From NCBI GenBank assembly GCA_041178425.1, contig JBEGVH010000020.1, positions 64,001 to 128,000 of the forward strand: a stretch of 64,000 nucleotides of DNA. Reading direction: 5' to 3'. The notes below the pieces were generated by a model. It did no database searches, had not been told where the DNA came from, and saw only the letters and a list, made by a program, of their open reading frames with translations. The stretch is from Pseudomonadota bacterium. Its GTDB lineage: Bacteria; Bdellovibrionota; Bdellovibrionia; Bdellovibrionales; Bdellovibrionaceae. Within the stretch, counting starts at the first letter, position 1; every line of letters begins with the position of its first letter. Position numbers and translations under genes: made by a program. Shown here piece after piece: positions 1-64,000 of the stretch.

Positions 1-424
1 CGAAGGCCGTATTGGTATTGGCGCGCAAATGGTGGGAATCGCTCAAGGCGCTTACGAAGCCGCTCTTGGTTACGTAAAATCTCGCGAACAGTTTGGCAAA
101 CCCATCGCCCACTTCCAAGGAATCCAATTTCAGTTAGCCGAAATGCGTACGCAACTTGAAGCCGCTCGCTTGATGGTTTACAACGCCGCACGCCTCAAAG
201 ACGCTGGCCAAGATTTTATCGAATCAGCAGCGATGGCAAAACTATTCTCTTCAAAAGCCGCAGAGAAAATCACATCAATGGCCATCGACTTGTTTGGTGG
301 TAATGGTTTCACTCGTGAATACCCAGTCGAGAAGTTCTGGAGAGATGCAAAGATTGGTCAGATCTACGAAGGTACCACTAATATGCAAATGCAAACCATT
401 GCTAAAATGGAATTGGGATCGTAG
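1..424 (+). CDS. acyl-CoA dehydrogenase, C-terminal part (5' truncated by window)
   Basis: Open frame from base 2 (EGRIGIGAQMVG...); motifs REQFGKPIAHFQGIQF, FGGNGFTREYPVEKFWRDAKIGQIYEGT. Confidence 0.95.
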   Translation, partial: EGRIGIGAQMVGIAQGAYEAALGYVKSREQFGKPIAHFQGIQFQLAEMRTQLEAARLMVYNAARLKDAGQDFIESAAMAKLFSSKAAEKITSMAIDLFGGNGFTREYPVEKFWRDAKIGQIYEGTTNMQMQTIAKMELGS

Positions 425-459
425 GCGCGATAAAGCAAACCTGGGTGCTCGATCGGAAG

Positions 460-600
460 GGCGCCGAAGGGATTGGCCCGAAGGGATTCGTAAACGTTCA
501 GACAAGCGGTGCTCGCTTTTAGGCAAAGCCAAAAAGCTCCGCTCCGAACTCACTTTTCCGAATCCCTTCGGGCCAACCCCTTCGGCGCCTTTTTTGTTTT
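460..600. repeat. long imperfect palindrome (~130 nt hairpin) followed by a T-tract; REP/MITE-like element and/or terminator
   Basis: 460-490 GGCGCCGAAGGGATTGGCCCGAAGGGATTCG pairs with 559-589 (30/31 match); inner GCTTTTAGGC-AAA-GCCAAAAAGC also pairs; TTTTTTGTTTT follows. Confidence 0.75.
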
Positions 601-673
601 AAGCAGGAATTTTTAAAAATTAAAAAAGAGTTTTTTAGTTGTGTGGTAAGCGCGTTTGATCAATGCTTTTGGT

Positions 674-1207
674 ATGAATGCTTTGAGTTTAACGATGAAG
701 GCTCTCGATTTTGCGGCAAGAAAACACCGTGATCAGCGGCGCAAAGATCATCATTCGTCACCCTATATTAATCATCCGATTGCTTTGGCCCAAATTCTTG
801 TGAATGAAGCTAATATCGATGATGAGGTTGTTATTGCGGCGGCCATTCTCCACGATACCATCGAAGACACCGACACCTCCCCTGAAGAAATCGAAGTGCA
901 CTTTGGGGCTCATATTCGATCGATCGTTGAAGAGGTCACTGACGATATGACCCTCCCAAAGATGGAACGCCGAGCCCTACAAGTCGAACATGCGGCTCAC
1001 CTTTCAAAAGAAGCGGCCCTCGTCAAACTCGCCGACAAAATCGCCAACCTACGCGATGTACGACACTCTCCCCCACTCCGCTGGACTCCCGATCGCAAAC
1101 AAGAGTATCGCGAGTGGGCCCAACGGGTGATCGAAAACATCATCAATCCGCATCCAAAATTGCTCGTGCTTTTTAGCGCCGAGATCAGCTCTTCCTCCAA
1201 CACCTGA
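674..1207 (+). CDS. HD-domain protein, Mesh1/small alarmone hydrolase-like
   Basis: FAARKHRDQRRKD...PYINHP, AAILHDTIEDT, LVKLADKIANLRD motifs of the RelA/SpoT hydrolase domain with no synthetase domain; ATG at 674 preferred over TTG 656. Confidence 0.88.
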   Translation: MNALSLTMKALDFAARKHRDQRRKDHHSSPYINHPIALAQILVNEANIDDEVVIAAAILHDTIEDTDTSPEEIEVHFGAHIRSIVEEVTDDMTLPKMERRALQVEHAAHLSKEAALVKLADKIANLRDVRHSPPLRWTPDRKQEYREWAQRVIENIINPHPKLLVLFSAEISSSSNT

Positions 1208-1217
1208 GGAGACGAGC

Positions 1218-1302
1218 CTCTCGCCGGGGCAAGACCAAGGCACCAAGAAATTCGGGACGGCCAATCCTTGGCCTCCGCCGACGTGGCCAGCCCCGGCGAG
1301 AG
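1218..1302. repeat. GC-rich inverted repeat / structured element
   Basis: CTCTCGCCGGGGC (1218-1230) perfectly complementary to GCCCCGGCGAGAG (1290-1302); inner CCAAGG/CCTTGG. Confidence 0.65.
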
Positions 1303-1517
1303 CATTAAATAAATTTTAGTTGTCGACGAAATGATCATTGCAAGTGGGTCTTCAGATGCTTGAAAAGTATGCACTTTGTCTGCAATTGAATAGTTCTTTT
1401 ACAGTGCCCGTCTCATACTGATAATTCTAAATACGTTTTAGAGGCTGTTCACTTTTTTTTAAAATTTGGCATTTCTTCATTTTGGTGTCTTCGTTAAACT
1501 GTCAGAGTGGGGGCATC

Positions 1518-3032
1518 ATGACGCTATTCAATCGCAATAAACAAATGGGATTTAGCCTTATTGAAATGCTCTTAGTCGTTGCGATTATGGGAATCGTTGC
1601 CGCCGGTTTTTCTCAAATCCTCTGGGATTCTAAAAAGTTTCAAAGTCATATAGAGCTCAAAGGTGAATCCGTTGATTTTAAAAACATGACGGCTCTGACT
1701 CTCAAGAGCTCTGAGACTTGTAAAAAAGCCCTGCATCTCGACGATGATATTGTAAAGTTTCCAAAAACAGCGATTCCTCATTACGATGGCGACACGTTAA
1801 AATGTCCGGCCGGCGATGACAAATGCGAAAAGGCTGTTGGGATTCGTTTAAAAAAACTCGAAATCATGGGCCGCGAAGAATATGATACCAGCTCTTTCTC
1901 TGGTGGTCGTGTGGCCTCTGGCGACGACACCGTTGGTGCTAGAGGAACTAAAATTAATCCACGCCTTTATCTCCACGACCTTCAAATCGAGTTCAAAAAA
2001 CCCCTTGGAGGCACCGGAGAGAATAAAACCACCTATATCACGAGTCTCATGATTCAAATGAACAAGGCTGCTGCGGATGCCTCTATTGGCTCACCAGAGC
2101 TCAGAACACGCCAGCCCGTTATTTTTAAATTAGCCGAAGATGGCAATGACTTTAAAGTGGCCGATTGCTTTCTTGATTCGGGTGATGATCCGCAAGGTCA
2201 ATGTCTTAAATTGGGGGGCCGCTGGCTCGCCAGCTCGAATAATGGTGGTAGTGGGGGAAGTGTATTGGGCATTACGAATGTGTCTTGTCCAAAAACCAAA
2301 CTCGATACGGGTGGCTCTTCTGGGAAGTGTATCTTCAGCAATAATTATCCGCTAGGCCCAAAGGAGCTTCCTGATGGGATCCCCTGCCATGGCAATCAAA
2401 ATGAGTTGAATGAGCGTCCCATAACCTGTTTTTTTAAAGATGGGGTAAAAATTAGTGAAAAAATTTGTCCCGCTCGTGATTCCGCTGATACTCCTGGAAA
2501 AAAGAAGTGCGTCTTCGTCAATGGAGAATGGCAATTTGTCAAACAAACCGGTGGCACCTACAAAAAGCTAAGAGCTTGCGATGAGGGTGTAGAAGTAACT
2601 AAAGCTCCATCAGGCCTTAAAGTTTATGATTGGAACGATAATGGCACTAATCCATTGAATCCCAACGCACTCCCAGATGAGCCCACAATACTCACCGGAG
2701 CTGCCCGCTGCCTGGTAGACATCGAAAGAAATATTTATAAAGAATGCACCAATGCAGACCAAGACGAAGGCGAAGCGGCCAAGATGGAAAAAAAGGCTTG
2801 TTGGTGGATTAATGGAACTGCAAACAACGGAAAGTTAAGCAGTGCTCAAGCAACTGAAGACCTCATTAAGAAACGAATTTCCTACTGTGAAAAAGTTAAC
2901 AAAAATGACCCAACAGAGTGCCCCCCCAAAAATAATTTGGGGAACTACAAGGGCTGGTACTACATCACCGGAAAAAATCAGAGTGGTAAGTATATTGGCA
3001 TCCCTTGCTTCGAAGTAGAGGTGGAACAATAG
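1518..3032 (+). CDS. large Cys-rich type IV pilin-like / prepilin-cleavage-motif protein
   Basis: MTLFNRNKQMG|FSLIEMLLVVAIMGIVAAGF class III signal (G|F, E5, hydrophobic helix); many Cys in the C-terminal half. Confidence 0.85.
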   Translation: MTLFNRNKQMGFSLIEMLLVVAIMGIVAAGFSQILWDSKKFQSHIELKGESVDFKNMTALTLKSSETCKKALHLDDDIVKFPKTAIPHYDGDTLKCPAGDDKCEKAVGIRLKKLEIMGREEYDTSSFSGGRVASGDDTVGARGTKINPRLYLHDLQIEFKKPLGGTGENKTTYITSLMIQMNKAAADASIGSPELRTRQPVIFKLAEDGNDFKVADCFLDSGDDPQGQCLKLGGRWLASSNNGGSGGSVLGITNVSCPKTKLDTGGSSGKCIFSNNYPLGPKELPDGIPCHGNQNELNERPITCFFKDGVKISEKICPARDSADTPGKKKCVFVNGEWQFVKQTGGTYKKLRACDEGVEVTKAPSGLKVYDWNDNGTNPLNPNALPDEPTILTGAARCLVDIERNIYKECTNADQDEGEAAKMEKKACWWINGTANNGKLSSAQATEDLIKKRISYCEKVNKNDPTECPPKNNLGNYKGWYYITGKNQSGKYIGIPCFEVEVEQ

Positions 3033-3112
3033 ACTACCAAACTAATTAAAAAAAATTCAGGGTGACTTCTTCGTGCTTCCCTAGCTCATATGTGTTAGGG
3101 AATCTCGACAAT

Positions 3113-5317
3113 ATGAAAAGCTTTTCTCGCCCTCTGAACCTCTCAAACAAATCTCTCACCCATCGCATTTTGGTGGCGCTTGGCTTGGGACTATTCATGG
3201 GCGTGTTTCTGGGTGAAAAAGCAGCGACCTTTCAGATTTTAGGAACCATCTACATTGGCCTTATGCAAATGGCCGTACTACCCTACATCATTTTTTCACT
3301 TATTTTGGCCATCGGACGTTTAAATTTTCAGCAAATGAAAAAAATCATTCTGACCAGCGCCGTATTTTTTGTGGGATTTTATCTTGTAGCCGCTACGGTG
3401 GTGGTCATTATTTCTACAAGCTTTCCACCCACCATCACAAGCCACACCTTAGAACTGCCCCCCTTGGTTAACAACGGCCCTGGCGATCTTCTGAATTTAT
3501 TTATTCCTTCAAACCCCTTCAGAGCTCTCGCCGAAAATGCGGTGCCGGCGGTTGTGCTCTTCTCACTTCTATTTGGTTTTGCTGTTATTAACCTTCCCAA
3601 TAAAGACGACCTTCTCAAACCTTTGCAAGTGATTGTTGATGGCCTTAAACAAGTGAATGCCATGGTTCTTCTTCTCACCCCCCTGGGAATTTTTGGAATG
3701 GCGGCAAACCTGGCTGGCACTATGACTCTCGAAGAGCTTCACCGGCTGCAGGCTTATTATTTAACATTCGGGTTTGCGGTTTTACTGTTGAGCTTTGTGG
3801 TGCTTCCGGCTCTCGTCGCCTTATCAACCCCCTTTACCTATCGCGAAGTCATCGCTTCATCTCGAAATGCAATGTTAACTGCCTTTGTTACTGGAAGTGT
3901 GTTTCCCGTAATGCCTCTTCTTTCGGAGGGAACACGAACCCTTCTCGAAAAAATTCCACCCAAGTCAGACAACAATAATAATCCCACCAATATCAACGAT
4001 GTTCTCTTGCCATTAGCCTACCCGTTTCCGAGCAGTAATAATGTTGTTGATCTGCTTTTTATACCCTTTGCCGCTTGGTTTATTGGAAAGACACTTTCGC
4101 TCTTTGATGCCTTTACTATGGTGGGCTCGGGTTTTTTTCTCCTCTTTGGAAAGGTTTATTTAACCATTCCCTTTTTGCTTAATTATTTTCACCTGCCAGA
4201 AAATCTCTTTCAGGTGTTTCTGGGTGCGGGTGTCCTGGCGGCCCGAATGGGTGATTTCTTAGGCCCCATGCACTATTATGCTTTTGTTCTGATTACGGCA
4301 TCGTACCTTCGAGGTTATTTTGAAGTACGCTGGAGACTAGCGATTCCGGTGCTTGTGAGTGTTTTGATTCCAATTGTTATTGGCATTAGTGTTTTGAACT
4401 GGCAAATAAATCGAATCGACGAAAAGGCTACTCAAGCACAAAACATAAATCTCCTGCCCACGCCCACGCTCGAGATCACCGCACCCCTTCAAGAAGTTGA
4501 AGCCAGAGAGAATCCGACTCCGCTTTTGATGGGAGAATCGAGACTACAGAGAATTCTCAGACGTGGCATATTACGTGTCGGTTTTCGAGAGAACCAGCGC
4601 CCTTTCAGTTATAGAGATTCAACAGCACAACTCATCGGCATTGATATCGACTTAATTCATCGTTTAGCCGCCGAGCTGAATGTTTCGATTGAGGTTATAC
4701 CCTTCGAATTAGACCAACTCGCCGAACACTTCAAAAAAGATCACTTTGATGTGGCCATCGCTGGAATTCAAGACTCCATTCAAGTGTATTCGAGCCATAG
4801 AATGTCTGAACCCTATCTTAGCGCGCGAGTCGCCGTGATTACAAAGGACTATCAGCGAGAAAACATTGAAAACCTCGACGGAAACGCCACTCGTCCCGAG
4901 CAACGTTGGAGCGTCGATCAAAACGACATCTGGGCAAAGCGCCTCGCTAAGGTGTTTCCGCAAGCAACAATCATTCCGATGGAAACTATCATTCCCTTTT
5001 TTACCGATGCACGATTAGGCCTTGAGGGCCTCATCACCACTGATATAATTGCGCTCTCATGGATGAAGGTTTTGCCTGGATTTGCGATTCAGTACCCGGA
5101 AAAAATTCAGGAACACGTCACCTATGGTTTTGCTATTGCAGGCCGAGACTCCGATTTGACCGGTTTGATCAATGAATGGATCGAAATCAAAAAACAAGAT
5201 CGAACCATTGAAAAGCTACAATCGCGATGGGTTCGTGGCCAGGACCCAGAAAAGTCTAAGCCTCCGCGATGGTCTATCGCCAGCGATGTCTTGGGCTGGG
5301 ATATCCCCTTTTTATAA
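3113..5317 (+). CDS. dicarboxylate/amino acid:cation symporter (DAACS) fused to a family-3 solute-binding domain
   Basis: N-terminal multi-TM region with FIPSNPFRALAE, PLGIFG; C-terminal RGILRVG..PFSY..GIDIDL..FDVAIAG SBP_bac_3 motifs. Confidence 0.85.
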   Translation: MKSFSRPLNLSNKSLTHRILVALGLGLFMGVFLGEKAATFQILGTIYIGLMQMAVLPYIIFSLILAIGRLNFQQMKKIILTSAVFFVGFYLVAATVVVIISTSFPPTITSHTLELPPLVNNGPGDLLNLFIPSNPFRALAENAVPAVVLFSLLFGFAVINLPNKDDLLKPLQVIVDGLKQVNAMVLLLTPLGIFGMAANLAGTMTLEELHRLQAYYLTFGFAVLLLSFVVLPALVALSTPFTYREVIASSRNAMLTAFVTGSVFPVMPLLSEGTRTLLEKIPPKSDNNNNPTNINDVLLPLAYPFPSSNNVVDLLFIPFAAWFIGKTLSLFDAFTMVGSGFFLLFGKVYLTIPFLLNYFHLPENLFQVFLGAGVLAARMGDFLGPMHYYAFVLITASYLRGYFEVRWRLAIPVLVSVLIPIVIGISVLNWQINRIDEKATQAQNINLLPTPTLEITAPLQEVEARENPTPLLMGESRLQRILRRGILRVGFRENQRPFSYRDSTAQLIGIDIDLIHRLAAELNVSIEVIPFELDQLAEHFKKDHFDVAIAGIQDSIQVYSSHRMSEPYLSARVAVITKDYQRENIENLDGNATRPEQRWSVDQNDIWAKRLAKVFPQATIIPMETIIPFFTDARLGLEGLITTDIIALSWMKVLPGFAIQYPEKIQEHVTYGFAIAGRDSDLTGLINEWIEIKKQDRTIEKLQSRWVRGQDPEKSKPPRWSIASDVLGWDIPFL

Positions 5318-5776
5318 AGACCCAAGAACCTGCACCCGTCGGGTGCCATCCGGAAGGACTTGCCAATCAAGGCGTAAATAAAAAAAGTTTTGTGGAATCT
5401 GAGAGTCATCGATGCGATCAATCCACTCAACGGCCATGATCACTTGGTCTTCGTAGAACAGGTCCCAAAAACCGCTGCTCTCAATCTCTTCTTCGGTTTG
5501 CAATCGAAACAAATCTAAATGATGAAGAACCCAATGAGTACTTTCGTATTGCTGATGAATCGCATACGACGGTGAGTTCGCGTCTTGCGATGACATTCCC
5601 AACTCTTGCGCCAAGGCTTTTACAAAATGGGTTTTACCGCTACCCATGTCTCCCTGTAGGCCAATCAAATTACGACTGCTCTTGATGAGAGTTAAAATCT
5701 CTTTTGCCAGAGACTGAGTGTCTTCGAGAGATTTGAGATCTTTGGTAAATAGCATTTTAAGACGAGCGTTTGCCAT
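5312..5776 (-). CDS. tsaE: tRNA threonylcarbamoyladenosine biosynthesis ATPase
   Basis: LQGDMGSGKT, NSPSY, HLDLFRL, VEW motifs; follows nnr. Confidence 0.93.
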   Translation of the reverse strand: MANARLKMLFTKDLKSLEDTQSLAKEILTLIKSSRNLIGLQGDMGSGKTHFVKALAQELGMSSQDANSPSYAIHQQYESTHWVLHHLDLFRLQTEEEIESSGFWDLFYEDQVIMAVEWIDRIDDSQIPQNFFYLRLDWQVLPDGTRRVQVLGSL

Positions 5777-7304
5777 ACAGGCCTTTCAAAACACGGGGCA
5801 AAAGATCTGGCAAGTCCGAAGCCACAAGTGTGAAATCATTCTTCCATTTTTTAACATAAAGATCACCTGCTCGCCCATGGAGATAAACCGCAAAGCGAAG
5901 TGCCTGTTCGAAGGATTGCCCCCTCGCAAGGGCGCCTCCGATCATTCCTGCTAATACGTCACCGGTTCCTGCTTTGGCGAGAACAGGCCCCCCGGCACCA
6001 ATCACGGAGACCTCTCGTTGAGATTCGCAAATCATCGTGCGAAAGCCCTTCAAGATAGGACTTCCACCCAATTGTTCTTTAGCTCTCATGAGCATTTGGA
6101 ATCTATTCTCATTGATTGTATCAACTTTAACGTCGAGAAGTCGCGCCAACTCTCCCGCATGAGGGGTGAGAACCCATGACTTGGGAACCGGATAAAGATT
6201 TTTAATCTTTAGTAATTGAAGGGCATCGGCATCAATAACGACCGGGAGATGAGAAAACTTTTTTAACACATTTTTAATCAAACGTTCACTCTGCTCAGAG
6301 ACACCAAGGCCAGGTCCAATCACAACGGCTGTTGGAGCTTTAATCTTATTTAAAAAATATAACTCTGAATCAAGGATCGCTGACATAATGTGGGGTGGAA
6401 CCGAAACTTTATACCCAGAGGACTGTTGCCACCGCGCCCAAGTCACATATCCTGCCCCCATACGAGCACCTGCAAGAGCGGCGAGGGCTCCAGCCCCTTC
6501 CATTCCCTCAGAACCAGCAATCACCAACAGGTGACCTCGGTTTGACTTATGGTTATTCCAAGATGCTCTTTCGGGGAAATCATTGAGAACTTCTCGAACA
6601 CCTACAAATTTTATTTTGGGACTTAGTTGCCCTACCGCCTCATCTGAAAAACCAATGTTCAGAACTTTAATCCGACCACACACAGAAGGACCATCACCGA
6701 TGAGCATTCCAAGTTTGGCAAAACCCATAGTATAAGTTTGATTCGCAATTACCACTCCCTCGCAAGCGAGCCCCGTGGTGCCATGAAGTCCCGACGGAAT
6801 ATCAATAGCAATGGTTACAGAAGACCGTTGTTGTAAAAACCGTATTGAGCTTTGCCAATTTGAACTGAGAGGGCGCGACAAACCGACACCAAAGGCCGCA
6901 TCCACCATGATATCCCAGATCAATGGGGTTGGGCGGCTTGTGAGAAAATCCAAGCCCTTATCGCCCACCCAAATCACAAAAGGAAACTCTGACAGGAGCT
7001 CGTCCTTCTTTTTTAACCACAATGGTGACGCCCCCTCTTCGGGGCAAACCAAGGTTAACTGAATAGCCTTTGATTGGCGCCTCAGAAGTTCGCGCGCAAT
7101 CACCAAACCATCGCCGCCATTGTTACCGGGTCCGACCAAAACGACTATTTTTTTAAATTGGGGAAAATCTTTTAACAACTGGGAGGCAGCCTTCGAACCA
7201 GCCCTCTCCATCAGTGATTCAGCAGAAACATTTTGGATTGTTTGAGTGAGATGATCGAGCTGCTGCGCTTGTTCGGCGGTCACCAGTTTTCTCATCTCCA
7301 CCAC
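5757..7304 (-). CDS. nnr: bifunctional NAD(P)HX epimerase/dehydratase
   Basis: LMERAG, GPGNNGGDG, IDIPSG, IGPGLG, DADAL, LTPHAGE, AGTGDVLAG. Confidence 0.95.
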   Translation of the reverse strand: MVEMRKLVTAEQAQQLDHLTQTIQNVSAESLMERAGSKAASQLLKDFPQFKKIVVLVGPGNNGGDGLVIARELLRRQSKAIQLTLVCPEEGASPLWLKKKDELLSEFPFVIWVGDKGLDFLTSRPTPLIWDIMVDAAFGVGLSRPLSSNWQSSIRFLQQRSSVTIAIDIPSGLHGTTGLACEGVVIANQTYTMGFAKLGMLIGDGPSVCGRIKVLNIGFSDEAVGQLSPKIKFVGVREVLNDFPERASWNNHKSNRGHLLVIAGSEGMEGAGALAALAGARMGAGYVTWARWQQSSGYKVSVPPHIMSAILDSELYFLNKIKAPTAVVIGPGLGVSEQSERLIKNVLKKFSHLPVVIDADALQLLKIKNLYPVPKSWVLTPHAGELARLLDVKVDTINENRFQMLMRAKEQLGGSPILKGFRTMICESQREVSVIGAGGPVLAKAGTGDVLAGMIGGALARGQSFEQALRFAVYLHGRAGDLYVKKWKNDFTLVASDLPDLLPRVLKGLYGKRSS

Positions 7305-7316
7305 ACCTAATTAGAT

Positions 7317-8045
7317 TTATTTTAGTTGTTTGATTGTTTTTTTAATAGCCGCAGTCAAACCCATCTCGACAGAGTAACAAACGATTGAATGCCCAATATT
7401 AACTTCGCGCAGATGCGGAAGGGCCGTGATTTCTTTGGCTGTTTCAAAATCAAGGCCATGCCCAGCATGAACGCGAAGGCCGTTTTTATTGGCAAATTCA
7501 GCTGCCACATTGAGGGCGTGCCATTCCTGCCGTCGGACCTGCCCCTTGGCGTTGACCCAATGCCCGGTATGGAATTCAACCGCGTCAGCACCAAGCTCTG
7601 CTGCTTCGTTAACTTGATTGATCGATGGACCAATAAACAAAGAAACTTTAATGCCTTGTTTTTGAAGCTTTGGAATCAACTGAGAAAGCGCCTTTGAGGC
7701 TTTTACAACATCTAGGCCACCCTCGGTTGTTAATTCTTTACGTTTTTCAGGCACCAAGCAAACCCATTCCGGCTTGTACTTGATAGCAAGCTTCTCCATT
7801 TCGGGAGTGAGTGCCATTTCTAGATTTAACGGAATACCCTTGGTATTCGAAAGAGCATCAAGATCTTCTAGTTGGATATGGCGGCGATCTTCCCGAAGAT
7901 GAATGGTGATTTGATCAGCTCCCGCTTTCATCGCTAACTTAGCCATATCAACAAGATCAGGATAAGATGTTGTTCCGCCACGAACTTGTCGTAGTGTAGC
8001 GATATGATCGATATTAACACCTAAACTAATCTTGCGTTTCTTCAT
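7317..8045 (-). CDS. pdxJ: pyridoxine 5'-phosphate synthase
   Basis: LGVNIDHIATLRQ, HLREDRRHI, LVPEKRKELTTEGGLD, HAGHGL, EVNIGHS. Confidence 0.97.
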   Translation of the reverse strand: MKKRKISLGVNIDHIATLRQVRGGTTSYPDLVDMAKLAMKAGADQITIHLREDRRHIQLEDLDALSNTKGIPLNLEMALTPEMEKLAIKYKPEWVCLVPEKRKELTTEGGLDVVKASKALSQLIPKLQKQGIKVSLFIGPSINQVNEAAELGADAVEFHTGHWVNAKGQVRRQEWHALNVAAEFANKNGLRVHAGHGLDFETAKEITALPHLREVNIGHSIVCYSVEMGLTAAIKKTIKQLK

Positions 8046-9472
8046 TACATTAACTCTTTCTCTAAGAGAGCCGCAATGTCTTGGGCATGCTCATGAATTC
8101 TGTTTCGATCGGGTCCTTCTACCAATATTCTAATCACAGGTTCAGTTCCAGAGAAACGAATAAATAAACGCCCCTCCTCTCCTAGCTCTGTGGAGATTTT
8201 ACCAATCAGTTCGTTATACCCTTTAATGTCATCAAGGGAGGCTCGACGTTTGACCCGCACGTTGATCAAAATTTGCGGAACTTCTTCAATCCAACCCTGG
8301 AGTTCGCTGAGTCGCTTTTTACTCTCGCGCATAACAGCCAATACGTTAAGCGCTGCCACACAACCATCACCGGTTGTTGAGTGGTCGAGAAAAATAATAT
8401 GGCCCGACTGTTCTCCACCGAGATTACCCGATGAGCGACGAAGTTCTTCCACCACATACTTATCGCCGACATTCACTTTTGAAACCTGGATGCCGTGTTT
8501 TTTCATCACTTTTTCTAGGCCAAAGTTACTCATGTGAGTAACAACTAGCCGGTTGTTTTTCAGAGTGCCGTTCTTTTTCATGTGGATAGCGCAGATTCCG
8601 AGAATATGGTCGCCATTTAAAACCTGACCTTTTTCATCAACCATCATCACGCGATCGGCATCGCCGTCGAGGCTCACGCCCACATCGGCACGATAAAAAA
8701 GAACTGCATTGGCAACGGCCGTAGGATAGAGTGCTCCAGATTTATCATTAATATTAAGACCATTAGGCTCATCACCAATTTGAATCACTTCGGCACCGAG
8801 TTCTTCAAATACAGCCTTAGCTACTTTGTAAGAAGCGCCATTGGCCGTATCGAGAACAATGCGCAAACCATCGAGGGTAAAATCCATCGGAAAAGTGTTT
8901 TTTGCGTGAACAATATAGCGCCCCTGAGCATCGTCAATGCGGCGAGATCTCCCAAGCTGATTTGACTTTGCCAGATACTCGTCGAAATGATCTTCGTGAA
9001 TAAGGCGCTCTATCTCACGTTCCATCTCATCTGGAATTTTAAACCCATCTGCGGCAAAGATTTTAATGCCGTTATCTGAATAAGGATTGTGACTAGCAGA
9101 AATAACAATCCCGGCATCGGCTCTCATATTGCGTGTAATAAAACCGATTCCTGGTGTTGGTAGCGGGCCTACTAATTGAACATCGACACCCATGGAGTTC
9201 AAACCCGACGCCAATGCCATTTCTAACATATAACCCGAAAGGCGCGTATCTTTACCGATAACTACCTTGGGCGTTGGTGATTTACCCTCTACCCGTTTTT
9301 TTTGTAGTAACACGCCAATAGCTTGACCTACTTTAACAACCACGTTTGGAAGCATGGGAAACTGATTAGCCTGGCCGCGAATACCATCGGTTCCAAAAAG
9401 TTTTGCTGGCGCTTTTGATTTTTCGTTTTTCTTATTAACTTGTTTATCCACGTCTCTCACCTTTATACGCAT
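8045..9472 (-). CDS. glmM: phosphoglucosamine mutase
   Basis: FGTDGIRG, ISASHNPYSDNGIK, DGDADR, GGEQSGH, RFSGTEP. Confidence 0.97.
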   Translation of the reverse strand: MRIKVRDVDKQVNKKNEKSKAPAKLFGTDGIRGQANQFPMLPNVVVKVGQAIGVLLQKKRVEGKSPTPKVVIGKDTRLSGYMLEMALASGLNSMGVDVQLVGPLPTPGIGFITRNMRADAGIVISASHNPYSDNGIKIFAADGFKIPDEMEREIERLIHEDHFDEYLAKSNQLGRSRRIDDAQGRYIVHAKNTFPMDFTLDGLRIVLDTANGASYKVAKAVFEELGAEVIQIGDEPNGLNINDKSGALYPTAVANAVLFYRADVGVSLDGDADRVMMVDEKGQVLNGDHILGICAIHMKKNGTLKNNRLVVTHMSNFGLEKVMKKHGIQVSKVNVGDKYVVEELRRSSGNLGGEQSGHIIFLDHSTTGDGCVAALNVLAVMRESKKRLSELQGWIEEVPQILINVRVKRRASLDDIKGYNELIGKISTELGEEGRLFIRFSGTEPVIRILVEGPDRNRIHEHAQDIAALLEKELM

Positions 9473-9488
9473 CCATTAAAGTAAACCT

Positions 9489-9890
9489 TTATTTTACGGG
9501 CTCTACCTTTAATTTATTAATTTGCAATACCACTTCTCGTGGCTTGATAGAAAGCACTTTTATCGCCGATGGCAACTGAAGATCTGTTATGGGAATTTCA
9601 GCCGAATTCGGCCCGAGACTTGGTGTTCGAATCGGCACGATCAGCGTAGCTGGCCACGACTTCTCTAGAAATCTTTTCAAGATAGGACGGGGGCCCTCCA
9701 CCCGAACATTCACCTCGAACTCTCTTGGCCCAACAATTTCATAATCGTTAGGAACTACGAACTGCACCATCACATTTTGATTGGCAACCATCTCACGTTG
9801 ACTGACCACGGTAACCCACAAAATTAATGTGATCAAAAAGGCGATCACTTTGTAGCCAAAATGTTCTATCGAAAAACGCTTGGTTATCAT
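9489..9890 (-). CDS. cdaR: CdaR/YbbR-like regulator of diadenylate cyclase
   Basis: N-terminal TM (KVIAFLITLILWVTV), VNVRVEGPR YbbR-like motif; position between cdaA and glmM. Confidence 0.75.
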   Translation of the reverse strand: MITKRFSIEHFGYKVIAFLITLILWVTVVSQREMVANQNVMVQFVVPNDYEIVGPREFEVNVRVEGPRPILKRFLEKSWPATLIVPIRTPSLGPNSAEIPITDLQLPSAIKVLSIKPREVVLQINKLKVEPVK

Positions 9891-10693
9891 GCAACCACTC
9901 CCTTGTATTTTAATCCAAGGAATTCATAAATAGTTCGGCGAAGCTCCACGGCATCAACATTAGGTATTAAATGACCCGCCTGTACAATTCCAACGGATCG
10001 AGACTCTTCACTCACTACTAAAACAAGAGCATCCGTTTCTTCGGTGAGACCCAGAGCTGCCCTATGGCGAGTTCCCAGGTTGCGATCAAGAATAGGATTT
10101 TTACTCAGCGGTAAAAAACACCCTACGGAGAGAATACGACTATTCCGAATGACCATGGCCCCATCATGCACCGGACTGGTGGGGTGAAAAACGGATTCAA
10201 TAATTTCGGAAGACACACGACTATCCATTTCGGTGCCCGATTCGATGTGATAATCTACAGAAATATCTCTTTCAATCACAACAAGAGCGCCGAATCCTTT
10301 TTGAGCGGTCCCCATGATTCCCTTGACGATCTCTTCGATTACATGGGTTTCTTGAACAGTCGAAACACCATTAAGAAAAGACTGACTTCCTAGCTGGGCA
10401 AGAACACGACGAATTTCACTTTGAAACAGAATCACCACAATCAAAAAGAGATGAGCAAAAAACTTATCGAGTAACCAGTTAAATGTATATAAGCCAAAAT
10501 GAAGACTAAGAATGTAAAATATCGCTAATAGGCCCAAACCTGATAGAATTTGAACCGCCCCCGTTTTTCTAATAAGCAACAGGAGTCGGTAAACTAAAAA
10601 CCAAACGAGCAAAAGGTCAATTGCGTCTTGCCAACGAAATTGACCCCAAATAAATTGCCAGTTTTCAATGAACTGTCGAAACAAACTATCCAC
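9887..10693 (-). CDS. cdaA: membrane diadenylate cyclase
   Basis: 3 N-terminal TMs, GALVVIER, PVHDGA, LGTRHRAALGLTEETDA, VVSEE. Confidence 0.95.
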   Translation of the reverse strand: MDSLFRQFIENWQFIWGQFRWQDAIDLLLVWFLVYRLLLLIRKTGAVQILSGLGLLAIFYILSLHFGLYTFNWLLDKFFAHLFLIVVILFQSEIRRVLAQLGSQSFLNGVSTVQETHVIEEIVKGIMGTAQKGFGALVVIERDISVDYHIESGTEMDSRVSSEIIESVFHPTSPVHDGAMVIRNSRILSVGCFLPLSKNPILDRNLGTRHRAALGLTEETDALVLVVSEESRSVGIVQAGHLIPNVDAVELRRTIYEFLGLKYKGVVA

Positions 10694-10719
10694 CCATCCT
10701 CCCTGATCGGTGAAAAATA

Positions 10720-12699
10720 TTAAACCGTAACAGGACCTCGCCCACCCACAGGATCATTGCCGCTATCACCTTTGGCTTTTTCAATGGCCTCAGCCGAGAT
10801 TTCAACTTTATCTCCGCCTTGCCCACCACCACCACTGTGTCGGTTAGCGTTCTCTCGCATTTTTTGAATTTCTTGAACGAGTCCGCCATTCACTAAAAAT
10901 TCAACTTCTTGACTATCAATAGTTTCATATTCGAGAAGGGCTTGAGTGAGTTTTTCGAGAGCTTCACGACCTTCTTCAAGAATCGTTTTAGCTTTTTTGT
11001 ATCCTTCGTCGATAATTCTGAACACTTCCGCATCAATCTCTTGAGCTTTAGAATCAGAATAATCTCTCGATGTTGAACCATACTGCATTCCTAAGAACAC
11101 TGGGCCTTCGCGTTTTTCGTATGAGAGAGGACCAAGCTTATCGCTCATGCCCCACTCACAAACCATGCGTCGTGCAATTTCAGTGGCTCTTTCGATGTCG
11201 TTACCCGCACCCGTCGTTACATCTTTGTAGATCAACTCTTCTGCTGCTCGACCACCAAACAAAAAGGCAATCATGTTTTCAGCTTTTGATTTTGACAGAT
11301 TCAAAGAGTCTTTTTCTGGAAGTGTTTGAGTAATACCAAGTGCCATTCCGCGGGGAATGATAGTGACTTTATGAATTGGATCCAAACCAGAAAGTTTCTT
11401 ACCAACAAGTGTATGACCAGCCTCGTGATAGGCTGTGATCTTTTTGTCTTCGTCGGAGATGACCATCGAACGACGCTCAGAACCCATCAATACTTTGTCT
11501 TTAGCCATTTCGAAATCGACCATGGTCAAAAACTTTTTTTCTCCACGAGCGGCAACAAGAGCTGCTTCGTTGACCAAGTTTTCAAGATCAGCACCAGAAA
11601 ATCCCGGAGTCCCGCGCGCAATTTTACTAAGGTCAACATCGGGCCCCAATGGGGTCTTACGAGTGTGAACTTGAAGAACGAAAAGGCGGCCGTTTAAATC
11701 AGGCTTATTAACGACAACTCGTCGATCAAAACGTCCAGGTCGCAACAAGGCGGGATCAAGAACATCGGGACGGTTGGTGGCCGCAATCAAAATAACTCCA
11801 TCATTACTCTCGAAACCATCCATTTCTACGAGAAGTTGGTTCAGCGTTTGCTCACGTTCGTCGTGTCCTCCGCCCATACCAGCTCCACGATGACGACCGA
11901 CAGCATCGATTTCATCGATAAAAATCAAACAGGGAGCTTGGCGTTTCCCTTGCTCGAAAAGATCACGAACACGGCTCGCACCAACACCCACAAACATTTC
12001 AACAAAGTCAGAACCAGAAATGGTAAAGAACGGAACGCCAGCTTCGCCCGCAATCGCACGAGCCAACAAAGTTTTACCTGTTCCCGGAGGGCCAACGAGC
12101 AATACGCCTTTTGGAATACGACCACCCAAACGAGTGTATTTTTTTGGGTCTTTTAAGAAATGAACAATCTCACTCAACTCTTCTTTGGCCTCATCAACCC
12201 CCGCGACGTCTTTGAAGGTGACTTTATTTTTATGCTCAGTCAAAAGTCGAGCACGGCTCTTACCAAAAGACATGGCCTTACCACCGCCCACCTGAACTTG
12301 GCGCATGATGAACAAGAACATGAGAACAATCAAAACCAGTGGCAACCAGTTTATGAGAAACGACTGAAACACGTTCGCATTTTCGCCACGTTCGTAATTG
12401 GGAACAATTCCCATGGCCTTGACCTCTTTGTAACCCTCGTCAGTAGTATTACCAATAATATTGAAGTACTTACCACTGTACTTGGTTTCAAACTCAGGCT
12501 TCACTTCACCGTAAATTTCGCTCGTGTCTTGTTTAAATGTAACCGAAGCAACTTCGTTATTTTTCAAAGCCTCTACGAAACGGGAGTAGTTGAACTCTTG
12601 AATCATTGTGGGATGACGATTTTCGTAGGAATGCCACAAGAAAATCCCCATCAAAAACAAGAAGAACCACAAAGCCAAGGTCTTTTGACTGTTACGCAT
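10720..12699 (-). CDS. ftsH: ATP-dependent zinc metalloprotease FtsH
   Basis: 2 TMs, [33 protein letters not shown] at 12699 preferred. Confidence 0.98.
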
Positions 12700-12812
12700 G
12701 AATATTCCTTTCAAAAAAACCACTCACTTCAACAGTGTTAGTTTATCTGTAGATAACCTTATAGATACAATGAAAGGTCGCCTCAAATAAAAAAACTCGC
12801 CGAAAGGGTGAG

Positions 12813-13778
12813 TCAGAGAAAATGTGAGATGATCTCCGCTCTTACCTGCCTCGCGTCAATCGCCCATAAGACAGATCTAAAAGTGAATGTGTGTACGATT
12901 TGTGAGTTGTCTAGTCGCTTGTGGATTTCTTCAATTTGCCCCTGCGAATAATCTCGAAGGCCAAGCTTTAATAAAACTGTGGCTAATAAGCGCCTTTGGT
13001 CGCTCTTAGAAAGCCCCAAATATCCCTGCCGAGCAAATGAGAGTCGACTCTGCCCCTCAATTGTCAGTTCAAGAGGCACCGGAATCTCCATGGCCTCGAC
13101 CAAGAGCTGAAGCGAGCGACCCAAGTTGGCCGTCAAACCCCTCTGACGGTTCTCAATAAAAGGAAGAAGTTGATGTCGAACCCAGTTCCTCTGAGGGTCG
13201 AGAGACGAATTCGATGGGTCTTCGAGGTTAGTTAAGTTATTTTTTTTAGCGTACTCCATGATCTCGGAGCGAGACACCTCGAGGAGGGGGCGCCAAAGAT
13301 CTCCCTCCAACGACGTCATTGAGCTCAACCCCGCAGGGCCAGTCCCTCGCAACAGTCGCAAGATTCGAGTTTCTAATAAATCGTCAAAATGATGGGCCGT
13401 GAGAATTAAATCGCATTCATGCTCGAGCTTTAGTCGATGAAGCTCGTGATAACGATACTCACGCAAGGATTCCTCGGAGAAAAGTGGTTGAGGGCTAGGT
13501 CCACCCTGAACAAAGGAAACACCTAATTTTGTAACACAGTAGTCGCGACACCACTCCAAGGCTTCATCACGCCAAGCCTGATTCTCAGCTTGGCCATGGT
13601 GAACATGAGCGGCAATAAACTCGAATTGGCCTGCCGATGACAATCGATGGATCACATTGAGCAAAACAACAGAATCCACGCCTCCGCTAAACGCCACCAA
13701 TAGCCGTTTAAACGGGGGCCACTCACGTTTGCTCTTCCAAATTTTATGATCTAAATCTGACCAAACCGTCTTTTTCAC
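12813..13778 (-). CDS. tilS: tRNA(Ile)-lysidine synthetase
   Basis: AFSGGVDS PP-loop, TAHHFDD, RGTG, DPSN, RNWVRH; upstream of ftsH. Confidence 0.95.
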   Translation of the reverse strand: MKKTVWSDLDHKIWKSKREWPPFKRLLVAFSGGVDSVVLLNVIHRLSSAGQFEFIAAHVHHGQAENQAWRDEALEWCRDYCVTKLGVSFVQGGPSPQPLFSEESLREYRYHELHRLKLEHECDLILTAHHFDDLLETRILRLLRGTGPAGLSSMTSLEGDLWRPLLEVSRSEIMEYAKKNNLTNLEDPSNSSLDPQRNWVRHQLLPFIENRQRGLTANLGRSLQLLVEAMEIPVPLELTIEGQSRLSFARQGYLGLSKSDQRRLLATVLLKLGLRDYSQGQIEEIHKRLDNSQIVHTFTFRSVLWAIDARQVRAEIISHFL

Positions 13779-13793
13779 AAGCTCTTCATGCGG

Positions 13794-15206
13794 CTAAATA
13801 TGATTTTTGGCAACGCCTATAGTTTTTAAATTTACGAATTCCAAGACCCCATGAGCACCTAACTCTCGTCCCCAACCCGAATCTTTGATTCCACCAAAAG
13901 GAACCCGGGGATCACTCTGAACCGTATCATTAATGGCAACAACACCTGCTTCAATTTCATCGGCCGCTATTTGCCATGCAAGCTCCGCATTTCGAGAAAA
14001 AATCGCCGCACCTAATCCGTAGGTGGTTTGATTGGCCCAGTGAATAGCCTCCTCATTTGATGCCACCGATAATAAAGGCATCACCGGTCCGAAACATTCC
14101 TCATTAAAAATAGGCATACCTGGATTAATGAGATCAACCACTGTGGGCTCTACAAAAAAACCTTTACCGTTAGATGGCGGTTCAGAAGAGCTTACACCGG
14201 CTATAACTTGGGCTCCCAATCGAACACTGTTATCTAATTGCTGTAATAACCCAGCACGCAATCGCTCTTCGGCCATCGGACCAATATCTGTAGTTTCTAA
14301 GGCAGGGTCTCCCATTTGGAGTTTGCTAACTTGGCTTAAAACCTCTCTTTTGAAGTCTTGATAAACATCTTGGTGAATAATAAATCTCTTGGCCGCGACA
14401 CAGCTTTGACCCGCATTGATAAAACGAGATTTAACGCACAACTGAGCTGCCAATTCGATATCCGCATCAGCCAAAATTAAATAAGGGTCACTCCCCCCCA
14501 ATTCAAGAACGCATTTTTTTAAATAACGACCGGCTGTAGAGGCGAGAAGTCTCCCCACGCGCGTACTGCCAGTAAAGCTCACCGCACGAACTCTTGAATC
14601 TCCAATAACTTGCTCAACGTGTTCATTCGTCATTGGCAATTGAGTTAACACTGAGGAGGAAAAAGCTTCTCGCACGAGATCTTGGATCCTGCGAGCGCAC
14701 CCCTGCACCGATGGCGCATGCTTTAATAGAACCACATTTCCCGTGAGCCACGCTGGAACTGCAAAGCGAATCACCTGCCAAAAGGGAAAATTCCACGGCA
14801 TCACGGCAAGCACGATTCCTAGCGGCTTTTTAACAACCCAAGTATGGCCATAATGAGCCGACACCTCTTCACTGGCCACAAACCTTTCGCCCATTTCTGC
14901 ATAGTAGTCACAAGTGAAGGCACACTTTTCTATTTCAGCTCGCCCCTGTTTGATAGGTTTTCCCATCTCCTGAGCCATGAGCTGCGCAAGAAGCTCTTTG
15001 TTCTTACGCAAAAGATGGCCGAGGCGAAGAATTCCTTCAGTTCGGTCATAAACTGGAAAACGACGAAAATTGAAAAATTCTTTTTCTAGTTCAGAAATCC
15101 CCGCATCGATTTCTTCTGGGGTTGAATAAAAATACTGGGAAAGTGGTTCTCCCGTGTTTGGATTTATCGTTGTCCAATGCCGACTGGGGTTTTCCGTAAT
15201 ACTCAT
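13794..15206 (-). CDS. NAD(P)-dependent aldehyde dehydrogenase, succinate-semialdehyde dehydrogenase (Sad/GabD1-like)
   Basis: VMPWNFPFWQ, SFTGS, LELGGSDP, NAGQSCVAAKRF, EECFGPV, PFGGIKDSGWGRE. Confidence 0.9.
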   Translation of the reverse strand: MSITENPSRHWTTINPNTGEPLSQYFYSTPEEIDAGISELEKEFFNFRRFPVYDRTEGILRLGHLLRKNKELLAQLMAQEMGKPIKQGRAEIEKCAFTCDYYAEMGERFVASEEVSAHYGHTWVVKKPLGIVLAVMPWNFPFWQVIRFAVPAWLTGNVVLLKHAPSVQGCARRIQDLVREAFSSSVLTQLPMTNEHVEQVIGDSRVRAVSFTGSTRVGRLLASTAGRYLKKCVLELGGSDPYLILADADIELAAQLCVKSRFINAGQSCVAAKRFIIHQDVYQDFKREVLSQVSKLQMGDPALETTDIGPMAEERLRAGLLQQLDNSVRLGAQVIAGVSSSEPPSNGKGFFVEPTVVDLINPGMPIFNEECFGPVMPLLSVASNEEAIHWANQTTYGLGAAIFSRNAELAWQIAADEIEAGVVAINDTVQSDPRVPFGGIKDSGWGRELGAHGVLEFVNLKTIGVAKNHI

Positions 15207-15577
15207 GACTTCGATTGAGTTGAGTCTTTTTTAATAATTTCAATATCGGCTGTGATTCGAAAACGATGGGTTTCGGCGATTTTGGCAAACTCCTTCGCAA
15301 AATCCACCTTTTGAATAATTTGAATAATTTCTTTACCCACTCGCTGAATGAGCTCTTCTTTAGAACGACCGGCTTGTTGCAAAAGTACATTCAGAAACTC
15401 TTTAGGGAGCTTAAGTTCAGCCAAATAGGTGCGAATGTTCTCTTCCGTCATGAAAGCCGCACCTACACCCGCCGCAAAAACTTTTTTTAGTGCTTCACCA
15501 AAAAGACTCCGAGTTTCATCGGAGCCATCAATATCTTCATCGTCTTCGTGAGAATGATGACTCTTTTTGCCCGTCAT
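15203..15577 (-). CDS. hypothetical protein (amphipathic helical, phasin-like N-terminus)
   Basis: LKKVFAAGVGAAFMTEE resembles phasin-family starts; strong RBS AGGAGG; coupled to the downstream gene. Confidence 0.6.
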   Translation of the reverse strand: MTGKKSHHSHEDDEDIDGSDETRSLFGEALKKVFAAGVGAAFMTEENIRTYLAELKLPKEFLNVLLQQAGRSKEELIQRVGKEIIQIIQKVDFAKEFAKIAETHRFRITADIEIIKKDSTQSKS

Positions 15578-15588
15578 AGACTCCTCCT

Positions 15589-16020
15589 CTACTTACCGTA
15601 AAGTTCTTGGACTCGTTTATGATAGGAGCTCATCATCGCAGGCAGATTGACATTGACAAGAGCTTTGGCAATAGGACCAGGGACAAACATATTAAAAGTA
15701 GCGTCTAACTGATAACTCGCGCGGCATTTCCCGGCTTCGTCTTGAAGCTTCCAAGAGCCCACTGAAGTTTTGAACATGTCGCCCGACTCAAGCTGCCAAC
15801 TAATCTCGCTCGGAGCAATTTCGCTAAGCCATAGATTGTATTTGAACGACTTAATCACAGAAACTTCAAACTCAACGAGTTTTTTAACGCCATTGGCTTG
15901 AAGTACTTTCGTTTTTGATACCTCTTTAAGAAATTCTGGATATTTTTCGTAATCAGAAATAATTTTAAAAAACTGTTCTACACTACAGTTAAAAACTTCG
16001 GTTGTTTGAGCACTGGCCAC
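15589..16020 (-). CDS. SRPBCC/START-domain protein (Coq10/RatA-like cyclase family)
   Basis: FFKIISDYEKYPEFL, ISWQLESGDMFK..GSWKL; GTG start with GGAGG. Confidence 0.8.
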   Translation of the reverse strand: MASAQTTEVFNCSVEQFFKIISDYEKYPEFLKEVSKTKVLQANGVKKLVEFEVSVIKSFKYNLWLSEIAPSEISWQLESGDMFKTSVGSWKLQDEAGKCRASYQLDATFNMFVPGPIAKALVNVNLPAMMSSYHKRVQELYGK

Positions 16021-16147
16021 TGAGACCTCCTACTTTTTAGAAAGCTTATACGTCATTTCATGCCATCTTGATGACTTTGACAACATAGATCTTATTTTTG
16101 TCTTTGTCCAAGTTTTGTAAGACATCCCAATTATAGGAAGACGTCTA

Positions 16148-16447
16148 TTAACTCTTCTTACCGAAATTTTTAAAGAGGGCCTCTGCCTGCGCCCTGAGGT
16201 CCTCTTTTGATGGTCCCGCCACCGCTGACTTATCACCTATTTTAAAGTAATCGCAAAAATTAGAACGATCTTTTTCTCTAACCACATCGGCTTGCGGCTC
16301 TCGACATTCATTGTAGGCCGATCGGTCGTACCAGGTACAATTCTTACAAACATGAACATCTGCTCGGCATGAAGGGCACTCTTCTCGACGACCCACTTCA
16401 GCGCCGAGATTGAGGCTTTTACCACAAGAAAAGCAAGCACCCGCCAC
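16148..16447 (-). CDS. small Cys-rich putative metal-binding protein
   Basis: CxxC, CxxC, CxxC, C..C pattern; ends AEALFK. Confidence 0.7.
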   Translation of the reverse strand: MAGACFSCGKSLNLGAEVGRREECPSCRADVHVCKNCTWYDRSAYNECREPQADVVREKDRSNFCDYFKIGDKSAVAGPSKEDLRAQAEALFKNFGKKS

Positions 16448-16449
16448 TT

Positions 16450-17412
16450 CTAAACCCCGGGCTTAATCGTCAAGTTGTGGTGAGCTTGAATGGTTCTGAC
16501 GGTTCCTGTTTTAGAACGCATAACTACCGAATGTGTTGTCGCCTGACGCCCAGGCAAAAGTTTAATACCTTTTAAAAGAGGCCCATCCGTAACACCAGTC
16601 GCACAAAACATAACCGAGCCAAAGGCAAGCTCATCTAACTTATAAGTCTTATTGAGATCAGCAACTCCCATTTTCGTAGCTCGGACTTTTTCTTCATCAT
16701 TGCGAAACTTTAATCGACCTTGAAAATCGCCTCCCATGCAGCGCATTGCCGCCGCAGAGATAACTCCCTCTGGAGCTCCACCGATACCGATGAGCATGTC
16801 GATCCCTGATTCAGGCCAAGCAGCTGCTACCGCCGCCGAAACATCACCATCGCCAATCAATTGAATTCGAGCACCCGTTTTTCTAACTTCCTGAATGAGA
16901 TCGTGGTGACGAGGTCGATCAAGAATTACAACCATCATGTCACCGACGGGTTTTCTAAGTGCTTCCGCCACGCGATGAACATTTTCGGTTGGGCTTAGAT
17001 CAAGATTAATAACACCCTTTGCTCCCGGTCCGCAGGCAATCTTGTCCATATAGGTGTCTGGAGCATGTAGGAAACCGCCTTTTTCTGCCACTGCGATCAC
17101 CGAAATGGCACCAACTCCACCCTTGGCACAAATCGTAGTTCCTTCGAGCGGATCAAGAGCAATATCAATTTTAGGAGCTTCATCGGATTTGCGACCAACC
17201 TTTTCACCAATATAGAGCATTGGAGCTTCATCGCGCTCGCCCTCTCCGATCACGACTGTTCCATCGATTCTTAACGTATCGAAGGCTCTGCGCATGGCAT
17301 CCACAGCTGCTTTATCGGCTGCATTTTCATCACCACGACCGATTAAATTGGCGCAAGCAAGCGCTGCTGCCTCGGTGATTCGAACAAACTCCAAAGCTAA
17401 GTTACGATCCAT
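16450..17412 (-). CDS. glpX: fructose-1,6-bisphosphatase class II
   Basis: VIGEGERDEAPMLYIGE, DPLEGT, APDTYMDK, GDGDV, GGAPEGV. Confidence 0.97.
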   Translation of the reverse strand: MDRNLALEFVRITEAAALACANLIGRGDENAADKAAVDAMRRAFDTLRIDGTVVIGEGERDEAPMLYIGEKVGRKSDEAPKIDIALDPLEGTTICAKGGVGAISVIAVAEKGGFLHAPDTYMDKIACGPGAKGVINLDLSPTENVHRVAEALRKPVGDMMVVILDRPRHHDLIQEVRKTGARIQLIGDGDVSAAVAAAWPESGIDMLIGIGGAPEGVISAAAMRCMGGDFQGRLKFRNDEEKVRATKMGVADLNKTYKLDELAFGSVMFCATGVTDGPLLKGIKLLPGRQATTHSVVMRSKTGTVRTIQAHHNLTIKPGV

Positions 17413-17833
17413 GATTGGTCTCCCCTATTTTTTCTGCCTCTCGAGCAAAAAATTTTTTTAGTTCCCCTGGAGGTTTAATTGGCTGCATTTTGTTATTAAC
17501 GCAAGCAAGAACCACAACTCCCTGCGAAACCACTGGGTGATCATGTTTTAGAGATCGAATTATTGCCTCAAATTGGAAGCGACTTCGTCTCTGCACAACC
17601 TGCAGTTCGACTTCAAACTCGTCTCCCCAACGCAGAGGAGCTTTGTAGCTGATATTGATATCAATCACTGCAAAAACGCAATCTTGTTCGACCCCATGAA
17701 GGTGAATTAAGTTTTCAGCTCTCAGCCATGCAAATCGAGCTTCTTCCATGTAACGAATATAGTTTGAATGATGCACAACGCCCATCAAGTCCGTCTCATA
17801 AAGATGAACGGGGCGAGAGTATTTGAAGGACAT
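17402..17833 (-). CDS. acyl-CoA thioesterase, YbgC/FcbC hot-dog family
   Basis: YETDLMGVVHHSNYIRYMEEAR. Confidence 0.9.
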   Translation of the reverse strand: MSFKYSRPVHLYETDLMGVVHHSNYIRYMEEARFAWLRAENLIHLHGVEQDCVFAVIDINISYKAPLRWGDEFEVELQVVQRRSRFQFEAIIRSLKHDHPVVSQGVVVLACVNNKMQPIKPPGELKKFFAREAEKIGETNHGS

Positions 17834-17844
17834 TTGAAGTCTCC

Positions 17845-18576
17845 TTACAGACCCATCTTCTTTCTTTGTAAAAGATCGAAGATTGCTTGAGTATCATCGT
17901 TTCCTTTTGGAATCCGAATCAAGAGTCTTTGTAATCGGTCAATCCAACCGTGGCCAAGGGAGAGCTTTTGCTCCGAAAAGTTCTTTATCAGAAAGGGCGC
18001 GCCGTATCCAGCTGCCTCATCCGCTGTGCTCGCCGTTCTGGCCACACGAAAGTAGCCATTTTCGTAAACTAAAACCGTATTGTCGTATTCGATATAAGCC
18101 TTGGCGACACTAAATCCATCTTTCCAAATAAAGAAGTTTGTATCGAAGGGACCATGATACCAAGTATCGCAATCTAGATGCCCCTTCAAAAGCTCAGGCT
18201 GCATTTCACGAATATTTTCTGCCACAATATAATCTTTGATTGTTTGATCGATCTTGATTCGCCCCTCAGGACTGGTCGAATCAATTTTAAATCCGATGAC
18301 GGTCGCAGTCTTTCTTACCACTCGAAGAGCAACCTGCACCTGTTGCTGATCCTCCCCTGGCAAAAGAATATTACCCTCAACATAATCGCCTAGCTTGATG
18401 TTATCCATGAACCCGTGACCGTTAATGGCTAAACCTGAATAACTCAGATCGAGCACTGGAGACTTGCCCCCTTTGGGCCAAAGAAACTGGAGTCCACCCA
18501 TGAGATCAAAATGTCCATCAGGATGGGCTAGCAATAATCTAGGAAATTTTCGACGATCTATTAATTCGATACTCAC
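17845..18576 (-). CDS. PilZ-like domain protein
   Basis: DRRKFPR (RxxxR) and DLSYSG (DxSxxG) c-di-GMP-binding-type motifs. Confidence 0.7.
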   Translation of the reverse strand: MSIELIDRRKFPRLLLAHPDGHFDLMGGLQFLWPKGGKSPVLDLSYSGLAINGHGFMDNIKLGDYVEGNILLPGEDQQQVQVALRVVRKTATVIGFKIDSTSPEGRIKIDQTIKDYIVAENIREMQPELLKGHLDCDTWYHGPFDTNFFIWKDGFSVAKAYIEYDNTVLVYENGYFRVARTASTADEAAGYGAPFLIKNFSEQKLSLGHGWIDRLQRLLIRIPKGNDDTQAIFDLLQRKKMGL

Positions 18577-18655
18577 CAGCTCACCTCTTACGACAACAGG
18601 TTCTATTTACTATGATTGGAGAATTCGTAAGCGAAAGCAAGTGTTTGCTTAAAGC

Positions 18656-19285
18656 TCAATGCACCAGCGCCGCTCTTTTTTCTTCGATGATTCGCCTCAT
18701 CTCTTTAGCAACATAGCTCATCACAGCCTCACAACCGGGAATAAACAAAAACGAAGCTAAATTCACCTCCCCCGAATAATCCCCCTCAAAACCAATCTCG
18801 GTGGTCTCCTTTGAGTAAGAAGAAAAATTCAAATGCCCCCGTAAACCTTTAAAAAATCCCTGTTCAACGCGAAACGATAGCGATCTGATGGATGGCAACT
18901 CTTGCTGTTCCTTGATAACAACCAAAAGGTTGCGGGAAAATCCAAGAAATCGAATATCGAGAGCGAGTCTACTCGAAGGCTTATCAAAGCTGACTGTCCT
19001 AAAAAACCAATCGAGACGCGCCAATTGTTCATATTGACGAGCAACGTTCCAACTTGTTTGCAAATCGGCCTTCACGTGCCCACCACCACTGAAGCGCCAT
19101 TGATGGTTATCAGAGAGTCTTTTGACTGAAACAAAAATTTCTCGATTTTGAACCACTCTTTGATACAGATCAGGCTTGACCCTCCAAAAAGGAGACGGCC
19201 CTGCTCCGTCAACGCCCACGAGGGCAAAGACCGGCTGTAATAACCAAAAATAAGTGAGTAAAAAACCCCATCGCATCAACAACAA
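18656..19285 (-). CDS. secreted hypothetical protein, possible SRPBCC fold
   Basis: Signal-peptide-like N-terminus (..QPVFA); 209-aa ORF fills the gap. Confidence 0.6.
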   Translation of the reverse strand: MLLMRWGFLLTYFWLLQPVFALVGVDGAGPSPFWRVKPDLYQRVVQNREIFVSVKRLSDNHQWRFSGGGHVKADLQTSWNVARQYEQLARLDWFFRTVSFDKPSSRLALDIRFLGFSRNLLVVIKEQQELPSIRSLSFRVEQGFFKGLRGHLNFSSYSKETTEIGFEGDYSGEVNLASFLFIPGCEAVMSYVAKEMRRIIEEKRAALVH

Positions 19286-19356
19286 ATATTTTTCCTTGTT
19301 TCAATCCCTAAACAAATCCGATAGTGTGGGCATAGTTTTGCAAAAAAGGAGATGGC

Positions 19357-19920
19357 ATGTCCACGAATGATTGGCGAAAAAAACTACCAATGTGGTTTAC
19401 CTACAGCCGGATGTTACTCGCCATTCCCATTCTTGCGTTGATGACCATTGATAGCATTGCTGCTCGTTGGGCGGCCTGCGTCCTGTTTGGACTAGCCAGT
19501 GTCACCGACTATTACGATGGCTATTTTGCACGAAAATACGACGCTTCGACCAATATGGGAAAGTTCATGGATCCCGTGGCAGATAAAATTCTGGTCTCTG
19601 CTATTTTAGTGATGTTGGTGGTTCAAAACTTGATAGATCCCTACATGGTGGTTCTCATTATCACTCGCGACACGCTCATTGGAGGGCTTCGTTCGGTGGC
19701 TGCCGCCGATCAAATCGTTATTGCTGCTAAACCTGCAGGCAAATGGAAAACAGCCATGCAAATGCTTGCGATCCCTTTCCTAATTTTGGGCCCGAAGGTG
19801 TGGACTTTTTTCCCTCTCCATCAAGTGGGTTATGGTGCCCTCTGGCTGAGTACGGTTCTCAGTTTAACCAGCGGTTGGGAGTATTATCAAGGCTACCAAG
19901 AAGCCATTAAAAATAAGTAA
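19357..19920 (+). CDS. pgsA: CDP-diacylglycerol--glycerol-3-phosphate 3-phosphatidyltransferase
   Basis: TDYYDGYFAR..GKFMDPVADK CDP-alcohol motif; GKWKT; followed by tRNA-Gly. Confidence 0.93.
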   Translation: MSTNDWRKKLPMWFTYSRMLLAIPILALMTIDSIAARWAACVLFGLASVTDYYDGYFARKYDASTNMGKFMDPVADKILVSAILVMLVVQNLIDPYMVVLIITRDTLIGGLRSVAAADQIVIAAKPAGKWKTAMQMLAIPFLILGPKVWTFFPLHQVGYGALWLSTVLSLTSGWEYYQGYQEAIKNK

Positions 19921-20125
19921 AAACAATTATTTGCGATAATTAACACTCGACCTGATAGCAATAAAAGAACGTGGGGTCTGTCCCCAAAAAAGACGAGCTC
20001 CGTCCCCAAAACTCATCAAGTTTTACAAAGATTAGTGAGGCTGACGCCCCAAGCCTTATTCTGTAAATCAAATCATTGACATAAATTAACGAGCTTATTA
20101 AACCATGGGTCTTCGTAACGATTTT

Positions 20126-20202
20126 GCGGGTGTAGCTCAGTTGGCTAGAGCGCAACCTTGCCAAGGTTGAGGTCGTGGGTTCGAGCCCCATCACCCGCTC
20201 CA
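20126..20202 (+). tRNA. tRNA-Gly (GCC)
   Basis: GCGGGTG acceptor stem, D-arm AGCTCAGTTGGCTAGAGC, anticodon arm CAACC-TTGCCAA-GGTTG, GGTTCGA T-loop, 3' CCA. Confidence 0.97.
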
Positions 20203-20253
20203 ATTATCTCTAATATCAAACGAGAGATTGGTTCTTCCGCAAAACAAATAAGA

Positions 20254-21441
20254 TTAAATAAATTCATAAACTGGTATCGATCGCTCCCTTAGCGTTTTGA
20301 CTATCGAAACTACCTTAGCCGCAACGTAATCCACTTCTTCTTCCGTGGTGTATCTACCCAATCCAAAACGTAAAGTAGAATGAGCAATCCCCCGACTCAA
20401 ACCAATCTGCCTCAACACATACGAAGGCTCATGACTTGCAGAGGAACAAGACGATCCGCTTGAAACAGCCACTTCTGGCATTTGTTTCATGATGGCCTCA
20501 CCAACAATTCCTGCAAAACTCACATTCAAATTATTCGCGAGCCGCTGAGTGGGATGTCCGTTTAAATAAACCTGATCTAATTGGGAATTTAAGGCACGCC
20601 AAAGGCGATCACGCAAACGAATAATACGTGCACATTCAGAGCCCCTTTCTTTCAATGCTAATTCGGCAGCTTTGCCAAAACCAATAATACCAGGAACATT
20701 ATGGGTCCCAGAACGTAGACCTTGCTCTTGTCCACCACCATGTATTTGCTCGGCAATAAGTGATTCAGAGTACCTCTTTGAAGCGTAGAGCGCCCCCACC
20801 CCTTTAGGACCATAGATTTTATGAGCCGAGAGCGAAAGCAGATCAACACCCAAAGCATCAACATTTATCGAGCAGAGGCCTGCCGCCTGAACGGCGTCGG
20901 TGTGTAAAAACACGCCCTCTTTGCGACAGAGGTGTCCAATGTCTTGAATAGGATTAATGGAGCCAATCTCGTTATTAGCCATCATTATTGAAACCAATAT
21001 CGTCGTGGGGCGAAGCGCTTTTTGTACCTGCTCCGCAGAGACTTGCCCATGTTGATTCACAGGCAAATAAGTGACTGAGTACCCTTGGCGCTCAAGATGA
21101 AGACAGGCCTCAAGCACCGACTTATGCTCTACCGATGTTGTTATGATATGATTGCCTCTGCTTTTAGCCTTAGAGGCCAAACCCAAAATTGCTAAGTTAT
21201 TACTTTCAGTAGCACCAGAAGTAAATAATATCTCTTTTTCTGAAGCTCCAAGCAAAGTCGCAATCGTCTTTCGAGCACATCCAATTGCGCGCTCGGCTTC
21301 GCGCCCAAACGAGTGATTACGGTTCGAGGGGTTGCCAAAATGCTCCGTAAAATACGGCACCATTAATTTAAAAACTTCGGGATCAACCATTGTGGTCGAA
21401 TGGTGATCTAAGTAAATCGGAAATTTTAAACCCATCGCCAC
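20254..21441 (-). CDS. iscS: group I cysteine desulfurase (IscS-like), stand-alone
   Basis: IYLDHHSTT, FGNPS, FTSGATESNN, HTDAVQA, SAHKIYGPKG, RSGT, SSGSSC. Confidence 0.88.
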   Translation of the reverse strand: MAMGLKFPIYLDHHSTTMVDPEVFKLMVPYFTEHFGNPSNRNHSFGREAERAIGCARKTIATLLGASEKEILFTSGATESNNLAILGLASKAKSRGNHIITTSVEHKSVLEACLHLERQGYSVTYLPVNQHGQVSAEQVQKALRPTTILVSIMMANNEIGSINPIQDIGHLCRKEGVFLHTDAVQAAGLCSINVDALGVDLLSLSAHKIYGPKGVGALYASKRYSESLIAEQIHGGGQEQGLRSGTHNVPGIIGFGKAAELALKERGSECARIIRLRDRLWRALNSQLDQVYLNGHPTQRLANNLNVSFAGIVGEAIMKQMPEVAVSSGSSCSSASHEPSYVLRQIGLSRGIAHSTLRFGLGRYTTEEEVDYVAAKVVSIVKTLRERSIPVYEFI

Positions 21442-21631
21442 CGCCTTTTTGCACCAATCATGTTGAACTCTGCTATAATTCCAACAAAAACACCAGTCCC
21501 ACTATTAAACAGAAGCCATTTATATTTGTTTCCATTCTTGCCCCCCCTAGTACTAACGCAGAACAACAGCATTTAGAGCCATACAAATAAATCCCCTTGA
21601 CCCCATAGACCTATTGACTACTGTTTTGCCC

Positions 21632-22216
21632 ATGACCAATGCGATTACAGACTTTATCGGTGTTTTTAGCAATGCCTACTCCAGTGAATTTTGCGAGCAG
21701 GCCATCAACACATTCAAAATGGCTGAACAGTACGGCTTCACTGTCAACCGGCAGGAGCACGGCAACGCCAAAAAAACGGCTAAAGATACAAACTCTTTGT
21801 TCATCTCCGCCGAAACTAGCTTTGAATTATTGCATACAGCCCAACTCAGCAGCGAGTTTGGTCGCATTTTCTGGAGCGAAGTTTATCCTGCTTATGCCTC
21901 GAAATATTCTATTCTCGAGGATATGGATCCTCATCGCTATTACTGTTTAAAAATGCAGAATACAAAAATCGGAGGCGGCTATCATATTTGGCATCAAGAG
22001 AATAGTGTTATCAACCAAAGGCGGCTGATAAACTTTATGCTGTACCTCAACACAGTCGAAGACGGTGGAGAAACAGAGTTTCTCTATTACTCGCGACGAA
22101 TCAAGCCAGAAATGGGAAAAATTATTATCTACCCTGCGGGATACACTCACACCCATAGGGGTAACCCGCCCCTTTCGAATGAAAAGTTCGTGATCAACGG
22201 ATGGCTGGAGTTTTAA
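21632..22216 (+). CDS. 2OG-Fe(II) oxygenase (prolyl-hydroxylase-like, phage-associated type)
   Basis: GGGYHIWHQE, MLYLNTVEDGGETEF, YTHTHRGNPP, KFVINGW. Confidence 0.88.
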   Translation: MTNAITDFIGVFSNAYSSEFCEQAINTFKMAEQYGFTVNRQEHGNAKKTAKDTNSLFISAETSFELLHTAQLSSEFGRIFWSEVYPAYASKYSILEDMDPHRYYCLKMQNTKIGGGYHIWHQENSVINQRRLINFMLYLNTVEDGGETEFLYYSRRIKPEMGKIIIYPAGYTHTHRGNPPLSNEKFVINGWLEF

Positions 22217-22217
22217 C

Positions 22218-22562
22218 ATGACGACTATCGAAAACCTTCCTCTGATAGCAGAAAAAGATTATAAATATAGTTTTCCCTACGGTTACTGGGCCGAGCCTCA
22301 AATTCAAGTTTTAAATGGCACCTATGAAGGGCTTGTCTTCGACGTAATGAAATCAGGAGTGGGAAAATTTGCAAACGCCGATGATTATCAATTTACGTTT
22401 TCTTACCGAATTTTACGAATGTGGAAAGACGTACTCCCCGCTCAATTTGATGGCGCCAAAATCACTCTTCAAGATCATGATGTGACTTTTATAAGTAAAC
22501 TCATCTTGAGCTTCATCGAAGACTTTAACAAGAAGAAGAGTCATGGCACTACCCGGAACTAA
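22218..22562 (+). CDS. hypothetical protein
   Basis: 114-aa ORF starting 1 nt after the oxygenase stop and overlapping the next gene. Confidence 0.7.
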   Translation: MTTIENLPLIAEKDYKYSFPYGYWAEPQIQVLNGTYEGLVFDVMKSGVGKFANADDYQFTFSYRILRMWKDVLPAQFDGAKITLQDHDVTFISKLILSFIEDFNKKKSHGTTRN

Positions 22563-23451
22563 TCAATCGATATCGCTTTCGCAGGTCAATACAGAGCTGG
22601 GAAAATCCTCTACGGCCACCATCTCACTTAATGATGCTGCCGTGCGAGCACTGTTCGGTAAAGCAACGGGAGCCATCTCCTTTGCTGATGGCTGGGGAAA
22701 AATCAACCCCTGGACAGGAGCCATTACCTCAAATCAAACGGTAGTGAACCTTAGAACTTGGGCCACCAGCGCTGGTTGGAATGGCACGGTTCCAGCCATC
22801 ATCACACTCAATGCCAATTGCTATATTTACTCAGGCAATACAGCATCGAACGCACTCACCATTGATGGCTCTTGGCCTAATGGCGTGACCTTCGTAAATA
22901 ATGGCTTTGTGCTCGGTATGGGGGGCGCTGGTGGGGCAGGGGGCACAGGTTCAACGTATCCCTATTACACAACAGCGCCGGCCGCATTCAATGGCTCAGC
23001 TGGTACCAACGGAGGGAACGCTATTTCTCTTGGCGTTAATTGCACGATCGCCAATAACGGAACCATCGCCGGAGGCGGAGGGGGCGGAGGCGGTGGCGCC
23101 ATCACGCAATACCTACCAATGTGGGGTACATTTATTATGGATGATGATTTTATAGTGGCCGAATTCAGTGGCGGAGGCATGGGTGGGGGCGGAAAAACCG
23201 GACTCACGAACAGTACCGGCGGAAACGCAGGAACCTCAACAAATCCCGGCGCGGGAGTCACTAATGGTGGGGGCGGAGGAGCCTGGGGAACAACCGGGGT
23301 AGCAGGTACAGCACCCGCTCTACCCGCCAATAAAACATTAACAAGCAAAGGCACCCCTGGTGCCGGAGGGGCCGCCGGAAAGTGCGTAGCCCTTAATGGC
23401 TTTACGGTCACTTGGGCCGCCACCGGAACCAGAGACGGCGCTATTTCGTAG
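22543..23451 (+). CDS. glycine-rich phage tail-fibre adhesin-like protein (T-even gp38-like)
   Basis: N-terminus MALPGTNQSISLSQVNTELG..ISFADGWGK; VNNGFVLGMGGAGG, NNGTIAGGGGGGGG, GGGGGAWG, GAGGAAG Gly motifs separated by variable loops; no signal peptide. Confidence 0.78.
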   Translation: MALPGTNQSISLSQVNTELGKSSTATISLNDAAVRALFGKATGAISFADGWGKINPWTGAITSNQTVVNLRTWATSAGWNGTVPAIITLNANCYIYSGNTASNALTIDGSWPNGVTFVNNGFVLGMGGAGGAGGTGSTYPYYTTAPAAFNGSAGTNGGNAISLGVNCTIANNGTIAGGGGGGGGGAITQYLPMWGTFIMDDDFIVAEFSGGGMGGGGKTGLTNSTGGNAGTSTNPGAGVTNGGGGGAWGTTGVAGTAPALPANKTLTSKGTPGAGGAAGKCVALNGFTVTWAATGTRDGAIS

Positions 23452-23459
23452 GAGGCAGA

Positions 23460-23759
23460 ATGACGACAAAGTATGGAGTTTATAATCCTCAAAAAGGTGA
23501 ATACGATTTGTTTAAAACCAAAGAAGAAGCCCTTGAGGCTTTTTGGGAAAGAGTTATCGCAACAGCCAAAGAACATTACCACAACACCGCTTATACGACT
23601 ATTCATTACAACGAAGACGGAACAGAGACTTGGTTGAATGAGAGCGACCAAGAGATCACCAAAAAAAGAACTCTTAATGAGATCAAGGCGATTCTCAAAC
23701 ACGAACAAACAGAGATTCTCGCTAAAGCGCAACAAGTAAAAGTAGAGAGGTTCCCATGA
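23460..23759 (+). CDS. hypothetical protein (possible fibre assembly factor)
   Basis: GGAGG RBS then ATG at 23460; ATGA overlap with the next gene. Confidence 0.7.
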   Translation: MTTKYGVYNPQKGEYDLFKTKEEALEAFWERVIATAKEHYHNTAYTTIHYNEDGTETWLNESDQEITKKRTLNEIKAILKHEQTEILAKAQQVKVERFP

Positions 23760-24304
23760 GAAAAACCGCCAGTTTAGGGTATTTTGGCAACATTTGGGTA
23801 CGACAAAATCTGATAGAGAAAGCCGGCGATTCTTACCAAGGGCATACTCACCACTTTGACCACGTGTCTTTGTTAATAAGCGGCAAAGCCCTTGTTGAAG
23901 TCGAAGGGCACTCGCCAAAAGAATTCACGGCTCCCACTTTTATTGTTATTCGCAAAGAGGTTGAACACAAGTTCACCGCCCTCGAAGACAATACTGTGTG
24001 GTTTTGCATTTTTGCTTTGAGAGATATCGACGGCGAAGTCGTTGAAGACCTCTACGGACCACAGCATGACCCCTTACACGAATGGCGCAAACTCGAAGAA
24101 GACACGCGAGAGGAACTCCTCAAACAAAAAGAAAACGAGAGTGAAGAAGCCTACAGAAAACGAATGCTTGAACTCGATGAAAAAACAACTCAGATGATTC
24201 ATAACGCCGCAATCTGGAATGAAAATCGCAAAAAGAAAATGCAAGAGCTGCGAGATCAAAATACGACTCCCGATAATCTAGTGGCGACTCCAAACAACGC
24301 CTAA
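23756..24304 (+). CDS. cupin-fold protein with charged C-terminal tail
   Basis: GHTHHFDHVSLLISGK...EHKFTALEDNTVWFCI cupin His motifs. Confidence 0.75.
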   Translation: MRKTASLGYFGNIWVRQNLIEKAGDSYQGHTHHFDHVSLLISGKALVEVEGHSPKEFTAPTFIVIRKEVEHKFTALEDNTVWFCIFALRDIDGEVVEDLYGPQHDPLHEWRKLEEDTREELLKQKENESEEAYRKRMLELDEKTTQMIHNAAIWNENRKKKMQELRDQNTTPDNLVATPNNA

Positions 24305-24309
24305 ATACC

Positions 24310-24340
24310 AAAAAAAAAGGGGGGCCCAAGAGCCCCCTTT
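24310..24340. terminator. intrinsic terminator between convergent fibre operons
   Basis: A9-GGGGGGC-CCAAGA-GCCCCC-TTT. Confidence 0.75.
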
Positions 24341-24359
24341 AAATTTTCAAAAAGATAGA

Positions 24360-25088
24360 TCAATAATCCCGACGCTGTGATTCTAATTCTCCAACACGGG
24401 CCTGTAATTCTTTAATGCCCTCAATAAGCAAGGGAATGATCTTTTCATATTGCACTGTTAGGTAGTTTTCACCCGAAATCGATTGATATTGGTTGTTCTC
24501 ATTGAGTCGACTATCGAAGGGCGCCAGCTGAATCGCCTCTGGGAGAACTTTTTGAATTTCTTGCGCAATCACTCCCACCTGCTGAGAACCATCTTTAAAA
24601 CCGTGAGCCTGAGCACGCGAGTTCATATTAAAATAGCAACCTGAGATTTGATCTATTTTTGCAAGCGCGCTCTCGATGGGGCGAATATTTTCTTTTAAAC
24701 GATAATCCGAAAAATAGGCGGTGATGTTATTGGTGGCGCGAATTTCACCAGCACTGCCAGCCGTTGTTCCCACTCCAATCGAAGACACCTGATAGGTATT
24801 TGCAGTTACCAAGGCTGAAGCCGAACTGGCGGTTCCGGCATTACCTGAGACATTGATTGACCATGTTCCCGAAGCACCAGTGCCATTCGTAGAGGGAGCC
24901 CCACAATCAGAGGCCACGAGTGTCACCGCTCCGGTCTTTCCAGCCACACTCGTCACAGGGGCCGATCCCACTTTTTGCCATGTGGCTGCACGGGCTGGGC
25001 GAATAAAACCCAAAATCATTTGAGAGATCAAACCAAAAAAACCGGTAATAAATGCAAATCTAAAAAAGTTACGTCGTTTCATTGTCAC
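24360..25088 (-). CDS. short tail-fibre-like protein with twin-arginine signal and C-terminal peptidase S74 intramolecular chaperone
   Basis: KRRNFF...PARA|A leader; VTSVAGKTGAVTL fibre motif; ITAYF|SDYRLKENI, VGVIAQEIQKVLPEA, YEKIIPLLIEGIKEL coiled coil. Confidence 0.88.
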   Translation of the reverse strand: MTMKRRNFFRFAFITGFFGLISQMILGFIRPARAATWQKVGSAPVTSVAGKTGAVTLVASDCGAPSTNGTGASGTWSINVSGNAGTASSASALVTANTYQVSSIGVGTTAGSAGEIRATNNITAYFSDYRLKENIRPIESALAKIDQISGCYFNMNSRAQAHGFKDGSQQVGVIAQEIQKVLPEAIQLAPFDSRLNENNQYQSISGENYLTVQYEKIIPLLIEGIKELQARVGELESQRRDY

Positions 25089-25251
25089 TCCTAAACAATA
25101 AAAAAATCGATGAGAATCCCGCGATCAAGCACGCTTCAAGTTGAGCCGACCTCTTCCTATTTTTGAGCCGAAGAGCATCTCACGTCAACGAGTTCGAAGA
25201 ATCATCAAAACCAAAACAAAAATAGTTTTTATTTATTGAAAGGAGCCAGAC

Positions 25252-26826
25252 TTATTTACAGACAAAGAGATCCCCGTTGGAATCAACGCCTAGACTTCCG
25301 GTGGGGGAACAATTAGAACCACTCGTCACGGTTCCCAACACCAAGTTAGTCACCCGAGCCGTACCATTAACATCGAGCTTGTAAGCCGGAGAACTCGTAC
25401 CGACACCAACGTTACCACTCGCATCGATTCGCAGAGAATTGCCACCATTGTTATATATATCAACCACGCCATCACTCGGTGAGAAAAACCCAGTATCCTG
25501 ACTAGCATCTTGAGTGAAAGCAAAACCACCGGCTGTACCCGCACCTTGGGAAGATAAAATTTTTGTGGAAGCGTTGATAATACCAGCTACATCTAGCTTG
25601 TAGGCAGGCACTGTGGTTCCGACCCCTACAATCCCCGTTGATTTCCAAATGCTGAGGCCAGGCAGATTAACATCTCCCGAAAACGTAGGGCTTGCTGTTT
25701 TAGCTGCATCAGTGATCCCGTATCCATCGATGGTGGTGGGCTTACCCGTGGTGATCTTATTCCAATCGAGCGAGGGTATATCCGCGGCCACTAAACTGCT
25801 ACCAGAGGTTACGCGACCTTTCGCATCTGTTGTCACTTTGGAATACGTGCCCGCCGTGCCCACCGACGCTAAAGTCGCAACGGCATTACCTGCACCTGAG
25901 CTCGTCACATCGCCGCTTAATACCGAAATACCATCGGTTATTCCGTAACCATTCAAGGTTGAGGGTCTGCCTGAAGTTATTATGCTCCAATCGAGTGAGG
26001 GTATATCTGCAGCCACTAAACTACTACCAGAGGTCACACGACCTTTCTCATCCGTCGTAACTTTGGAATACGTGCCCGCCGTGCCCACCGACGCTAAAGT
26101 TGCAACGGCACTACCAGTACCAGTAGTCGTAACATCACCACTCAGTGAGGTTATTCCACTCGTACTACCCGTTCCACCGCTGCTACCTCCACTACTGCCA
26201 CCACTGCCAGGCTGGGCGTATTTGTTCGATGTACCAGCAATCAATGCCAAAAGGTCGACGTAGTTTTGGTTTGTCAGAGGTGGTGCTGTAGCGCCTTCTA
26301 CTCTCAAAACGCCACTACTTGGAATTCCAGCAACGTTAAAAGTATCCAAGGAATGAGGGCTTGCCATTATTTCTACGGGGTCGACATTCTCAAAACCACC
26401 ACCAGGATCGAACGACATCACTAAATAAAGCTTGTCGCCCGGCACTCGTTCAAAGCCTCCAGCACACTGGGTTGAATTTAAAACTTTAAGATCTGGATTA
26501 AAGATTTTTCCAAAACTCAGTGGGTTCGTATCCGTTCGCTGACCCTCACCCAAAAATAACGAAAAGTACCCTGGCGATAAGCTCATGTCTTTTACGAATC
26601 TCTCAGAATAAAGAATACAAGTTTTGTTAGGAGCGGTGATAGAAACCATAAATTGCACATTGGTTCCAGCGACAGGCTGCCCGTTTCTATCAACGATACG
26701 ACCCTGATAATTCAGTCCCATTGACGATCGATCAGGGGTAGCAAAAGCCGCCGGAGCCGTTCCCAAAAAGTAAAGGCTAACTAAAATCAACAATGCTAAA
26801 TATCTTTGAATAACTAGATATTTCAT
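25252..26826 (-). CDS. secreted trimeric fibre adhesin, Bdellovibrio MAT-like, lacking an S74 domain
   Basis: Sec signal; LNYQGRI..CILYSE..GYFSLFLGEG N-terminal domain; LSGDVT/GTYSKVTTDxKGRVT/IPSLDW..YGITD repeats; GNVGVGTSSPAYKLDVNG beta-fibre repeats. Confidence 0.82.
   Translation of the reverse strand: MKYLVIQRYLALLILVSLYFLGTAPAAFATPDRSSMGLNYQGRIVDRNGQPVAGTNVQFMVSITAPNKTCILYSERFVKDMSLSPGYFSLFLGEGQRTDTNPLSFGKIFNPDLKVLNSTQCAGGFERVPGDKLYLVMSFDPGGGFENVDPVEIMASPHSLDTFNVAGIPSSGVLRVEGATAPPLTNQNYVDLLALIAGTSNKYAQPGSGGSSGGSSGGTGSTSGITSLSGDVTTTGTGSAVATLASVGTAGTYSKVTTDEKGRVTSGSSLVAADIPSLDWSIITSGRPSTLNGYGITDGISVLSGDVTSSGAGNAVATLASVGTAGTYSKVTTDAKGRVTSGSSLVAADIPSLDWNKITTGKPTTIDGYGITDAAKTASPTFSGDVNLPGLSIWKSTGIVGVGTTVPAYKLDVAGIINASTKILSSQGAGTAGGFAFTQDASQDTGFFSPSDGVVDIYNNGGNSLRIDASGNVGVGTSSPAYKLDVNGTARVTNLVLGTVTSGSNCSPTGSLGVDSNGDLFVCK
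25708..26157 (-). repeat. intragenic tandem duplication, 2 x 225 nt (75 aa)
   Basis: TTTGGAATACGTGCCCGCCGTGCCCACCGACGCTAAAGT identical at ~25837 and ~26062 (offset 225). Confidence 0.9.
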
Positions 26827-26834
26827 CTACTTTC

Positions 26835-26862
26835 TTATCGGCACTTTTGATCAGAAAATTTA
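26835..26862 (-). promoter_or_regulatory. sigma28 (FliA)-type promoter for the fibre gene
   Basis: Minus strand TAAA-N16-GCCGATAA, 8 nt before ATG 26826. Confidence 0.75.
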
Positions 26863-27335
26863 AGACTATTTTAAATGATCGATGAACCAATTTGAGATGG
26901 ATTTGCCTCAAAACACTAAAAACTCAACTACACAATGCTATCTCAATCTAAGACACTTCCCTTTGATGAATCTTTTTTTACATTCTAACTACATCGGCCA
27001 AAACTTGGGTCTTATCTGCATCTTCGAACTGTGAGCATGTTCCCCACTAGGAGGCCTAAATCAATATTCTAGAAATCTGTGAGAAGTTCCTAAACTCTCC
27101 CCTCAAAAGAAGGTAATAATTTAGTATTTTTATATATTTAGATAAGACACCAGCAACAAAAAAGCAGTCCAAACTCAGAACCACTAACCAAGAAAACATT
27201 TACTTAACGAAAAAAAAACTACCCAAAACCCCTATTTTAGTGGTTTAAAGGGCGCTCAAAGTCGTTCGAATGATTCCTTTAGATGTCCTATTGTGTTCTG
27301 CGAATGGCCCCCAACAGCTTTCTCAGGAGGCAATT

Positions 27336-27653
27336 ATGGGTAAAAAAATATACGTCGGTAACCTTTCATACAATGTTGATGATCAATCTTTGGGTGATCT
27401 TTTCGCTCAATTTGGTCAAGTTGATTCAGTTCGCGTAGTAACTGATCGCGAATCTGGTCGCAGCAAAGGTTTTGCATTTGTTGAAATGTCAACTGATGCT
27501 GAAGCATCTACTGCAATCGAAAAACTTAATGGTTCAGAATTTTCTGGCCGCGCTATGAACGTTAGCGAAGCTAAACCAATGGCTCCTCGTGAAAACAATC
27601 GCGGCGGTGGCGGCGGTCGTGGTGGTTTTGGAGGAGGACGTTCACGCTACTAA
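27336..27653 (+). CDS. RRM RNA-binding protein with Gly/Arg-rich tail
   Basis: KIYVGNLSY (RNP2), SKGFAFVEM (RNP1), RGG tail; AGGAGG RBS before ATG 27336. Confidence 0.95.
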   Translation: MGKKIYVGNLSYNVDDQSLGDLFAQFGQVDSVRVVTDRESGRSKGFAFVEMSTDAEASTAIEKLNGSEFSGRAMNVSEAKPMAPRENNRGGGGGRGGFGGGRSRY

Positions 27654-27685
27654 GAATTTCTTCCTTTCTCTGAAAGGAGAATTCT

Positions 27686-27907
27686 ATGGCTAAGGACGAT
27701 CTCGTCAAATTAGACGGTAAAATCACAAATCTTTCTGGCGGCGGTGTTTATTCTGTTATCTTAGATAACGGACATGAAGTTTCCGCCAGACTTTGTGGAA
27801 AAATGAAAAAGTTCAGCATTAAAGTAGTCGTTGGAGATCGTGTTAGTATTGGCATGTCTCCCTACGATCCTACGCATGGACTGATCCTTCATCGTTACAA
27901 GATCTAA
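27686..27907 (+). CDS. infA: translation initiation factor IF-1 (divergent, probable paralog)
   Basis: MAKDD..LDNGHEV..GKM..GDRV..SPYD. Confidence 0.85.
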   Translation: MAKDDLVKLDGKITNLSGGGVYSVILDNGHEVSARLCGKMKKFSIKVVVGDRVSIGMSPYDPTHGLILHRYKI

Positions 27908-27914
27908 AATATTC

Positions 27915-27952
27915 GTTACTAGAGTGAGATTTCAAACACCCACTCTAGTAAC
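27915..27952. terminator. 12-bp stem-loop between convergent genes
   Basis: GTTACTAGAGTG ... CACTCTAGTAAC. Confidence 0.6.
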
Positions 27953-27986
27953 CAATTCTCTTCTTCTCTTTTAATAATTAAATTCA

Positions 27987-28403
27987 TTAATGTAAGAGCT
28001 GTTGTCGCTGTTGGTCTGAGGGCATTGGGCAAATTGTATTTTTCCCGAACCAACGATAGCGATTTTTAGCAACTAGATCATAAAGTCGATCCCAAAAAGA
28101 AGTCGGAAAAAGTCGCGCAAGCAGCAAAACATCAGGAGAATAACCTATTTTACGAAGAGCCGTTAATACGGCCTTAGACTTCACTTGAGGCGCTTCTTCA
28201 GTCCAAAGGACCACACTATCTAAATTGGTTCGTGTTTCGATAGGGAGCAGATTCGCTGCCGTATCACCCTGCAATGGTGCAAAAAACAAAACTTGTTTAC
28301 GGTCACGCTCCATACAAAACTGAACCCAAAAATTGCAGAGGGCACATTCTCCATCATAAAAAAGAATCGTTTTATTTTTGTGATCCACTTCCATATTTCT
28401 CAT
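27987..28403 (-). CDS. DCC1-like thiol-disulfide oxidoreductase (DUF393)
   Basis: LFYDGECALC, FAPLQ, YDLVAKNRYRWFG. Confidence 0.9.
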   Translation of the reverse strand: MRNMEVDHKNKTILFYDGECALCNFWVQFCMERDRKQVLFFAPLQGDTAANLLPIETRTNLDSVVLWTEEAPQVKSKAVLTALRKIGYSPDVLLLARLFPTSFWDRLYDLVAKNRYRWFGKNTICPMPSDQQRQQLLH

Positions 28404-28450
28404 TGTCTCAAAACTTTTGGAAGCTTCAAGAGTAGAGAATGTTCACGACT

Positions 28451-28984
28451 TTAGTCGCGGAATGGAACCTCCTGGCGAGCACCAAATCCTTTTTCCAGCA
28501 ACAAGAGCTGCTCTTTTATTGAATTCCCGCCTGAAAAACCTCCCAGGCTGCCATCAGCACGGATCACCCTATGACAGGGAATAAACAAACAAAGAGGGTT
28601 TTTACCAATCGCCGAACCAACAGCCCTGTTGGATCTAGGTGAGCCCATTCGCCTAGCCACTTCGGAGTAGGTGCAAACTTCACCAAATGGTATTTTAAGT
28701 AAGACTTCCCAAACCGTCACCTGAAAGTCTGTTCCTCTAATATCGAGTGGAAGCGTAAATTGCCTTCGGTCACCCTTTAAAAATTCATTAATCTGTGACT
28801 CAGCAACATTGAAGAGATAATCTATTCTAACAGGGTAATCATTACTCTGGGTGACTGAGGCACATGGCTCCCAAAAGCAATTTCTAATCCCTTCATTCGA
28901 AGCCACTAAGTAGAGTTCTCCAATGGAGGTGTTTATTTGTCTTTGGTAAAATTCCAACGTGTTCATCTCTCGATAGGGCCTCAC
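28451..28984 (-). CDS. ogt: methylated-DNA--protein-cysteine methyltransferase
   Basis: GTDFQVTVW, IPFGE, RAVGSA, IPCHRV. Confidence 0.93.
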   Translation of the reverse strand: MRPYREMNTLEFYQRQINTSIGELYLVASNEGIRNCFWEPCASVTQSNDYPVRIDYLFNVAESQINEFLKGDRRQFTLPLDIRGTDFQVTVWEVLLKIPFGEVCTYSEVARRMGSPRSNRAVGSAIGKNPLCLFIPCHRVIRADGSLGGFSGGNSIKEQLLLLEKGFGARQEVPFRD

Positions 28985-29072
28985 TCAAAAACAGCAACAC
29001 CGGGTAAAGATTAGACTAAGGCAACATTAATTCCACAGATTTTAATTTTACAATCACCCACAAGCCTAATTT

Positions 29073-29798
29073 ATGTTATACAACGTCAGTATGAAAATCC
29101 AAACTCCTAAAATCCCTAAAAAGTATCAACCCTATGGTTTTCAAATTATTCATGAAGACCTCGATATCATCGTGGGAAATAAATCACCCGGCGTACTCAC
29201 TGTTGCTGCTCTTTGGGAACGCGAAAAAACCGTTCATAACGCTTTAAATATTTATGTTCAAAAAGGGAATTCCCGATCAAAAAAACGCGTCTACGTCGTG
29301 CATCGCCTCGATCAGGCCACCTCTGGAGTTCTTGTTTTTGCTAAATCCGAAAAAGTGCAATTTTTCCTAAAAGATAACTGGTCTGAAACAGAAAAAATTT
29401 ATTACGCAATTGTACACGGCAAGCTGGAGCAAAAAAAAGGATTCATTGAAAGTTATCTTTCGGAAGATGATGATTATTTGATGCATTCAAGTTCGAACAG
29501 CAAGACTGGTAAATTCGCGAGAACTGAATATGAGGTCGTCAAAGAAAATGGACGCTACAGCCTCGTGAAAGTGAACTTAATCACCGGAAAGAAAAATCAA
29601 ATCCGAGTGCATTTGTCTGAGCTTGGAAATCCGATCGTGGGCGACCCCAAGTACGGAAAATCCGGCGATAAATGTAAAGACTTGATGCTGCATTCGTATT
29701 CGTTGGAAATCAATCACCCCTTCACAAAAGAACGGGTGTGTTTTGAGGCCCCTGTGCCTCATTACTTTCAAAAGCTCGTGGACTATAACTACGGATAA
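29073..29798 (+). CDS. RluA-family pseudouridine synthase
   Basis: VHRLDQATSG, TGKKNQIRVH, PIVGDPKYG. Confidence 0.92.
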   Translation: MLYNVSMKIQTPKIPKKYQPYGFQIIHEDLDIIVGNKSPGVLTVAALWEREKTVHNALNIYVQKGNSRSKKRVYVVHRLDQATSGVLVFAKSEKVQFFLKDNWSETEKIYYAIVHGKLEQKKGFIESYLSEDDDYLMHSSSNSKTGKFARTEYEVVKENGRYSLVKVNLITGKKNQIRVHLSELGNPIVGDPKYGKSGDKCKDLMLHSYSLEINHPFTKERVCFEAPVPHYFQKLVDYNYG

Positions 29799-29838
29799 TT
29801 AAGAGACCACCAAGACCCCATAAGTTGTAAAAGCGCAC

Positions 29839-31350
29839 TCAGGTGGCTCTTTTCATTTTTCCATCGGTAACGAAACCTCCCAGAAAAGCTTGTTGGCCAA
29901 GCCTAAAGAAATGATAGGAATTGAGCGTCAGGCATACCAGGGCCAAAATCATAAAGGTGTGCGAACGATTCCAAAGATCATCAAAAAGAGTCTCCTGAAG
30001 AAAAAACTGCAAGCTGCCAGGAGATGCCGTTAAAGAGATGCAGCAAGCTAGATACAGTAAATGTCTCCGAGGGCGTATCGCCGCCTGCCCTAAATAGATA
30101 TCTCCAGCATGAGCCCCCTCTCCTATCCAAATTTTGAGTGCAGGCCATAGCGCATATATAACACCACCCAAAAAAATGAACGAGGAAATTAAATAAGTCT
30201 CTTCTATTAGATCGATATAAAATAAATGAATCGAACTAAGAACTAGAACCTGAGAAAGAATCAAAAAAACAATCTGTTGTTTCATTTTTACCCTCGGCAC
30301 GGCAAATTCGTAAATTGCGAGGAGCGTACTCAAAAAGAGGATTAAATATTCCCAGTGAAAGGTTCCATGCCAGAGATGTTTGATAACAAAGAAAACAGAC
30401 GTGCCTCCAAAAAAAACCAAGCTTGCATTACGAATGAGAATAAATAATCGATCGAGGTAAAATCCATTGAACGCATGAAAATAAATGCTCGTTGGCAATC
30501 TTTTGAATAAAGACCCTAATAAATCACTACGGCCATGATGCTCTTCGCGAAAAAAGTCTTCAAAGAAGCTCGCAGAGCGCAGATAGTTCCAAGTTCTCAA
30601 TACATTGTGGCCAACAATATGCCACAAGGCAAAGCTATGCCAACCTAAAGCAATTTCCATAAATATCAGTCCCACTTGTGAGATCGAGGCAAACGCAAAG
30701 GAGGTTTTTACATCACTCCGGCTCGATCCGACCAATAGGCCATAAATCGCACTCGTAAAACCAATTAAGCCCAAAAAAATCCTCAAAGAGGGGACGGAGT
30801 CCCAAAGGGACGCATGTTGGATCAATAAAAAGGCTCCCAGATGCAAAGATAGGCCGCCGTAGAATACGGTGCTCGAAGGAGTTGGCCCCTCCAAGGCACG
30901 ATAAAGCCAAGAAGAAAATGGAAATTGAGCACTTTTTCCGAGGGTTGCAATAATCAAACTGAGCCCCGCTAACTCATGCTGTTTGGCCTCTTCAAAGAAG
31001 ATCGCTAATACAAAAAAGATATCGCACATTTTGTAATTGGCGAGTGCAATAAGAGAATTTTCTAAACTTCTCACATTCGTCTGATAAAAACCGATCAGAA
31101 AAAATGACGCCAATCCTACCATTTCCCAGCCAATAAAAAATGTCTCTAAGTTTCCGGCGACCGCACAAAGAATAATACCCAAAGAAAAAAGAGTAAAAAG
31201 CATCCAATAACGTAAAACTCCGCGCTCGTGATCAAGATAGTTTTTAGAAAATTTACCAACTACGGCCAGAGTAAATACACTCAGCGCTAAAAAAATAGGG
31301 CCAGCACCATGAAGAGCTAAACTGTATTTACTGAGTAAGTGCCATTGCAT
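29839..31350 (-). CDS. dabB: DabB/MpsA-like proton-conducting membrane subunit (NuoL-like)
   Basis: FIGWEMVGLASFFLIGF, KSAQFPFSSWL..EGPTPSS; adjacent to the DUF2309 gene. Confidence 0.8.
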   Translation of the reverse strand: MQWHLLSKYSLALHGAGPIFLALSVFTLAVVGKFSKNYLDHERGVLRYWMLFTLFSLGIILCAVAGNLETFFIGWEMVGLASFFLIGFYQTNVRSLENSLIALANYKMCDIFFVLAIFFEEAKQHELAGLSLIIATLGKSAQFPFSSWLYRALEGPTPSSTVFYGGLSLHLGAFLLIQHASLWDSVPSLRIFLGLIGFTSAIYGLLVGSSRSDVKTSFAFASISQVGLIFMEIALGWHSFALWHIVGHNVLRTWNYLRSASFFEDFFREEHHGRSDLLGSLFKRLPTSIYFHAFNGFYLDRLFILIRNASLVFFGGTSVFFVIKHLWHGTFHWEYLILFLSTLLAIYEFAVPRVKMKQQIVFLILSQVLVLSSIHLFYIDLIEETYLISSFIFLGGVIYALWPALKIWIGEGAHAGDIYLGQAAIRPRRHLLYLACCISLTASPGSLQFFLQETLFDDLWNRSHTFMILALVCLTLNSYHFFRLGQQAFLGGFVTDGKMKRAT

Positions 31351-33586
31351 TTTTTAACTCCTCAGTGATTACGTCAAAATCTAGTGTCTTAGGGTCGATA
31401 CGAACCAAGTGAATCCAATTGTTATTTATGAGGTTTTGCAAACGAGCAGATTTTTGAATTACTTTTTGAAGGTTATTGGCCTCACAAAAAACAAAAGCAA
31501 GAAGTCGTAAGGGTTCGTGCTGGTCTACCATTTGAGTGGCTAACCCAATCTGAAGATCTCCTTTTGATCCGTGCATTAATCCGATTCCCGATGCAATGTT
31601 GAGCGGTAACTTACTGCCAGCGCCAAAGACCTTCGGAAAAGCACTCGAAGTAAAATAATCTAGATTAATGTTCGCACAAACAGGAAGCGCACTCAAAATA
31701 TCATAGGCAAGATTTTCACCACCTGGATCATTTTCAGGTTCGTAAGAAATTAAGAAGGCTCTTCTCTTCAAGTCTAAATCTTGCGTCAACCACCGGGGTC
31801 CAAACACACTCAATGCCACTCCGGTATGACCGAATTCTGGTCGAGGCTGAGACCAATCAAGGGACCGAGAAGTGGAATCAGCTGACGACTTTATTCGAAA
31901 TTGCCTCCAGCGCTCCGATGCATTAATTTCAAGGGCCTTTTTCATATCGTTACCAAACTTAATAAAGATCTCTTGATAATCTGAAAGTCGCTGATCTGAA
32001 CTAGGCGCATAAAAAACTTTATCAGAACAGGTGTCATGACAACATGCCAAAAATAGGGTGGAATCACTAATCAAAATTCCTCGCGATTTTAGCTCTGATC
32101 GCACTTGAGGATCGTTGGCAAATTCGGCGAAAACTTTGGCATTAGCAAAGCCCGATTGCCCGCTGCAAGCGCCACAACCATAAGATTTTTGAAACGGATT
32201 ATTAGTTGTCGTCGCCGCATGGCCAAGCACCATAACTAGGTTTGACTGGACGATATTCATGCCAGCCCCACCCAAAATATCCCTTACCAAGTCGGCTTTC
32301 TCAGAAAGAGTGTAGCCTTCGATAAAGCGAATTAAGTTATGCCCTTTCATAGGGTTATCGTAACGGAGCCAATCTCTGATTTGGCTATAGGTGGTAGGCA
32401 TGAAAGACCGCAACCAAAGGGCCACCATATAAAAGGGCCAAAAAAGAAACGACAAGAACGGCTCTATGGGAGTAAAGCGACTTTCATTGAGATGAGGAAT
32501 AAATTTTCTCACTTTATTTAAAAACGCATTATCACCCTCAGGTACAATTTCCTCCGCCCTCTTTCTAGGGGTTACCACAGGTGGGCATTGAGGCTGAAAA
32601 ATCACGTGCCCTGGTCTCTTTAACAGAAAATCGACTCCAAAAAAACCAACGGTTCCAAAGGTTTCATAACTTGGTTCAACCTTCTCCAGGGCGCGCCGCA
32701 GAGATTCCTCTCGATCATCGATACAAAATAGAATTTGCACGGCAGGCGCGAATTTCGAATTGTTCCGCTCAGTCATGCGACGCTGTTCTTGAGCAACTAT
32801 GTGAGAATGAACCTGAGAGATTGTCTTTCTATAAAATTCGATTTCGCTTCTGCGTATTTTTTCAATTCGCTTATTAATTGTTTCTTTTCTTCTCGGAAGC
32901 CGATTGAAATCCCAGATTCGCTGCCCACTTAACTGTTTTTTCTGCCTCAGTGCTTCTTCGGCGGTTATTAGCATGGCAACCCAATCCATTAGAAGAATAT
33001 CGTACTTTTGAATCGGAAAAACTTTTGGATTACACTCGAGAACCTGAATCATCCCACTCCAACCCTTGAAGTGAAAAATTAAAGCTTGTAAATGATTCGC
33101 CCAATCCTCTTTTCTGATAGCCATTCGAGATAAGCACATCGCTATAACCTCAACAGGCGATTGAGTTGTTAGCCGTTCAAGATCTTTCTTTAATGGCGGC
33201 AAAGCTTTCGACTTCAATGACCAGCTTGTTTTTATGTACTCACAATACCAATCCCACAGCCCTTTTTTCTTGCTGGGCACAATCCAACGATTCAAACCTT
33301 GGTCAAAGTAAGAAATCACTAATGGAATAACAAAGTCTTCTAGATCTCTCCAAATAACCCGAGTCTTTACTTCAATGGCATTTTCATACGTCAAAACCGC
33401 TTTTTCTAATCCCTCGCGAAAAGAGTAACGCTCCCAATACATAAGTGGATTATTATGCACAAAGAATGGCATCGGGTTCTGAATAGGAAGAAGGGGCCGA
33501 AAAGAATTGATAACATCTTCGATGGTCTGGAGATCAGATTTTCGCTCGGCCTGTTCCGTAAGATCTATCGACTGCATACCGATCAA
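31328..33586 (-). CDS. dabA: DabA/MpsB (DUF2309) inorganic carbon transporter subunit
   Basis: FVHNNPL, FCIDDREESLRRALE, GFFG, VLGH, CGACSG, HDT, DWSQPRPEFG, INLDYF, HEPLRL. Confidence 0.9.
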   Translation of the reverse strand: MIGMQSIDLTEQAERKSDLQTIEDVINSFRPLLPIQNPMPFFVHNNPLMYWERYSFREGLEKAVLTYENAIEVKTRVIWRDLEDFVIPLVISYFDQGLNRWIVPSKKKGLWDWYCEYIKTSWSLKSKALPPLKKDLERLTTQSPVEVIAMCLSRMAIRKEDWANHLQALIFHFKGWSGMIQVLECNPKVFPIQKYDILLMDWVAMLITAEEALRQKKQLSGQRIWDFNRLPRRKETINKRIEKIRRSEIEFYRKTISQVHSHIVAQEQRRMTERNNSKFAPAVQILFCIDDREESLRRALEKVEPSYETFGTVGFFGVDFLLKRPGHVIFQPQCPPVVTPRKRAEEIVPEGDNAFLNKVRKFIPHLNESRFTPIEPFLSFLFWPFYMVALWLRSFMPTTYSQIRDWLRYDNPMKGHNLIRFIEGYTLSEKADLVRDILGGAGMNIVQSNLVMVLGHAATTTNNPFQKSYGCGACSGQSGFANAKVFAEFANDPQVRSELKSRGILISDSTLFLACCHDTCSDKVFYAPSSDQRLSDYQEIFIKFGNDMKKALEINASERWRQFRIKSSADSTSRSLDWSQPRPEFGHTGVALSVFGPRWLTQDLDLKRRAFLISYEPENDPGGENLAYDILSALPVCANINLDYFTSSAFPKVFGAGSKLPLNIASGIGLMHGSKGDLQIGLATQMVDQHEPLRLLAFVFCEANNLQKVIQKSARLQNLINNNWIHLVRIDPKTLDFDVITEELKNAMALTQ

Positions 33587-33597
33587 GCTCCCTTCAA

Positions 33598-35166
33598 TTA
33601 CTTGTTTGCTTCACTTACTTGAAGGTCTTGGCCGTCTTTGAGTGGTGATCTCAAATTTAATTTATCTCCTGACTTATGTTCCTTTAAATTGCCTTTTAAT
33701 GAGTCTAAATTCTTCCATAATTTTTCGAGCTGCTCTTTCTTCACTTGCCCACCCGACTTCTCATAGCCCTCTTTCCATGAACGAAGTGCTTCTAATGAGG
33801 CGTGGTCGAGGTGATCAATATCAAGAACAAGATCGAGGATCCTGTTTTTCGGAAGTGCATCTAGTTGCCGAATAAGGCTGGGGACCCCTAAAAATGTCAG
33901 GGATCCAGTCACAGTCACTTGAATTGAAGTCTCATGATCTTCAACGTTCATATCAAATTGGCTCATTTTAATAATCAACATGAGAACCGTTAAGCCAAAC
34001 CCGATACCGATACCCCAAAGAAGGTTAATGAACACAACCCCAGCGAGGGTAACAAAGTAAACTAATGCCTCATTGAACTTCATTAGGTGTTTGATCTCTT
34101 GCAGTTTAACGAGATTAATTCCCGTGAAGATTAAAAGCCCTGCTAGTACCGCCAAAGGAATGTAAGACAAATAGTTTGCCATGAATGTAGCAAACAACAA
34201 AAGCCAAATTCCATGGAGGATTGCCGAACCCTTAGAAACTGCACCAGCATTTATATTGGCTGAACTTCGCACAATGACCCCCGTTACAGGGAGGCCCCCG
34301 AGAAGCCCCGAAAGGGCATTCGCAACCCCTTGACCAAAAAGTTCCCGATTGAGATTGGCTCGTGTACCAGCGTGTAACTTGTCAGTTGCAACGGCGCAAA
34401 GAAGTGACTCTGCGCTGGCAACAATGGTTAAGGCGATAGCTGAAAGAACAATACCCGATAGTTCACCCATTGATAGATGGGGAAGGTTAATTGAATCGAA
34501 AAGGTTCGCACTAATATTAACTTTAGGAACATCCATTGAAAAGACATAGGCAACCGTAGTACCGACAATGACTGCGACTAAAGAACCCGGAACGAATTTA
34601 ATCTTCTTTCCAACAAATCTATTCCAAGACCACAGAATACCCAAGGTAAGCAATCCCAGTACGAGTGCCTGGTTATTGCGATCCATGAAAGCATGTGGTA
34701 AGCCGGCCAAATTAAGAAGGGCAGACCCTTTGGGGGCAGCCCCCAAGAGCACATATGTTTGCCCTAGCACGATTAAAACACCTATCCCCGCAAGCATTGC
34801 CTCTATGACACTCGGAGAAATCGCCAAGGTTAATTGCCCGACCCCAAGAAAACCTAGTATTACCTGCATCAAACCAGCAAGTATGGTGATTGTGCAAGTC
34901 GCCTGAAATCCAAATTTTTGAATAAACCCAAAGACCATCACCGTTAGCCCCGCCGCGGGCCCGCTCACCTGTAGTGGGGCACCTCCAAACACACCAACCA
35001 CAATACCGCCAACGACGGCCGCAATCAGACCCGCCTTGATTGGTGCCCCTGACGCTAAAGCGATACCAAGTGACAATGGAAGAGCTATCAAAAATACCAC
35101 CAAGGAAGCAGGAATATCTACCTTCAAACTTCTGAAAAAGTTCACTTTTGATCCCTCAATGAACAA
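33598..35166 (-). CDS. SulP/SLC26 anion (bicarbonate/sulfate) permease
   Basis: VVFLIALPLSLGIALASG, QVSGPAAGL, GGLPVTGVIVRSSAN, short STAS-like tail; true start may be GTG ~35145. Confidence 0.92.
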   Translation of the reverse strand: MFIEGSKVNFFRSLKVDIPASLVVFLIALPLSLGIALASGAPIKAGLIAAVVGGIVVGVFGGAPLQVSGPAAGLTVMVFGFIQKFGFQATCTITILAGLMQVILGFLGVGQLTLAISPSVIEAMLAGIGVLIVLGQTYVLLGAAPKGSALLNLAGLPHAFMDRNNQALVLGLLTLGILWSWNRFVGKKIKFVPGSLVAVIVGTTVAYVFSMDVPKVNISANLFDSINLPHLSMGELSGIVLSAIALTIVASAESLLCAVATDKLHAGTRANLNRELFGQGVANALSGLLGGLPVTGVIVRSSANINAGAVSKGSAILHGIWLLLFATFMANYLSYIPLAVLAGLLIFTGINLVKLQEIKHLMKFNEALVYFVTLAGVVFINLLWGIGIGFGLTVLMLIIKMSQFDMNVEDHETSIQVTVTGSLTFLGVPSLIRQLDALPKNRILDLVLDIDHLDHASLEALRSWKEGYEKSGGQVKKEQLEKLWKNLDSLKGNLKEHKSGDKLNLRSPLKDGQDLQVSEANK

Positions 35167-35565
35167 AAAAACTTATCTCAATCCATCATCGTAAAACCCA
35201 TTGAATCCAGATTCACAATTGACGATGGCGACCTAGGTAAGAACCCATTTTTTGTTCGGTTAAATTGTGTTTGTTTAAAAAAGCACCGAAAGCGCTTTAA
35301 AATAACTTAATAAATTTGTCTTAAAACAACATGAAAAACAGATTAAAAATTTTTAATGATCCGCCACCCTTCGCCAAAAATCCGCTCGCCCGATGGCATA
35401 GGAAGGCCTAGACCAGACCTTTTTAGACAATAATACATGTGAAAGCCATGATGACCTTGTTTTCGTTGAGTTTTTCAACACTTTAAATAAACTTAAGTTA
35501 GTTCTCCTTTACGGTTAGACTTCAATTTGAAGGAACGGATTCGTTCTGAATTTTAAATTTTAGGA

Positions 35566-36249
35566 GTGCCTGGTTTGCGAATTTTAGTTCTAGAGGACCA
35601 AAAGAAAACTATTGATTTCGTTGAAAAGGGTCTGAAATCTGCAGGGTATGCGGTAGATTGCTTTCTCCACCCGTCATCTGCCGAAGAAGCCCTTGCTGCG
35701 AATGAATATGACCTTCTCATCGTAGATATCAACCTCCCTGAAAAATCGGGTTGGGATTTTATTAGGCAAGCACGACAAGAAAAATATGAAGGTATCATCC
35801 TCATATTGACTGCTTTTTCAACGACCGACGATAAAGTCAGAGGCCTTGATGTCGGCGCCGACGATTACATGACAAAGCCTTTTTCGATCGACGAATTGTT
35901 GGCGAGAGTAAGGGCCCACCTTCGAAGGATCGGAAAGTCGGCCAAGGGTAGCCGATTGATTTTTGCCGATCTAGAAATCGACCTTGTCACAAGAAAGGTA
36001 AGTCGTAGTGGCAGTCTTATTAACCTCTCCCAAAAAGAATTCGCTCTACTGGAATATTTTATGCGCAATCCAGAACGCCCTCTATCGAGGCCACAAATCT
36101 CAGAGCATGTTTGGAATATTGACTTTGAAACAGGAACAAATGTAATTGACGTTTACGTGAATCACCTACGAAAGAAACTTGAAAGTCCAAATCTACCTAG
36201 ACTCATTCACACGGTCACTGGCATCGGCTATGAATTACGCAAAGATTAA
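35566..36249 (+). CDS. OmpR/PhoB-family response regulator
   Basis: ILVLED, VDINLP, GADDYMTKPF, NVIDVYVNHLRKK, HTVTGIGY. Confidence 0.95.
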   Translation: MPGLRILVLEDQKKTIDFVEKGLKSAGYAVDCFLHPSSAEEALAANEYDLLIVDINLPEKSGWDFIRQARQEKYEGIILILTAFSTTDDKVRGLDVGADDYMTKPFSIDELLARVRAHLRRIGKSAKGSRLIFADLEIDLVTRKVSRSGSLINLSQKEFALLEYFMRNPERPLSRPQISEHVWNIDFETGTNVIDVYVNHLRKKLESPNLPRLIHTVTGIGYELRKD

Positions 36250-37669
36250 TCGCGCATGGGATCTCCTTGGCTTTCAACAAAGACTGACCATCTGCCTTAG
36301 CGGAGTTTTTGCGGTCATATTGGCGATCGGCTATTGGTCTCTTTTTCTTGAATTTCAGGGTGAGCTTCAAAACGACTTTGATCGCTCCCTTTATAATTAC
36401 GCCAGCGATCTATCGCAAAATGCACACCTCAATGGAGGAGAGGTGGCAGACCTTCCTATGGAAGTCATTTTTGGAGCAGATAAGATCTTTCCGTTTCCAC
36501 ATGGAGATAGCCTAGTAAAAATCTATCATCTTCCCTCGACCGAACTATTTTCGTTTACGACAGACCACGATGCTCCAAAAAACTTAGAAATGCTAACAGC
36601 TTTCCTTAAAGAAAAAAAGGAGCGTCGCTTTTTCGACTTAAAATCTGAGGGCGGTCACCCTTGGCGAGCGATACTGATGCAATTTAACAAAGATCCCAAA
36701 AAAGAAATCTACTTTTTTGTCGCCGTCCCAAGAGAGACCCTCACCCATCAAGAAACTAAATTTAGATCTATATTTATTGCCGGCCAAATTATTATTCTCG
36801 CACTCTCTGCACTCATGATTAATGTGCTTGCAAAGAGTCTTCTTGCCTCCCTCGCAAGAATGACTACTAATATTCACAGCATGCCAATTAATACCTCAAA
36901 CTTTTCTTTCGAGGTACCGAGTGGCCCCCCCGAAATTACTCTCTTTGCAGAGCTTCTCAATCGATTAATTGGCCAAATTCAAAAGAGTTTACTTGCACAT
37001 CAAGAATTTGTGGCAAAGGCTGCCCATCAACTAAAAACACCTTTAACAATTGCTAAGGGACATCTCGAACACATTGAGAAATCTTTACCTCTCAAACACC
37101 TAAATGATATTAAAGTTGTTCATGATGAAATCGACATTATGTCGGGAACCATAAATAATCTCCTAACCCTTGTGCAAATTGAATCAGGCTTTCAAGGAAT
37201 TAGGCCTACCGAGGTCAATTTCCTCGATCATCTACTAGCGGAAGTGGATAGGCTCGATTACCTTGCTCGAAAAAAAGATTTAAAATTTCAAGTCGTATTA
37301 CAAGACCAGGATTTGAGTCCCGCGGCATGGGTCACTCAAATCGATCCGCAATTGCTATCAATAATTCTGACCAACCTCATTGAAAATGCCATCAAATATG
37401 CTAATCAGTCCCCTCTTGAGATTGATATTGCGAACGCCGATACAGCCTTCGTACTACAAATCAAAAATAAAACCAATTTACAAATGGCAGGGTCATCAAT
37501 ATTACAACTTAAGGAAAAATACATTCGAGGAAATGGACCCGAAACCGGCCAAGGCCTGGGGCTCTACATTGCCTACACCGTTGCCAACTTTTTGAATATA
37601 AAATTATCTATAGACCAGCAAGTGGACACTTTTATTGTAAATCTCCAAATACCGAAATCTCACACCTAG
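36230..37669 (+). CDS. sensor histidine kinase
   Basis: 2 TMs, AAHQLKTPLT (H-box), NLIENAIKY, GQGLGLYI; ATG 36230 overlaps the regulator. Confidence 0.92.
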   Translation: MNYAKINRAWDLLGFQQRLTICLSGVFAVILAIGYWSLFLEFQGELQNDFDRSLYNYASDLSQNAHLNGGEVADLPMEVIFGADKIFPFPHGDSLVKIYHLPSTELFSFTTDHDAPKNLEMLTAFLKEKKERRFFDLKSEGGHPWRAILMQFNKDPKKEIYFFVAVPRETLTHQETKFRSIFIAGQIIILALSALMINVLAKSLLASLARMTTNIHSMPINTSNFSFEVPSGPPEITLFAELLNRLIGQIQKSLLAHQEFVAKAAHQLKTPLTIAKGHLEHIEKSLPLKHLNDIKVVHDEIDIMSGTINNLLTLVQIESGFQGIRPTEVNFLDHLLAEVDRLDYLARKKDLKFQVVLQDQDLSPAAWVTQIDPQLLSIILTNLIENAIKYANQSPLEIDIANADTAFVLQIKNKTNLQMAGSSILQLKEKYIRGNGPETGQGLGLYIAYTVANFLNIKLSIDQQVDTFIVNLQIPKSHT

Positions 37670-37685
37670 AAAGACCTCACACCCT

Positions 37686-37946
37686 ATGAAAAAAACAAGT
37701 GTAAAAATCTATGTAACCAGCAATTGCCCTTTCTGCGTTCGAGCAAAACAATTTCTTCAGGCAAAGAATATTGATTTTGAACTCATCGATCTCACCAACG
37801 ACCCAGAGGCTTTGAAAACCCTAAAAGATAAAACTCACTGGAAGACAGTTCCCCAAATTTTTTTCGGCGAGACTTTTATTGGTGGTTACACAGACATGAT
37901 AAAGTTGGATGACGAGGGCAAATTGATTCCCTTATTGAATCAATGA
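37686..37946 (+). CDS. grxC: glutaredoxin 3-like
   Basis: CPFC, TVPQIF, IGGYTD. Confidence 0.88.
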   Translation: MKKTSVKIYVTSNCPFCVRAKQFLQAKNIDFELIDLTNDPEALKTLKDKTHWKTVPQIFFGETFIGGYTDMIKLDDEGKLIPLLNQ

Positions 37947-37948
37947 AG

Positions 37949-38698
37949 CTAATTCAATGGCCTGCGGGGCGACGAATTTGCAAGTCTATTTAGAAGCTCT
38001 CCCGTTCTTCCTCCCTGTGCCTCACATAATTTAAGGCCCTTTCTTAAAAGAAAGGCGGTAATTCTACCCATCTCAGCATCTTCATCTTCTTCGTCAACAC
38101 GAGTAGAGAGTTCCATCTGAAAGTTCCCATCATCGATCGGTATTGATTCTAGAGTAAACGAATAGGGATTTTCTCCCTCCAACTCCCAACGCTTGACCTC
38201 GATCGGACCCCACAGCGGAAGTGAATTTATCGATTGAAAAGAGGCGTCCAGGCCCATGATGTCGTTCAGTGCGGCGACTTGTCCTTTGGTGAATTTCTTT
38301 GATTCAATGCTCTTGTGAAAAAGATTGCAGGTAAACTTTCGACTCGAAAGATAACGATCCCACTCGCACACGTGATCAACTTTTTTAACGGCAGACCAAT
38401 TAACCTCGGATGGATCGCCAAACTTAAGCTTGATGGTCATTTTATTTTTTTTACTATCCTCAAGAATTCTGAATATGACCCCTTTTTTGAAGTACTGTAA
38501 GCTATTGGAATCACGAAAACTGAGGCCCCGAATGTCAGGAACTTCGGCCTCGTCATAACCAAGTTTGTTCAATGCCGCCAACTCATTTGCCTCACAAATT
38601 GACCATTGTAACTCAACCTCAAAAGCCAGAGCTGAGACTCGCGATAGACTAATTAGTAAAAGGACAAGTGCTAATTTTCTAATTTTACTACCCCTCAC
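37949..38698 (-). CDS. secreted hypothetical protein, possible CYTH-like fold
   Basis: Signal-like N-terminus; EVEL, IFRI, TIKLK, MELSTRV pattern. Confidence 0.55.
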   Translation of the reverse strand: MRGSKIRKLALVLLLISLSRVSALAFEVELQWSICEANELAALNKLGYDEAEVPDIRGLSFRDSNSLQYFKKGVIFRILEDSKKNKMTIKLKFGDPSEVNWSAVKKVDHVCEWDRYLSSRKFTCNLFHKSIESKKFTKGQVAALNDIMGLDASFQSINSLPLWGPIEVKRWELEGENPYSFTLESIPIDDGNFQMELSTRVDEEDEDAEMGRITAFLLRKGLKLCEAQGGRTGELLNRLANSSPRRPLN

Positions 38699-38895
38699 GT
38701 TAATGAAAAACCCCTCAGCCTAGTTTATTAATTGGCAACTCAAAATCAACTGAAGTAATATCAATTTTCTGTTATTTTTTAGACAAAGCGGCCACGAAAA
38801 GCCCTCAGCAAATCTATTGTATTCTAACTTTATCCATACTAACAATTTATCACCGCTTTTTCATATTTACTTTTACCGAAGAAATTTTTCATAAG

Positions 38896-40137
38896 GTGAG
38901 CCGAATGCAAGTTAGAAAAACAGCAAAAATGTTTTGGATACAAATTACTCTTTCAGGGATATTTTTTTTATTTTTAGCTTGCCGGTCCACAAAAACAATA
39001 ACAAATACCGAATCAAACCAACCTGCGATCAAAACTTTTCAGCTATTTCCTTTGAGTCATACCACCAATCACCTCACTCCGCTGCAAGGATTGTCTGGAC
39101 TCGCTTTTGATAAAGAATCCGAGGATGAATACTATTTCTGGAGTCTCACTGATCGAGGCCCAAATCTTGATCCACTCCCTTCAGCACGCGTTCCTCTCCG
39201 GCCTTTTTTAGAGCCTAAATTTAGCCCTCGGATATATTATTTTTCGATCTCAAAAAAAGATGGCGGATCTAAGCTACTAAAAACAATTGTGCTCAAAGAT
39301 GAATTCAACCACCCGATTCTTGGGCTCCCCCCTGCATCTCAGTGTTACTCCGAAGAAATACCCATTGATTCAAAAGGACTACACCTAAATTGTCAGAAGT
39401 ACGGCATTGACTCAGAAAGTATAGCCATTGACGACCGGGGGCATTTTTGGATTGGTGAGGAATACGGCCCATCTATTTTCGAGTTCACTCCCGATGGAAA
39501 ACTACAAAGTGTCATTTCTTCGCGATCAACGTCTCGCAAGAATCGTGGTAAAATGGTCATTCCCATTTTACCCAACATCGTCTCCAAGAGAAAAGTGAAT
39601 CGCGGATTTGAGGCAATTGCGATAAAGAACAAAATTCTGTTTGCGATGCTACAAAGTCCACTTCCAAATATTAAGAACAACGCTGAATCATCCTATATAC
39701 CTATTTTCAAAATAGACCTCGAAAAGAAGCAATTATTATCCACGCTTTGGTATCCCACAGATAACGGCATGGATCTTAAAATTGGTGATATTACTTTTGA
39801 AAACGATAACTCACTTTTGGTCTTAGAGCAGACCACTGAAATGGGAAAAAATTCGATTCATAATATATATCGCGTAGCTATTAACCAAAATCTTGATACC
39901 GAGCAAGGTCACCCGAACGAAGAGGTTTTTCTAAAAAAGGAACTAGTACTAGATCTTGTTAAAGAGGGATTCGATCAATTTCAGAAAATTGAGGGCCTCA
40001 CCTATGTCCAGGGGCTAGGGATCGCTGTCGTAAACGATAATGACTTTAGCGTCGGAGGCCTCACGAACGAGCCTAGCCCTACCGTATTGGGACTCTTTAC
40101 TACGAATAGGAAACTATGGAAGAATAAGGGTAATTAG
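38896..40137 (+). CDS. esterase-like/phytase-like domain lipoprotein
   Basis: FLAC lipobox; GLSGL, TDRGPN, DSESI, EEYGPSI, NRGFEA, KIGD, KIEGL, NDNDF. Confidence 0.85.
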   Translation: MSRMQVRKTAKMFWIQITLSGIFFLFLACRSTKTITNTESNQPAIKTFQLFPLSHTTNHLTPLQGLSGLAFDKESEDEYYFWSLTDRGPNLDPLPSARVPLRPFLEPKFSPRIYYFSISKKDGGSKLLKTIVLKDEFNHPILGLPPASQCYSEEIPIDSKGLHLNCQKYGIDSESIAIDDRGHFWIGEEYGPSIFEFTPDGKLQSVISSRSTSRKNRGKMVIPILPNIVSKRKVNRGFEAIAIKNKILFAMLQSPLPNIKNNAESSYIPIFKIDLEKKQLLSTLWYPTDNGMDLKIGDITFENDNSLLVLEQTTEMGKNSIHNIYRVAINQNLDTEQGHPNEEVFLKKELVLDLVKEGFDQFQKIEGLTYVQGLGIAVVNDNDFSVGGLTNEPSPTVLGLFTTNRKLWKNKGN

Positions 40138-41839
40138 TTTTCACTTTTTTAGTGACCAAGGTAGGGTGCTTAAGTTGCGCAATAAAATATTTTTTTTCCG
40201 CAAACATAAATTTAACAGCACGTGCCTCCTGTTTTTAGTATTCTTCCCCCACTCGCCTCTTTTCGCGCAAATTGAGGGAGAAATCTCTTTTGGCAAAAAA
40301 ATCGTTAACAAGATCGACAAAAAACAAACTGAATGGGTCAGATCATACACAAATCAATTTGAAAAAGAGATTTGCGGACAGGACTTTCCTGAACTTAGTT
40401 ATGAGGGACTCCATATTATAAAAAAGAAGGCTGAGAGAATCACAAACAGATGTTACTCTGCAGACCAACTCCCGAGCGGAATAGGTATTGATTTTTCATC
40501 AATCCAATCTAATGCTGAAGAAGTTTTTTTTGATAGTCTTATTCGCACCAAGCTTGACCATTTGACGTGTCGAGAGGCCGCGATCGAGTGTCTCAATAAA
40601 GGAGACCAAGCAAATTCAATTGCGGCTGATTTCGTGGATCGTCTGAATGCGTTCCGTGTTTATAGGGACAAATACAAAGCCTTCAATTCCAGTGCAAAAA
40701 AAGAGGTATTTTTCACCAAAGAAGAGTCTCGAATTTTGTCTAAATACTTTCCAGACTCTACAAACAGTCCGGAGCGTTTTTTTAAAGAATGGCAACCCGT
40801 CACCGCGATGGCCTTGCTCGTCAATTACATGGATCCGTCTAATGATCAGAGTTTTGTTTTTCAGGAAGCGTTTGCGAGTCTTGCTGAGGATGAGAATGCG
40901 CTCAATGAGTTTGGAAAAATGAATCAACAAAATCAAATTAGAGCGATCGCCGATTATATTAAGCAATCGAGTGAGAGCCAAAAAAAAGCTATCAATGAGG
41001 AGCGATCATATTGGGAACGACACTGCACTTCAAAAGATCCAAATTGTTTTTTTCGTCCCATTTTTGAGCAAAAGAGAAAACTCATTGAAGAGTTCATTAC
41101 CAATACTGCCTATGATCCCTCGCAATGGAACTCTAGCCATAATAAAAAATTCAACAAACCCTCCAAAGAGGAAATGGCCTTCGCTTGTGCCCTTCAACTC
41201 AAATACGGCAAGGGAGCTCAATATTTTGATAACCAAATGAATAACATGTCGGTGGCTTTGGCCGTAGTTCCTATTGTTAGCCGACCAATAGCGGGTGTAT
41301 TCGCATCCCGGAACCTCACCGCCAAAGTGATGGGAGATAAAATTGTCAACTCCCGTTTATACCAGCACTCAATCAAATCGGCCGGAGCCGGCTTGAAGGC
41401 CTCTGGTAAGCTCGCTTTCGGAAGTCAAATGTTCAATCTTTATGAATCCTGTGAATCGGGAGAGTTTGAGGTAAAACCAAAGCTTCCTTTTGCTCCCACC
41501 AAAGAGAAAAAACCACAGAAAAACAGAGATGAGTTTCTGGCCGACTGTAAAAAATGTCGAAGACAACCATCTACGAAAAAATTGGTTAATTATTCCTGCT
41601 TAAAAGAAGCGACAAACTGGGCTCTCTCTCGATCAGTGGGCTTTTTTAAATCAGCGTCGAAGATGAGCACCGTCGAGAAAGCCTCGAATGATTCTACAGA
41701 AACAGCTTTTTTACCCGAAAAACTTGATCAACTGAGTGAAACGTTTTCTCTGTATCTAAAGAATCAGGCCCTCATTACCACTTTTGATGTTCCATCTATT
41801 TCAAATTTTAGCGACGAGAGTAGCAACGATAATAAATGA
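40040..41839 (+). CDS. large hypothetical, probably secreted (true start likely ~40165-40175)
   Basis: 599-aa ORF; hydrophobic LLFLVFFPHSPLFA signal-like segment; several Cys pairs. Confidence 0.65.
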   Translation: MTLASEASRTSLALPYWDSLLRIGNYGRIRVISFHFFSDQGRVLKLRNKIFFFRKHKFNSTCLLFLVFFPHSPLFAQIEGEISFGKKIVNKIDKKQTEWVRSYTNQFEKEICGQDFPELSYEGLHIIKKKAERITNRCYSADQLPSGIGIDFSSIQSNAEEVFFDSLIRTKLDHLTCREAAIECLNKGDQANSIAADFVDRLNAFRVYRDKYKAFNSSAKKEVFFTKEESRILSKYFPDSTNSPERFFKEWQPVTAMALLVNYMDPSNDQSFVFQEAFASLAEDENALNEFGKMNQQNQIRAIADYIKQSSESQKKAINEERSYWERHCTSKDPNCFFRPIFEQKRKLIEEFITNTAYDPSQWNSSHNKKFNKPSKEEMAFACALQLKYGKGAQYFDNQMNNMSVALAVVPIVSRPIAGVFASRNLTAKVMGDKIVNSRLYQHSIKSAGAGLKASGKLAFGSQMFNLYESCESGEFEVKPKLPFAPTKEKKPQKNRDEFLADCKKCRRQPSTKKLVNYSCLKEATNWALSRSVGFFKSASKMSTVEKASNDSTETAFLPEKLDQLSETFSLYLKNQALITTFDVPSISNFSDESSNDNK

Positions 41840-41845
41840 TAGATG

Positions 41846-42337
41846 CTACTCGTTGCCTCTTTGCTCACTATACGAAATTGAAAACAGCTCATCATTGACG
41901 AAGAGCTGAAGCTTACTATCTTCGGAGACAAAATCATAAATTCCATTGGTTAAATTGAACTGCTTTGCCAGATCTTCTGCTTGAGCTCCTTGGAGGTTGA
42001 TCGCAACTCTTTTCTTTGAAGTGTCTATTGTCACTCCAGGGCCATTTTGAATCATTATTGAGCCGTCGTATTGCCCTTGTCCGCGCTCGGCTACGATAAG
42101 AGTCAATGCACCCGACACTTCAATTTTCTTGCCTTTTCCCATGATCGAGTTTTCTGGACTCACTTTCATAGCCTGATAAAGACGTATGGCATCGTCATCT
42201 GTTGAGGGTGAATAAGGGTTGCCCGATTGAATATTAATCATCACTCGATCACCCGTGAGTGCGAAGTAGGAGCTTGTTCTTGCCCAGAGAATACTCGAAA
42301 GAAAAAGAATTAAGCCAATAACGAACAACTGACGCAT
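41846..42337 (-). CDS. secreted hypothetical protein
   Basis: Signal peptide MRQLFVIGLILFLSSILWA; GGAGG RBS. Confidence 0.7.
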   Translation of the reverse strand: MRQLFVIGLILFLSSILWARTSSYFALTGDRVMINIQSGNPYSPSTDDDAIRLYQAMKVSPENSIMGKGKKIEVSGALTLIVAERGQGQYDGSIMIQNGPGVTIDTSKKRVAINLQGAQAEDLAKQFNLTNGIYDFVSEDSKLQLFVNDELFSISYSEQRGNE

Positions 42338-42447
42338 GAAGCCTCCATTGGGCCCTATTCAAGGGCGCTTTTCATAGATTGTCAACTTTTGGCCTAGGAG
42401 ATAAAATCTCGTTGATAGTTCTTATATCCAACACTAAAGGTTAAACG

Positions 42448-43095
42448 ATGAGACATATGCCGTCCGCCAGAATCCAATACCTCAATTCACTCGTTCCCGA
42501 AGATGATGCTTTTTGTAAACTGGCAAAGGCTGAAGCTCTCCGAATCAACAAAGAAGGCATATCAATCAGTCCCTTTGAAGGGAATATGCTTGGTTTTTTC
42601 ATTCGCCAACAGAGCTGCAAAAAATTTGTTGAACTGGGAACGCTCACTGGATACTCGGGGCTCAAGATTTTACAATCACTTCCTAATGATGGACACCTAT
42701 GGACGCTCGAGCTTAACGAAGAACACGCTCGTATTGCATCGACTCTTTTTGACCAAGCGGGATTCTCAGGTCGCTACACCCTTCTCGTCGGCAAGGCCGA
42801 AAACTTCCTCGAGGATCTTCTCACCCATGCACCCTTTGATGGCGTATTTATAGACGCTAATAAGGCGGCTTACCCCGCCTATCTTGATTGGAGCCTCAAA
42901 GCTATTAAAACAGGCGGACTCATCATAGCAGACAATACCCTTTTGAAAGGCGTTGTGCCCACTGATGACAAAGCTTCTCCAAATAAAATCACCCAGAACC
43001 TTCGCTTGTTTAACACCAAACTTTCCAATCGAGCCATTTTTGATTCAATTTTAATACCGACCGATGAAGGTCTAAGTATCGCCATTAAAAAGTAA
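42448..43095 (+). CDS. class I SAM-dependent O-methyltransferase (COMT/CCoAOMT family)
   Basis: VELGTLTGYSG, FDGVFIDANK, GGLIIADN. Confidence 0.92.
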   Translation: MRHMPSARIQYLNSLVPEDDAFCKLAKAEALRINKEGISISPFEGNMLGFFIRQQSCKKFVELGTLTGYSGLKILQSLPNDGHLWTLELNEEHARIASTLFDQAGFSGRYTLLVGKAENFLEDLLTHAPFDGVFIDANKAAYPAYLDWSLKAIKTGGLIIADNTLLKGVVPTDDKASPNKITQNLRLFNTKLSNRAIFDSILIPTDEGLSIAIKK

Positions 43096-43125
43096 AAAAA
43101 AGCCCCATCGATTGATGAGGCTTCT
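43094..43125. terminator. intrinsic terminator between convergent genes
   Basis: A-tract-AGCCCCATC-GATT-GATGAGGCT-T. Confidence 0.65.
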
Positions 43126-43168
43126 GAAAATCATTGAGACGTGGGAATAACTCCCCTTTGTCATTTTC

Positions 43169-45970
43169 TTAATGGCTATTTTTTCCCCATAGATCTTGCC
43201 ATTGAGTTTTAGCTGATCTTTGGGACACCATCGCACTTAGTTGTGTACCTGCCACCTGAACGTTCTCAAGAGCTGTTTCAGACAAACCTTGCCCTACAGC
43301 TTCAACAACGGCCTCGGCATCAATTCCGTGAAGATGATAAATGTCTTTTGGGCGTCCACACTTGGAGTGCTTTCTCACGGCACAGCTTATCTGCTTAACG
43401 CCGACGATAGAGCCGATATTGTCGAGAAGCCCAGCTTCTCCATCGTGAACGCTCACGACCGGAACACGACGACCTGCGATAGCTACAAGCTCCGAATTCA
43501 AATCGCCTTCGGCAATAACATGAAGATCACCGCTGATTCCTAAGCCCTCACGGAGATACTGATAATTATTTTCATGAGCCTGAATACCCACAAGAAGATC
43601 TGAGCTGGTCACCATGATGACGTTTGCGTAGATTCCCTTTTTTAAGAGAGCCTCAGAGGCAATGATGGCCTCAGTGCCCAAGGCCCCCATCGCAAAGATA
43701 TTAACCACGTTATCTCCTGGAACGTATCCAGCATAACCTCGGTAATCAATCAAGTAGTACGCGCCACTGAGAACATCGTTACGAAGTAACGCCATCATTT
43801 GCGATTCTGATTGCGTTTCGATAGTGCTTTCAACAACAGAGCCCTCCATCACGAACTCTTCACGGCTGAGTTGTTGCCCCTCAGTAAGACCAACTTTGAA
43901 TCGGGCCTGCTTTTTTAAGTACTTCATGAGGTCTTTTTGCTCTACACCACGGGTCACACCGCGGATAAGTACCCCTGAACGACCTACGTTATCATACGTA
44001 AGGTGGCGTTTGATAGCATCACAAAGAATCCAATCGAGCTCGATACCAAAAAATGGTTCCCAAGTGATTTGATTCGGAATTTGAAAATCAGATTTCCATC
44101 CGTGTTGCGCGCCCTCTGGAGACAATGTCACTCCCGAAGGGGTTCCGACACAAATAAAACTCGATTTCCAGTAAAGGTTATAAAAATACTGATCGAGAGC
44201 TCTCTTAATAAAGAAGTCATACACTGTCATGAGCGGTAATAAGGGAATCCCAAGGGTATCGCGGATACGTCCAAAGGAACCAACACACGACATTACGTTT
44301 CCTTCAGCAATTTCAAAACGCAAATAACGATCCGATACTTCTTGCCCCGGAACCAGATCAGGAGTTTTTTCATCCTTCACATGAAGTTCTTGTTCGTAAT
44401 CTTGAACAACATTGGCCCCGAAAATTTTTCCATCCATCGCTGGATTTAAATTCGTGCTCGTTCCCACATCTGGTGCCATCGACACCATCAACTCCCCAGG
44501 AAGCTTCCAAGCTTTTTCGACATCGCTAAGTGCTTTTTGGTTAGTTGCTAATTTATTCGCATCAAAAGAAGTGTTGGCGATACGAGTTAATTTAGCCGTT
44601 AACTGTCCAAGCATCCACTGAGTGTGCGGATAATTGGCCATTTTGGTGTTGATCTCTAGACTCTCAGGAATTTCGCCAAATTTCTCTATTTCTGTTTTGA
44701 AGAACGCCTGATTTTTTTCCTTAAGAGCATTTTGAGCGAGGATGTCTTTATAAAGAGCCTCTCCTCTTTGCTTAAGAAATTGCCCCTCAGAGCTCTTTTC
44801 ATCAAAGCGAGCAAAGAGAGTTGAGCCCGTAATGCCCTGTTTTTGCCGAAGAGATTCAACCTCTTCTTCTGAAGGAAGCGCAGAATGGTTTCCGGCCTGA
44901 GCCGCACACTTCAAGTTCCATCCCTTTACCGTATGAGCAATAATCATCGTGGGTTGACGCTTACTCTTTTTTGATTGGGCCATAGCTTCAGCGAGAGCAA
45001 TCATGTCGTGACCGCCCATATCATGAAGGACCTTTTGAAGATCTTCTTCAGTGAGAGTTTCCATGATCTTTTTTAAATGCGGTCTTTCTTTAATGATACC
45101 CGCCTTAAGGGCGTTCATGTCTTTAACAAGAAGAAGCGCCTGCAACTCATAATCTTCTAGTTCCTCTTCGAGGAACTTTTGGAATAGATCACCGCCCGGA
45201 CGTTTAAATATTTCTTGTCTGAATTTTCCGTGACGGACTTGAATTACTTCCCAACCGTTAGCAACCATGGTTCGTTCAATACGAACGGCATCCGTCCCCT
45301 TCATGATGGACTTGTTGGTAATACGGTGTCCATCAAGACTCTGGCGATTGTAATCAACAATCCAAGTTAAGTTTCCGATCTCTCGTTCGGCAAAATCGGG
45401 GATGGCTTCGTACATCGAACCTTCACGAAATTCTGAGTCACCACAAATCGACCAAAAATGAGCTTCTGGAACTTCGTACTTGTGCTCTTTTGCAAAACGA
45501 TAGGCGAGCGCGAGATAACCTGCTTGCACTGGAGGTATTCCAACCGTTCCTGATGGAAAAAAGTTATGCCCATCGGGATCTAGAGCCGAATGATAACTTT
45601 GAAACACAGGTTCGCCATTTTGTGAATAAGCGCGAAGCCCCATCATTGCGGTATTCGCATCTTCCAAACTCATTTTTGAAAGATCCTGTTTTAAGAAAAG
45701 ATCCATGAGATAGTTGTAAGAGTGATCCGTGGGTGATGCGTGTGGCTTGTTCGCAATGAAATCAAAACCCGTTTTGGCAACCAGATGAAGAGCTCCAAGT
45801 ATGTGAAGGGAACTCGCACAAGCGGAAGCATGACCTCCAACCTTTGGATCGCCTTTTTCTTTATCGGCTCTGTGATTTGCCTGAGAAATCATTTGGGTTG
45901 CAAGATAGTGCGCACGGAGTGCGATTTTTTCTAAAACTTCACGAGAAGCTACGCTTTTACTGTTTGCCAT
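43169..45970 (-). CDS. aceE: pyruvate dehydrogenase E1 component (AceE-like, TPP-dependent)
   Basis: KVGGHASAC, KPHASP, GDSE..E..IVDYNRQSLD TPP motif, HTVKGW, TPSGVTLSPEGAQH. Confidence 0.8.
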   Translation of the reverse strand: MANSKSVASREVLEKIALRAHYLATQMISQANHRADKEKGDPKVGGHASACASSLHILGALHLVAKTGFDFIANKPHASPTDHSYNYLMDLFLKQDLSKMSLEDANTAMMGLRAYSQNGEPVFQSYHSALDPDGHNFFPSGTVGIPPVQAGYLALAYRFAKEHKYEVPEAHFWSICGDSEFREGSMYEAIPDFAEREIGNLTWIVDYNRQSLDGHRITNKSIMKGTDAVRIERTMVANGWEVIQVRHGKFRQEIFKRPGGDLFQKFLEEELEDYELQALLLVKDMNALKAGIIKERPHLKKIMETLTEEDLQKVLHDMGGHDMIALAEAMAQSKKSKRQPTMIIAHTVKGWNLKCAAQAGNHSALPSEEEVESLRQKQGITGSTLFARFDEKSSEGQFLKQRGEALYKDILAQNALKEKNQAFFKTEIEKFGEIPESLEINTKMANYPHTQWMLGQLTAKLTRIANTSFDANKLATNQKALSDVEKAWKLPGELMVSMAPDVGTSTNLNPAMDGKIFGANVVQDYEQELHVKDEKTPDLVPGQEVSDRYLRFEIAEGNVMSCVGSFGRIRDTLGIPLLPLMTVYDFFIKRALDQYFYNLYWKSSFICVGTPSGVTLSPEGAQHGWKSDFQIPNQITWEPFFGIELDWILCDAIKRHLTYDNVGRSGVLIRGVTRGVEQKDLMKYLKKQARFKVGLTEGQQLSREEFVMEGSVVESTIETQSESQMMALLRNDVLSGAYYLIDYRGYAGYVPGDNVVNIFAMGALGTEAIIASEALLKKGIYANVIMVTSSDLLVGIQAHENNYQYLREGLGISGDLHVIAEGDLNSELVAIAGRRVPVVSVHDGEAGLLDNIGSIVGVKQISCAVRKHSKCGRPKDIYHLHGIDAEAVVEAVGQGLSETALENVQVAGTQLSAMVSQRSAKTQWQDLWGKNSH

Positions 45971-46077
45971 TCTCTCACCTTAAATTGAACTATGGTTTTA
46001 GCTTAAATAAAGTTAATCTCTTATCATTTAATCCTCCTCAATGGCAAAGAATAGTCTTTGCCGAGAGCGGAGATTTA

Positions 46078-46950
46078 TTAGGCTTCCACGACGAACTCCC
46101 ATTCGATTTTCACTGTGCCATCAGAATCAACAATCCCCTTGGGAGGGTTGGGAAAAGGCGCGGCCGCTTTAAAGGCCTCTACAGCGGCTTCGTCGAGGTC
46201 TTGAACCCCTGATGCACCCAGGACCTGGACTTTCATCAGACTGCCCCCAGCATCCAAGACGATCTGAACCTTAGTGATTCGATCCCCATTCGAGGCAATG
46301 CGGCGTCCTTTTTTGAAGAGGGCCAGAATTTTCTGCTTAATTTTAGGCTCCCAGTATTGGGTCAATTGGTTTCTGATACGGTTGTAGTAGGTAAAATACA
46401 CAAACTCCCTAGTACTTAAAAGCGTCTCCACACCAGCCTCTTTGTCGGGCAAATAATCCCGGGTCTGGGAGGTTTCGGCCCCCTTCGATCCTGCTCGCCC
46501 TGTCTCTCGCCTTTGCTGGTCGAAAGACTTAGCCAAAGAGTCTTTATAGGATCCAAATAAATCCTTTGGTAAGGGTGTCGCTTTTCGTTGCTGGACAGCT
46601 TCTTGGTTGGCGCCTTGGGAGGGTGTCGCTTGAAGCTTTCGGTTTTGAAAATCACCATGATTTTTAGCCACTGTTTCTTTAAGAACTTTTTGATTATGAG
46701 AACTCAAATAATTGGCTAATGGATCAATCTCGTTATTGATTTTTTCTTGCTCGACAATTTGTTTTTTTTCTTCTTTTGGTTCGTCGGTCTTCGCTTTTAA
46801 CGTTTCTGGTTCAAAAATTTCAATACTTATGGCTTGGCGAGACGGTACTCTCGGGGGACTTTGTCGGCCCCAAAAATGAAGCAAAAACACTACCAGCGCG
46901 TGCACAAAAACAGAGTACAAAAGGTATTTTTGCAAATTGATTGCTGGCAT
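46078..46950 (-). CDS. TonB/TolA C-terminal domain protein
   Basis: TM with SVFVHA (SxxxH), C-terminal SGVQDLDEAAVEAFKAAAPFPNPP; ATG 46950. Confidence 0.85.
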   Translation of the reverse strand: MPAINLQKYLLYSVFVHALVVFLLHFWGRQSPPRVPSRQAISIEIFEPETLKAKTDEPKEEKKQIVEQEKINNEIDPLANYLSSHNQKVLKETVAKNHGDFQNRKLQATPSQGANQEAVQQRKATPLPKDLFGSYKDSLAKSFDQQRRETGRAGSKGAETSQTRDYLPDKEAGVETLLSTREFVYFTYYNRIRNQLTQYWEPKIKQKILALFKKGRRIASNGDRITKVQIVLDAGGSLMKVQVLGASGVQDLDEAAVEAFKAAAPFPNPPKGIVDSDGTVKIEWEFVVEA

Positions 46951-46967
46951 GAAACCTTCCCCTGACT

Positions 46968-46995
46968 TTATCGGTTTCAAAACACCTTAACTTGA
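46968..46995 (-). promoter_or_regulatory. sigma28-type promoter upstream of the TonB-like gene
   Basis: Minus strand TCAA-N16-ACCGATAA. Confidence 0.6.
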
Positions 46996-47125
46996 GCGGC
47001 CGCTGCAGGTTTTAAGTGGATTTTATTTATTATTTACGCGCAACTTTTTACCACCACCTAGCCTTTCTGCGAGGTCATACATTTGTTAGTTGGATTGCGG
47101 CAAAACGATGTCTAGAATATAACCT

Positions 47126-47848
47126 ATGCAAGCTAAGGGATGGGTAAAAACAGACCCCGGACTCAAACGTGAAAACAACCAAGATTCATTTCTCGTTGAA
47201 AAGAATCTTGGTATTTTCATTGTCGCCGACGGAATGGGCGGCCACAAAGGCGGAGAGGTCGCCTCTTCTCTAGCCTGTTCCTCCATAAGAGACGTTTTTG
47301 CCAATCCAAATAATCAGCATTTGAATCCTCGAGAATTGATCCGCTTTGCTTATTCTGAAGCAAGCTCTCAGATCTTTGATCATGCGAGAGAAAATCCAGA
47401 TCTCTCCGGGATGGGCACCACGCTTGTCATGGGTTACTTTACAAAAAGTACGCTCTACATCGCTAATGTAGGCGATTCACGATGTTATCTGATTCGCAAT
47501 AGCCTAATGTGGCAAATCACCGAAGATCATTCACTCATGAACGAACAAATTCGAGCTGGGATTCTCACTCCTGAACAGGCCTCGAAAATGGTAGCAAAGA
47601 ATGTAATCACCCGTAGTGTTGGTTTCGAACGAGACGTTAACTGCGATATCATCGAAAGACCTGTGAGCCTGGGCGAAACCTACCTTTTTTGCTCAGACGG
47701 ACTTCATGGGTTGGTGAGCGATAAGAGAATTAATGAGATCGTTTATAAAAACCCTATCGAACTGGCTCCCCAAATATTGGTTGATGAAGCTAAAAAGAAC
47801 GGCGGCGACGATAACGTAACCACCCTCCTCGTAAAAATTATCGATTAA
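47126..47848 (+). CDS. PP2C-family Ser/Thr phosphatase (Stp1/PrpC-like)
   Basis: RENNQD, VADGMGGH, GMGTT, NVGDSR, TEDHS, CSDGL, GGDDN. Confidence 0.95.
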   Translation: MQAKGWVKTDPGLKRENNQDSFLVEKNLGIFIVADGMGGHKGGEVASSLACSSIRDVFANPNNQHLNPRELIRFAYSEASSQIFDHARENPDLSGMGTTLVMGYFTKSTLYIANVGDSRCYLIRNSLMWQITEDHSLMNEQIRAGILTPEQASKMVAKNVITRSVGFERDVNCDIIERPVSLGETYLFCSDGLHGLVSDKRINEIVYKNPIELAPQILVDEAKKNGGDDNVTTLLVKIID

Positions 47849-47858
47849 GAGAGGTACC

Positions 47859-48869
47859 GTGGAAGCTAAAAAGGTAACCTTTTTTATCGTCAGCGATGAA
47901 AACAAAGAGACTAAAAAACTTGTAGTACCAACTAAATGGTTGCGCGCAAGCGTTGTTTCAGGGGTTCTCGTTAGTATTGTTATACTGGCTTTTATTTTTG
48001 ACTACTTAGGAATTCTCTTTGAGCTTCACGAAATGAAAAAGCTGAAAATAGAAAACCTCCAGTTAAAAAAACAGTTTCAGTTAGTCGAAACTAAGGTAAC
48101 AGCTCTCGAGAGCGCTCTCGAAAGAGTAAAAACTTTTTCGAGTAAACTAAAACTAATTACTAATGTCGAAGATCAAAATCGTGGTTTAAAACTTGCCGTT
48201 GGAGTTGAACCAAAGCCCGGGCAAAATGTAGATGATGCCGCCAGTCAGGCCATTCCAGAACAACGACCCGCTCTTCAGCAAATGGTGGCAGAAGAGGGAG
48301 AGGTGTCTGAAGAAACTCCACTCAATGAAGCCCAGGGTGAGTTGGCCGTAGAAAAAACAAACGAGTATAGTTCTCTGGCCATTAGAATCGACCGCGCCGT
48401 TAAACAGAGTCAGCTTCGCGAACAAAGTGTGATCGAACTTTGGGATCGGCTTTCTAATAGTCAAAGTCTGTTAAACTCAACTCCAAGCATTAGACCTGCC
48501 CGTGGATGGCTCGTTTCGAAATTCGGTTACCGAATTTCGCCTTTCACAGGTAAAGCGGCCATGCATAATGGTATTGATATCGCCGCAGCACCGGGAACTC
48601 CTATTTTTGCTCCCGCCGATGGAATTGTAACCTTTGCTGCCTTTGATGAGACTTATGGGAAACTCATCGCCATCGACCACGGCTACGGAATCATGACACG
48701 ATTTGGACATAACTCCCAACTCTATGTGCAAGTTGGCCAAAGGGTAAAGCGTTGGGATGTTATTGGTGCCATTGGTAATACGGGCCGGTCGACGGGCCCG
48801 CACTGTCACTATGAAGTTCGCCTGAATAATATTCCAATTGATCCAAGCAACTATATTTTAGACGAGTAG
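47859..48869 (+). CDS. M23 family metallopeptidase with TM and coiled coil
   Basis: HNGID, APADG, FGH, STGPHCHYEV. Confidence 0.93.
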   Translation: MEAKKVTFFIVSDENKETKKLVVPTKWLRASVVSGVLVSIVILAFIFDYLGILFELHEMKKLKIENLQLKKQFQLVETKVTALESALERVKTFSSKLKLITNVEDQNRGLKLAVGVEPKPGQNVDDAASQAIPEQRPALQQMVAEEGEVSEETPLNEAQGELAVEKTNEYSSLAIRIDRAVKQSQLREQSVIELWDRLSNSQSLLNSTPSIRPARGWLVSKFGYRISPFTGKAAMHNGIDIAAAPGTPIFAPADGIVTFAAFDETYGKLIAIDHGYGIMTRFGHNSQLYVQVGQRVKRWDVIGAIGNTGRSTGPHCHYEVRLNNIPIDPSNYILDE

Positions 48870-48871
48870 AT

Positions 48872-51130
48872 CTAACGACCAACACACTTCAGTTCACTCA
48901 GTTTTTTCGAAACTCTCATTGCAAGGTTCTGAAAACCGCGGTTCACCAAGTTATACTCCGTCTTTAAAATGAGCGAATTCCTATCTTCTTTTCCATCAAT
49001 TCTTCGTCTTCCACAAACATCAACAACACCAGATCCTGTTTTACTGTCGATGAAAGTAGAGATATTAGAACAAAAATGCTTAATGGCCATCATGTGATCA
49101 AGAGCGGCTGACCAGTTCAACCAACTCTCCTCCAGTCGCTGACACATCACTTCATGTTGAGCACTTCCAAGAGGAAAGCGCCTTGGAGAAATAAAATCAA
49201 AGGTTTCCTCTTTAACATCTACCAACAAGAGTTCTCGAAATACCGTTTCAGGGAGCACCGAAAACGTTTCATCAATGTAAGTCATCTTTTTACGGCTACT
49301 AACTCTCATCTGGCGAACTTCGTTCATCAAATCCGAAACTGATTGATTGAAAAGACTGATCGCCCGCGAGTGCATATTGTAAGTATGTTGCAACCAACTC
49401 TCTATAGGAGACTTAGTTAAAGTCCAAGCGCCCTTAGAACCAAAAAGAGTATTTCGAAGGCTCTCCATCCGTTGATGGAGCTCCGTTTTCGACATGACAC
49501 TACTATCTTGCGACGCTTTTTCCATGGTTTTAACCACACGCTTCAAGGTTTCGCGATCTTTTTCTAAGGCTGAAGTTCTAGAGTACCAGTCTTTATAAAT
49601 AGGATTTTCACTCCATTTTTTCTCCGAGAGTTGCTCTTGGGCATTGAGCTCTTCTTCAAGTGTTTGAAGGATTCTATCTAAGGTACTGACAAAGCGACTT
49701 GTCGATTGACCGCAATAGCCCATTCGATAGCCACTCACCGACACCACATTGTTTTCGAGTTCCGAAATCGCAACTTCATACTGTCTGGATGTTGCTTTGA
49801 GAGAAATGCGATTATGAGGAATACCAATCTCTAATATTTTTTTAAAATTTGTGTTTATGCTTACTGGAAACAAACCTGCCTTATGATTTTCGATAATTTC
49901 CATTCCCAAGGAGCAGGCCATAGCATCATCTGTTACGCGAGCTAAATACTTTTTCAGTTCCTGAAGTGACCGCATGTCTGCGTACATCTGACTGCGAATA
50001 TCATCGATGTGTTTATAAAAATCCTGGCGATTTTGAAGAATTTCGTTCAGCGAACTCCCCAGATTCTGCTGATTATAAAACATGACCTGATTCAATTGGT
50101 TGATTTCTCGAGTTAACATTTCAATTTGTCCGCTCTGAGCTAACTTCAAATAACGAACTTTTGTTGCTACTCGGTTGTATTCACAAGTGGCTTTTAAAAC
50201 TGTTTGTCGGTGCTCATAGCGGTTCATATCAAGAATTTTGTTCGAAGACAGTTGACCAACAACTTTAACCACACCAGCCAAACCAACAACACCAAGTACA
50301 TAAGGAACGGCCACTGTCATGCTCGATGCCGCTGCCGCAGCAAACAAAGCATAGGGAGCTACGCCCGTCACCAAGTCACTCAGCGCTACGAGAGCCGTCC
50401 CTGCTGTCATCATTTCTCGACCGCATCGAGAGTTGATAAGAGAATTATTATTAAGAGTCTCGGTAAGGTAGTTAATACCCATAAGCATTGTCTGAAGTTG
50501 CCCATCAAAAGTTGCCAGGTTTTCATTGAGATGCTCGGGGTCGTTCCAAATTCGTCGCAATTCGCCAGCGGATGTTCTCATTTGCTCTTGAACTTTAAGG
50601 GAGTTACCCAAGTTTGATTCATTTCGACATTCAGGTACTGTTTGAATAGCCCTTTCTAGAGTATCTAAAGCGGCCAGTAAATCGGCGTTTCCTTCTTGAT
50701 CAATAAGAGGACAAGCATAATTGAGTGTAATAGTTCCACCCGGGTAGCTTGGGTAACCTGGATTACTTGGATATGTCGGATACCCAGGGTTTGTAGGGTA
50801 AGTGGGATATGAGGGAACTGTTGGCGCACCAGGGTTTGTAGGCACAGAAGGATTCGTAGGAACTGATGGTGATGGAACAGTCGGTAATGGCGTCGGTGTG
50901 CCTCCAGGCCACGCGGGAGCTGTATTTCCTCGCCCGATAGGAACACTTGGATCCAAAGGGTTTGCTGGAAGCCCCGGAATTCCGATTCCAACGGTCGGCC
51001 CACTTATCGCCGGTGTTGTCGGCAAAGGGAGCGGAACAACGGGTGGTAAGCCAGGTCCAAATGGATTAGCCATTAATTGGCTACTAATAAAAAGCAGCGA
51101 AATAGTCAGAGATAGTAATCGACGAAGCAT
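48872..51130 (-). CDS. secreted hypothetical protein with Pro-rich N-terminus and helical body
   Basis: Signal peptide, ~110-aa Pro-rich tract (PSVPTNP, PxYP repeats), central hydrophobic hairpin, coiled coils. Confidence 0.75.
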   Translation of the reverse strand: MLRRLLSLTISLLFISSQLMANPFGPGLPPVVPLPLPTTPAISGPTVGIGIPGLPANPLDPSVPIGRGNTAPAWPGGTPTPLPTVPSPSVPTNPSVPTNPGAPTVPSYPTYPTNPGYPTYPSNPGYPSYPGGTITLNYACPLIDQEGNADLLAALDTLERAIQTVPECRNESNLGNSLKVQEQMRTSAGELRRIWNDPEHLNENLATFDGQLQTMLMGINYLTETLNNNSLINSRCGREMMTAGTALVALSDLVTGVAPYALFAAAAASSMTVAVPYVLGVVGLAGVVKVVGQLSSNKILDMNRYEHRQTVLKATCEYNRVATKVRYLKLAQSGQIEMLTREINQLNQVMFYNQQNLGSSLNEILQNRQDFYKHIDDIRSQMYADMRSLQELKKYLARVTDDAMACSLGMEIIENHKAGLFPVSINTNFKKILEIGIPHNRISLKATSRQYEVAISELENNVVSVSGYRMGYCGQSTSRFVSTLDRILQTLEEELNAQEQLSEKKWSENPIYKDWYSRTSALEKDRETLKRVVKTMEKASQDSSVMSKTELHQRMESLRNTLFGSKGAWTLTKSPIESWLQHTYNMHSRAISLFNQSVSDLMNEVRQMRVSSRKKMTYIDETFSVLPETVFRELLLVDVKEETFDFISPRRFPLGSAQHEVMCQRLEESWLNWSAALDHMMAIKHFCSNISTFIDSKTGSGVVDVCGRRRIDGKEDRNSLILKTEYNLVNRGFQNLAMRVSKKLSELKCVGR

Positions 51131-51259
51131 GAGACGTACTCCTGTGATTTATTACATCCCGAACGCGAAGATTGGCCAGACCCGCAATCGCCAGAGTCAA
51201 CCTGCTTCACTTCACACCCAGTTGAAGTTTCCGCCAGACTATTGAGCAATCTTAATACC

Positions 51260-51291
51260 AAAAAAAAACCCCTGGTTTGGCCAGGGGTTTT
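51260..51291 (-). terminator. intrinsic terminator of rplM-rpsI
   Basis: AAAACCCCTGG-TTTGG-CCAGGGGTTTT with 5' A9 tract. Confidence 0.85.
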
Positions 51292-51320
51292 GAAAACATA
51301 AAGTTTGTAAAACGTAGATA

Positions 51321-51716
51321 TTAACGTTTTGAGAACTGACAGCTTCTACGAGCGCCGTGTTTACCGTATTTTTTACGTTCAACCATACGTGGATCACGAG
51401 TCAAGAAGCCAGCTTTTTTAAGAGCAGCTCTTAATTCAGGATTGTAAGCAGTTAATGCGCGAGAAATTCCAAGTCTTAGAGCACCAGCTTGTCCAGACTC
51501 ACCGCCACCAGCAACAGTCGCGTTGATATCGAATTTGCCAACTTGGTTAATAATATCAAAAGGCTGAAGCATGATCATGCGAGAAATAGCATTCTTAAGA
51601 GCCTTTTCAGGTTCAGCTCCGTTGACCGTCACTTTACCTTTTCCTGGTTTAAGAAATACACGAGCCGCGCTGGTTTTTCTTCTTCCTGTACCGTAGTAAT
51701 ACTTTTCAGCAGCCAT
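51321..51716 (-). CDS. rpsI: 30S ribosomal protein S9
   Basis: [37 protein letters not shown]. Confidence 0.98.
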
Positions 51717-51733
51717 CGATCCTTATCCTTTAC

Positions 51734-52168
51734 TTAGTGTTTGATGGTCAATGTTTGTGGTTTTTGAGCCTCATGAGTATGATTAGGGCCAGCAAAAACT
51801 TTCAATTTAGTAAGAATGTCTCTAGAAAGACGGTTAGTTGGCAACATACCGCGCACAGCTTCCTTAATAATAAAGGAAGGGTCTTTTTCTAACATCTGCT
51901 CAGCAGTCAATTCTTTCAAAGAACCGAAGAAACGAGTGTGGCTGTAGTACTTTTTGCTCAACCATTTGTTTCCAGTCATATTGATTTTTTCACAGTTAAC
52001 GATAACGACGAAATCACCGCAATCAACATTTGGAGTGAAAGTAGGCTTGTTTTTACCACGCAAAATGTTTGCAACTTCAGTCGAAAGACGACCTAATGTT
52101 AAATCAGTGGCATCAATAACCCACCAAGCTCTGTTAACTTCATCCGTTTTTGCAATCCACGTTTTCAT
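51734..52168 (-). CDS. rplM: 50S ribosomal protein L13
   Basis: WWVIDA..LGRL..LRGKNKPTFTPNVDCGD, AVRGMLP; ATG 52168. Confidence 0.98.
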   Translation of the reverse strand: MKTWIAKTDEVNRAWWVIDATDLTLGRLSTEVANILRGKNKPTFTPNVDCGDFVVIVNCEKINMTGNKWLSKKYYSHTRFFGSLKELTAEQMLEKDPSFIIKEAVRGMLPTNRLSRDILTKLKVFAGPNHTHEAQKPQTLTIKH

Positions 52169-52247
52169 AAATTCGCTCCAAACAAAGGTTCCAAACATAG
52201 GAACCCGCTAATTCTGACAATCGGAAGTGAATCTTTTAGATTCCTAG

Positions 52248-53027
52248 CTACCTAATGTCAAGAGTCCTCGGATAATAAACTTTGACTAAAAACAAACCTT
52301 GAGGCGGAGCCGCATATCCCGCCTGGGTTCGATCCTTAGCCAATAGAAGCTTTTTAAGATCTTCTGGGGTGCGCTTCTTCTGCATATAATAGAGCTGCGT
52401 CCCCACGAGATTACGAACCATTTGCTTTAAAAAACCATTTCCGGTGACTTCAAAATAATAGAGGTGCGGCCTTTTTTGTACCCAGCGGGCCTTGTAGATA
52501 TTTCTTACTGTGTTCGAAATATCAGTGCCAACTGATTGAAAACTTTTAAAATCATGAGTCCCTTCGAGCACTTGAGCAAGAGACTGTAAATGCTCTAAAT
52601 CAAAACGATGAGGATACCAATGGCAGAACCGCCCTAAAAAGGTCGGCCCCGTCGCCTTAGTTGAAATAACGTAACGGTAGGTTTTGGCCTTGGCTGAAAA
52701 TAATGAATGAAACTCAGAATCAACCAACTTTGCCGACTGAACAACCATGGTCGTTGGCAACATCGCCCTCATCGCTTTAACCAAGTTAATGGCCTCTGGG
52801 TTTCTCGGTGCATCAAAATGGACGACTTGGGCCATGGCATGAACCCCCGCATCGGTCCTACCCGAAGCAACACATTTGATAGATTGGTTAAAAACTCGAG
52901 CCAAGGCTCCCTCAAGAGACTCCTGAATACTGGGCTTTAAAGATTGGTTCTGCTTCTGCCAACCACAGAAGTCTGTTCCATCATAAGAGAGAACGAGCTT
53001 AACACGGTATTTTTCGGGGTTATTCAT
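52248..53027 (-). CDS. truA: tRNA pseudouridine(38-40) synthase
   Basis: SYDGTDFCGWQ, SGRTDAGVHA, GTHDF, GFLKQMVR, APPQGL. Confidence 0.97.
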   Translation of the reverse strand: MNNPEKYRVKLVLSYDGTDFCGWQKQNQSLKPSIQESLEGALARVFNQSIKCVASGRTDAGVHAMAQVVHFDAPRNPEAINLVKAMRAMLPTTMVVQSAKLVDSEFHSLFSAKAKTYRYVISTKATGPTFLGRFCHWYPHRFDLEHLQSLAQVLEGTHDFKSFQSVGTDISNTVRNIYKARWVQKRPHLYYFEVTGNGFLKQMVRNLVGTQLYYMQKKRTPEDLKKLLLAKDRTQAGYAAPPQGLFLVKVYYPRTLDIR

Positions 53028-53052
53028 TGTGGGAGGTCTAACGTCGCCCTAA

Positions 53053-53961
53053 TTAAAAGTCAAAACCCAGACCTAAATTTAAGAGATTGCTTGAAATATC
53101 TATTTTGTCGTTAAAACTTTGAATGCGACGAAATTCTACATCAAGCCATAAATTATTGATGCCGTACTCAGCATCTAAATTGGCAACACTGGCCGCGTCT
53201 AATTTTCCTAGATTGAGTCTAACTCCCCCACTGGCTTGAGCTGCAGGAACAAATTCATATTTGCTCTTTTTACTGTCGTCTCGTCGCTCAACCAAAACTG
53301 CTGGCACCCCACCCCCCGAAAAGTAAGGAACCATCCAAGGGTGACTCGAGTACTGCATTCGATAAATAAAACTCACGTGGGGAAGTAAAACATACAGCGT
53401 ATATTGTTCACGGGCTTCCTCGCCCGTATCAACAAACCGACCTTGGCCACTCGTAGAACCTAATCCTGCACCAACATTTATGATCCACTGACCGTATTTT
53501 CTGAGTGCGAGCCAATCGTAATCAACTAAAACCAAAGGTAAGTTGCTCGATCCATAAATATCTTCGTAAAAAAAACCGCTGGTATTTTGCAGAGGGATTG
53601 GAGGCATCTGTCCAGCACGAATACTGGCCGAACCATCCAAGCTTGATTCATCACCGGCATAAACATAACTGCCATCGCTTGTCACATTCAATAAGCCGCG
53701 CTCATAGTTTTCTGGTTTTGCAACTACCTTCACATCATCATCATAAAACCGCTCAGAGCTAGCTTTGTCTTCTTCGTAGTAATACCCGTCTTCTTCATCA
53801 ACCCTTAAAAATCCTTTTCGTGGATCCTGCGGATTCCAGCGAGGAAGCCCCTCATCCTGCACTTGAGGCTCTGTCTCTCTGGCCGTCGCACGCTGGGGAA
53901 GATGACCCATCATTACAATAAGTGACACGATGGCCAAAGAAGGAAAGCTAAACTTAATCAC
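53053..53961 (-). CDS. outer-membrane beta-barrel protein
   Basis: Signal peptide; alternating beta-strands; C-terminal LNLGLGFDF BAM-type signal. Confidence 0.75.
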   Translation of the reverse strand: MIKFSFPSLAIVSLIVMMGHLPQRATARETEPQVQDEGLPRWNPQDPRKGFLRVDEEDGYYYEEDKASSERFYDDDVKVVAKPENYERGLLNVTSDGSYVYAGDESSLDGSASIRAGQMPPIPLQNTSGFFYEDIYGSSNLPLVLVDYDWLALRKYGQWIINVGAGLGSTSGQGRFVDTGEEAREQYTLYVLLPHVSFIYRMQYSSHPWMVPYFSGGGVPAVLVERRDDSKKSKYEFVPAAQASGGVRLNLGKLDAASVANLDAEYGINNLWLDVEFRRIQSFNDKIDISSNLLNLGLGFDF

Positions 53962-55357
53962 GCATCACTCTCCGCATTACAAAAAATCCCAGCACGAAGG
54001 CAAAAGAAGAAAGAAGAATAAAAGCCTGTAAACCATAGGTGATCACCCACTGTGCCATCATAATTACAGGACTAAGTGTGGCACGAACGGCCGCTCGTGC
54101 CGCTTCTCTTTTTTTGATTTTTTTGGCCCACTTGGGGCTGTTATTATAATATTGCTTTACGAACCAACGACCGATCACGTTGGTTTTTAGAAAGCGATCT
54201 CGAAATTCTCTCAATATATAAAGCTGAGGAGCCGTCGACGAACCGTAGGCGGCCGTGGCAATAAAACACTCTTTACCATCGAGTAGGCCCGACACCTCTC
54301 CAGGAACGGCCGTATGATTAAGACAATTGAGGTAGGCAGAAGCGCCTCCAACCGTTTGATCGGCAGAAAAATAAGAAACGTTTCCAGCAGCATCGACGTT
54401 TGCAAACCGAAAGTAATAGCGCTCGCCATTGATTAAGCCATCAATAGTAGAATCGTCGAGATAAACATCATTTTTACTGTCTGAGGTGAAGGTCAGATCC
54501 TTATAATCGGAGGCCGATGTGACCGCGGTGGCAAAATTCGCGTCCGCACAGGAGAGAGGGCCTACACTATAATAGACGCGAAGGTATTTGAGGGGAACAT
54601 TATCTGGCCCAATAGTTGATACAAAGCCATCGACGATGCCGGTGTTGGTGATATAGGCCTTTTCGTCGCCTCTCTCTACTTCCATGTAACAAAAGCCCCC
54701 AGTGCCCTGAGTGTTCGGACCCGGCGGACAAGCTGTAAAGTATTGGTTAGAACTTGCGTTTTGGCCGGCCACTGAAACCTGAAAGGTTTCGAATTCATCG
54801 AGGGTATTATCTGCTTGGGTACTCAAACCGAATTGAATGGAATCGCTTTTATTAACAGAACAATCAGCACCCGCCTCAATAGCCGAACAGAGATCAGACC
54901 ATTTCACCGTGATATAAAGGGTCGTACTCGTGGATAAAGTAGTGCTGGCATCGGTGGGAATTATTTTTCTAGAAGCTCCTGTCACCAAAAACAAGGTGGT
55001 AGTGTTCGTGATGACCGATGAATTATCCGTTTGAAACTCAATTCTTAAAAGCGTGTCGGGACGAATTCGATTCGCATTGCAAGGCTGGTTTAAGTTCGTG
55101 CAATTGTTGCATGTTGCTGCGGGATCCACGCCGCTTGCACATTCACCATTCAACACCGAACCAGCAATTCCCCCATAAACGCGAATGCCCTGAGTTGTCG
55201 TTGTTGAACCACCCGTCGAGGTGCTACTCGTCGTATCGGGCATGATCACGTTGGAGGCATTGTAAATCTTTATAGATGTGAGGGGAATCTTAGACCAAGC
55301 TTTACTCAGAGATAAGAGACAAAATAGAAATAAAATATTCTTGGTGAATGCTATCAT
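53954..55357 (-). CDS. Cys-rich exported protein with CFI-box-CTERM domain
   Basis: Signal peptide; FN3-like GLINGERYYFRFANVDAAGN; CFIATAAYGS..LREFRDRFL..GRWFVKQYYNNSP, then TM and basic tail. Confidence 0.82.
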   Translation of the reverse strand: MIAFTKNILFLFCLLSLSKAWSKIPLTSIKIYNASNVIMPDTTSSTSTGGSTTTTQGIRVYGGIAGSVLNGECASGVDPAATCNNCTNLNQPCNANRIRPDTLLRIEFQTDNSSVITNTTTLFLVTGASRKIIPTDASTTLSTSTTLYITVKWSDLCSAIEAGADCSVNKSDSIQFGLSTQADNTLDEFETFQVSVAGQNASSNQYFTACPPGPNTQGTGGFCYMEVERGDEKAYITNTGIVDGFVSTIGPDNVPLKYLRVYYSVGPLSCADANFATAVTSASDYKDLTFTSDSKNDVYLDDSTIDGLINGERYYFRFANVDAAGNVSYFSADQTVGGASAYLNCLNHTAVPGEVSGLLDGKECFIATAAYGSSTAPQLYILREFRDRFLKTNVIGRWFVKQYYNNSPKWAKKIKKREAARAAVRATLSPVIMMAQWVITYGLQAFILLSSFAFVLGFFVMRRVMRD

Positions 55358-55473
55358 TATTTAAAGCTCAACAGGGCGACTTAGGTCTGTCAATGATCAG
55401 GCCCTAAGCCGCAAGAATCCGCGATCTGAACTAGACCGTAGTCGAGATTCGATTGCCAAAGTTTGACCGAGCC

Positions 55474-56385
55474 TTAGTCGGCTCCTTCATAAACTTCTTC
55501 TCCGTCTTCGTCTTCGAGAAGATCTTGAGTTGAAGTTCCAGGCATTGGTGTTGGCAAATACACGCCACTGGCCCGAATTTTACGAGCGCTTTTTCCCCAT
55601 CTAAAAATACCAAAAATCGCACCAAGCACTGCGTAGGTAAGAAACAAGATAAACAAATTCACTTCTGGGCGAATCAAAATGGCTGTAAATATAGACACTC
55701 CCAAAACCAGGTATCGAAAAGGAAGTCGACCCTTCAAATCTAGATCTTTAAAACTACGATAACGAAAGGTACTCACCATCACGAAGGCAAGCAAAAATGT
55801 CATGATTAGAAGACCCATATTACCTGTGGGATTTAGCCCAAGATCATTAAAGGCCAAGACCGAGCTGGCCACAATACCCGCCGCCATCGGAATCGGTAGC
55901 CCTTGAAAATAACTTTTCTCTATAATGTTAGCCTGAACATTGAATCGAGCCAATCGCAGAGCTCCGCAAGTCACAAAGAGAAAGCTAGCAATCCAACCAA
56001 TTCGGCCAAAGGGGTTTAACGCCCACTGGTGCAATAGCAGGGCTGGCGCCATTCCGAAACTACAGAGATCACAAAGAGAGTCGTATTCTGCACCAAACTT
56101 ACTTGTAGAATGCGTAAGTCGAGCTAATCGACCGTCCATTAAATCAAAAAAAGAAGCGGCAACTATAAAATAGGCAGCTTGGAGAAAATCACCCTTGATG
56201 GCGTGGATGATCGCATAGAAACCGCAGAACAAATTTCCGGTGGTTACGATATTAGGTAAAACATAGATATGCATCGCCAAACGACGCGGCTTAGTGTCTT
56301 CCATGGGTTGTATTATTTCCTTTTTAGTAAGTGTATTCATTAGAAGCGGCTCCAAATAAACAATCCCATTAGAGATTAGCCCCAA
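55474..56385 (-). CDS. pssA: CDP-diacylglycerol--serine O-phosphatidyltransferase (start probably further downstream)
   Basis: LPNIVTTGNLFCGF, DLMDGRLAR..FGAEYDSLCD, LRLARFN, FQGLPIP. Confidence 0.93.
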   Translation of the reverse strand: MGLISNGIVYLEPLLMNTLTKKEIIQPMEDTKPRRLAMHIYVLPNIVTTGNLFCGFYAIIHAIKGDFLQAAYFIVAASFFDLMDGRLARLTHSTSKFGAEYDSLCDLCSFGMAPALLLHQWALNPFGRIGWIASFLFVTCGALRLARFNVQANIIEKSYFQGLPIPMAAGIVASSVLAFNDLGLNPTGNMGLLIMTFLLAFVMVSTFRYRSFKDLDLKGRLPFRYLVLGVSIFTAILIRPEVNLFILFLTYAVLGAIFGIFRWGKSARKIRASGVYLPTPMPGTSTQDLLEDEDGEEVYEGAD

Positions 56386-57025
56386 AGAGCCGAAATAAAA
56401 GCGTTAGTCCTGTTGCACTCATCAGTGGAAGCGTAAGGTTGTCATCGAGCTTTCCTATCGGCAAGAGCTCAGATAATGCACCGATAAAACCCGCTAGTAC
56501 TCCCACGATTAGAAGCTTATCCAGTAGAATTCCATTCACATAAAGATATCCCATCGTAGCAAGAGTGCAAACAACAAAGGCAGCGAGAAATCCCTGTAAA
56601 CTTTTTTGCCCTAATATTTTGTCTTTTCCATAGAGAATACCAACGCAGCTCGCAATCGGATCGGCGAAAGCCAAAAATAATAACGATAGCCCCACAATTT
56701 TAGGCGAAAAAACCAAAACAATTAAAAGAACACCTGAGAGCAAGTAAGAGTTTCCCGATAAGCGATTAACCTCATTCTCTCGGATCACCAATTGAAACAA
56801 ATTAACAAAAATTTCGTTTAAACGAGACGAGTATTGACGGATCAAATCGGGAACAACAAAGATCATCATGGCACCCAAGAGAAGAATGATGGCATTCTCC
56901 CGAGAGACGCGCTGATGGACAAGCACCATCAATAAAACACCCAACATATGCCAGGTCTTGCGGGCCAGATGCAAATCTGATCTTCTTTTGAATGCCCTCG
57001 CTACCATTCGCTTTCTCCCTCTCAA
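56369..57025 (-). CDS. CTP-dependent diacylglycerol/polyprenol kinase family membrane protein
   Basis: RKTWHM, LAFADPIASCVG..G, KSLQG, DDNLTLP. Confidence 0.82.
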   Translation of the reverse strand: MRGRKRMVARAFKRRSDLHLARKTWHMLGVLLMVLVHQRVSRENAIILLLGAMMIFVVPDLIRQYSSRLNEIFVNLFQLVIRENEVNRLSGNSYLLSGVLLIVLVFSPKIVGLSLLFLAFADPIASCVGILYGKDKILGQKSLQGFLAAFVVCTLATMGYLYVNGILLDKLLIVGVLAGFIGALSELLPIGKLDDNLTLPLMSATGLTLLFRLFGANL

Positions 57026-57127
57026 TTCGTCGAGAGTAACCTATTATAGGGTATGGAGAACCAGCAAGAGACAAAGCAGATCTTAACAAGAAAAAAAGAA
57101 TTGAGCGCGTTAGGCGCACAAGCTAAC

Positions 57128-57622
57128 TTATTGTTTTTCCACAATTATTTCTAGCTTCTGCAGAAGGTTGCCAGTCGCGCCATCAGCAACCTTCATTTCG
57201 AGTTTATTAGTCCCCGATTCAAGGGTGACGTAGTCTGTTGTAAATTCACTTTCGCGCCGAAAAATATTAGCCGTGTATCCATTATTTTTGTTTGTGATAG
57301 TTTTTACGTCTTTTAGACAGCTTCCACTCAACCGAACTTGAGTAATATTTTTGAGAGATTGAATTGAGCTTGCGTCTTCGCAATTCCATTCGATGGTAGT
57401 TATTCGATCAGGTTCAACAAAGGATGATGTCGATTGCGGCAATTCGGCGATACTGGCTGGAGCCCGAGTTGAAGAAACCGTGTTACTAACTCTACGAACG
57501 GAATAAGAATCAGTCTCTGGCTTGGTTACAAGGTCAAAGTAGAGAAGCACAGCCAGTAAGGCAACCAGCGTGGCCAGACTTGTGATACGTGGAGAAAAAA
57601 AACGCCTAAGGACTCTCATCAT
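57128..57622 (-). CDS. membrane-anchored hypothetical protein with RxPAS motif
   Basis: N-terminal TM, STRAPAS, C-terminal Ig-like segment (FTTDYVTLESGTNKL). Confidence 0.7.
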   Translation of the reverse strand: MMRVLRRFFSPRITSLATLVALLAVLLYFDLVTKPETDSYSVRRVSNTVSSTRAPASIAELPQSTSSFVEPDRITTIEWNCEDASSIQSLKNITQVRLSGSCLKDVKTITNKNNGYTANIFRRESEFTTDYVTLESGTNKLEMKVADGATGNLLQKLEIIVEKQ

Positions 57623-57629
57623 GAAAAAG

Positions 57630-57656
57630 TCATCGGCAGATTTTTGACACCCTTGA
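57630..57656 (-). promoter_or_regulatory. sigma28-type promoter
   Basis: Minus strand TCAA-N15-GCCGATGA, 7 nt before ATG 57622. Confidence 0.65.
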
Positions 57657-57820
57657 AGACCAGTGATTTACATTTTAATCGATGAAGCTAAATAAATTTT
57701 GACGCTTCAATAACGCGCTGAAGCCTAAACTTTAATCTGCCCTTTTCATCAGTGGCGACTTTATGTCAAACTACCTCTGAAAACAAACTGGACAAACGTC
57801 AATCACTACGGAGGCTTTTT

Positions 57821-58600
57821 TTGAAAACTAAAGTATTTATCACTGGAACTCTTGCGCTCAGTTTAGCCCTCATCGGCTGCAAACCAAATGCTAAAGATCT
57901 TAAAGAGGCAATTGAAAAAGACCCTAGTATCGTTTTCGTTGCCATTGAAAAAGCGCCCGATCAGTTTATTGAAGTGGTAAATAAGGCCGCTCGTGAAGCT
58001 CAAACAAAGCAACAACAAAAAGAAATGGCCGATGAACAAGGTAAACGCGATCAAGAATTTAAAAATCCTCTGAAGCCATCGATCGATGAAAGCCGCCCAT
58101 TAATGGGATCAAAAACTGCTAAAATCACCATCGTTGAATTTTCTGATTTCGAATGCCCTTATTGTTCACGTGGCTACAGCACAATCAAAGAAGTTTTAAA
58201 AGATTACCCGACTGAAGTTAGGGTTCTTTTCAAACACCTTCCCTTAGACTTCCATCCAAAAGCACTTCCTGCAGCTAAATATTACGAAGCCATTGCATTA
58301 CAAGATCATGCTAAAGCAATTCAATTTCATGATCAGATTTTCCAAAACCAAGACAAACTTCGTAAGGAAGGTGAAGACTACATGAAAAAGATCGCCAAGG
58401 ATCTTGGCATCAACATGAAAAAACTCGAGAAAGACGTCGCATCTGATGAGGTTATGGCAAAAATCCAGGCCGACATCGACGAAGCTAAGAGCTTTGAAAT
58501 CAGCGGCACCCCTGGCTTCATTATCAATGGTGTTTCTCTTCGTGGAGCTTATCCATTCAGCGAATTCAAGGCCATCATAGACAAACATCTTGGCAAATAA
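57821..58600 (+). CDS. DsbA-family thioredoxin-fold lipoprotein
   Basis: TTG start after GGAGG; LIGC lipobox; EFSDFECPYC; GTPGF. Confidence 0.9.
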   Translation: MKTKVFITGTLALSLALIGCKPNAKDLKEAIEKDPSIVFVAIEKAPDQFIEVVNKAAREAQTKQQQKEMADEQGKRDQEFKNPLKPSIDESRPLMGSKTAKITIVEFSDFECPYCSRGYSTIKEVLKDYPTEVRVLFKHLPLDFHPKALPAAKYYEAIALQDHAKAIQFHDQIFQNQDKLRKEGEDYMKKIAKDLGINMKKLEKDVASDEVMAKIQADIDEAKSFEISGTPGFIINGVSLRGAYPFSEFKAIIDKHLGK

Positions 58601-58648
58601 TCTACCCCGCTATCTTCCATTAAATTGAATCTATTTATAGACTCGCCT

Positions 58649-58674
58649 AAAGCCCCTCTCTCGAGGGGCTTTTT
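58649..58674 (+). terminator. intrinsic terminator
   Basis: AAAGCCCCTC-TCTC-GAGGGGCTTTTT. Confidence 0.85.
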
Positions 58675-58719
58675 CTTTGCTCAATTGACCGAAGAATCTC
58701 GCAATGTTGTGATTAAAGA

Positions 58720-59493
58720 GTGATCACAGCAATCGGACACCACATTCTGCTTTACTCACAAGACCTGAGGGGTTTTTTAGCTCTTTTGAAAGATACTTTT
58801 TGGGCCCTTGTTACGCCTCCATTGCGCTGGAAGGAAACAATTCAACAACTTCACTTCGTTGCCAATGGCAGCCTCGTCATCGTAGGTTTTTGTGTGGCAT
58901 TCGCTGCCGTCGTCACTATTCTTGAATCTTCGTTTCATATGAAAATGGTTATTCAAAATGACTCCATGGTTCCGGGCTTTGCAGCCATGCTTATCCTTCG
59001 TGAATTAGGAGCCGTTGTTTCATCGCTTCTGCTCACCTCGCGGGTGGGCGCCGGCTTTGCCGCTGAAGTGGGTTCGATGACGGTCACAGAACAAGTTGAC
59101 GCCCTTCGGATGCTTGGTATCGACCCCATTCGCTACATCGTTATTCCAAGACTCATTGCCTGCACCATCGGAACCGCTATTTTAACTATTATTGCCAATA
59201 TGATTTGCCTCTACTGTGCAGCCCTCGTTTCGGAGGCTTACCTTGGATTCACCATGGGACTTTTCAAAACAGCAATGACTCGTTTTATTGGCTTTCAAGA
59301 TATCGTTTTTGCCACCATAAAGGGTGCCGTCTTCGGAAGTATAATACCCCTAGTTAGTTGCCATTTCGGGTTTCGATGCAAAGCTGGCGCACAAGGTGTA
59401 GGTCTCGCCACGACCCAAAGTGTTGTCGCAAGCTCCGTAGCAATCATTGTTTTTGATTTTATCTTAACTTTTATTTTTTCCCATTTTTATTGA
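58720..59493 (+). CDS. mlaE: MlaE-family ABC permease
   Basis: LRELG, SRVGAGFAAEVGSMTVTEQVDALRMLGIDP, GAQGVGLATT. Confidence 0.92.
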   Translation: MITAIGHHILLYSQDLRGFLALLKDTFWALVTPPLRWKETIQQLHFVANGSLVIVGFCVAFAAVVTILESSFHMKMVIQNDSMVPGFAAMLILRELGAVVSSLLLTSRVGAGFAAEVGSMTVTEQVDALRMLGIDPIRYIVIPRLIACTIGTAILTIIANMICLYCAALVSEAYLGFTMGLFKTAMTRFIGFQDIVFATIKGAVFGSIIPLVSCHFGFRCKAGAQGVGLATTQSVVASSVAIIVFDFILTFIFSHFY

Positions 59494-59503
59494 GGCTGAC
59501 GCT

Positions 59504-60280
59504 ATGAAAGTTGAAACCAAAGTTGGATTACTCTTTTTACTAACAATTAGCTTGATCATTGGCTTCGCATACACTCTTGGCGTCGTTAATCCTTTTTCAA
59601 ACTATAACGATCTTGTCATTCTCTATAATTACGCGGGCGGGCTCGAAAAGGGCTCACCCGTCAGGGTCATGGGTATCGAAGTAGGCAAGGTAAAATCGAT
59701 TGAATTCGACCCACAAGGACGCTCTTCCGATGGGGAAGAAGTAAAACTAAGGGTTACTGTGGGTATCTCTAAAAAGGCTTGGGAGACTATTCGTGAGGAC
59801 TCTCATTTTTATATTAATATGGCTGGGGTGATCGGCGAAAAGTTTTTAGAGATCTCCCCCGGAAGTCTGGATAAACCGGGCTTCAAAGTAGGTCAAAGTG
59901 TTCGTGGAGAAGACCCTCCCCGAGTCGATCAACTCATCTCACAAGGTTACGGATTGGCGGGAAAGATCTTAGAAATCGTGAGTAAGAATGAGGGTTCCGT
60001 GACAGGAATGATTTCCCAGCTTGATAACTTAGTGACGAACTTCAATAAAACACTCGCTCTTCTCGATAAAACATCTAAAAACCAGGATGTAGAAAGACTG
60101 ATGCGCAACTTTATTAAGATATCAGATGACCTGGCTTACCTAACACACCAACTCCGGTCCGAAAAATCAGAAAAGTCTTTCGAAGTTCTAAACAGACTCA
60201 TTATGCGGCTTGAAAATCTGGATGCCCCAGCGATTCGAAAGTTTTTGCAAGAAGAAGGCATCAAAGCCAAAATGTTCTAA
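59504..60280 (+). CDS. mlaD: MlaD/MCE-domain protein
   Basis: ETKVGL TM, AGGLEKGSPVRVMGIEVGKV, GVIGEKFLEISPG. Confidence 0.9.
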   Translation: MKVETKVGLLFLLTISLIIGFAYTLGVVNPFSNYNDLVILYNYAGGLEKGSPVRVMGIEVGKVKSIEFDPQGRSSDGEEVKLRVTVGISKKAWETIREDSHFYINMAGVIGEKFLEISPGSLDKPGFKVGQSVRGEDPPRVDQLISQGYGLAGKILEIVSKNEGSVTGMISQLDNLVTNFNKTLALLDKTSKNQDVERLMRNFIKISDDLAYLTHQLRSEKSEKSFEVLNRLIMRLENLDAPAIRKFLQEEGIKAKMF

Positions 60281-60378
60281 GTTCAAAACCAGACTTTGAT
60301 CGCAGTTCCCGAGCGAAGAGTGCCAACGGTACGTCTTATATCTCTTCAACCTTTGAAAGCATCTCCTAAGACAAAAAC

Positions 60379-60414
60379 AAAAAACCCTCGAGGTTTAGCC
60401 CCGAGGGTTTTTTT
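60379..60414. terminator. bidirectional intrinsic terminator
   Basis: AAAAAACCCTCG-N11-CGAGGGTTTTTTT. Confidence 0.85.
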
Positions 60415-60434
60415 AAAGCTTTGTTAAGCTAAAA

Positions 60435-60524
60435 CTACTTCTTAGCAGTTTTTTTCTTTGTAGCTTTTTTCTTTGTAGCAGCTTTTTTCTTTGTAGCTTT
60501 CTTTGTAGCTTTCTTCTTAGCCAT
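60435..60524 (-). CDS. 29-aa Lys/Ala-rich histone H1-like peptide (MAKKKATKKATKKKAATKKKATKKKTAKK), below the ORF-track size cutoff
   Basis: ATG at 60524, TAG at 60435; AGGAGG RBS 5 nt upstream; terminator downstream. Confidence 0.85.
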   Translation of the reverse strand: MAKKKATKKATKKKAATKKKATKKKTAKK

Positions 60525-60577
60525 TTTATCCTCCTAGGATATTTTTGTTGTTGGTTACTAGTTGCTTTCTATTTCAA

Positions 60578-60606
60578 ATTCTGATCAAGGTGACATCTCT
60601 CGTCAA
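60578..60606 (-). promoter_or_regulatory. sigma70-type promoter of the small basic peptide gene
   Basis: Minus strand TTGACG-N17-CAGAAT with A/T tracts upstream (UP-element-like). Confidence 0.55.
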
Positions 60607-60674
60607 TAAAAAAATTTCAAAAAAATAAATTTGCACGAATTTTGCGTTCACTAAACTAAAAAAGGAGAGTTGAT

Positions 60675-61415
60675 ATGCTCATTCGTTTTCTATTTCTGAC
60701 TTTCGGATTCGCGTTCGCACTTCGGACAATAAAAAACCAAACATCGATGAAATCCTTATCTGAAGGCACTTCCAAGAACATTACAACTTCGCTGATTTTA
60801 TATTTTTGGCTGATGACCATCCTTTCGCCCTGGATGACAGTCCCGGTCCTAGGAATTTTACTTTTTGTCCCAAATTTAGCCGCTCTTCGTCTCGAATGGA
60901 TCCTGAATCTCATTTTGAAACGACTATTTCGCGAAAAAGTTATTCAATTTTTCGATGAATTGGTCCTTCAGATGATGACAGGGAAGTCCTTTAGAGATTC
61001 TTTTTTGTTACTAACCTCGAATTCGCGCGATTTTTTTCAGATTAAGATGCGAGAAATCCTTCACTGCCCTATCGATTTGAAGTCACATCCCGACTCTCTT
61101 AGGAACGAACTGCTCGAAATAGCCGAATTAGTCCAGAGCGTAGAGAAGAGCCCCCATAAGGCTCTTGATCGGATTCAAAATTTTAGACGGCAGCTCAAGT
61201 GGAAACAAAGTTTCAGAAAAAAATCACGGCAAGCGACCATTCAAATTAGAGCGCAAGCTTCAATTCTCAGTTGTCTATACCTCTTGCTCTTAATCTACAC
61301 CATTATTGTTCAAGAAACTTGGTCGGTTCCTCTTCACACACTTTCCATTTTGCTCTTCCTAATTGGCCTCTCGCTACTTTTTATTATTGGGAGAAATCCA
61401 AAATGGAAAACTTAA
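60675..61415 (+). CDS. TadB-like (T2SS F-family) membrane protein
   Basis: TMs, FFDELVLQMMTGKSF, RQATIQIRAQASIL then TMs. Confidence 0.6.
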   Translation: MLIRFLFLTFGFAFALRTIKNQTSMKSLSEGTSKNITTSLILYFWLMTILSPWMTVPVLGILLFVPNLAALRLEWILNLILKRLFREKVIQFFDELVLQMMTGKSFRDSFLLLTSNSRDFFQIKMREILHCPIDLKSHPDSLRNELLEIAELVQSVEKSPHKALDRIQNFRRQLKWKQSFRKKSRQATIQIRAQASILSCLYLLLLIYTIIVQETWSVPLHTLSILLFLIGLSLLFIIGRNPKWKT

Positions 61416-61831
61416 GTCCTGGACTTCAACTTCTGTTTGATGTGCGCACAGCGTTGGAAAATGGAACATCAGTTAGAACTGGCGTACTCAATTTTTTAAA
61501 ACTTCAAAGAACCGATTTCAATGAGACCGTCTCTGCTTGGATTTTAGCATTCGATCAAAATCAAGATACCATCTATTTACTGAAACTGCTTCATCCCTGT
61601 CGGCGCACCCTCCTTCTAATGCTCGAAAAAGGAATGCGAGGTCTGCCCATACTGGCGGCCCTTGCGGAGCTGGAGCGAGAAATCATAAGCTCATGCGAAC
61701 TTGAAATGGAGGAGCGAATTCAGAAACTACCTATTCGTCTTCTGTTTCCCGTTCTTTTTTTCATGTTTCCAGCCTACCTGATAATCCTAATCGGGCCTTT
61801 CATGTTAGAAATCATAAAGCATTGGGGTTAA
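61403..61831 (+). CDS. TadC-like membrane protein (short)
   Basis: ATG 61403; EERIQKLPIRLLFPVLFFMFPAYLIILIGP is a TadC-type C-terminus. Confidence 0.65.
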   Translation: MENLSPGLQLLFDVRTALENGTSVRTGVLNFLKLQRTDFNETVSAWILAFDQNQDTIYLLKLLHPCRRTLLLMLEKGMRGLPILAALAELEREIISSCELEMEERIQKLPIRLLFPVLFFMFPAYLIILIGPFMLEIIKHWG

Positions 61832-62166
61832 AGAAACAGGGACTACTACAAATGCCGCTCAAGGCTTTAACTTGCTATTTTGAGGCGAACCAATTTAATT
61901 TATCGAAAAAGTCGCAAGGACTCACAATTAACTTTCCAATAGGGGGAATTTTGGCCAATCGCACGCTCACGACCAAAGATGGACTGGCAGACATTCAGTT
62001 TTTAATTGTGGAACTGGAAAGAAAAGAACCCGACACAAAAATTATTAAAAGCCTAACCACAAAGTATGGCATTCCTTACAAAACCAACATTTCAGAGCAA
62101 CTCGACGAAATCTTATTTTTTCTCAATAGCTTTGCTATTTCCAAAGAACTCGAGCAAGAGCCCTGA
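61822..62166 (+). CDS. hypothetical protein (true start probably TTG ~61951)
   Basis: Open frame; GGGGGA RBS-like sequence before TTG 61951. Confidence 0.45.
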   Translation: MGLKKQGLLQMPLKALTCYFEANQFNLSKKSQGLTINFPIGGILANRTLTTKDGLADIQFLIVELERKEPDTKIIKSLTTKYGIPYKTNISEQLDEILFFLNSFAISKELEQEP

Positions 62167-62204
62167 ATCTAGACACATCTAATATATATAGAGAGAGGAC
62201 ATCC

Positions 62205-63188
62205 ATGAGACCCATTGCAAATTCCGTATTAGACCTTATTGGCAATACTCCCATTCTTCGACTAAACAAGATCGTTCCGGATCACTTAAAGCATCACCAA
62301 TTTTTTGGTAAACTGGAGTATTTCAATCCGGGAAATAGCGTAAAAGATCGTATTGGTATGGCTATTATCGAAGACGCCGAGAAATCAGGGCGACTAAAAC
62401 CCGGTGGTACAATCGTTGAGGCGACCTCGGGAAACACGGGTGTGGGTTTGGCTCAGGCGGCTCTACTCAAGGGCTACAAATGCATTTTCGTAATGCCCGA
62501 TAAAATTTCAGAAGAGAAGAGAGCGATTCTCCGTGCTTATGGTGCAGAGGTAATTATCACCCCTACGGCCGTTGAACCCGAAGATCCTCGCAGCTATATT
62601 TCTGTGTCTCAAAAACTAGCAAAAGAAACTCCTAATGCGATTCTTGGAAATCAATACCATAATCCTGCTAACCCCAAGGCACATACACTCTCCACTGGTC
62701 CCGAAATTTGGGAGCAGATGGGTGGCCAACTTGACGCATTCGTGGCTGGAGCAGGTACTGGTGGAACAATTTCTGGGGTTGGTGAATACCTTAAAACAAA
62801 AAATCCAAACCTTAATGTTGTCTGTTCTGATCCTGTGGGCAGTATTCTTGCGGATCTTTTTTATCACGGTAAAGTTATCACACCTGCTCACGGCTATCTA
62901 GTAGAGGGAGTTGGAGAAGATATGCTACCCGAAAACGTTCATCTCAAAACGATCGATGCATTCGAAAAAGTGACCGATCCCGAAGCGTTTCAAATGACCC
63001 GCCAGATAGTTGCTAAAGAGGCACTCTTTTTAGGTCCCTCATCAGCTCTTGCCTTGGTTGGCGCTTTCAAATGGGCAGAAAAAGTGACGAAGCCTTCTCG
63101 AATTTTAGTTCTTTTTCCTGACAATGGTAGAGGCTACCTCAGCAAAGCTTTCAATGAAACATGGTTGAAACAGAATAATCTCATTTAA
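62205..63188 (+). CDS. cystathionine beta-synthase / cysteine synthase family PLP enzyme
   Basis: IGNTP, NPGNSVKDR, EATSGNTG, GAGTGGT, EGVGED; adjacent to a cystathionine gamma-lyase. Confidence 0.92.
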   Translation: MRPIANSVLDLIGNTPILRLNKIVPDHLKHHQFFGKLEYFNPGNSVKDRIGMAIIEDAEKSGRLKPGGTIVEATSGNTGVGLAQAALLKGYKCIFVMPDKISEEKRAILRAYGAEVIITPTAVEPEDPRSYISVSQKLAKETPNAILGNQYHNPANPKAHTLSTGPEIWEQMGGQLDAFVAGAGTGGTISGVGEYLKTKNPNLNVVCSDPVGSILADLFYHGKVITPAHGYLVEGVGEDMLPENVHLKTIDAFEKVTDPEAFQMTRQIVAKEALFLGPSSALALVGAFKWAEKVTKPSRILVLFPDNGRGYLSKAFNETWLKQNNLI

Positions 63189-63201
63189 TAAGGACTAAAA
63201 A

Positions 63202-64000
63202 ATGTCAGATATTTCAAAAATCTCAAAAAATTTAGGGTTTGCTACCAGAGCGATTCATGCGGGCCAAACACCTGACCCAAGCACCGGCGCCATCATGACT
63301 CCCGTTTATCTAACATCTACCTATGTTCAGGCTTCTCCAGGAGTCCATAAAGGATATGAATATAGTCGCACAGGAAACCCAACTAGAAAGGCCTATGAAG
63401 ACTGCTTAGCCAGTCTCGAAGAGGGCACTCATGGATTTGCCTTTGCCTCTGGTTGTGCCGCAACAACGACGGTTCTTCATCTTCTTAAACAAGGCGATCA
63501 CGTTATTGCCGGCGACGACATGTACGGCGGAACATTCAGACTCTTTGATAAAGTTTTACGCCACAATGGCCTCGGCTTTACCTACCTCGATCTCACGAAT
63601 GCTGAAAACTTAAAAGAAGCCATTCGTCCGGAGACTAAAATGGTTTGGATTGAAACCCCAACCAACCCAACCCTTAAGCTTGTCGACATACAAAGAATTT
63701 GCGAAATCGCACACGCCAAAAATATTATGGTAGCGGTCGACAATACCTTTATGAGTCCTTACTTTCAGAGACCATTAACTCTTGGCGCCGACATTGTTGT
63801 TCATTCAACAACAAAATACGTTGGTGGTCATAGCGATATGGTTGGTGGCGCGGTTGTTACCAATAAAAAAGAAATTGCTGAACGCATTGCCTTTTTAAGT
63901 AATTCTATGGGTTCTATCCAAGGGCCGTTCGATGCCTTCCTTAGCCTACGAAGCCTCAAAACTCTTCCCATTCGCATGAAAGCCCACGAAAAAAATGCCA
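63202..64000 (+). CDS. cystathionine gamma-lyase/synthase (3' truncated by window; absent from the ORF track)
   Basis: ATG 63202: GFATRAIHAGQTPDPSTGA, YEYSRTGNPTR, FASG, DDMYGGTFR, WIETPTNP, VDNTF, HSTTKYVGGHSD. Confidence 0.93.
   Translation, partial: MSDISKISKNLGFATRAIHAGQTPDPSTGAIMTPVYLTSTYVQASPGVHKGYEYSRTGNPTRKAYEDCLASLEEGTHGFAFASGCAATTTVLHLLKQGDHVIAGDDMYGGTFRLFDKVLRHNGLGFTYLDLTNAENLKEAIRPETKMVWIETPTNPTLKLVDIQRICEIAHAKNIMVAVDNTFMSPYFQRPLTLGADIVVHSTTKYVGGHSDMVGGAVVTNKKEIAERIAFLSNSMGSIQGPFDAFLSLRSLKTLPIRMKAHEKNA

What the first reader, a model, noticed from the sequence alone, without database searches (positions are those of the whole stretch)
21632..26862. Candidate domesticated phage receptor-binding system: predator fibre genes converging on a gp38-like adhesin operon
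Seen: two convergent units share one terminator. The minus unit has a Bdellovibrio MAT-type fibre and a short S74-chaperone fibre. The plus unit is tightly coupled: 2OG-Fe(II) oxygenase, unknown, Gly-rich adhesin, unknown, cupin. No integrase, capsid, terminase or baseplate genes are in the window. Established: in T2/S16-type phages the distal fibre gp37 is matured by an autocleaving C-terminal chaperone and capped by the monomeric polyglycine adhesin gp38, whose variable loops set host range. Bdellovibrio MAT fibres are phage-fibre-like prey adhesins. Inference: a phage fibre-tip + adhesin + accessory module has been rewired with bacterial export signals and a bacterial promoter to build a multi-part prey-recognition fibre. 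I do not know of a gp38-capped fibre described in a cellular predator.
Basis: partly seen in the sequence, partly recalled or inferred. Interest (0 to 1): 0.9.

Follow-up and report, generated by a model that had tools for sequence, protein, structure and literature searches.

The report
Plug-in phage adhesin on predator fibre
A relative of the predatory bacterium Bdellovibrio appears to build one surface fibre from three separately encoded parts (a stalk ending in an open socket, a short plug-in adaptor, and a borrowed phage host-recognition protein), which would let such predators change what they grab by swapping tip genes, although no part of this has been tested in the laboratory.

Summary
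The seven ORFs are real and intact, with no prophage around them. The 524-aa gene is a MAT fibre (NCBIfam Bdello_MAT_N above cut-off) with no adhesive tip. It stops at C-K, inside a motif that in R64 PilV runs on to a Trp, at the shufflon crossover. The next gene supplies that Trp: Tat signal, mature start x-T-W-x-K, a phage-type fibre stub ending NITAYF, then an S74 chaperone. Socket and plug occur in the same 4 of 301 order genomes (queries mostly built from them), and plugs turned up in 3 of 3 further socket-bearing Bdellovibrionota genomes. Those genomes' plugs carry RCC1 propellers, up to five per genome. Here the stub is predicted to be capped by the signal-less gp38-fold protein (score 0.81, best control 0.02; interface NITAYF against three I-S-L/F repeats). 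Best reading: a three-tier fibre, with gp38 exported piggy-back by Tat. It is a protein-level counterpart of the shufflon. Not shown: expression, the socket-plug contact itself, surface display, prey binding. The stub-plus-gp38 linkage was seen in one species only. The oxygenase, cupin and two small ORFs are phage-type genes of uncertain role.

The parts
25252..26826 (-). MAT-family fibre stalk, 524 aa: Sec-type signal, MAT N-domain (aa 34-159), tandem stalk repeat, two MAT capping-loop motifs, no S74 and no adhesive tip
   Evidence: NF053851 74.6 bits, cut-off 60; best PDB sequence matches are chains 8ojn (E 0.001) and 8ond/Bd2133 (E 0.023); 211-nt repeat
25255..25311 (-). 'Socket': C-terminal motif C-x3-G-S-L-x2-D-x2-G-D-L-F-x-C-K-stop (aa 506-524), the first part of the motif that in R64 PilV continues across the shufflon crossover
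   Evidence: Local alignment to R64 PilV 333-358, score 63, reached by 0 of 5000 shuffles; sfx falls on C-Q-S-G-x-W; 10 of 11 library hits that reach the last profile position end at this K; only such C-terminus in this genome
24360..25082 (-). 'Plug' gene, 240 aa: twin-arginine signal, fibre stub, S74 chaperone/protease
   Evidence: Pfam S74 56.9 bits; four relatives covering 98% of it at 53-66% identity
24987..25082 (-). Tat-type signal peptide (K-R-R-x-F-F ... A-x-A), aa 1-32
   Evidence: Motif conserved in 5 of 5 S74 plugs; TIGR01409 above cut-off in 2 of 3 RCC1 plugs scanned but no hit for this one; TatC present in the genome. Cleavage site inferred
24711..24986 (-). Predicted mature stub, aa 33-124: starts x-T-W-x-K (docking strand for the socket), ends N-I-T-A-Y-F (docking end for the adhesin cap, 24711-24728)
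   Evidence: W at mature position 3 in 21 of 21 plugs listed; residues 119-124 of all three copies form the predicted interface
24363..24710 (-). S74 intramolecular chaperone with intact S-D-x-R-x-K cleavage motif
   Evidence: 43-62% identical to 38 viral S74 regions, 28-43% to 9 host S74 regions
24320..24337 (.). GC hairpin between the convergent units
   Evidence: Called as a terminator on the minus strand only
22543..23451 (+). gp38-fold adhesin, 302 aa, no signal peptide: three-repeat cap (aa 1-53), beta-helix, polyglycine-II sandwich with variable loops
   Evidence: Pfam GP38 above cut-off; AF2 pLDDT 89.9; the 3 PDB hits at E<=0.001 are gp38 of PP01 (9v85, two chains) and S16 (6f45_D); only cap-bearing ORF in the genome
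21632..22216 (+). Phage-type 2OG-Fe(II) oxygenase
   Evidence: Pfam 44.6 bits; phrog_61 E 1.4e-38
22218..22562 (+). Unknown ORF, 114 aa; nearest atlas clusters are mostly phage hypotheticals (lead only)
   Evidence: No Pfam or PHROG hit; atlas feature score 0.87, TM 0.52-0.58 to viral clusters
23460..23759 (+). Unknown ORF, 99 aa; nearest atlas clusters are hypotheticals, some viral (lead only)
23756..24304 (+). Phage-type cupin with a charged C-terminal tail
   Evidence: Cupin_2 below cut-off; PHROG hits E 2.5e-7 to 7.5e-3, two of three in the tail category

Best explanation
A modular three-tier surface fibre. (1) The MAT stalk is exported by Sec, trimerises and ends in an open socket, a small two-Cys motif that lacks its last Trp strand. 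(2) The plug trimerises in the cytoplasm with its S74 chaperone, which cleaves itself off and frees three NITAYF ends. (3) The signal-less gp38-fold monomer caps these ends with its three I-S-L/F repeats and is carried across the inner membrane with the folded plug by Tat (hitch-hiking). (4) Signal cleavage frees x-T-W-x-K N-termini that complete the socket motif in trans. (5) The fibre reaches the surface by the still unknown MAT route, and the adhesin loops bind a target-cell surface, most likely prey. In related genomes the same socket takes RCC1-propeller plugs, several per genome, so tips are exchanged at protein level at the point where shufflons exchange them at DNA level. Shown by computation: families, motifs, co-occurrence, gene order, a predicted stub-cap complex. 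Inferred: cleavages, Tat co-export, the socket-plug contact, surface display, prey binding. My odds by step: socket-plug about 0.85, stub-cap about 0.85, role in prey recognition about 0.75, accessory enzymes acting on the fibre about 0.3.
For: Socket aligns with R64 PilV just before the sfx crossover (score 63, 0 of 5000 shuffles), and the missing W is at mature position 3 in 21 of 21 plugs. Plug profile 4 of 301 genomes and socket pattern the same 4 of 301, four genera. In an all-species scan 3 new Bdellovibrionota sockets were found; all 3 genomes hold plugs, directly behind the socket in L126 and one gene later in L128. A Pseudomonas PilV-like pilin (Pfam Shufflon_N) ends the same way and is followed by secreted proteins starting x-T/A-W. 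Complex of three stubs and one adhesin: score 0.81, best of 3 controls 0.02 (mark reached by 116 of 157 solved complexes and 2 of 215 mismatched pairs; counts hold only roughly here), runs agree in at least 78% of contacts, partner pLDDT at least 91. The genome has one NITAY-type end among the 10 S74 cleavage sites printed (11 S74 domains in all) and one cap-type ORF, 0.9 kb apart. Four more S74 plugs with the same signal exist. Contigs of another study bridge adhesin end to plug. Hitch-hiker export by Tat is established (PMC4273604, abstract).
Against: No expression data: no RNA run is listed. The socket-plug contact was not modelled. Both screening queries were built from the positive genomes (plug profile from all four, socket pattern from three), so only G566 and the three later genomes are independent; the G566 socket is a remnant without a start codon and runs on past K. 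One socket (L122) has no plug found in its draft genome. The stub-plus-gp38 linkage rests on one species: no full-length cap-plus-body homologue in 400 other phylum genomes, and the neighbours of the four other S74 plugs could not be fetched. In phages only 16 of 74 fibres with this end are directly followed by a cap gene, so the end does not require a cap. A like complex is solved (6F45), so the pass may partly reflect memory, though the cap sequence differs. Plug and adhesin lie in opposite transcription units. Predation by this organism is assumed from its family.
Confidence: 0.62

Rival explanations
1. Socket and plug assemble, but the plus unit is an unrelated or no longer used phage moron beside them; the stub is displayed bare or is a relic of an older tip.
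For: Opposite strands; no promoter found for the plus unit; most phage fibres with this end have no adjacent cap gene (58 of 74); linkage seen in one species.
Against: A 92-residue stub (43 residues in P0124) has no adhesive domain of its own; the only NITAY end and the only cap gene of the genome are neighbours; specific predicted interface; all five ORFs intact; strains differ in the adhesin, one contig by an in-frame loop insertion.
Confidence: 0.15
2. The three-tier fibre forms but is not for prey recognition: it serves attachment to surfaces or partners, or the capped plug is shed as a soluble binder.
For: No ligand or lifestyle data for this organism; single MAT deletions rarely affect predation (PMC10769870, Discussion).
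Against: gp38 adhesins set host range by binding bacterial surfaces (PMC6851490 passages); MATs are surface-displayed and one binds prey glycan (PMC10769870).
Confidence: 0.14
3. Decaying prophage remnant next to tRNA-Gly, with no function.
For: tRNA-Gly lies 1.4 kb away; the two same-genus genomes lack the region; oxygenase and adhesin have slightly atypical codon use (4th and 9th percentile).
Against: No integrase or virion genes; no repeat of the tRNA end among the repeats shown; all ORFs intact; the stub carries a conserved bacterial Tat signal whose pattern matched 0 viral contigs; pieces at 89-99% identity in three other studies' contigs.
Confidence: 0.05
4. Stalk and tip are joined at nucleic-acid level (recombination or ribosomal bypass) into one chain, not docked as proteins.
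For: The break lies at the shufflon crossover position; a short GT(G)CTGG-like word follows the stop in 3 sockets.
Against: Every plug keeps its own signal peptide; plugs lie far from sockets in several genomes; no recombinase gene among the window ORFs; the word is not kept in L120, L122, L128; no joint across 25082-25252 among the joints listed for four runs.
Confidence: 0.04

Closest known systems
Bdellovibrio MAT fibres (Caulton et al. 2024, PMC10769870)
   Same: Signal peptide, conserved N-domain, capping-loop stalk, variable tips, S74 use
   Different: All 21 HD100 MATs are described as single chains ending in an S74 domain or a fused tip. Here the stalk has no tip; the tip is a separate Tat protein and, in this genome, a third chain. 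The words gp38, Tat and operon do not occur in the main text, and gp38, RCC1, PilV and shufflon not in the searchable supplements (one supplement is unreadable)
gp37-gp38 tip of phage S16 / T2-type phages (PDB 6F45)
   Same: Trimeric fibre end matured by an autocleaving chaperone and capped by a monomeric beta-helix plus polyglycine-II adhesin through three pseudo-symmetric contacts
   Different: The cap uses three I-S-L/F repeats, not three tryptophans; the fibre part is cut to a short adaptor with a Tat signal; cellular, not a virion
R64/IncI shufflon PilV
   Same: Same Cys motif and the same switching point between its second Cys and the Trp; constant stalk, variable tip
   Different: Shufflon tips are fused in frame by Rci inversion at sfx sites; here the chain stops and the tip has its own signal peptide, with no recombinase
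CofB-CofJ and TcpB-TcpF of type IVb pili (PMC6048534)
   Same: A secreted protein docks by its N-terminal segment on a trimeric fibre tip
   Different: There the dock is an H-type lectin interface on a pilin; here a split PilV-type motif on a MAT, with Tat export and several alternative plugs
Tat hitch-hiker export (HybOC, PaoABC; PMC4273604)
   Same: A signal-less partner is carried by a folded, signal-bearing subunit
   Different: Those cases are periplasmic redox enzymes; here the cargo would be a phage adhesin on a fibre trimer

Membership tests
MAT superfamily (25252-26826) | Conserved ~130-aa beta-rich domain right after the signal peptide | tested here: met
   NF053851 74.6 bits over cut-off 60, aa 34-159
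MAT superfamily (25252-26826) | Stalk with capping-loop motif V-G-x-x-X-X-P-X-X-X-L | tested here: met
   Two copies; aligns to 8ojn and 8ond
MAT superfamily (25252-26826) | C-terminal S74 domain or fused adhesive tip in the same chain | tested here: not met
   No S74 or tip domain; chain ends at C-K. Hence a variant: a tipless MAT
MAT superfamily (25252-26826) | Trimeric fibre displayed on the predator surface | not testable with these tools
   No model of the stalk trimer was run; no cell data
Peptidase_S74 chaperone (24360-25082) | Domain above Pfam cut-off with S-D-x-R-x-K motif, ICA fold and C-terminal helix | tested here: met
   56.9 bits; motif invariant in 71 rows; Foldseek hits MyRF ICA, K1F and T5 chaperones
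Peptidase_S74 chaperone (24360-25082) | Autocleavage | not testable with these tools
   Inferred from the intact motif
Tat substrate (24360-25082) | Twin-arginine motif, h-region, A-x-A site; Tat machine in the genome | tested here: inconclusive
   Motif by eye and conserved in 5 of 5; TatC present; TIGR01409 did not hit this protein but passed for 2 of 3 RCC1 plugs
T2/S16-type gp38 adhesin (22543-23451) | Beta-helix plus polyglycine-II sandwich | tested here: met
   Pfam GP38 aa 70-300; Foldseek E 8e-12 to 1e-8, TM by query 0.50-0.53
T2/S16-type gp38 adhesin (22543-23451) | Attachment domain with three conserved tryptophans | tested here: not met
   One Trp in aa 1-53; contacts are residues 7-13, 24-30, 43-48. 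It works like gp38 but belongs to the aquatic-phage gp38-like group
T2/S16-type gp38 adhesin (22543-23451) | Monomer caps a trimeric fibre end | tested here: inconclusive
   Predicted only: 0.81 against control 0.02; a like complex is solved
Shufflon | sfx repeats, invertible segments and an Rci recombinase | tested here: not met
   No such repeats among those shown, no integrase-family hit in the window; only the protein motif is shared
Prophage or tailocin remnant | Integrase, att duplication, virion or tail-tube genes, pseudogenes | tested here: not met

The most novel reading that the evidence does not exclude
Some Bdellovibrionota use a protein-level shufflon: one tipless MAT stalk with a standard socket accepts a family of separately encoded, Tat-exported, pre-folded plugs. 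One lineage has turned a phage fibre end into a minimal plug, so that whole phage gp38-type receptor-binding proteins can be taken from the phage pool unchanged and displayed for prey recognition. The same socket-and-plug split also occurs on PilV-like pilins of Pseudomonas megaplasmids.
Probability: 0.55. Interest if true: 0.92.

Novelty: new variant of a known kind. Interest (0 to 1): 0.83.

Why it matters
What sets prey range in Bdellovibrio-like predators is a long-standing question, and MAT tips are the current answer. This locus suggests a second way to vary tips without rebuilding the fibre gene: plug-in subunits with a 5-residue docking strand, and an adaptor that accepts phage host-range proteins directly. 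It gives short, testable interfaces (socket C-terminus with plug N-terminus; NITAYF with the cap), links MAT fibres, shufflon PilV and phage tail tips through one motif, and would be a natural case of Tat hitch-hiking for an adhesin.

Tried and rejected
Adhesin as single query in viral contigs: none; with alignment A1: 6 viral loci, none in genome or metagenome contigs, where about 600 stretches matched Gly-rich and other patterns, so these blanks are weak. Phage records: 2 hits, cap only. Tat-plug DNA pattern: 6 metagenome matches, all unrelated on inspection; 0 viral. Socket pattern: 0 viral; of 10 all-species matches 3 are chance (L121, L123, L124) and 2 repeat the training sockets (L119, L125). 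Of 147 library hits to the socket profile, 136 do not reach its end and are mostly repeat proteins; I looked at 3 of them. BLASTP missed the socket-PilV match; Smith-Waterman found it, a targeted comparison made after I had seen the likeness. The socket alignment has no meaningful PDB sequence match. Other GP38 Pfam hits in the phylum (6 of 400 genomes, 4 inspected) are different, longer architectures. Empty-site search: in both same-genus genomes other genes follow pgsA and tRNA-Gly, so no clean insertion boundary. No RNA holder listed. Monomer model of the plug: stub pLDDT under 70, uninformative. Plug profile against longer proteins: 3 hits only. The socket-plug complex was not modelled because the single complex job went to stub plus adhesin. 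Nine literature searches listed no paper on a split MAT, RCC1 plugs, or gp38 in a predator; the library lacks most subscription papers.
Full report
1. Observation. The ORFs are as described and all are open. Pfam gives 2OG-FeII_Oxy_3, GP38 and Peptidase_S74 above cut-off and Cupin_2 below. NCBIfam gives Bdello_MAT_N above cut-off for the 524-aa protein. The flanks are housekeeping-type genes, tRNA-Gly and a second iscS-like gene; none of 55 other window ORFs hit a virion or integrase PHROG. The genome is 3.06 Mb in 43 contigs, holds 11 S74 domains and TatC. Named records with the same socket motif are titled Bdellovibrionales, Bdellovibrio, Pseudobdellovibrionaceae and Oligoflexia, and two of them repeat sockets from this genome's own family, which places it among Bdellovibrio relatives. 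Predation by this organism is assumed, not shown. The shared hairpin was called on the minus strand only, and no promoter stands out (10 sites against 13.7 expected).

2. The adhesin. AF2 with 86 aligned sequences gave pLDDT 89.9. The three PDB matches at E<=0.001 are gp38 chains of phages PP01 and S16, and the top viral-model matches are uncultured and cultured phage proteins. It has 900 relatives among 8000 scored candidates, mostly about 50% identical, one at 75%. Its first 53 residues are not the three-Trp attachment domain described for S16 (PMC6851490 passages) but three I-S-L/F repeats. Among 400 other phylum genomes none had a full-length match: 3 partial hits to the protein and 6 GP38 Pfam hits, of which I inspected 4, all longer proteins with other N-termini. 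In six viral loci the gene follows an S74 fibre directly in 2, lies one to three genes after one in 2 more, and oxygenase-type genes are neighbours in some.

3. The short S74 protein. It has four relatives over 98% of its length at 53-66% identity, all with K-R-R-x-F-F, an A-x-A site, then x-T-W-x-K, and an intact S74 motif. In one relative the predicted mature piece is only 43 residues, too small for an adhesin and fitting an adaptor. The five form one clade (support 0.989) inside viral S74 regions; identity is 43-62% to 38 viral regions and 28-43% to 9 host regions (the viral set was chosen by likeness to this protein, every second locus was used, and one host S74 could not be cut). Of 78 viral loci 75 were parsed; the next gene carries the cap in 16 of 74, so the NITAY end often but not usually has an adjacent cap gene. 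In this genome it is the only NITAY end among 10 printed cleavage sites, and the adhesin is the only cap-bearing ORF.

4. Stub and adhesin together. Three stubs (aa 33-124) and one adhesin scored 0.81, best of 3 controls 0.02; the mark was reached by 116 of 157 solved complexes and 2 of 215 mismatched pairs, counts that hold only roughly here. Runs agree in at least 78% of contacts and partner pLDDT is at least 91. The interface is residues 119-124 of each stub against adhesin 7-13, 24-30 and 43-48, that is NITAYF against the three repeats. A like complex (6F45) is solved, so this shows likeness and fit, not binding in the cell.

5. Socket and plug. Searching 301 genomes of the order with the first 71 residues of the short protein led to Tat-signal proteins with the same x-T-W-x-K start but an RCC1 propeller behind it. 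In G007 and G510 they follow MAT-type fibres that end, like ours, in G-S-I-x2-D-x2-G-D-L-Y-x-C-K-stop. A plug profile hit 4 of 301 genomes: G000 1 plug, G007 2, G510 2, G566 5 plus one weak hit. A socket pattern hit the same 4 of 301. The profile came from all four and the pattern from three, so the positives are partly built in; the independent parts are the 297 genomes negative for both and G566, whose socket is a remnant just upstream of a plug. An all-species scan gave 10 matches: 2 training sockets, 3 chance, 3 new Bdellovibrionota sockets, one on a 3.7-kb contig of another label (L122), and one Pseudomonas plasmid gene. All 3 new Bdellovibrionota genomes have plugs; the genomes of L122 and L127 have none by this profile. 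In a search of 1.84 billion representatives 11 of 147 hits reach the last profile position and 10 end exactly there, including our own protein and that of L126; 3 of 9 tested also carry the MAT N-domain, the others being largely fragments. The Trp is at predicted mature position 3 in 21 of 21 plugs; one lacks the twin arginines.

6. What the socket is. The Pseudomonas match is a PilV-like pilin (Shufflon_N) holding the motif once complete and once cut at C-K. It is followed by secreted Ig-like proteins starting x-A-W or x-T-W, as are two further plasmid relatives inspected out of 145 records. In R64 PilV the motif is complete and the sfx repeat (PMC13729200 passage) encodes C-Q-S-G-x-W at all 7 sites. 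Our last 30 residues align to PilV 333-358 with score 63, reached by 0 of 5000 shuffles (a targeted test). So the MAT stops where shufflons switch tips, and the plug begins with the missing Trp. That they dock is inference from this complementarity and from co-occurrence; it was not modelled.

7. Mechanism. Sec export of the stalk; cytoplasmic trimerisation and self-cleavage of the plug; capping by the signal-less adhesin; Tat co-export, for which there is precedent (PMC4273604 abstract); signal cleavage; strand completion of the socket; surface display by the MAT route, which the MAT paper leaves open (Discussion). Tat use makes sense because propellers and capped trimers fold before export, and because the adhesin has no other way out. 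The oxygenase, cupin and two small ORFs resemble phage genes. RCC1-type loci instead carry sulfotransferase, sulfate-activation and methyl- or glycosyltransferase-like genes (only the sulfotransferases were confirmed by Pfam), which hints at tailoring of tips or stalks, at low confidence.

8. Persistence. Eleven runs were listed, none RNA. Four were laid at 80% likeness. One may be the source. A lagoon run of another study has contigs over 20146-22680 (21 differences), 23321-24912 (85) and 25034-25864 (1), bridging the adhesin end to the plug. Estuary and soil runs have shorter pieces at about 89-97%. One contig has an in-frame 3-base insertion in a predicted adhesin loop. The two same-genus genomes lack the region. 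Codon use lies within the genome's range.

9. Literature. PMC10769870: abstract, 12 passages, last third of Results, Discussion, word searches of supplements (one file unreadable; its tables 3-4 of other tip domains were not seen and could bear on novelty). PMC13689555, PMC13729200, PMC6851490, PMC6048534: passages. PMC4273604: abstract and outline. Others: search listings only. Nine searches showed no split MAT, RCC1 plug or predator gp38.

10. Verdict. A real, intact, non-prophage module. The stalk is a MAT variant without a tip; the adhesin works like gp38 but fails the three-Trp criterion; the system works like a shufflon without being one. New variant of a known kind, confidence 0.62 for the full three-tier model, interest 0.83.

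Noticed in passing
L127:9158-12296; L135:3920-6061; L136:3983-6156: PilV-like pilins on Pseudomonas megaplasmids (145 plasmid records match) end at the same C-K socket and are followed by secreted Ig-like proteins with x-T/A-W mature starts; L127 has two such partners in tandem.
   Followed up: partly
L087-L094, L126, L128, L129, L132: A family of about 400-aa Tat-signal RCC1 propellers with x-T-W-x-K starts, up to five dispersed copies per genome; several repeat the T-W-x-K word about 12 residues later.
   Followed up: partly
L088, L093, L094, L120, L126, L128: Socket and plug loci carry sulfotransferase, adenylylsulfate-kinase-like, CysD/CysN-like, methyltransferase-like and TPR/glycosyltransferase-like genes, a possible fibre-tailoring cassette.
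   Followed up: partly
G000:C26:7160-9750, C6:165734-168480, C21:3114-6748, C26:34904-38239, C20:16484-19221: Several other fibre genes of this genome are followed at once by a small gene with a signal-peptide-like start; two non-S74 MATs end in a similar short hydrophobic strand motif. These may be other stalk-plus-tip pairs.
   Followed up: no
L043:6016-9360; L044:6021-9356; L041:9705-10811; L042:5159-7285: GP38-like Gly-rich domains at the C-termini of lipoprotein-like or pilin-like proteins in other Bdellovibrionota: possible polyglycine-II sandwiches in cellular surface proteins.
   Followed up: partly
window 25240-25254 (minus strand, after the MAT stop): A GT(G)CTGG-like word follows the socket stop codon in G000, G007 and G510; in G000 and G007 it reads V-W in frame after the stop, like a trace of the uncut motif. 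Not kept in L120, L122, L128.
   Followed up: partly
window 20254-21441: Second iscS-like cysteine desulfurase (44% identical to another copy on C19), divergent from the oxygenase and linked to it in contigs of other runs.
   Followed up: no
L122:254-1090: Socket motif at the end of a protein with a secretin-like N-terminal part on a short contig of a genome labelled Helicobacteraceae; no plug found.
   Followed up: partly
G000:C9:255858-261789: Three tandem S74 fibre genes of 617-683 aa.
   Followed up: no
G000:C3:1-4526: Small contig with tRNA-like stretches and phage-type genes (ThyX-like, PhoH-like, a second 2OG oxygenase); possibly viral contamination of the assembly.
   Followed up: no

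Follow-up and report, generated by a model that had tools for sequence, protein, structure and literature searches.

How could a phage-type adhesin that lacks an export signal leave the cytoplasm of the bacterium that encodes it? The question is raised by a short minus-strand gene in the window, by which is meant the whole 64,000-nt stretch analysed here (G000:C20:64001-128000, from a host genome of 3.06 Mb in 43 contigs). The starting point lies in the sequence itself, where one small protein has a short tip, an S74 motif that is intact and, ahead of both, a conserved leader of twin-arginine type. The original prediction held that this mini-fibre trimerises in the cytoplasm, binds a leaderless gp38-like protein and carries it out piggy-back by the Tat route. 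The reading favoured here adds a further partner, in that the mini-fibre would be a Tat-exported adaptor joining the signal-less adhesin to the cut-short end of a neighbouring Sec-type fibre; taken as a whole, the chance of this being right is put at even or marginally better.

The mini-fibre gene and its twin-arginine leader

The frame reported at 24360-25088 on the minus strand is real, being open for 242 codons. Its true start is most likely the ATG at 25082, which follows, at a distance of 5 nt, an AGGAG Shine-Dalgarno sequence (25088..25092, minus strand) overlapping the GTG at 25088, and which gives a product of 240 aa (24360..25082), equal in length to database protein P0002. This comprises, all on the minus strand, a Tat-type leader (residues 1-32; 24987..25082), a mature N-terminal strand with Trp35 (residues 33-39; 24966..24986), a dispensable linker (residues 40-92; 24807..24965), a phage-type (gp37-type) fibre tip (residues 93-124; 24711..24806) that ends GEIRATNNITAYF, and an S74 intramolecular chaperone (24363..24710). 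For the last of these, Pfam Peptidase_S74 (PF13884) gives 56.9 bits against a cut-off of 22, residues S125 and K130 of the SDxxxK motif are invariant across 70 aligned S74 rows, and the structural model matches solved intramolecular chaperones (MyRF ICA at E 2e-7; 3gud, 3gw6 and 4uw8 more weakly). The cleavage context claimed for it, ITAYF/SDYRLK, is confirmed, and removal of the signal (1-32) and of S74 from S125 onwards leaves residues 33-124, the 92 aa that had been estimated.

Eleven S74 genes were found in the genome, amongst which the mini-fibre is the smallest frame (the other ten span 621-3083 aa) and the single carrier of this tip type. Together with 11 matches to the Bdellovibrio MAT N-domain, described below, they suggest a Bdellovibrio-like organism. 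Elsewhere in the genome, three tandem S74-ending genes (G000:C9:255846-261789; frames of 621-688 aa), at least two of them with prepilin-like N-termini, represent pilin-linked S74 fibres, and a similar gene lies at C26:35738-38257. A 673-aa frame with a C-terminal S74 (G000:C26:82324-84345), possibly a fusion or overlapping frames, has an N-terminus that, from its motif and by eye, we take to resemble lipoprotein signal peptidase II.

Beyond this genome, four other 90 % clusters cover the full length of the mini-fibre (six sequences when cluster members are counted), and the family compared here consists of five proteins at 53-66 % BLAST identity. Mean pairwise identity within the five is 65 % for the leader and 71 % for both the tip and S74. 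The linker, the start motif of which recurs inside long fibres of the same bacterial family, is almost wholly missing in P0005 and P0006, where the mature part has shrunk to 43 and 48 residues, respectively. T34-W35-x-K37, by comparison, is invariant in all five proteins, those without the linker included. Members of this family are rare: a search of 400 phylum genomes at E 1e-30 (with up to seven candidates scored per genome) gave no close match to the mini-fibre, and a search of 150 family genomes gave none to the leader, with weak matches starting at residue 31 in nine. The leader DNA pattern was absent from genome and viral contigs and gave one unrelated match in metagenome contigs, whilst a related-locus search returned S74 and tip relatives only, none matching the leader. 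A leader-only protein search produced three candidates, of which only P0002 and P0003 carry it, and no further leader-bearing protein occurs among the best 150 of a 50 %-cluster search. The co-occurrence of leader, MAT end and adhesin described below thus concerns one genome plus close strain contigs (runs X3 and X6).

The leader, MKRRNFFRFAFITGFFGLISQMILGFIRPARA followed by Ala33, is present as originally described. Fifteen of its 32 positions are invariant in the five proteins, namely M-K-R-R-x-F-F-R-F, Gly14, Gln21, Ile23 and R28-P29-A30-x-A32, so that a KRRxFF motif (here KRRNFF) stands near every N-terminus; the arginine pair, the conservation of which had been proposed as a check, does not vary. 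Residues 9-27 form a run of 19 uncharged residues, followed by the invariant Arg28 and A30-x-A32. An arginine pair, a basic c-region residue and AxA are listed as Tat signal features in the available part of PMC7317946, and the TatP pattern, as quoted in the accessible text of PMC6085387, is satisfied by all five leaders. When a TATFIND-like rule was applied together with a ribosome-binding site to the 3201 ORFs of the genome, only five passed, the mini-fibre included; of the remaining four, two resemble ordinary Tat substrates and two are likely false. TatC and three TatA/B genes are encoded in the genome. From its sequence, the leader is therefore judged highly probable to be of Tat type, as first read, with conservation and the presence of TatA and TatC both in support.

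Were it instead a Sec signal or an uncleaved membrane anchor in which the arginine pair is incidental, the adhesin would be left without a route out. Curated Tat-signal HMMs (NCBIfam, Pfam) return no match for the five sequences at E-values up to 10, although short models are often lost to filters; with a mean Kyte-Doolittle value of 1.4-2.0 the h-region is rather hydrophobic, and the structural model renders the leader as one long helix, at low confidence. We nevertheless consider this very unlikely, given that RR, the c-region Arg and AxA are invariant in 5/5 proteins, and that the h-region holds the invariant Gly14 and Gln21, unlike the more hydrophobic leader of the neighbouring MAT-family fibre (2.83 versus 1.96 over 12 residues). 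A lipoprotein leader on the mini-fibre was ruled out, there being no Cys in residues 1-45.

The Tat-type leader appears to be an addition to a phage module, as no signal-like start is found in any of 39 complete viral fibres with this tip. The same is true of 130 further 50 %-cluster representatives, and among 123 collected proteins the leader is confined to the mini-fibre family. In the related strain of run X6, three of the four changes listed for the leader are silent and one replaces Leu with Val. The invariance of the h-region (Gly14, Gln21, Ile23) exceeds expectation for a signal peptide; judging from these residues, the region could be a binding site for a factor that postpones export while the adhesin has yet to be loaded.

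A signal-less adhesin and its proposed pairing with the tip

The proposed passenger is encoded on the opposite strand (22543..23451, plus strand; 302 aa) and is the sole match in the genome to PF05268 (GP38), at 33.4 bits against a cut-off of 25. In keeping with its description as leaderless, it has no hydrophobic N-terminus. Its structural model (mean pLDDT 75 from a 10-row alignment, with the glycine-rich part partly of low confidence) superimposes on S16 gp38 (6f45_D) with Z 19.4 and rmsd 5.2 for 227 aligned positions over residues 2-302, and Foldseek gives E 8e-7 for the same comparison. Phage PP01 gp38 follows at Z 17.9, with the next row, an unrelated one, at Z 8.8. The attachment domain, the beta-helix and the polyglycine sandwich are all present. 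According to the accessible text of PMC6851490 (see also PMC12032242), one gp38 of S16 caps the gp37 trimer through three tryptophans. The adhesin lacks these, having Trp only at 51 and 57, and 30 of 37 related adhesin N-termini contain no Trp at all; three IS[LF] boxes at residues 10, 27 and 45 may, from their number and placement, serve the three-fold partner role. Alignment of the mini-fibre with S16 gp37 is limited to the S74 part.

Whether such a tip and such an adhesin belong together was assessed in viral loci. At least 121 matched the tip pattern, of which 80 were taken and 68 kept once duplicates and loci with less than 400 nt downstream had been removed; 80 viral loci with other S74 tips, reduced to 72 by the same filters, served as controls. 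Only the adhesin gene of the window and seven neighbours taken from genome contigs went into the adhesin-start profile. An adhesin-type N-terminus was detected within 2 kb downstream in 37/68 tip loci and in 0/72 controls, counts in which related phages are not independent of one another and for which a Fisher test is therefore too favourable; in 30 of the 68 it begins within 150 nt. By eye, one control locus (L092) has a similar adhesin-type start. In the genome studied here, the adhesin gene and the one S74 gene with this tip lie 0.9 kb apart, in separate convergent units. Gene pairing of this kind, together with the S16 precedent, makes it very probable that the mini-fibre tip binds the adhesin, and the pairing first proposed is thus supported by both the fold of the adhesin and its co-occurrence with the tip.

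Among 150 other genomes of the order, 11 encode a related head, namely a gp38-like domain that lacks the attachment domain. Ten of these end a stalk of approximately 1130 aa, a repeat-stalk type that one genus of the family has in 10 of its 17 genomes (L326:4214-7606 in G259; L315-L324), and one sits on a 368-aa protein (L314:1459-2565 in genome G105); both head-bearing relatives examined have lipoprotein-type leaders. On sequence grounds, the long stalk with its gp38-like head is a candidate non-MAT prey adhesin. These relatives, in which the head comes with its own signal, stand in contrast to the present genome, in which the phage attachment domain is still in place but a signal is lacking.

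By analogy with known Tat passengers, it is fairly probable that the adhesin leaves the cytoplasm by hitchhiking with the mini-fibre. It could also be that the mini-fibre is exported by Tat and tips the MAT fibre, with the gp38-like gene being no cargo at all, but a left-over phage gene or one whose product has another exit. Docking is supported independently of the adhesin, the latter is encoded on the other strand beside three genes of unclear role, and no adhesin was detected within 2 kb downstream in 31 of the 68 viral tip loci, all of which would suit such an arrangement. We think it unlikely, however, because the only GP38 match and the only S74 gene with this tip are a mere 0.9 kb apart, because the adhesin retains the attachment domain that is missing in gp38-like heads with their own signal, and because without cargo there would be little reason for Tat, other MATs having Sec-type leaders.

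The adhesin belongs to a plus-strand operon opened by a phage-type 2OG-Fe(II) oxygenase (21614..22216), followed by a 114-aa protein (22218..22562) with a homologue between the tip gene and adhesin of viral locus L178. Downstream of the adhesin are a 99-aa protein (23460..23759), with an ATG and ribosome-binding site but no family match, and a cupin-like protein (23756..24304) with homologues near tip and adhesin genes in L012, L014 and L221. As the 114-aa and cupin genes have homologues beside tip/adhesin pairs, the operon seems to have been taken over from a phage tail region. A GC-rich hairpin with A/T runs on both sides (24320..24337, scored on the minus strand) lies where the two units converge and is likely, from its sequence, a terminator shared by both; promoter and terminator counts in the region show no excess over shuffles. 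In the start of the adhesin, X3 and X6 agree with each other but not with the window (22514-22629 and 23456-23465), even though the flanks in X3 are some 99 % identical, which suggests allele exchange at the adhesin.

The neighbouring MAT fibre as a probable docking partner

Upstream of the mini-fibre lies a 524-aa MAT-family fibre without S74 (25252..26826, minus strand). Profile search of the genome identified 11 Bdello_MAT_N frames, 10 of them above cut-off, and this is the shortest; it scores 74.6 bits with NF053851 (cut-off 60), with the N-domain, a beta-rich unit of approximately 130 aa in the available description (PMC10769870), following the signal peptide. Its leader is hydrophobic and without RR, as expected for the Sec type. 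The original prediction used this gene merely as a contrast, of which the Sec leader stands but the separateness does not appear to, since the first mature strand of the mini-fibre appears to complete the MAT C-terminal module. This suggests that the MAT is a third part of the same device.

Behind a shaft containing two near-identical repeats of approximately 70 residues (DNA ~26140-25720), the MAT C-terminus bears neither S74 nor any other family and ends in a cut-off module, C-x3-G-x-L-G-x-D-x2-G-x-L-x2-C-K-stop. The predicted socket (residues 500-524; 25255..25329, minus strand) stops one residue past the second Cys and is without a Trp strand. A first lead to PilV-type proteins came from a weak tblastn match of the MAT end (E 2-6). 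In 4/4 intact modules, two PilV-type, one in a phylum protein (L287) and one in a viral fibre (L308), a Trp follows five residues past the Cys. Of 23 loci with the Cys-module DNA pattern in viral contigs, only L308 has it in a long frame, and the other 22 were treated as chance; sequence search gave no solved structure matching the module. The phylum protein (L287:640-2394), which is prepilin-like, and its neighbour (3-635), from a genome of another family (G368), have repeated intact Cys...Cys-x-Trp modules. The motif that opens the mature mini-fibre, W...PVTSVAG, occurs in six distinct copies in long fibres of the same bacterial family. Two of these are directly preceded by an L..D..G.L hairpin spaced like the MAT end and a third by a similar one, the remaining three having a different hairpin.

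Strand complementation had been set down as an idea before the complex was modelled with 3+3 chains (MAT 425-524 with mini-fibre 33-124). The model scored 0.83 versus 0.54 for the best of three controls, a difference to be read with the caveat that halves of one split module tend to pass; the mark used for this score is reached by 116/157 solved complexes and 2/215 mismatched pairs, counts that hold only roughly here. Model runs agree in at least 97 % of contacts, with partner pLDDT of at least 96. On the mini-fibre side the only interface is residues 33-39, in all three copies, with Trp35 central, whilst the MAT contributes 500-509, 513, 515 and 518-524. On this basis the mini-fibre is predicted to plug into the MAT C-terminus, and we regard such docking as probable.

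The division between the two genes appears genuine. A frameshift or read-through fusing MAT and mini-fibre was ruled out: the mini-fibre begins 169 nt past the MAT stop, at an ATG that has a ribosome-binding site to itself and opens a conserved leader. The MAT stop reads identically in contigs from other studies, and no protein fusing a MAT with this tip occurs among the 120 matches listed (288-917 aa). In run X3, the Gly/Ser linker of the MAT is shorter by 12 nt, at 26183.

Two other relations between the genes deserve consideration. In the first, the Tat-exported mini-fibre carries the adhesin but has nothing to do with the MAT, the 3+1 unit being either released or anchored by other means. 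The separate ribosome-binding site fits this, as does a weak promoter-like site at 25188-25159 (such sites being not above chance there), and the best-scoring control at 0.54 was an unrelated 92-residue protein, meaning that the MAT edge is sticky in the model. Yet the mature mini-fibre has no other anchor, there being no Cys in residues 1-45 and no MAT_N domain (it gives no NF053851 match, and is by itself no member of the MAT family), the MAT has no recognisable tip domain and ends mid-module, and TW.K is invariant, leaving this decidedly unlikely. In the second, the mini-fibre would act mainly as a free-standing S74 chaperone working in trans on the upstream MAT, which has no S74 of its own. 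This is scarcely credible, given that many MATs have no S74 (8 of 21 in the accessible text of PMC10769870) and fold all the same, and that the tip, of a type that precedes adhesins, is conserved as well as S74 is (71 %). Docking of the mini-fibre on the MAT end thus remains the preferred reading.

A variable locus, the proposed assembly and related systems

Downstream of pgsA, the cassette is missing in two same-genus genomes and other genes are found in its place, marking the region as variable. It is carried by strain contigs from other studies (runs X3 and X6), with contig breaks within the adhesin and linker in X3 having been set aside as evidence. Metagenome runs containing the stretch come from freshwater, lagoon and estuary, and no RNA dataset is among the runs so listed. 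An IscS-like cysteine desulfurase (20254-21441) adjoins a tRNA-Gly (20126-20202); with 44-47 % identity to its best match in the two same-genus genomes, where the context differs, it is probably an extra copy inside the variable region. Further along the window (29839-35166) are, in a row, an NADH-dehydrogenase-subunit-like membrane gene, a 752-aa partner and a SulP-like transporter, which from their translations alone we take to resemble an inorganic-carbon uptake operon.

Such a setting invites the view that the cassette is a recently captured, decaying fragment of a phage tail beside tRNA-Gly, with no function as a unit. Phage relatives exist for all of the cassette genes, the cassette is missing after pgsA in the two same-genus genomes, and 400 phylum genomes hold no close match to the mini-fibre. 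Decay is, however, most improbable as an explanation, as every frame is intact and the cassette is present in related strains from other studies, and as the leader is no phage feature and is held at 65 % mean identity in five proteins, near the 71 % of S74.

We instead envisage a functional unit, assembled as follows. From S74 family biology, as set out in the available text of PMC10769870, three mini-fibre chains would trimerise in the cytoplasm and S74 would cut itself off after Phe124. One gp38-like monomer would then cap the exposed tip via its three-helix attachment domain, as gene pairing and S16 indicate. The folded 3+1 unit would cross the inner membrane by Tat, for which the available text of PMC4273604 offers the hitchhiker precedents HybOC and PaoABC and a substrate range of 20-70 Å, and signal peptidase would free Ala33. 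Something must hold back Tat export until the adhesin is loaded. The freed strand 33-39 is predicted to pair with MAT strand 520-523, Trp35 packing on residues 500-506 and Cys523, such that three strands would lock the adaptor onto the MAT trimer. The Cys506-Cys523 pair of the MAT would be oxidised outside the cytoplasm, and the finished fibre would be displayed like other MATs and bind a surface, probably that of prey; four secretins are encoded in the genome. The division into two proteins would follow from the need for phage tip and adhesin to meet folded in the cytoplasm, which Sec export disallows. In evolutionary terms, a predatory-type bacterium would have taken the tail-fibre tip and the host-range adhesin of a phage into its own service. 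It would have done so by dividing one fibre into a Sec-exported shaft with a socket and a trimeric, self-processing plug that leaves by Tat with the folded adhesin on board, the two being joined by three-fold strand complementation, a scenario to which we give an even chance.

In the titles and abstract openings of freely accessible papers, no description of a Tat-exported S74 fibre, a split MAT or a Bdellovibrio gp38 adhesin was found; neither 'Tat' nor 'gp38' occurs in the main text of the MAT paper (PMC10769870), and two of its supplementary files contain nothing relevant. If true, the arrangement is a way for a bacterium to put on display a phage receptor-binding module that assembles only when folded in the cytoplasm, and a structural adhesin would join the cofactor enzymes as a Tat hitchhiker. 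It would add a multi-gene architecture to MAT prey-recognition fibres, bear on the site of MAT folding and on the route of MATs to the surface, and link phage host-range genes to predator prey range. Adhesin and plug alleles could then be swapped between strains, or captured from phages, with the shaft untouched, and a 7-residue plug with a 25-residue socket would form a compact trimeric connector.

The closest known system is that of the Bdellovibrio MAT fibres (NF053851; PMC10769870), with which the locus shares, as far as the accessible text describes them, the MAT N-domain after the signal peptide and MAT-type repeats of the upstream gene, the S74 with SDxxxK, and a predicted trimeric surface fibre with a variable tip. 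Described MATs are, however, single chains with the tip in cis and the N-domain in all 21, whereas here shaft and tip are separate genes, and the S74 chain, which has a twin-arginine leader but no N-domain, would take along a monomer as the third component. An S74-ending trimer with a monomeric three-part adhesin recalls the gp37-gp38 tip of S16 and T2/T6-type phages (6F45; PF05268). Here, by contrast, the genes are chromosomal, with no virion, and convergent rather than tandem, the fibre is cut to 43-103 mature residues and given an export leader, and the attachment domain of the adhesin has three IS[LF] boxes rather than three tryptophans. As with the Tat hitchhikers HybOC and PaoABC, in the available account of PMC4273604, the proposal is that a subunit with a leader brings along a folded partner that has no signal; those are cofactor enzymes, whilst here an adhesin would travel on a homotrimeric structural adaptor that bears three leaders. 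The PilV/shufflon-type Cys-x-Gly-x-Cys-x-Trp junction module has the same spaced motif ahead of variable tips, but forms part of one chain, whereas here two proteins share it and an added strand would make it whole. In shufflons, PilV tips are swapped by DNA inversion. In the donor-strand complementation of chaperone-usher pili, each subunit lends an N-terminal strand to the fold of its neighbour; the complementation proposed here would differ in being three-fold, in a beta-fibre, and between a Sec and a Tat substrate.
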